From the NCBI GenBank assembly GCA_964016885.1, contig OZ024743.1:282844001-282908000 (forward strand): a stretch of DNA of 64,000 nucleotides. The letters run 5' to 3'. The first letter of the stretch is position 1. Every line of letters begins with the position of its first letter. This stretch comes from Eledone cirrhosa. Lineage: Eukaryota. Position numbers and translations under genes: made by a program. Below, one piece after another: positions 1-64,000 of this stretch. The notes under the pieces are model-generated. The model saw nothing but the letters and a program-made list of their open reading frames with translations. It had not been told where the DNA came from and did no database searches.

Positions 1-265
1 TGAAGAGATTTCTTTGGGTTTCTAAACCACGTTTCATGGACTCATATTTCTCAGAGCGTAACTTTCCAGAAAACTTTGAATATGTTGATAGATGTTTTGT
101 TTCATAGTGACGCCGAAGATTGTACTCTTTCAAAATAGCAACACTTTCGCTGCATGCCACGCAACTAGCTTTCTGGTCCTTTGTTTCCACAAAGAAGTAC
201 TTTACTCCCCATTCTTCATTGAAAACGCGACACTCGGCGTACACTTTTCTTTTCTTAGTAGCCAT
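1..265 (-). mobile_element. hAT-family (SPIN/Buster/GTF2IRD2-like) transposase, N-terminal part; ORF runs off the left edge
   Basis: Manual translation from ATG at 265: MATKKRKVYAECRVFNEEWGVKYFFVETKDQKASCVACSESVAILKEYNLRRHYETKH... It shows the KRK..ECRVF.EEW..KYFF motif and a CxxC...HxxxxH zinc finger typical of this hAT group. GC-rich gggcctgat repeats at ~365-400 resemble hAT subterminal motifs. Absent from the ORF track because there is no stop in the window. Confidence 0.85.
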
Positions 266-1094
266 AATAAAAGGTGAAGTAAACGGGATCTGAAAATGAA
301 AAAGACATTGAATTAGAAACATCTCGTGTTCCATCCGTTTTATCACGCAAATGCAAGTACCGTCGGTGGGCCTGATGAACTGACGTCGCGGGCCTGATCA
401 TTGCAATATTCCATTTTTTTAATCAACTATTAATATATAACTTCTTGAAACCCTCTCTCTGTTTCTCTCACTCTCTCAGTTACTTACAATATAATATCTG
501 GCTACCTATGGTGTGCGTATTACTATATCTTACTAAACAAATTTAAACTTCAATTTTAATTAAAATCTTTGCAGATCTCTTTAAAGAGCTGTGGAGTGAA
601 GACATCAGTTAAGCAAAACCTTATCATCATCATCAATATATATTTTATTGTTGTGCATTAATCTGGTGACCTATGCCGTAGCCCACCCTCCCACTCCCTT
701 TCCGTCACTTTCCCTCTCACCCCCTTTTTTCCATAATCTGACTTCTTCCTACCACCTCCCGACTACTTTTTGCCACTTTCCATCACCTTCCAGTATGGCA
801 TTCTGCCATAGAAGCTATTAACCACTTCTATGGATCCTTCAGGTGATTGCAAAAGATTTATGTTATTGATGCTCATCTCGTTGATTATACCTGTGCATCG
901 TGTACATCATATAGAGTTTATGCTTACTCCTTTTCTACATATTGAGTAGGGCTACTCCTCTGGGTGAATCAGGGTCCTATCTTCTTTCCTACTTATTTGC
1001 ACTTTAGTTTTGGTCAAGTTTACTCTCAGCCTTTTTGATTCCAAATTCTGTTTCCAAAGTCAGAATTTATTCTCTAGTTCTTTTATGGATTCAA

Positions 1095-2700
1095 CTAAAA
1101 GAACTAGATCATCTGCATAGAGAAGTTCCAATGGACAGCTAGTCTTAAACTCCCCTGTTGCAGGGTGAAAACCACACCTTTCATCAGCTAGCTTGTATTT
1201 GATGATATCTCTATATTTCTTTGCTAGACACTTAGCGTAGACTTTACCAGGGAGACTTCACAAGATCCTTCTATAACTAGAGCAAATTTTCTTGTCTCTC
1301 TTTTTGAAAATTGGGATTATCACTCCTGATTACCATTGCCTTTTCAGAGATCCAGGTCACCTTGCACACATGAGTCAGCCAGAGAATACCTTCTCTATTT
1401 AACCCTTTAGCATTTACATTACTCTATATTTACTAATATATTTTCAAGGTAAAGGCTTTACATCTTATAATTATCTCACATAATATTGAATCTATGAGAT
1501 TTTAATATTATTTATTTTGAGAATAATACCTTAACATCAGTATGAGAGGCCAGTTACAGCCAGTTTGAGCAGAAAGAGGTGAGACAATTCTGGCCAGATA
1601 TGGCCAGTTTAAATGCTAAAGAGTTAAGGCTTTTAACATCTTGGGCTGAATTTTATCTTCCCCAGAAACCTTGCCACATTTGTGCTCTTTATTTGCTCAG
1701 ATGACTTCAGCCTCTAAGAGGTTAGTCTTTGCTCCCAGATGCACCTTATGTACATCAGAAGATGCTGTTGTTATCGGGTTTAGGAGATCAGTAAAGTATT
1801 CTTTCCAGCTCACGAGGAATGCTAGACGTGTTCTTGATAGCAAATGTGGAGGAGGGCGTCTTATTATGAATCAACAGATGGTCCGCCAGAACACTTTATT
1901 TATTTATCTGAAGTCGGATTCCAGCTTAACGCCAAAGTCCTCCCATGTCTTAACTTTGGATGCTTTTACTGTCTCTGCTGTGATTCTTCATGCCTGCTTG
2001 TACTGAATGTGCAAGAAGAAAGACTTATTCCAAGCTAAGCTTTGTAACCCTCCTTCTTTGCTCGGATGCCATCTTTGACCTCTTAATTGAACCAAGGGGT
2101 CTTCTTGCCATCTGGCGCCACACCAAGCCTCTTTCGCCCTTAGCATTTAACACCTGAAGCAGAAACTGCTGCACTTAACAATCTCCACACTGTCTCAACG
2201 TCCTGAGTTTGCTCAGGGAGTTCTCTGAATTTGAATGCAATAGTATCTGCAAACCTTGTCCTGACTTCCTTATCCACCAATGCTTCCCACTTTATTCTGT
2301 AGGTTGCCCTGGACATGCCAGTTTTGTGGGCTTCCTTAGCTTTAGTTAGTCTCAAGCTGCAGATGACTAGCTGGTGATCAATTGACAGCTCAGCCCCTCT
2401 CTTAACACGAACATACAGCACAGAATCAAAGAGATCCAAGACAGTAATGAAATCAATTATTGATCTCCATCTCTAATTCCCCTTATACCATGTATATTTA
2501 TCGATCTATCTGTGCTGGAAAAGGTGTTCATAATAGAGAGTCCATTGCCAGAACAGAAGTCTAGAAAGCTCTCTCCATTCATATTTAGATCGGAGTTGTC
2601 ATTTCTTCCAATCACTCCTTTCCATGTCATGTCGTCAGTGCCAATATGTGCATTGAAGTCTCCCATCAAGATATATGATTCAGTCTTAATTACATCTAAC
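1095..2700 (-). mobile_element. Degenerate RTE-type LINE fragments (APE endonuclease and RT N-terminus), interrupted by a MITE
   Basis: ILMGDFNAHIG and VRVKRGAELSIDHQLV (APE; ORFs 2457-2762 and 2140-2439). IIPIFKK..K.CS.YR..SLPGKVYAK at ~1210-1330 and CPLELLYADDL at ~1100-1145. Frameshifts and stops present; homologous to 12220-13030. Confidence 0.8.
1403..1623. mobile_element. piggyBac-type MITE, family A
   Basis: TTAA at 1399-1402 and 1624-1627; TIR CCCTTTAGCATTTA / TAAATGCTAAAGAG. The homologous LINE at ~12535-12550 shows the empty site (ctatTTAAggctttt). Confidence 0.85.
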
Positions 2701-3432
2701 ACTCTAGGCAGAGCTGTTCTGCTTGAGAATGTGCCGCAGGTGGTGGATAGCGATATGGCCACCAGATACGATGGCTAGTTGCAATATAAGTGGGCAACTG
2801 CCGGACGAATAAGCAACCCCGGATCAACAGCGGTAAACTACTAGGGGAGATGGAGAAATGGGTGACGTAAACAATGGGGAAAACAAACAAGAACCATACC
2901 GCATCGTCCTTCGTGTGTTGTAACAAGGGACACGTTCAGGCCTTAGGTAGAAGGGCCTGTTTGAAAAATAGGCGCTACAACGCTATTAGCTGTCAGTCCA
3001 AGCAGCCGATGGAAACAGGCGAAGGTGACGTCACTCGTCAAACATCGTTTCTTTCCGTTCTTTCCGTATTACTACCACGCGTAAGTGGAGTTTTAACGCG
3101 TTTTTTTGGAGAGAGAGAGAGGGGGGGAGGGAGGGAAGACTTAAAAGGGCCAAATTAGAAAACAAATAGAGGAGAGAGAGGGAAGACTTAAAAGGGCCAA
3201 ATTAGAAAACAAATAGAAAACAAGTCATGGTTATAAAGCATATCGATGTAAGTGGAGTTACTTAAATGAAAATATAGGTAGCCCTTAAAAGGGCCAAATT
3301 AGAAAAGAAATTTTTTTTAATTAGAAAACAAGTCATGGTTATCAAATAAATTTGATTTATTCATTTATATTTTCATTATTCACCAACCTTATTCAAAAGC
3401 ATGTTTAGAAACATTTTTTTCACCAACCTTAT

Positions 3433-4341
3433 TCAAATGCATGGAATCAGATGACGGATATGTTCTAATAACTTTTGGAAAATTTCTCCTTTAAATTCAT
3501 ACCGCCACATGAATTCAATGAGGTGGGTTTGAAGCAAAATTTTGGCTGTCCCGTTTTCCCTGTTATTCCTATTTTTTACGTGTTTCCACAAGCATTCTAT
3601 GTGATTCGTTGTGGCAAATGTTACTGGATCAACAAAATTGATCGAATGGTTCACCGTCAAATATCGATAACCTAGCTGATCGATCGTATTATAGGAACGC
3701 CATAGATCAGATATTATGGTTGTCCCTGGCAATATACGATCCTGTATAATGGTTAAAAGTGTCTCCGCTGTCCTGTCTTCTACTGCTACTAAAATACATC
3801 TTCTGGTACCTCTTTCCAAGGCACCAAAAACCCATTGTGTTTTCACAGAATGGCCACGATTGTATTTCCTTCTCACGAAGGCGCTTTCATCAATCTCGAC
3901 AATTCGGTTTGGCCCGCCAAGCTTAATGTTTTGTGCGACATAGTACTCTGCACAAACATCACGGCAAAAATTTCGCCAATCTGCTACGGCCACATTAGCG
4001 ATACGACATTCCTCTGAAATCTTCTTGGCTAAATCTTCTTTTGCCCCAAAATATAATATATCAACTATCTGTTCACACTTCAAATTGCTATTTTCTAAAA
4101 ATGTGCCTTTTCTAATAGAAACCTGTTTTCTACAAGGTCTTTTACATGACCAGATAATCCCATCTGACACATTTTGTTTCGCTACTTCAAACATATGTTA
4201 ACCACATGAAGGGCAGACCTTTTGTGTATTTAGAAGTCCGTGAATTTTCAACCAATTGACGGTATCTGCTGTAGTAGCGGTAGCGATGGAAAGATCGCGA
4301 TGGTTAATTCCCTTAACACTTGGATATATTATAGAACTCAT
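3433..4341 (-). pseudogene. Merlin (ISXO2-like DDE) transposase, full-length frame with one premature stop
   Basis: Frame extends upstream of ORF 3433-4194 through TAA at 4198-4200 to ATG 4341 (MSSIIYP...WLKIHGLLNTQKVCPSCG*HM...DGIIWSCKRPC.K.VSIRKGTF). Catalytic motifs VEIDES, IISDLW and TNHIEC are intact. Confidence 0.88.
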
Positions 4342-4730
4342 TTTTCAACTTGCAGATGCGTGTATTATCACAAAGTGAAGATTAAAGTTTATTTATTTAC
4401 ACGTGGTGTTGGTGATGATTGTTGCTGATTGGTGGGGATTGTCTCCATGGAGACTGTCGCTTGTCTCCATGGGCACTGTATCCATGCTTTTGAATAAGGT
4501 TGGTGAAAATAATTTGTTTTCTAAACATTTCTTCATAAATATATAGGGTTGGTGACAAAAATTTGATAACCATAATTTGGCCCTTTTAAGGGCCACCTAT
4601 ATTTTCATTTAAGTTAACTCCACTGTTGGTGAAAATGACTTGTTTTTTATATTGATAACCTTTAACTGAAAATATGTGACGTCATTCGTCAACCTTCCCC
4701 TACTTTCACTTCTGACAGCTAATACAGTTC

Positions 4731-5342
4731 ATGGTATTAGCTGATTTAGCCAAGAAGATTTCAGAGGAATGTCGTATCGCTAATGTGGCCGTAGCAGATT
4801 GGCGAAATTTTTGCCGTGATGTTTGTGCAGAGTACTATGTCGCACAAAACATTAAGCTTGGCGGGCCAAACCGAATTGTCGAGATTGATGAAAGCGCCTT
4901 CGTGAGAAGGAAATACAATCGTGGCCATTCTGTGAAAACAATGGGTTTTTGGTGCCTTGGAAAGAGGTACCAGAAGATGTATTTAATAGCAGTAGAAGAC
5001 AGGACAGCAGAGACACTTTTAACCATTATACAGGATCGTATATTGCCAGGGACAACCATAATATCTGATCTATGGCGTTCCTATAATACGATCGATCATC
5101 TAGGTTATCGATATTTGACGGTGAACCATTCGATCAATTTTGTTGATCCAGTAACATTTGCCACAACGAATCACATAGAATGCTTGTGGAAACACGTAAA
5201 AAATAGGAATAAAAGGGAAAACGGGACAGCCAAAATTTTGCTTCAAACCCACCTCATTGAATTCATGTGGCGGTATGAATTTAAAGGAGAAATTTTCCAA
5301 AAGTTATTAGAACATATCCGTCATCTGATTCCATGCATTTGA
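4731..5342 (+). pseudogene. Inverted, 5'-truncated duplicate of the Merlin transposase (catalytic domain only)
   Basis: From 4743 it is the reverse complement of 3433-4035. Two small deletions (-2, -1) scramble ~15 codons (MGFWCLGKRYQKMYLI vs QWVFGALERGTRRCILV) and then restore frame. The ATG at 4731 comes from junction sequence. Confidence 0.85.
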
Positions 5343-6372
5343 ATAAGGTTGGTGAAAAAAATGTTTCTAAACATGCTTTTGAATAAGGTTGGTGAATAAT
5401 GAAAATATAAATGAATAAATCAAATTTATTTGATAACCATGACTTGTTTTCTTATTAAAAATAATTTGATTATAAAACTTAAATTTAAAACTTAAATTAA
5501 TAAATCAAATTTATTTGATAACCATGACTTGTTTTCTAATTAACTTTTTGGCCCTTTTAAGGGCCACCTATATTTTCATTTAAGTAACTCCACTTACATC
5601 GATATGCTTTATAACCATGACTTGTTTTCTATTTGTTTTCTAATTTGGCCCTTTTAAGTCTTCCCCCCCCCCCCCCAAAAAAAAACCGCGTTAAAACTCC
5701 ACTTACGCGTGGTAGTAATACGGAAAGAAACGATGTTTGACGAGTGACGTCACCTTCGCCTGTTTCCATCGGCTGCTTGGACTGACAGCTAATAGCGTTG
5801 TAGTGCCGAAAAATATATTGAAGTCTCCATTTCATGCTGCAAAAACTGGCGATGGACCTGTGACCTGTCCTGGGATAGACGCACAAAGATTGCATATCCC
5901 GAGACCCCAAAGAGGGTCCGGAAGGGGGAAAACCTCGACAGTTGGAATCTTTATAAAAATTTACCGAAAAAATTTCTCTCTGGTAGAATTTATTAAAGTC
6001 TAAGATATTACAAGTTGCTACTCAGAGTTTTACGTCATTTGTGATTAGCAACAACCCGTAACTCAATAGCAACGCACACACATATATTTGTGTGTGTGTT
6101 TTAAGCATCAAGTCTTAATTGAAAATTTCCTATAAAAAAAAATGAAAACCATGGTATTCCATTCAGGAAGTGGAATTCACGTGGCTAATAGGAAGTATAC
6201 AAGATATTTCAAGGGGACGTAACTCCTCAAACAGTATGAAGCTTTTTGTTTTCATTTCTCTTTTCGAATTTGCACACGTTTTTTAAAAACATTAACGTGG
6301 TCCCATTTCGATTAATATACCCCCAAAATTTTAACTTTAGCAGTTTCTTCTGCTATTTACCAAACCACAACG

Positions 6373-6471
6373 ATGTCTTTAACGAGATATAGCACCCGTT
6401 CGTCACTTGCTGGAACAATTTTATTACGGATGAAACATGACGAAATGCACCGTAACAGTAATCATTCCTAT
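6373..6471 (+). CDS. METTL9: METTL9 exon 1
   Basis: MSLTRYSTRSSLAGTILLRMKHDEMHRNSNHSY followed by GTACGT; phase 0 joins WY of exon 2; RS.LA resembles the METTL9 RSPL motif. Confidence 0.75.
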
Positions 6472-9400
6472 GTACGTGATACAAATCACTTGTATTCTGT
6501 TTCTTCAGTTGTCTCCTAATTCTGTCCTAACGCTTCTTTTATTAATATCACTGATAACATAATACACTAACACACATACACACAGAGTATATATATATAT
6601 ATATATTATTTTTCTTATGACAGGCTGAATGAGTTGGGGTCCAGAACCGAACGAAACTTAAGTACCTGTTTATGTCACTGTTGTAATTACATATCTATAT
6701 ACATATATTTGTGTGAGGTAGCAGTGACATGGTTACAGCTTAAACACTTTTAGCGAAACTTCTGTATATTTATTATGCATAAACATATAGGCCTCTAATA
6801 TAATAAAAAAAAACACAAGATAAACACCAGTTTTAAACTGATAAACAAAGGGCCCACTGACGTGATTTGAACCACTAGCTTGTGGGTCTGTTACAGACTT
6901 TCTGTCTCACTGTTTATTTTAATAATTTATAATATTTATATTATCGTAGTCGTTAATTTGTTGATGTGTATACAACAGACACTTCTTATGTTAATACGTA
7001 TGTTTAGCCTCAGTTTAACCCTGTTCAACCTGGTCAATGATCAAAGGCATTTCAACTGTGACTATTTACTTTTTTTGTATATCAGGTTTGTATGTAGGGA
7101 TCTCAAAAGACAAAGCGGGCTAAAAATGAGACGAGGTGGGTGGTGGTGCTTATAATGCTAATCTGGTATTTATTTTTCATCAACATTGAATACACATGAT
7201 AGTAAATAGGAAATATGAATTAGTACAAAATGCTGGGGGACAAATTTTGTTTCAAATGTTCCTTAATTCAGTTTTTACTTTTGGTAAATTCCTTTTTTTT
7301 TTCGTTTTTACTTTTGTTTGTTCCATTTTATAGTAAATTACAATATATTATACCAAGTTATAAGGAAAATATTAAGTCATGAAAATTATTCTGCTGCACC
7401 ACATCGAAAAATAGTTTGCAGGTCTCATGTTTGAGACTCTGCTGTAATATTCTTATTTGATTAAGACAGGTGTGGGTAATTTGGTTGTTGCTTCAAGCAG
7501 GCCAAGCGACTACGTAGAGGCATCTCTGTTGGTTCAGTATGTTTTAGCCAACGTGTAAGATAATACTTATGAATGTTAATTTTCCATATTTCTTTGGATT
7601 AATGATTGTTTTTACATTTGGCATAAGGCCAGAATTTGAAGGAAAGTGGAAAAAAGTATTGTTTTCCTTGATATATTATGTATATATATATATCTGAAGC
7701 TCACGGAGGAGGTGACGAACGACCGTGACAAGTGGAGAGATACTGTGCTGAATAGGACTCGTCCCACCCTTGCAAGCAAGGAAAAAAGGACGTAAAATGA
7801 TGATGATAAGGATATGGTATGGTCCCATAACTCCTGATTTAGTCATAGGGATGTTGTATTGACATACAGGGTTTCTTTGGCATTTTAAGCCTGGTGGAGC
7901 TCATCTTTCCAGGTATATATATATATATAATACAGAAGACCCAACTTCGCATAGGTTCAGGCCGAAGCATATATACAGTATGCCCCACCGACCCTCCGAT
8001 ACATTTCCCAGGCTGAAGTATACATCCAGTGAAACCCCCAGTCCACACTTAATTCACTGTTCGTGTAGGTGTCACAAAAAACACTCAGTCCACACTGTAA
8101 AATGGCCGCGTAGGTGTCATGACAAAAAGCACCTAGTACTCACTGTAAATGAGGTTGGCGTTAGGAAGGGCATCCAGCTGTAGAAGCCAAGCCCAAATCA
8201 GTTCTGTATGAGTAAGACATGATCCCCTGACCTAGCATTGCCCACAACAGGACAACTTGTCTAACCCATGTTAGCATTGAAAAATGGAAGTAAAATGGTG
8301 ATATAATATATATCTGTATGGAATTATTTATTAACATGCATTCAGCTTTCTCAGAAAATATTTAAAATATTTAGGACAATATTGTCAGTGAAAATTTTAG
8401 TTTATTGACCTAATGAGTTAAGTGTTAGTCATCCTAGGAATTTACTTCAAATAACTTGAGACAACTTATAATTTTTGTTTGGCTGATGGATTCTCAGAAT
8501 TGTTAGACTTGAACAAAATGTTTTGTGGCAGTTTTTTTGGACCTTTACAATCCTGTCGAAGTAAACTTTACCTTTCATTCTTCCAGAGTTGACAAAATAA
8601 ATTCCTAGGCTCAATATCATTAACTTTACCTTCTCGCCAAATTGCTGACTTTGTGCCTAAATCAGAAATCATTACTATTGTTGTTGTTTTATTTGTTTGG
8701 TCTAGAAGATGGGGCTGTACCCATGGATTTTGTAGATTGATGCTGTTAAATTCCAGAGGTCCGAAGTTTTGGGAAATATCTGAGCACAGTAGGCCTGGGG
8801 AGTTGCACACAATATGGTAGATAAGAGGAAGAGACGAGTAGATTGAGTGCCTGAGTGGAGGTGGCATAAAACCAGTCAGTTATGAGGCCATTGTAGCAGT
8901 GGTTGAAAAAGCAGAGAGGAGTCAGCAAATCTCTTGTCCAGTGGCTGGAGTGTTTCAGAGTAGTTAAGTGGCCTTTCCATAAATTTGCTCTTGGATGTTT
9001 GTGCATATAGCAGCAGCACTGTCCAAGATATACAAGCAATATTCCCTTGTTGGTCTCACTTCAGCTTTATGAAAGTTAATGCTGATGGTTTTGAAAGAGG
9101 GAGAGAGATTTGAGGAATTGGGGAATGTTAATGACTGTCTCCATCTCCTTTGAGATAATGGAAGTGAGTGAGATAGGATAATAATTGGCAGGAACACTGG
9201 GGTTGCATTTCAAGAGAAGGGAGCACACTGTAGTATGCCTCCAAAGATCAGGATATATTCCTGTCAAGAAAGAGAGAGAGAAATTGAAGAGTTTAATGTG
9301 TATGGGGCTAGTTCTAAGATGCATTATTTGAGGATAATGGTCAGTACATTACCAGGGTTAGTGATCTTGTTGGTTTGAATCACCCAGAGATACTTTCAAA

Positions 9401-12400
9401 CTTGGCATGTATGTGTGCCTGGTGGAGTGGAAGATGATAGTGTTGGAGGAGGTTCATCTAATGTATGTAGAGTTAGAGTTGAATGCAAAGCATGCATGAA
9501 TATGAAGGCTTCTCTTCAGAGGTTCTACTCCCAGAAACATCATAGTTGAGAAGCTGAGGAATGGAGGATTTCACTAAACTGGTAGAGATCCTTTTGGCAA
9601 TGGACCAAAAGGCTTCGTTGGATAGCTTGAAAGCTGTATGTTGCAGGGAGACATATTTTGTGGTTCAAATGACAGTCTTCCATGATGTAGTGAAGGGGAT
9701 AGTCTTGGAAGTACTTTTGAACATGTAAGTGTGCCTGGTGGAGTGGAAGGAGATACAATTGGATGAGGTTTATCTAGTGTGTATAGCATGGAGTTCAATG
9801 CAAACATGCAATGAATGTGGAAGCTTTCTCTTCAGAAGTAAACCTTGTCTACATCAGTTTACTTGGCTGCCAGACAGGCCCACCACTACTTCACAATTGA
9901 CTGAAAACAGCAATTTCAACAATATGCACATGTCCAACTTTATGAAAACCATTTCACCAATGTTTGTATAACAAATGGGTGTTGAAATAATTTTAGATAC
10001 TTAAATTAGTGAATTAAAACTGTTAAATTTATTTGTAAATTGAACTGATCATATTTACAGTATACTGAGATAGACTTTTGTTATATTTTGAATCTAGCTA
10101 GAATTTTCTAAAATTTTGACTAAGTTACTGAACATATGACATTATGATATATATTAATCATATGGATATAATAAAATATATCCAATATGACCATCAAAGT
10201 CCACTGGTATAGTTAATGACATCACCATCTCCAAAGTACTGCCTGGGGCGAACTTTCTCCTTTGGAGGAACTCCACTTCGGTTGCTTGTATTTGCTATTG
10301 TTTCTTATTGTCATTACCCACAATTCATGACTAAGGTAAGGGTTGGTGCAAATACAAAATTGAAGATAGAGAGTTGAGCTTTTACACCTACCTCCCCCCT
10401 GAAGCTGGCACATTACTGTATCAGTTCCTGCAATTCTTGTACTTAATTCAGCCTCTTGCCTCCCATCACTTGTGAACATGACCCTGAGATACTTGAACTT
10501 TTCCACCTGCTTCATTGAAACTCCACTCACATAGAGTGTGCTGTGCACAGGCTTCTTTGAGAGGATGAGTGTCTGTCTTCACAGCACTGCTTTTCATTTT
10601 CTGTAGAGCTGTTTTGCTAGAGAACGGATTGTAGGCTGTGGTAAAGATAGAAACACTAATTATGATGGTTAGGTGCAATTAAAACGGGCTATTGCCGAAC
10701 AAATAAGCAACCCTACACCATCTGCGGTAAACTACTAGGGGAGATGGAGTGACATGTGAAAACCTAGTCTTTGTGGGCCAGAGAAAAGTACCAGCTTGGG
10801 ACTATCATAAATAAGACCACAAAAACCCTGCAATATGGCCAGAAACAATAAAGGGAGTCATTACATCATTCTTCATCCAGGATAACAAGGGACGCATTCA
10901 CATCTTAGGTAGAGGTGCCTGTTTGAAAAATATATTGCAGATTCCACCCAACACTGCAAGAACTGGTGATGTGTCTGTGGCTTATCCTGGGAAGCGTGGG
11001 ATAGACGCACAAAGGTTACATATCCCGAGACTCCAAAGAGGGTCCAGAAGGGAACAAACCTGTATTTTTAACATTTAGAAAAGTTTTGTGTGCTGGTATT
11101 GTGGTTAATTTTCCAAAATTTAAGCACTTCTGTGGGTGTGATAGTTATTTTTGTTAGCTTGACAATTTGAAGCAAGTGAAATAATGTACCTAGCATAGAG
11201 TAGGACATGTTTTAACTTCTCTTACTGAAATACTTTAATATAATTTAACATTCTAGAGTTTTTGAAAGATTATATTTATTTAATAATTTTCCAGTGGTAT
11301 AAATTGAATATGGACCAAATTCCTGAACACATGCACAGTAAATTTTATTCTTTGCATCAAGATGAGGAAACCAAAGAATTTCTAGAAGGATGCTATGAGA
11401 AGGCTGATTGGGTTTTCACTCAAATTTTTTATTCTATATTTCGATCAATCTTAAGTTGGTTTATGACTAATACTTCAATTAACGCGTAAGTAAAAGTTTT
11501 GAATTTATTTGAAAGTATTTTCCTTTAAAAAAATCTGTCATATTTTCTCTCTTAAAGAAAGACTTATTTTAATTATGATTTTATTGCATTCAAACAATCT
11601 AATTTTGTATTATTTGTATCTAAGATCCTTGCGTTATTGTGTGCCATAGTCTTTGGGATATTTTTTGTTATATGTTACTTAGAGCGTGTCTATCTCCTCT
11701 ATCAATTGACTAGACTGAGACAGGCCTGACGGAATTTAATCACAACCATTTTCATACCAACTCACCTGAGCTCTGCTTCTATTATACAGAGCCACTCATG
11801 TTAAATTGCTCATATCTAAATTAATATTTCCCATCAGAATTCTATATAAGAATCTTTCATTGAGTTATATTCCAAACATCAGCTAAATAATGAAAGTAAT
11901 ATTGTATATACTTTTTTCACAAAAATATGACAGGAAAAACCGGTATGTGATTTATCTATAATACTTTTCCATGTGGTATGAGCGGGATTAATCTTTTGAA
12001 GCAATATTTTATGGCTAGATGCCCTTCCTGATGTCAATCCTTACACCCTCATTGAATGGTTTTGACCTAGTACCATTTATCCAAATACAAATACTAGGGC
12101 AATCATATAGAGGCTTCAAGGCAACAAGAAGCTGTTTATTGATCCCTTATTCTTGCAGAACCTTCTGCAATAGGTCCTATGGAATGCAGTTATATGCCTT
12201 TTCGAGGCCTAAGAAATAAACATCAACTCTTGGCAACACTCCCATGATTTCTTGAAGATCTGCTGCAGTGTGAATGCTTGGTCGGCTGTGCTGCATCTGG
12301 GGCGAAAACCACACTGTCCATTAGCTAGCATGGACTTGACAATATCCTTATATCTCTTTGCCAGACACTTAGACTTTACTGGGGAGGCTTGATAAGGAAA

Positions 12401-15400
12401 TTCTTGTATAATTAAAGCAATCTCTCATCACCCCTTTTAAAAACTGGGATTATCATTCCTGATTGTCATTACTTAGGTGCCTTTCCAGAGATTCAGGCCA
12501 CCCAGTACACATGAGTTAGCCAGAGAATACCTTTTCTATTTAAGGCTTTTAACATCTTGGGCCGAATTTCATCTTCGCCAGAGACCTTGTCACATTTGAG
12601 CTCTTTAATTGCTCTGATGACTTCAGCTTCTGAGAGGTTAATCATCACTCCCAGATGCACTTCATGTACATCAGATGTTGCGACCAGGTTTAGGAGATAA
12701 GCAAAGTATTTTCTCCACCTTGCGAGGATGCACCTCTCTGAAGTGCAAAGAACTCCAGATGTGTTCCTGATAGCAAGTGTGGAGAGGATCTTCTTACCTT
12801 TGGACGCCTTTACTGTCTGTATGGCAACTGTTGTGCCTGCTTGTATCGCAAGTGCAAGAAGAAAGACTTATTTCCAAGCCAAGCTTTGTAAGCCTCCTTC
12901 TTTGCTCAAATGGCATCATTGACCTGGTTGAACCAAGGGGTCCTCCTGTCACCCAGTGCCACACCAAATGGCTTTCGCCTTGTCACCCAGTGCCACACCA
13001 AATGGCTTTCGCCTGCAGCATTTAACAGCTGACACAGAAACTGTCGCTGTACATATGTGCAAGAAAAATTGTCAAAACATTGATACTTCTTCATATATCA
13101 ACTTGGTTATTGCTGATTTTTTATTTTCTTATAACAGGAAGAGAATCCAACTGTAGAAACCATGCCACAATTGAATGTGTTAAGTGAGACACTCAAGGTG
13201 GACAGTAGTTCCATTTAAGTACTGACTTGGTCTGTAATGACTTGTCGAACTCATGCCAGCATAGAAAAATGGATGTAAAATGGTCTGGTGAGGAGGGTAA
13301 GTGGAAACCCAGTAGCACAAAAAACAAGTATTGTTAAAATGGCAGATGAATTCCACAAAGACAATGGCCATCCACCCCAACTATGGGTTAAATAGCCTCA
13401 CCAACCTTCAATTGGCCAAATGTGGTGAGTATGGCTACACCCCTGACATAACTAAAACCAAACAGAAAGTGGTGAAAGTCAACCAGGGTTCCTCCAACAA
13501 GTGTGAGAAGGCCCTGGATTGAATTGGATTTTAGAATTAGTTAGAGCTGCTTTCAAAACAGGCAGGTTACTATGATAGATGCCTTTCTTGTATATGGAAG
13601 CAGTAGAAATTGTTATTAAATTAATAATGAGACTATATCGTAAATCAAACTTATATTCTCATGTTTTATTTTCAGGTATTTAAATCGAGGTTCTATGTTC
13701 GTTTATTCTCAAGCACATTTTAGGAAATTGTTAGGGTTAAATGAATCAACAGTCTTTGAAAATCTAATTGATTTAGGTAAGCTAATTACTATTAAAAAAA
13801 AAACAAACAAAACTTAAATGTTTAATATTCCTAAAATGTTTTTCTCAAATGTATTTATTAACTCTTTGAGTGCCCCAAATGCACTAGTATATGCTTTACC
13901 TCCCACACTCTGTGGGCCAAAGACCTACTGGTAAGTTTTAGTTTATTTTATGAAGCACAGGTCTAGACAAAGCAAAGAGAGCAAATTTGATCAAAATATC
14001 TTATTTTATTCTTAACAATTTTTTTTAAGAATGCAAAAATTTACATGTAATCCAAACCTGGGACAATAAAATATCCCAAACAATACTGATACTCAAAGAG
14101 TTAAATTATTACCAATACATGTTAATATACCTCTCTCCCTCCCCTTTCTATCACTAAGAGAACATGGGGGTTTCTTTGTTTTACAGGAGCTGGTGACGGA
14201 ATGGTTACAAAAAAAATGGCTAGCTACTTCAAAAATGTTTATGTAACTGAAGTATCAAACCAGATGAAAATACGGTTAAAAGAAAAAGGTTTCAAGTATG
14301 TATTTGTCTTTATATTTATATTGTATGCAAATATTGTTATCTGTGTTGAATCATTCTCTCACAATTGCTTCATAAAACAAGTTGAATGACTACATTCAAC
14401 TAGTCTTCCAGTATATCTTGTTTACACCTGATACATGAAGCTTTTATGTCAGTGATTCTGAATGTGAGGTGCATGCCCCACAGGTGTTGGAGGGAGTAAT
14501 TTGAAACTTTTGTAAGCTAATTTTTCTCAAATTTTATATTTTATCTTTCAACACCAAACATATTTATATTGAAGGTGGATGGGTAGGGTCAATCAAATTT
14601 TTGTGTGGTGTCATTGTGGGACAAATCCCCAAATAGTTAACTATTGATCTATACTGATCTATACAAGTAACAGCTAAATCATCCTACAATTTAAACTGGC
14701 TGTATCTGGCCAGAATTCTCTCACCTTTTTCTGCTCAAACTGGCCATAACTGGCTACTCATGCTGATGTTAAGGTATTGTTCTCAAAATAAATATCAAAA
14801 TCTCATAGATTCTATATTATGTGAGATAAACTTTTACCATGAAAATACAATAGTAAATATAGTTTTATTGACCCTAGGGGTCACTACAGAGTAATGTAAA
14901 TGCTAAAGGGTTAAAACAAAGCATCTGGTGAGCACTTAGGAAGCTAGGTGTAGACAAATGGCTTGTGAGGGCTGTGCAGGCCATGTATAGAGGAGCAACC
15001 AGCAGATTGAGAGTTGACAATAAGTACAGTGATGAATTTGAAGTGCCGGTGGGAGTCCACCAGGGATCAGTCCTCAGTTCCCTTCTATTTATCATTGTAC
15101 TTCAGGCCATTACCGAGGAGTTTAAGACTGGTGCTCCATGGGAGCTCTTTTATGCTGACAACCTAGTCTACATAGCTGAGTTCATAGGAGAGATAGAAGT
15201 AAAATTTCAAGCATAGTAGAAACCTCTAGAACTGAAAGGTCTAAAAGTAAATTTAGCAAAGACGAAAGTCTTAATAAGTAGGAAAGAAAACAGGAAAGTG
15301 GCTGTGTTCGATGTGTCAGAAAGGGTTGGGCAGAAATTCCATAGGGTACACACAATGTAAATTACAGACACACAGATGTAGTGGGATTGCAGGTAGGCTC

Positions 15401-18400
15401 ATGAAAAAGATAGACTTTATATGTGGCAGATGCACAGGAGAAGTGAGCACAAAGAGCACATGTGAAATAGATTCCCTGAGTTTCCAGGGGAGCTCTGTAG
15501 TTGTCAACAGATTTTGCTACTTAGGCGATCAAATTAGTAGTGGGGGAAGGATGCGCTGAAAGTGATATCTAGGATAAGAACAGGCTGGAAGAAGTTCAGA
15601 GATCTATACCGATGCTAACAACAAAATACTTTTCTCTCGGAGTGAAGGGTAGACTGAATGATGCCTGTGTGTGAATTGCAATGTTACAAGGCAATGAAAC
15701 ATGGGCCTTGACTGCAGAAGCTAGAAAGAAATGAGTTGAGTATGCTCTGATGGATGTGCAATGTTAGTCTGCATGAGCGACATAGCATAAGCAAACTGAG
15801 GAAAAAACTTGGCGTGAGAGGAATTGGATGTAGTGTGTAACAGAGAAGACTGCGTTGGTATGGACATGTGATACACATAGAAGATAGCAGCTGTATAAAG
15901 AAATATAGAGAAACCCCAGTAGCTGGGACCCATGGAAGAGGCAGACCCAGGAAGACATGGGATGAAGTTGTAAAGACTGACTTTAGAAAGCTAAACCTCA
16001 CCACAAAGATGACTAAAGACTGTGAGGGCTGGTGTATGCAGTGCTGAAAGTTGGCAGGACCCTTCAGTCATGTCAGAGACATGACAGCCTCCCTAGTGTT
16101 GATGATTTACATGATAAACCCACTCAGTACATGCATCCAGATGTGGCTCTGCTTCAGTGCTGACTTGGTCTGTATGGACCTGTCCAATCCTTGCTAGCAG
16201 GGAAAGTGGACAGTAAAAAACGATAATGATTCATCCTTTTATTCTTTTCTTGTTCAGTTCTTACTAGCTGGGAAAGTGGATGTTAAATGATGATGATGTT
16301 TCAATTATTAGACTGGATATACTGGGGCACAACCTTAAAAGGATTTAACTTATTATAGTGACCCCAACACTTATTGTTTTCAAGTCTGTAACTTATTTTG
16401 TGAATGTCTTTTTGTCGAGCTGCTAAGTTATGAGGCAAATAGTTATGGACACACATACATATGTATGTATATATATATGATGGACTTCCTAACAGTTTCC
16501 ATCTACCAAATTTCACTCGCATGGTATTGGTCAACAATGCAGTGGGATTGAATCCATGGTTATTACCTCTCTCAGCCTTTACCTTTCTCCAAACATTAAT
16601 AAGCAACAATTAAAATGAAATATAGAACCAATGTCACCGAGAGCTTTATAATGATGAAGAAATCGGTGATGTAACCAAAATAAAATATTTCAAACAATAC
16701 TATTTTGTCTTAGTTTCATTCTAAAACATATGCTAAATACGTCGAGTAAAATGTTATCGTTATGTCTTCTATATAAAATTGACGTTGTTAAAAAAATTCC
16801 TATTTTCGAATGTAATTGAAATAATTTTGTATTTTTTGGTCATAATTTATTTCAGTTGAGTAAACTTTTCTAACGCAACGATGGATACATTTTGAAACAA
16901 CATTTAAAGCTATTTTCTAAATACTTATTTCCAGTCCATGGAATGAAATTTGCCCCTGAAGAATAAAAATTGTTATACAGAAGCATATATGTTAACACTA
17001 TCTTATACTCGACAACAACAAAAAAATTGAATAAAATGAAAATGTGGTTAATGAGAGAAAAAAAAAAATAGAAATTTTGAATTTTCTAAGTTAATTATTA
17101 AATCCGGCCAGGCTGTTGTCAAAATTATCTCCCCTGAAGACCTGCATTTTAAACTATTTTGTGTATGTGAGAAAATATTTTTGGTGATGTATTTTATGCT
17201 AGTAAAAAGAAAAAACAATAATATTGTGTCGGCTCTTCTGTATTCCATTTGTTTCTATTAAATTAAATCATAACCAAGAAAATAGGCGATATCCAATTTT
17301 AGCTGTCTAAATGCCGCTTACTTGCTGCAGTTGCTGCTTGCTTCAATGTATGAGGCTATTCCAACAAATTTACATTCCCCCTTTTTTTAGCCGAAATATA
17401 GATTTATTTATTTTTATTTTTTTGCGATTTATTTGCCACTGGGGCATAGATTTCTTTATTTGCCCCTTTTTTGTTTGTTTTTTTTTTTGGCGATTTATTA
17501 GCCTTTTGGGGTCACACACACCCCCGTAGAAAGTGTGCGACCTTTCTGCCAGGGAGTACAGAGAGAGAGGGGGTGCTCCCTTCTCTTACCTGTACAAGCC
17601 GATATAGAGAGATGGCCCACTTACACGGGCCATTATTGCTATTTTCACCCGAAAAAGGCACTCAGTCCCAGCCAATTCCATGAAAAATGGGTAAAAGTAG
17701 CAATAATGGCCCGTGTAAGTGGGCCATCTCTCTATATCGGCTTGTACAGGTAAGAGAAGAAGGGAGCATCCCCCTCTCTCTCTGTGCTCCCTGGCAGAAA
17801 GGTCGCACACTTTCTACGGGGGCGTGTGTGACCCCAAAAGGCTAATAAATCGCAAAAAAAAACAAACAAACAAAAAAGGGGCAAATAAAGAAATCTATGC
17901 CCCAGTGGCAAATAAATCGCAAAAAAAAATCTATATTTCGGCTAAAAAAAAGGGGAATGTAAATTTGTTGGAATAGCCTCATACATTGAAGTAAGCAGCA
18001 ACTGCAGCAAGTAAGCGGCATTTAGACAGCTAAAATTGGATATCGCCAGAAAATACATTTTTTTTTCAATATTCTACTTGTTCAGCTGAAAACATGGTTG
18101 TTATTGTTTCTAAATATAAAATATTTTCTTAATTTATTTATATGTTTTAGAAACCTCGAGTTAGATAGCTGGGCAAATGGAGACATAGTTTATGATGTGA
18201 TAACATGCTTGAACTTGCTTGATCGCTGTAATGAACCACTCACTATCTTAAAGCAAATAAAGAATACATTACGGCCCGACTCCGGAAGACTGGTTGTCGC
18301 TCTTGTTTTACCGTTCAGTTCTTATGTGGAAGAAAGTAAGTTGTTCTTCTTTTCCTCTTATTAAACGCTATTATTTAAGATTTTAAGATTTTAAAATAAA

Positions 18401-19850
18401 GTAGCAGTAATGCACTAGGTAATTGCTGGCCTTGTGCCAAAAGTAGAAACAATTATTTAAGATTTTAAATAGCTCCACACTAAAGTTGTTAGATGATCAA
18501 TTGTTGCCATAAAGCTCATTAGAGCAGTAGTTTGTAGTATCTCACAAAGTCCGCGCAGTATTTCGTATATTATTATAGTTTGTGGATTGGCAGTATCCAT
18601 AGAGGGTCGGACGCCATGCTTTGCAGCCTAGTTACGATCCTTTAAGGTCTGAGTTCAAATCCCGCCGAGGTTAACTTTGCCTTTCATTCTGACGGGGTCG
18701 ATAAAATAAAGTATAATAAATGCGCTGAGATAATTACTGGCCTTGTGCCAAAAGTAGCGCGGAGGTTAACTCTTCCTTTCATCCTTACAGGATCGATAAA
18801 ATAAAGTACCAGTCACACACTGGAGTCGTTTTAATCGACCTTCCCCTCCCCCCAAAATTGCTGGCCTTGTGCTTATATAAGAAACCATTATTATAGTTTG
18901 AATTCAAATCCCGCTGAGGTCGACTTTATTTTATCAACACCTAGAAAAATGAAAAGCAAAGTACTGAGGTCTATTTAATCGATGGCCTCCTTTCCAAATA
19001 TTTGTGACTTTGTTCCTATGTTAGAAATCATAAAGCATATTCTGCTCGTCCTAGGCTACCTAGATCAGTATAGGTGCTATACTAAATTTTTTTTGTTGCA
19101 TTGTTACAAATTCAATGGTAAAAAAAATCATTTTATTCTTTTACTGGTTTGTCATTAGATTGCAACCATTCTGGGGCACCACCTGAAAGTCAATGAATCC
19201 TTGATTACTCAGGCATATGTTACGTACATACAGTATAATGATTTCTAATTTAGGTACAAAGCCAGCAATTTGTGGGGAAGGTAAAGTTGATTATATACCG
19301 GGCCTTGTACTTTACCGGAACACATCTGATTTCTTTCCAGAGAAAGAAACAGCAAATTTCATATATTTGCTGTCAGTCATCCACTGAATGATAAAATGTC
19401 ATATCATCTAAGTTTCCCTTATGAAAAAGAATGGAATAAAATGCAGTCTAGTCTTACATATGTACAGGAATTTAGCCCTTGAATGGTGTTCTGAATAACA
19501 ATCATGAGAGAACAATTGAAAAATCATTTAGGATTATTTTTTCATTTACATTTTACTTAATTTACTCATTTGTTGATATTTTGAATTTACTTTCTATTTT
19601 AGATTCTGTGGATCATACTTCAGCTGAAAAATTAAACATTAAAGGTTCTGGTTTTGAAGAACAACTTGTAAGTTTTGTAACTGATGTCTTAGAACCACTA
19701 GGCTATGAGTTGGTAACATTTACACGTGCTCCGTATATATCAGAAGGTGATATCTCAACTTCATTTTATGTCATTTATGATGCCATATTCATTTTGAAAG
19801 TTGCTAACAATAATGCTACAGAATCTTATGAGAAAGACAAATGCCCCTAA
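6373..19850 (+). CDS. METTL9: Protein-L-histidine N-pros-methyltransferase METTL9 (DREV family), 6 exons, 310 aa
   Basis: Exons 6373-6471, 11295-11485, 13676-13776, 14187-14295, 18151-18335, 19603-19850; all GT-AG, phases consistent, 933 nt. Motifs TSINAYLNRGSMFVYS, LIDLGAGDG (SAM motif I), YDVITCLNLLDRC and FTRAPYISEGD match METTL9. Confidence 0.95.
6620..6669 (+). ncRNA. Type I minimal hammerhead-ribozyme-like motif (Penelope-associated type) in METTL9 intron 1
   Basis: ACAGG-CUGAAUGA-[GUUGGGGU CCAG AACCGAAC]-GAAA-CUUAAG-UA-CCUGU: stem I, core with one extra nt, stem II with two mismatches, palindromic stem III, GUA site. Lies beside (TA)n. Confidence 0.6.
8690..9870 (-). mobile_element. 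Highly degenerate LINE (CR1/Jockey-like RT remnants)
   Basis: LSFLTGIYPDLWRHTTV...PANYYPISLTSIISKEMETVIN and KAEVRPTREYC motifs; an internal ~120-bp diverged duplication (9405-9520 vs 9720-9840). Confidence 0.6.
10220..11060 (-). mobile_element. RTE-type LINE RT C-terminal fragment joined to the same non-coding repeat that the Merlin element interrupts
   Basis: MKQVEKFKYLRVMFTSDGRQEAELSTRIA (ORF 10222-10548). 10670-11060 aligns by eye with 2770-2970 + 5808-5935. Confidence 0.7.
11295..11485 (+). CDS. METTL9: METTL9 exon 2
   Basis: ttccAG|WYKLNMDQIPEHMHSKFYSLHQDEETKEFLEGCYEKADWVFTQIFYSIFRSILSWFMTNTSIN|GTAAG. Confidence 0.95.
12220..13030 (-). mobile_element. Degenerate RTE-type LINE fragment
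   Basis: Collinear with 1160-2160; DQQCGFRPRCSTADQAF-like RT N-terminal remnants; 35-bp tandem duplication at ~12945-13012. Confidence 0.7.
13676..13776 (+). CDS. METTL9: METTL9 exon 3
   Basis: ttcAG|(A)YLNRGSMFVYSQAHFRKLLGLNESTVFENLIDL(G)|GTAAG; not in ORF track. Confidence 0.95.
13862..14100. mobile_element. piggyBac-type MITE (separate family)
   Basis: TTAA at 13858-13861 and 14101-14104; TIR CTCTTTGAGT / ACTCAAAGAG; makes up most of METTL9 intron 3. Confidence 0.7.
14187..14295 (+). CDS. METTL9: METTL9 exon 4
   Basis: tacAG|(G)AGDGMVTKKMASYFKNVYVTEVSNQMKIRLKEKGF(K)|GTATG. Confidence 0.95.
14690..14910. mobile_element. piggyBac-type MITE family A (one end truncated)
   Basis: Reverse-orientation copy ending TAAATGCTAAAGGG-TTAA. 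Confidence 0.75.
14920..16230 (+). mobile_element. Degenerate RTE LINE (RT to 3' end)
   Basis: VGVHQGSVLSSLLF, PWELFYADNL, Cys-rich insert, RLRWYGHV, GRPRKTW; many stops; same family as 43355-45470. Confidence 0.85.
17285..18047. mobile_element. Non-autonomous fold-back element with Merlin-like termini, 8-bp TSD
   Basis: Arms ~17285-17650 and ~17689-18047 are near-perfect inverted copies with a ~38-bp spacer. Ends GGCGATATCCAATTTTAGCTGTC; TSD AGAAAATA at 17277-17284 and 18048-18055. Confidence 0.88.
18151..18335 (+). CDS. METTL9: METTL9 exon 5
   Basis: tttAG|NLELDSWANGDIVYDVITCLNLLDRCNEPLTILKQIKNTLRPDSGRLVVALVLPFSSYVEE|GTAAG. Confidence 0.95.
18390..19030 (+). mobile_element. Cluster of tRNA-derived SINE copies and fragments
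   Basis: Repeated gagttcaaatcccgccgaggt-(t/c)aactttgcctttcatc...gtcgataaaataaagtac...ctggccttgtgcc modules with B-box-like GTTCAAATC; the same family recurs at ~34760, 40860, 41650, 50610, 57372 and 62830. Confidence 0.7.
19603..19850 (+). CDS. METTL9: METTL9 exon 6 (last coding)
   Basis: tttAG|SVDHTSAEKLNIKGSGFEEQLVSFVTDVLEPLGYELVTFTRAPYISEGDISTSFYVIYDAIFILKV...CP*. Confidence 0.95.
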
Positions 19851-21312
19851 ACACTGAAAAAAAAAGAAAATAAGGACCCAAAATATCGAATTTTTTAAAG
19901 AACGAAAACATTTTGAACCACATTTGGTTCATATGAAATGATGCAAAAACTCAAGAAAAAATATTAGAAGTAATTTTTTTTTCTCTCCAACGAATAACTA
20001 AATAAAACGAGATATATATTTTAATAAAAATTGGGTGATGGAAAATGTTACTGAAACAGATCTGACCACACCATATATTATGGCAGCTGTGGTGGATGAA
20101 AATGGGAGACATTCAAAGAAATGACCATTTACAGAAAAGGCTTCCAGTTAAAGTTTAAAAGATTTTGCTCTGAACTCTATTGTTGTTTCTCAATTGTATC
20201 GAAACACTGAAACTTAGTGGAATTGTACAGATTTATACTCTTAAAAAGAATGTATTAAAAATCGTATTGGCAATTATATATTAGAGAAAATAATTTTGGT
20301 TTTAAAAAATTATTTTTATCTAATAATAAAGTACTTTTTTGGATGAATTCAAATGGTAATCTGGTTATATATTTAATATTCTTTTATTTTGTTTAAAAAA
20401 AAAAAAATACTATTGGACTGCATATATGTTGGAGATTCTCTTCATGGGTTTTCACGAATCTCTAATGGATACATTTTGAGGGTAATAGGACATAACTAGA
20501 CACAGACATACTCATATTTGTGTGAGTGTGAGAGAGAGATAACCACAAGACAAGTTCCTGGCTAAGAGTAAATCATATACCAGCAATTGGTATGTTAGAA
20601 AACTAATCAATGTTACTATTTCTTTGCCCACTTATTCCTGAGATAGGATCCTCTGAGGACTCTGCCTCCATGGCTGTCAGGAGCAACTATCCCCAAGTGA
20701 GATCAAACCATCTTGCTTGTGGTCTCTTTGCATGTAAAGTCTGCCTGTCAATTATTTCCTTAGACATTCTAACCATATGTCTATAGTATTGGAGCTGTGA
20801 TTTCTCAATGTGTAGGAGCAGCTCTACATGGAATATCGAGTAGTATCACTACAGACCCTTTGGAGGAACCATGTTTTGGCCACTACTCAAGATTCATGAC
20901 CATAGGTAAGACTATATATATCAACCTCACCGTGCATGCCCCCCTCCATTCAGTGAAGTGGTTTGTGATGGGAAGGGCATTCAGCCATGAAGGGCTAAAA
21001 GGGTTGAGAGGACCCTTCAGTTGTGTCAAGGACATGGCAACTTCCCTAGTATTTGGTGACCTACATAAATACATCCAGTACACAGTGATTGGTGATAGGA
21101 AGGGCATCCAGCTGTAGAGAGCTTGCCAGACAAATGGTCAAGAGGACACTCAGATGTGTTAAAGACATCACAACCTCTCGTGTGCAGTTGGAGCATCGGC
21201 TGTACATAAAGTGAGACACAGATCCCTGGGAGATCAGTGGCTCCGCTTCAGTACTGACTTGGTCTATGTAGGTTTGTGCAACCTTTACTAGCAGGAAAGT
21301 GGATGTTAAAAC

Positions 21313-21622
21313 GATATTGTTATACTTTGGGTGGGCCAAGATGCCAATAAAAAAAAACAACAAAAAACATGCACCTGTTGGTTTCACTTCAATATATTAT
21401 TGTAATTTCCCAGTCGGTTAGTTTAATAACCAGATGGTAGTTTAGTTGCTGACCTCAGTGACTACTTTGTTTTACACCATCTTATTGTTGACAGTCAGCA
21501 ACAAAACAATTATCCAGTTATTAAACTAATTGACTAGGAAATTATAATAAATTGAAGTGAAATCCAACAAGTGGGTCTTTTTTTTATATTGGCAGTATGA
21601 CCCTCCCAAAGTATAACAATAT
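21313..21622. repeat. ~310-bp imperfect palindrome (old fold-back/MITE-like element)
   Basis: GATATTGTTATACTTTGGG...CCCAAAGTATAACAATATC with inner pairs ttcacttcaat/attgaagtgaa, agtttaataac/gttattaaact and gttgctgac/gtcagcaac. Confidence 0.75.
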
Positions 21623-24600
21623 CAGTTTCATCACGTTTTCAAATAAAAAAATCTTGCAAAACATACATGAAATTAATATATATTACAAAAGGAAGTATTT
21701 ATAAGTTACTTGGCCAGACATAATCCCAGCAAAATATCCAAATTGATAAGGTATTGAACTATCTTATCACAGGTTCAAATCTGCTGCTGGTATTTTGTTA
21801 TGATTCTGGGCAGAACACTTTTCTACATTACTTTAATTTACCTAATAGTCCAGTTCCTTGTGTATTTTCGTTCAAATTTTTTGGAGATTTACTAAACTAT
21901 ACATTTTTGGAAACGTTAGGACGTATTGAACACAAAAATCAATGTTACCATTTTTTTAGCGTTCCGAACATGGCCGTCTTAGGGCTTCAAAATGGCGACC
22001 GTTTGAAATCAAAATTTACCAATATATCCACTTCCAAGCCATGTAGCCTTTTACTTTCAGTGGCTAAACTTACATTTTAAGGGGCCTATTACTGTTATGG
22101 CTTACTCATGTGTAGGTTTAGCTGACCGCCTATGAGGTTGCATCCCATAGGAAGTTTCTCCAACCATATCATATATTTTTCTGGTGATAAGATTTGAACT
22201 CGGCATGCAAGAGCTGACACTAATACAGCTGATCCACCACTCTGGACTGCTACTTTAATTATTGACTCCTAAAAGCATAGAAAGCAAAGTTCACTTCAAT
22301 GAGATTTGAACTCAGAGAGCTGGAACAAATAGACAGCGGATCTATTTTGAAATGTTCAGTCTCATACTAAAGATCATCTTGATATTGGATATTGACTGGG
22401 TCACATCTACCCAATTCCATAGTAAACTCATTAGATTGGTTGCTACTTCAGTTCACCACTCTTTTATATATATATATATAATCCCCCCCCCCATTTAACA
22501 TCTGTGGACTGGGTGCTCTTTTGTCATGTCACGAGCATGACCACCTTACATGGTGGACTAAGTGCATTTGTCTTGGCAGTAGCAATGTGGGAGAGCGTGT
22601 CCAGCTTTCTGTGCTTGTATGCATGGGTAAGACGGTCACACACACACATGGTGAAATGTGGTTGGCATTAGGAACGATATCTGGCTATAGAAAAACCAAG
22701 CCAAAAATGAGGAAGATGTAGTCATCTGATCTGTCTAGCTTCTCAATGTAACAACCTGTTTAACCCAAGCAACCATGGAAAATAGACATTAAACAGTGAT
22801 TAGTGTATATACATACATACATACATACACATATATATATATATACAGAGAGAAAGGGAGAGAGAATAGAAACCAAACAATATAATTAACCTTAAAATGC
22901 TTTATTTTTGTTTTATATTAGAAATCATCACAAGACATTTTGTACAAATTTATTTATTAAAAAAAACTGATAGTGTGTCAGTCCATTGGAGTACATATAC
23001 TCAGATGTATGAACACATGTGCACATGCACGCACACAAACACACACAGGCACACTCCATTGCTAGATAAACAGTGGATTGAATCTGAAATTCCAGCAGAT
23101 TTAGTTATTTTGATTACCTTAATGATTTACATGACACCTTATTTAAAATGGTATGTTTTACTGGTGAGCATTTATTCTTTATTTTTCTCTATTATATGAA
23201 GAACCCTATGCCTGTATTTCTGGTATAGGCTGTAAGGTCTCATCATTAGGAGTGAATTCAGATGAGAAAGAGAGAGTGAGAGTATAAAATGTCTTACTAG
23301 TAATGATATTTACCTGTGGCACCATTAAAACTGCATATATATGTATGTATATGATGTATTAAAAAAAAAAATTCAGTAATATAAATAAACAGAGGATCAG
23401 GTTGTCGTTGAAAACAAAAATGGTCGTATTAATGATTTATTCAGAGGCTGATAAAAACGGAAATCTTTGATAAATGCAAAGACATTAAAAAAAATAAATA
23501 AATAAAAGGAGACCTATCATAATTTTTTTTTTTTTTGCAAATTCTTTTTTTTGCATGTTCATAAAATTTCATTTAATTTCAGTTGATACAATTGGTTATT
23601 TCACCAACAATACTCATACACTTTAACAAATAATAATTTTCTGAAGAATGTTTTTATAAATCAGATGAGGTAAAAAGATTGGTCAGTATGAAACAACTGA
23701 CAGAGAAATTTGAGAAGAGAAATGGCAGAAGAGGTCAAACAACTTAAAACACTAAAGAAAAAATATCCCAATGTTTTATATAAATAGACTTTTACAATAT
23801 AGGACTAATAATTGGAAATTGTTCAGTAACTTCTGCATGAATTCCAAGTGGTTGTTAGATTTTTTTCTTTTATTTTTAAATAGGTGAGCAAATAAAATTT
23901 TTAATTTATACCCAACATAAAATACACCATGATGAAACTATCTGCATGAATAATTTCTCTTTTTTAATTTTTTTTCATGTCAGAAATAGATAGAGAGAGA
24001 GAGAAGAGGGTGGGGTGGATAGATAAAGATAGATTTGAGAACGAAGGGGTGGATAGATAGATAAAGATAGATTTAAGAAAGGCTTTGGTAGACGATCTAG
24101 AAAACATCATCCATCATCAGATTAAAATTTACTTAGTTATATTTCATGTTTTACATTTTACTTAGTCTATATTTTAGACTCAATAAGTTAAAACTGGTTG
24201 AAAGCAATCTTTTATGATGGAATATTTCATTCATACATTTGGGATTGAAAAAGAGAATGATTAAAAAAAAAACATTATGGGTATCACACTTTTATTTTTG
24301 AAATACCACTTTTTATGGTTGCTTTGTCTCAAGTTATCATGATTGAGAATACAATCAAGTAGCTTGCTTACAGTGAAAATGTCTATTAGCAAATGTAATA
24401 CACACAAAATAGATACATACATGCCCACATACAAATCTACATATGTACATGCTCATACACAATGCACATATACGCAGTGAATATACACACACATACATAC
24501 ATACATACATACACTCATCGCTACACATAAACCTACATATATACATGCACATATGCCTGGTGAACATACATACACACGTGCTTGCACACAAATTTACACA

Positions 24601-25102
24601 TGTGCATGCACAGACATATATATTCAGTGAACATACAAAATCCCGTTCATGTACAGATGTAGTGTAATTTTCACTTCCAAATGTGGCAGTTAATGATAGC
24701 TCATCGATACTCATATGCAAGCAAATACCATGTAGCCACATTTTACAATGATAAAAACTATATACAGTTAGTCATCTTGACCAAAGATGGTTCTTTGAGA
24801 AGATGAAGGAACAAAATCAACTGGCCATTGTTTAGCAAGGACAAAAGGTGATGCAATTAATTGCAATGGTCTTTATTCACCCAAATGTCTAGAGCCCTCA
24901 TATTAGTGACCTTTTAAATGGACACTGAATATACTTGCAAAAAAAAAAAAAAAACTTTTGTTGTAAAATGAATTAAGTATTGCTTTTCTGTCGAAAAATA
25001 ATTTCCCCTTTGGCACACAAAGAGCAGAAAAGTTGGCCAAAAACCCCAACACTGTTCTGTGAATTATTAAATTTTTTATTTTATTTAATTTTTTTAAAAT
25101 TA

Positions 25103-56430
<31,328 letters not shown>

Positions 56431-57266
56431 CTGAAACAAATAGAAGTATAGAGATGAGTTTTACTTGGCAATGGGATAGGCAAGGTTTGTAGTGTATTGT
56501 CTCCTGAGTCCAAAATATCATTTCTAACATGATAAGCTGTTTTTTAAGTGGAGGGGAATTCTATAGGGACAACAGCAAGAAAGTAGAGAGCCTTGTTAAA
56601 AAAGTAGTAATAACCCCTTTAGTAGCACTCCTCTCTGTTAGTAATTATTTGCTGTCTAATTCTTTATCAAGAAGCATATTAACTGAAATATGAATGAATG
56701 GCAAACTGATATTTCAAACCCTCTACTAGAAGTATTCATTTTTGATGTACTAATGTAACTAATATTAATAACAGTAACAACAAACATAACATAAGCAAAA
56801 TTTTCCCTTCTTAATGTTGTATTATTGGAAACCCTGCCCAAGTTCGAGGATGCAATGCAACTTGATAGTGACAGTTGCTAGAAGTTTATTGGTTAATGGA
56901 AAAAAAAAAAATCATTTGACATAGAGGCTAATAATATTTTTAAAAGGTACTATAATCATATTCATAGATACTCAAAACAATGTTACATTTATATATTCCT
57001 TTAAACCTATTAGATAAATCATACTTTTAAATGAATGTCCTCGGATATACTAATAAAAGTATCAGTTAATGAAAGACCCTTAACACAAAAGCAAATAAAT
57101 CTGAAAGGTAATGTAATCATCATATACATGAGTATATTGTTACTTTTTATATATTTATCTAAACTTATATGATAAACCAAATTTCGAATCCTTTTGATAC
57201 CAACTCAGCTAAACTGGCTCTGGTTCTATGAAACAAAACCACTCATTTTAAAGGGTACCTATTTAA

Positions 57267-57663
57267 CCCTTTAGCATTTACATTATTCTATATTTACTAT
57301 TGCATTTTCACGGTAAACACTTCACCTCACATAATATTGAATCTATGAGATTTTGATATTATTTGTTTTGATGGATTGGCAGTATTGGTAGAGCGTCGGA
57401 CACTATGCCTTGCGACACAGAGTTATGACCCTTTACGTTTCAAATCCCACCGACATTAGCTTTGCCTTTCACCCTTATGGGGTTAATAAAATGAAGTACC
57501 AGTAATGCACTGGGGTAGATTTAATCCCCCCCCCCCCCAACCAGAAACCATTATTTATTTTGAGAATACCGTAACGTAAGTATGAGCAGCCGGTTATGGC
57601 TGGTTAGAACAGAAAGAGGTGAGAAAATTCTGGCTGGATACGGCTGGTTTAAATGCTAAAGGG
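57267..57663. mobile_element. piggyBac-type MITE family A with nested SINE (57372-57550)
   Basis: TTAA-flanked with intact TIRs; SINE bounded by a 13-bp TSD ttattt(g/a)ttttga at 57359-57371 and 57551-57563. Confidence 0.85.
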
Positions 57664-58349
57664 TTAAATGAAAAACTACCAGCATAATGTAAATAAAAGA
57701 TAAAAAAACATTTATAAACTATGGTTTTTCTATCTAATATAGATTTTATCTAGTCTCAAAACAATGATAGAAATTGAATTAGAAAGGTATTCCGTCATCC
57801 ACGGCAAGTTAATTAATTGGAAGGTTGTTGTTATGGCTCATACACCATAGGTTTAACTGGCTTCTAATGAGGCTGCATCACAGAGGATGTCACTTGGGTG
57901 GTTTTAATACAAGGTTAACTCCCAGCTGCTGCAATATGAAATGAAGTGCCATGTTCAAGGCACAATGTGCTACCTTCACACACACACACACACACACACG
58001 TGATATGATATGAAGAGTTTTTTTTCTACTGTAGTTTTAATTTTATTTAACTAGGTAATTGTATTTTGTGTGGTGTGTTTTGGCGAGTTTAGTCTGGTTG
58101 TATTTTATTGTTGAGTAAGGATATAAAAGGAAAAAATCATACACTACATTATATATAATAGCAGGGATTATGGGAGATGTCTTAGTTCTAATATAGATAT
58201 TTAATTCATGATTAGCTCAGTTTTTACAAATGTAATTTCTACGAGTTTGGTATCCAACGGTCTTGTTCACTAGATGCTTTGTTTTCCGATTGCATTATCT
58301 ATGTATAGGGCATTCGACAATTGCTTGTGTTTGATCTATATATATATGT

Positions 58350-59113
58350 ATCATCATCATCGTTTAACGTCCATCCTCCACGCTAGCATGGGTTTGGACG
58401 GGAATTTTCCCACTTGAGGCAAGATTGGTTGTCTTGCTCGTATAGGACTGTCTGGCAGGTTTTCTACAGCTGGATGCCCTTCCTAACACCAACCACGTTT
58501 ACAGTGTGGACTGGGAGGTTTTTACCGTGTTACCTACATGGCCACATTACAGCGTGGACTGTGTGTTTTTTTTGTCGTGACACATACATGACCTCATTTA
58601 TTTAGAACTGGATGTTGTGGTACCAACATAACTTTACATCAAGAGGGGTGGTGTGGATGGGGTGGGGGTAGTGGGACGGGGGTGTATTTTGGCAAGAGGT
58701 GCCTACTGACTGTAGGTTTCGCTTTGCACTTAGGCAAGGCGGGTCTTCTGTATTACTGCGTAGCGCCAACGATCTCGGTCCAGTGACATTGTCTTGGAGA
58801 GGTGTAAGTGTGTGAGGTCGGAATTTATCAAGTCGTCCCAGGTTTTTCTGGGTCTGCCTACTCTGTGGCTACCGTCTATTTTGATCGCCCTGCACTTTTT
58901 TTATACAGCTGTCGTCTTTCATGCACATCACGTGACCATACCAACGTAGTCTTCTCTCGAGTAAACAGCATCTGATCCCTCTTATTCCTAATTTCTCACT
59001 TAGTTCATTTATGCTTTGCCGTTTACATATATTACTATTACACATCCAACGGAGCATGCAAGCTTCGTTCCTCTCCAGTCTGCGTAGATCCTCTGCACAC
59101 AATGCCCAAGTCT
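58350..59113 (-). mobile_element. RTE LINE 3' end (close relative of 43355-44085)
   Basis: CAEDLRRLERNEACMLRWMC...RRLRWYGHVM; 3' UTR and (tga)n tail nearly the same as the 43-kb copy. Confidence 0.88.
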
Positions 59114-59330
59114 CGTATATATGTGCAATGTAGTGTATAGGTATATCTAGGGTAGTTATCGATGGTGACTAGACTTGTTGGAGCAATAACAGTCTTGTTG
59201 AGGGGGAGAGAAAGAGAGATAGATAGATATCTTCTTTTATTTGCCACAGGGGTGTACAAAAATGGGACATTACAAGACGTGACGGCGGGGGGGGTTTTAC
59301 ATAAAAAAATCATATAACTTTCACATTAAT

Positions 59331-59490
<160 letters not shown>

Positions 59491-59716
59491 CAGAGATTAT
59501 TTCATGATATTATTTTACAATCTTTTTATCTAGTTTATTAGTCTAGAACTGTAGCTCCTCATTTCCCTCCTCACCAACACTGAAAGCTTGAAGATAATTT
59601 TCAGAATCTGTAATATTTATCAGCAAAGTGCTCACAGAATTAATATAAGAATTACCAGAGGAAAATGTTTGAAATGAGTTAAATTTGATTTTGGATTTAT
59701 TCAGTATGTTATTTAA

Positions 59717-59917
59717 CCCTTTAATGTTCAAACCGGCCAAAATTCTTTACTTCTTTTCTGTTGAAACTGGCCACTCATACTGATGTTAAGGTATTGTTCT
59801 CAAAATAAATACTTTCAAAATCTCATAGGTTCGATATTATGTGAGATAGTTATGCAAGGTAAAGCTTTACCAATGAAAATATAATAGTATATATAGAGTA
59901 ATGTGAATGCTAAAGGG
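59717..59917. mobile_element. piggyBac-type MITE family A
   Basis: TTAA-CCCTTTAATGTTC...TGAATGCTAAAGGG-TTAA. Confidence 0.75.
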
Positions 59918-62305
59918 TTAAACCCCCCCCCTCCACCACAAACACACACCGGTCCTATCATCATCATTATTAGAAACAATATGTTATGTTTTGTAATCAG
60001 GCAATCTTAGAGGAAGAAATACATTAGCTAAGGGTTAGATTTGTTGGCACAGCTGTTTTCAAAGTATTTCTAAAGGTTTACTTGTTAAAAGTACTTTTCA
60101 AAGTTGTTTTATACAGATATAAAAAGTCTTTCTCTTCTTGTAATCTTTGTTTTTTTGCTTTGGTTTGGCATACTACTTTGAAGAATAAGAAACAAACAAT
60201 CACTGCACTATCTGTGGAAACAGTATTAAATATCAAGGTAATGAAAGAGTTTTTTTTAGCAAAGATAACTAAATAATAACAGAAAAAATCATATTTTCTG
60301 TCAAGATAATCTCTATTCTATAAAGTATCAGGTCTCCAGGATATGTATTTTGATTTCAAGGACAATATAGGGCACAAAGATGGTTGTGCGATTAAGAGGT
60401 TTGCTTTGCAAACATGTGGTTTGGGATTTGATCCCTCTGTGTGACAAATTGGGTGTCTCTCTACCATAGTTTCGGGCTGACCACTAGAAGATGGAAACTG
60501 TATGGAAGCCTGTCATATTAATATGACTGTGAGTGTATTGTTTCTGTGTGGCTTCTCATTGAAGTGATGCAGTGATTACATTTATGTCCCACAGCACAGC
60601 AGTTCAACATGCAAGGACCACAGGAACAAAGTACCCTTACTTGAAAAATAAGGATCAGCACCAGGAAGGGCATCTGGCCATAGAATACAGCCTTAACAAG
60701 ACTTGTCTAACCATTACCAGCATGGAAAATGTAGATGCTAAAACGATCGTGAAGATGAATGTTTGTGTTAAATAGGTTAAACATAGCTATGAAACTAATC
60801 AAATTATAAAATAGATATCAATATAACATGACCAAAGTATGGTTAAGCAGTTTGCTTCACAATTCTGATGTTCTGGGCTTGATCCTATTGTGTGGATTCT
60901 TGGACAAGTCTCTTTTACCATACAATGGATTGATTCAACGCAGGGAGTGAAATTGGACGACAGAAATTGTGTAGAAGCTTGTTGGATGAATTGTATCTGT
61001 CTCATTGATTCTGCTTGAGAATTCTGTTGTGGGGCCATGCGTGTTTGTGGAATATTAGCTCCTTACATATTAATTTAACGAGTAAGATGTCAAGTTGGTC
61101 ACACAAACTGGATGCTTATTGTCGCAGACAACAGAAGATCTATCATACATTAGTCTCATATGCAGTTGACAAATTCTTAGATTTTAAGATCTGGTTATCA
61201 TCATGTAACAGCCACTTTCCATGCTTGCATGGGGATGGATGGGTAGTCATGATCTGATACCAGACAGGTCAGAGAGACCACATCTTGTTCCTATATTCTA
61301 TATTCTGGGTATGTGGTTTCTACAGCTGGATGGTCTTCCTAATGCTAACCATTTTTCAGAGTACTAAGAAGCATTTTATTTGTGATACCAGCTCTAATGA
61401 GGTTGTTAATTTGATAAGACCAAAGAAGTTCTCCTTTACCCTAAGTTTTTTTTTTCAATTTCAGGATAAGTTCAAAGATACTAACTTCCAGATGGGTTCT
61501 GAATCCTATTAGCAGTTATAAGAATTCATGAATAAATATTATTATACGGTTTCTGACATGACTAAGTACTTAAATTCATTATACTAAAACCATAAAATCA
61601 TCAAAATATTTATATATAGTATCAGCATATTAATAACTTATTTCTTGTTTATTCAGCTACTATTAAAAATCATCTATCCATGCTTCCATTAATATATAAC
61701 TTCAATAACAGCAGACAAAAGATTCATAAATCTATTGTCCTTTCCTTTTCCCCCTTGGATTTTAATATCAATACATATTTTCCTTTTATGAATTATTAAT
61801 TAAATATATTTATAAATAAACGATATGTTATAGCAAAAATATTATCAGAGTGATTTTATCTCTAGAGGGACTCAAGTTCATTTTCAGGGAGAAGCTTAAT
61901 TCTGCAGATCTGCTGAAAGTACAATGAGATGTTTATAAGAGAGGGTATTAAAAAAAAAAAACCTTGCAACTGCTTTCTAAAGATTTATTGACTCATATCT
62001 TTACTATCTACTAATATTTTGCCATATGCAAAAGCTCATTAAACAAAATCTTGTGAGATGAATATCTGCAAAACAAAATAAAATCTAACCCCACCACAAT
62101 TCTAGGGAGCAATCAAAAGTTAGACATTACATAGTGTTTATAGTAAAAACATTATTTCACATTGCAAAATTCATTCAACACTTATATTTCTCATCTAAAA
62201 TACTAACAGACAAAATGGAGGTTTATTATTATCAAATAACTATAATAAAAATTTCTGAGTTGTATTTATTTAGCAAGTGACTTGATTAGAGACTGTTGAA
62301 ACTGA

Positions 62306-62326
62306 AATAATAATAATAATAATAAT

Positions 62327-62357
<31 letters not shown>

Positions 62358-62362
62358 TAATA
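62306..62362. repeat. (TAA)n microsatellite
   Basis: Direct reading; explains the poly-Tyr ORF 62286-62528. Confidence 0.9.
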
Positions 62363-64000
62363 ATGAAATTATTGTGTACAACTCATCAAAGGTGCATGTA
62401 TAGTACATAGAATAATGTACAAATGTCATGATATAATAATAATAACAATAATGAAATATTGTGTACAGTGCCCAGGTGCACCACAACTCATCAAAAAAGT
62501 GCATGTAGTTGTACATAGGGCAATGCACATATCATGGAATAGTTAATTTAGCCATTTAAAATGCACACACACTTTCATTTTCTATTTATTTCAAAATACT
62601 GTCTATATTCATGTAGAAGTTGCACTGTTTTCCAAGAATAAACAAAACATATACACCACTAACATGCAACTTATCTAGTAAGTGGACTTCAAAAACTTTA
62701 AATGTGAGTCAAGTACTGTGCCAAGAATGTTTTATGTAAAATGAGGGTGAAAACTTGGGTATTTACGATAAATATAAAATGAATATAACAGTTTATGACT
62801 AAAATGACTTTTCAATGTTGTAAATAATTGTTTCTACTATAGGCACAAGACCAGCAATTTTGGGGAGTGGAAAGTTGATTAAATTGACCCCCAGTGCATT
62901 ACTGGTGCTTTATTTTTATTGACCCCATAAGGATGAAAGGCAAAGCTAACCATGGCAGGAGTTGAACTCAAAACGTAAAGGGCCGTAACTGTGCTGCGAA
63001 ACCTTTTCTATAACGTTTTTGTTACTATATTTCTAATGAAAGATACTCCATGATTTGCAAATGACTTTCAAAATAATCATAATTAAGCTGGTGTTTTGTA
63101 AAATTATGATTAGAAACTGGGGAGGGGTGGTTTTAGGCAGTTTGGTATCAAAAGGGTTTAATATTTTAGATGCCATTGATGTCATGTTAATTATGGTAAT
63201 AATGAATGAGTTGGATTTGTTTATGAATAACCACAATTTAACTCTTCTTACAATATTTCTAATGAAAAATAATGCATTTATGTTTCAAATAATTAAGAAT
63301 TTGGAGGTATTTAGTAATATAACTAATTTTTTCATAATTAAGCTGCTGTTTGGGATATAAAGGTTCTTATATAAATATAAATACTTTAAAATAAAATAAA
63401 CTATCTTATATTATAGTGGTTTGGTAGCAAAAGGGTTAAACAGATCTATAAAATTGATTTTGGTCATCTTATTTTCTTTCAATACCAGTTATTTTAGAAT
63501 CAATATGGATTATTTCTAGAGTTTAATTAATCTAACACTAATTCTAGCTACTACCATCTCGCAGCACTATCTCTTCCTCTCTGTTTGTCACTCCATCCTA
63601 TTACAGCACCATGATAGTAGTAAATTCTTTTTCCAATTAAATAATTAGAAAGATTTTCAAAGTAATTTTTTAACATCCTAAATTCAAACAAAACATGTGT
63701 ATCCATGCATATCAACACAGACACACATTGTATACACCCAGAAACAGATACACATGCATAAATCACCATAAATTAATACAAAGCCACATTAGTTTATCAA
63801 TATGATAAGTATTCCAGATATGTTAACTTTAATTCTTTATTCATATCCTGTCTTAAATTTTACATTTGAGAGAAAGAGAGAGCAGAAGGGGGTTAATAAG
63901 AAAAAAAAAGCAAATGTCTTCATTTGATGAGAGGAATGAGAGAGAAAGAGCATGTGGGATGTTTAAAAAAGCAAATGTCTTACATTTGATGAGAATGACA

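Follow-up and report, generated by a model that had tools for sequence, protein, structure and literature searches.

The Merlin superfamily, which is related to IS1016 and IS1595, is recognized by GG termini, a TSD of 8 or 9 bp and TIRs of 24-462 bp (PMC8101967). In one of its elements, the 2.57-kb Sy.m_F1, the 5' region is duplicated in opposite orientation, and neither "palindrom" nor "composite" appears in the main text of the paper describing it (PMC8101967). In Mu killer, as well as in the Ac killers, the 5' end is duplicated and transcribed, siRNA is made and silencing takes place in trans (bioRxiv 10.1101/2020.01.07.897926). The FoSTeST model, proposed for multicopy Pack-TIRs, is one of switching followed by transposition (PMC8277862); Merlin has no occurrence in the available text of that paper. 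Moreover, template switching is known to occur at short inverted repeats (PMC10766186), and centre deletions stabilise palindromes (PMC8701086). Among the openly accessible papers listed in our literature search, we found no report of a palindromic two-gene or giant Merlin.

In this study, we analysed a 64,000-nucleotide stretch of the Eledone cirrhosa genome (the window), which contains an element comparable to each of these systems. Like described Merlins, the window element has GG termini, an 8-bp TSD, a DDE_Tnp_IS1595 domain and internal tandem repeats; unlike those in the available text of PMC8101967, it carries two divergent transposase copies and arms of 1065 bp, and has cargo-bearing relatives of 13-48 kb. 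As in Mu killer and likewise the Ac killers, part of a DNA transposon forms an inverted duplication of kilobase size, but the window element duplicates the 3' end instead of the 5' terminal region, and its form recurs many times. With Galileo and Foldback it shares internal sequence drawn into longer inverted ends, repetitive subterminal regions and many derivatives, whereas Galileo has a P-superfamily transposase and no central hairpin origin in the text available (PMC3573991). The TIRs of the window element are long and internally repetitive, and Galileo copies with extended TIRs are its nearest structural analogue, with no two-transposase Galileo copy seen in the available text of that source (PMC3573991). 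Multicopy Pack-TIRs (PMC8277862) resemble the window element in that a template switch within a TIR element precedes transposition, and in having amplified cargo between TIRs, which fits the giant relatives described below; in contrast, the switch proposed for the window duplicates the element's own sequence, and the cargo seen in the giants is made of repeats. Common captured sequence does lie between the TIRs of these giants, at several sites whose TSDs differ. Palindrome formation at short inverted repeats or centre-break deletion is exemplified by Tetrahymena rDNA and by the double Ds of maize. A short central inverted repeat, a loop found both ways and asymmetric centre deletions are common to palindromes of this kind and to the window element, whose product differs in being bounded by transposon ends and a TSD (PMC10766186, PMC8701086). 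What is new lies more in the recurrence of palindromes across two families, and in the giants, than in the idea of a killer locus.

The features of the locus are as follows.

1163 to 5935, minus strand: old, LINE-like host repeat, interrupted by the element near the repeat's upstream end
2963 to 2970, no strand: left TSD copy, 8 bp, sequence GAAAAATA
2971 to 4035, minus strand: left arm, with the 3' ("A") end, GG terminus, subterminal repeats and 3' two-thirds of the transposase
3433 to 4341, minus strand: left transposase copy, 302 codons, ATG at 4341, premature TAA at 4200-4198, PF12762
4036 to 4742, no strand: spacer, with the transposase 5' third, upstream region and hairpin remnant
4667 to 4743, no strand: collapsed remnant of the family's 71-bp hairpin, TIR-like, without the terminal bases
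4743 to 5807, plus strand: right arm, repeating the left one in inverted orientation, with a transposase fragment to 5342 and a second A-type end
5808 to 5815, no strand: right TSD copy, 8 bp, sequence GAAAAATA
6373 to 6471, plus strand: first coding exon of METTL9, 558 bases to the right of the TSD
10925 to 10932, no strand: single target motif, in a paralogue of the host repeat that is uninterrupted
G000:C2:36344524-36369827: example of a giant Merlin elsewhere in the genome (L033-L062)

Sequence comparison confirmed the inverted arms that had been predicted for this locus, as well as the single 8-bp TSD bracketing the whole element, whose two copies match at 8/8 positions. A single insertion site is thereby supported; the motif occurs 10 times on the plus strand of the window (1.6e-4 per site). 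The arms differ by 4 substitutions in 648 aligned core columns and by several indels in the subterminal repeats. The endonuclease match of the host repeat is weak and under the Pfam cut-off. An empty site had been placed at about 10921; the motif is indeed found there once, and both element flanks align to this place at 76-77%, but it belongs to a paralogous copy of the host repeat and is not an orthologous empty allele. Contigs from public runs X1-X3 (one sample), X4 and X5 were compared with 4060-6200 and 4670-4810, and none crosses the junction; these contigs collapse family 1, that of the window element, and are unlike the window copy at many positions. Contig depths in runs X1-X3 reach thousands at 4615-4743 and 5500-5715, revealing a miniature element of very high abundance that has the hairpin and subterminal motifs in common with the window copy.

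Of the two divergent transposase copies predicted in the window, both code for PF12762 above the cut-off (E 1.5e-17 and 3.2e-12), each arm spanning about 200 of the 302 codons, and neither is intact. The left copy is interrupted by its TAA, and the right one is truncated, with the first third absent, and carries deletions of 2 bp and 1 bp. The window copy is likely inert now. PF12762 also matches the intact 302-aa frame of relative L039 above the cut-off, and it is the only match among the transposase domain hits, with none of the P superfamily to which the Galileo enzyme belongs. Three putative acidic residues of the transposase were assigned on the basis of known motifs. Altogether, the GG dinucleotide at both window ends, the TSD (8/8 in the window, and at least 7/8 in 8/10 giant end pairs) and the IS1595-type DDE domain (DDE_Tnp_IS1595, in both arms and in L039) bear out the Merlin identity of the element. 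Compact relatives (L131, L133) and giants fit TIRs of 24-462 bp with one transposase gene; the window derivative, with 1065-bp arms and two gene copies, lies beyond this range.

The spacer does contain the 5' third of the transposase, as foreseen, but the original other end that was also expected there is not a working one, 4667-4743 being a shortened internal hairpin. The first arm of this hairpin runs to 4725, the tip has been lost and the second arm is down to 18 bases before the junction into the right arm at 4743, which shows 1 base of microhomology. The intact family-1 hairpin has a 71-bp stem and a 4-base loop, with a folding energy of -88.1 kcal/mol (z -27.8) as compared with -15.3 for the window remnant. 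A hairpin anchor was present in 32 copies, 3 more loci being without it, and the hairpin is complete in 17/32 and broken or rearranged in 15/32. The loop occurs in both orientations among family-1 copies. In the compact relatives L129 and L137, the same motif is the working TIR, with eight extra terminal bases, and thus the family-1 hairpin motif is a TIR relic and not a terminus. Of note, the hairpin tip at L045:3570-3810 has grown to about 10 tandem 23-bp units, two of which are found in the sister palindrome L046.

The original prediction, while right about Merlin, overlooked a giant parent family with an internal hairpin and palindromes in two families. Most family-1 copies run past the hairpin into shared cargo, and walking and end pairing placed the true far end of sister copies 17-48 kb off. 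Among 10 giant end pairs, the TSD matches at 8/8 in six, one of them weak because it sits in an AT repeat, at 7/8 in two, and is unmatched in two; the far ends without a TSD match are those at C4:287.4M and C3:375.3M. No far end was found in 50-kb stretches of 3 copies, nor within 20-30 kb for L049, L045 and L041. Of the 25.3 kb of one giant, three others each match 20.6-21.3 kb, and the left flanks of giants are unrelated in 6/6 pairs. Their cargo, as seen, is made of repeats (LINE pieces, satellites), and the long frames in it, among those listed, are LINE-like or low-complexity. Two giants keep open transposase frames, of 302 aa and 300 aa. Moreover, transposase-less giants of 13-44 kb have a TSD common to both ends in 6/8 end pairs tested, two of these six being one duplicated site. 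In one of them, the junction with the same cargo lies about 5 kb farther outward, and the coding giant therefore looks derived. The family-1 A end and the far end have terminal bases in common. In addition, the last 200 bases of the giants' far end form an imperfect fold-back of about 190 bases.

Exact far-type ends number 68, many of them within short elements, and 404 A-like ends were counted at no more than 2 mismatches, which suggests many more relatives. L043, L083 and L132 have in common a head-to-head junction between the end of a non-coding giant and the end of a transposase arm; in L043, where the arm in this fusion is palindromic, an 8-base repeat bounds a composite of about 40 kb. 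Merlin elements of 13-48 kb with exact 8-bp TSDs imply that a transposase this small is able to move tens of kilobases and has been multiplying repeat-rich DNA within a 3-Gb genome.

Near-full palindromes with TSDs exist in both families. In family 1, the sequence turns into an inverted arm at this hairpin in L031, L043, L046 and L047 too, and the turning point is particular to each of them. L031 has two A ends in 3050 bp and a TSD of 8/8, and L046 is a near-full palindrome of 3281 bp with two A ends and a TSD of 7/8, both with their own junctions; the left end of L047 is missing. Short copies with two A ends are also found, one with its own junction and a TSD (L082, 706 bp, 7/8) and two without a TSD match (L085, L081). 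The suggestion that the window element is an intermediate towards fold-back elements fits the existence of such short derivatives with two like ends.

Family 2 was identified by a protein search, which yielded a divergent transposase pair with 41% identity to family 1. This pair belongs to L121 (L121:2046-5873, G000:C11), a near-perfect palindrome of 3828 bp with two divergent genes and a TSD of 8/8, whose halves show 1881 matches and 15 mismatches. All 29 candidates for the L121 centre were scored and 17 loci examined, of which 10 have two ends and a TSD of at least 7/8, 2 look compact with a short 5' end and 5 show one end within 10 kb. Besides L121, 7 TSD-bounded copies are collinear with it, with the left arm, the right arm or the centre deleted. 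No shared cargo was found past the family-2 hairpin. Compact-looking copies with a short 5' end include L153, L163 and L165; hence, the family-2 palindromes may each be new. This picture does not extend to every Merlin: a long two-arm palindrome around the transposase was found in 0/20 loci of other Merlin families, one of which has an inverted fragment of 282 bp at 84%, and the idea that all Merlins here are palindromic was rejected. Of note, the family-2 copies L167:3444-5648 and L168:3940-5879 sit on separate contigs and agree in their 8-bp TSD and in the few flanking bases beyond it, yet their internal deletions are not alike, and 650 bases beyond L121 lies an unrelated, perfect fold-back sequence of 676 bp (6522-7197). 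Altogether, one genome and two Merlin families offer a series from compact element to hairpin, full palindrome, centre-deleted palindrome and miniature fold-back, so that the origin of long-TIR (fold-back) elements can be tested on natural copies.

The two window arms derive from one aged copy. They are mutual nearest neighbours (4/648; 98/87 in the tree) in a family with a median divergence of 2.6% (561 pairs). Of their departures from the family majority, 19 are common to both arms (3 at an indel), 4 are private to the left arm and 6 to the right. The only terminal difference between the arms, at 2974, is confined to the left one. Most shared variants are also present in L049, a cargo-less copy broken at the hairpin, and three are absent from it. 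In the tree, the window element pairs with L049 (100/99) and L046 with L045 (96/92); these sisters of palindromes are one-armed, cargo-less, hairpin-broken copies and not giants. A basal position of the window lineage relative to the giants was rejected, most of its variants being derived against 13 outgroup rows. The subterminal indels of both arms and L049 yield no order of events, and in a test of continuity with the left flank, just the first 100/200 bases of the L049 right flank were repeated elsewhere. Loop orientation is divided 16:4 among cargo-bearing copies and 4:6 among cargo-less ones (Fisher p 0.045, the copies not being independent and 3 unclassifiable ones left out), as expected if a symmetric form loses either arm.

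We consider it fairly probable, if by no means certain, that the window element is a head-to-head double, in which hairpin fold-back gave a full palindrome, the transposase made it jump and a deletion at the centre gave the spacer. DNA broken or stalled at the 71-bp upstream hairpin would fold back and copy one arm, yielding a full palindrome of about 3.4 kb; the transposase would then act on the two like ends and move the palindrome here as a unit, and a deletion from its centre would leave the spacer seen in the window. Each of these steps has a precedent (PMC10766186, PMC8277862, PMC8701086). The transposase-bearing giants would likely stem from the same centre, where 71 bp of the second arm would have been joined to cargo from a non-coding giant. 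Fold-back, jump and the relative timing of jump and deletion are inferences. Movement as a unit and formation in place by template switching had both been put forward; a rearrangement of the template-switch type is upheld by our data, and the unit move is favoured short of proof. Several observations count against a jump: no palindromic junction recurs at different sites in either family, the family-1 palindromes are not one clade, and the L121 arms have 8 private variants in common and 2 that are arm-specific. Given these L121 variants and the three missing from L049, a jump needs arm-to-arm conversion or a duplication after it. The window junction has no second copy in the genome (1 match at no more than 1 mismatch). 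It had been argued that a unique junction would speak decisively against mobility, which is too strong, since private centre deletions are a known fate of palindromes (PMC8701086). On a broader and more tentative level, some Merlin families may propagate as head-to-head palindromes, with a mobile master of two genes and two like ends that is remade from the upstream hairpin; its decay would produce fold-back and miniature elements and, where a distant end is captured, cargo-carrying giants of 17-48 kb.

Formation in place appears less likely to us, though well possible. Here, a giant would have inserted first; a repair or replication strand would later have changed template at the hairpin, run back along the left arm and rejoined the far end within its roughly 28 shared terminal bases, with deletion of the cargo and retention of the old TSD. 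The uniqueness of the junction and the absence of arm-shared variants from L049 agree with this course, as do the terminal bases common to A and far ends and the left-only change at 2974, which a switch inside the TIR would allow. Moreover, giants are the commonest form, and they do break in place at the hairpin, as L040, L050 and L057 break there and then resume in cargo. However, two precise switches across tens of kilobases would be needed at each of several loci, the sisters of the palindromes are without cargo, loop orientation is unlike between cargo-bearing and cargo-less copies, and family 2 has no shared cargo beyond its hairpin. Two independent Merlin insertions, adjacent or nested in opposite orientation, have counterparts in the nested or adjacent family members at L039, L058 and L086, but one TSD surrounds the whole element with none at the junction, and the arms share derived variants absent from 34-36 other copies aligned there. 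The mutual nearness of the arms and these variants largely refute two insertions, which we regard as highly improbable, and also make an assembly artefact unlikely. Palindromes are a known hazard of long reads (PMC8701086); nevertheless, a fold-back artefact has very little probability here, as the arms differ by substitutions and by indels reaching about 85 bases, one and the same host repeat carries on in both flanks around one TSD, and the right arm has a subterminal segment common to L049 and absent from the left arm.

The locus had been proposed as a putative killer, whose read-through RNA would fold into about 1 kb of double strand and silence the family. We find this role doubtful. Within the coding part, similarity between the arms is about 99%, the maize Mu killer and Ac killers are precedents, and read-through could be supplied either by METTL9, whose start codon is 558 bases away, or by the LINE-like repeat, the upstream end of which encloses the element. 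In contrast to the maize killers with their 5' duplication, the 3' end is duplicated here, and the element sits upstream of the point where METTL9 coding begins, not within a coding intron. Transcription from the centre of the element would yield two sense RNAs, and only outside read-through would pair the arms. Moreover, the two giants with intact frames differ from each other at 4/651 positions, as recently split as the arms (4/648), which indicates that the family was still copying at about the time the arms split. Read-through of a palindrome, should it take place, would naturally supply dsRNA directed at the family to which that palindrome belongs, in an animal lineage known for heavy RNA editing.

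The METTL9 gene has six coding exons in the window (6373-19847, plus strand), and its first exon is 86% and 80% identical to the octopus and argonaut proteins. A location of the element within a METTL9 coding intron was rejected because the start codon is at 6373, and a non-coding METTL9 exon may lie further upstream. The stretch 6030-6200, about 200-400 bases from the element, contains what we take to be CRE-, ETS- and E-box-like words and is a possible METTL9 promoter. Elsewhere in the window, on the minus strand, we observed a Spin-doc type zinc finger likely to come from another DNA transposon (2-397), exons of a HECT domain (27541-29389) and a LINE reverse transcriptase with a PHD-like finger (43709-44905).
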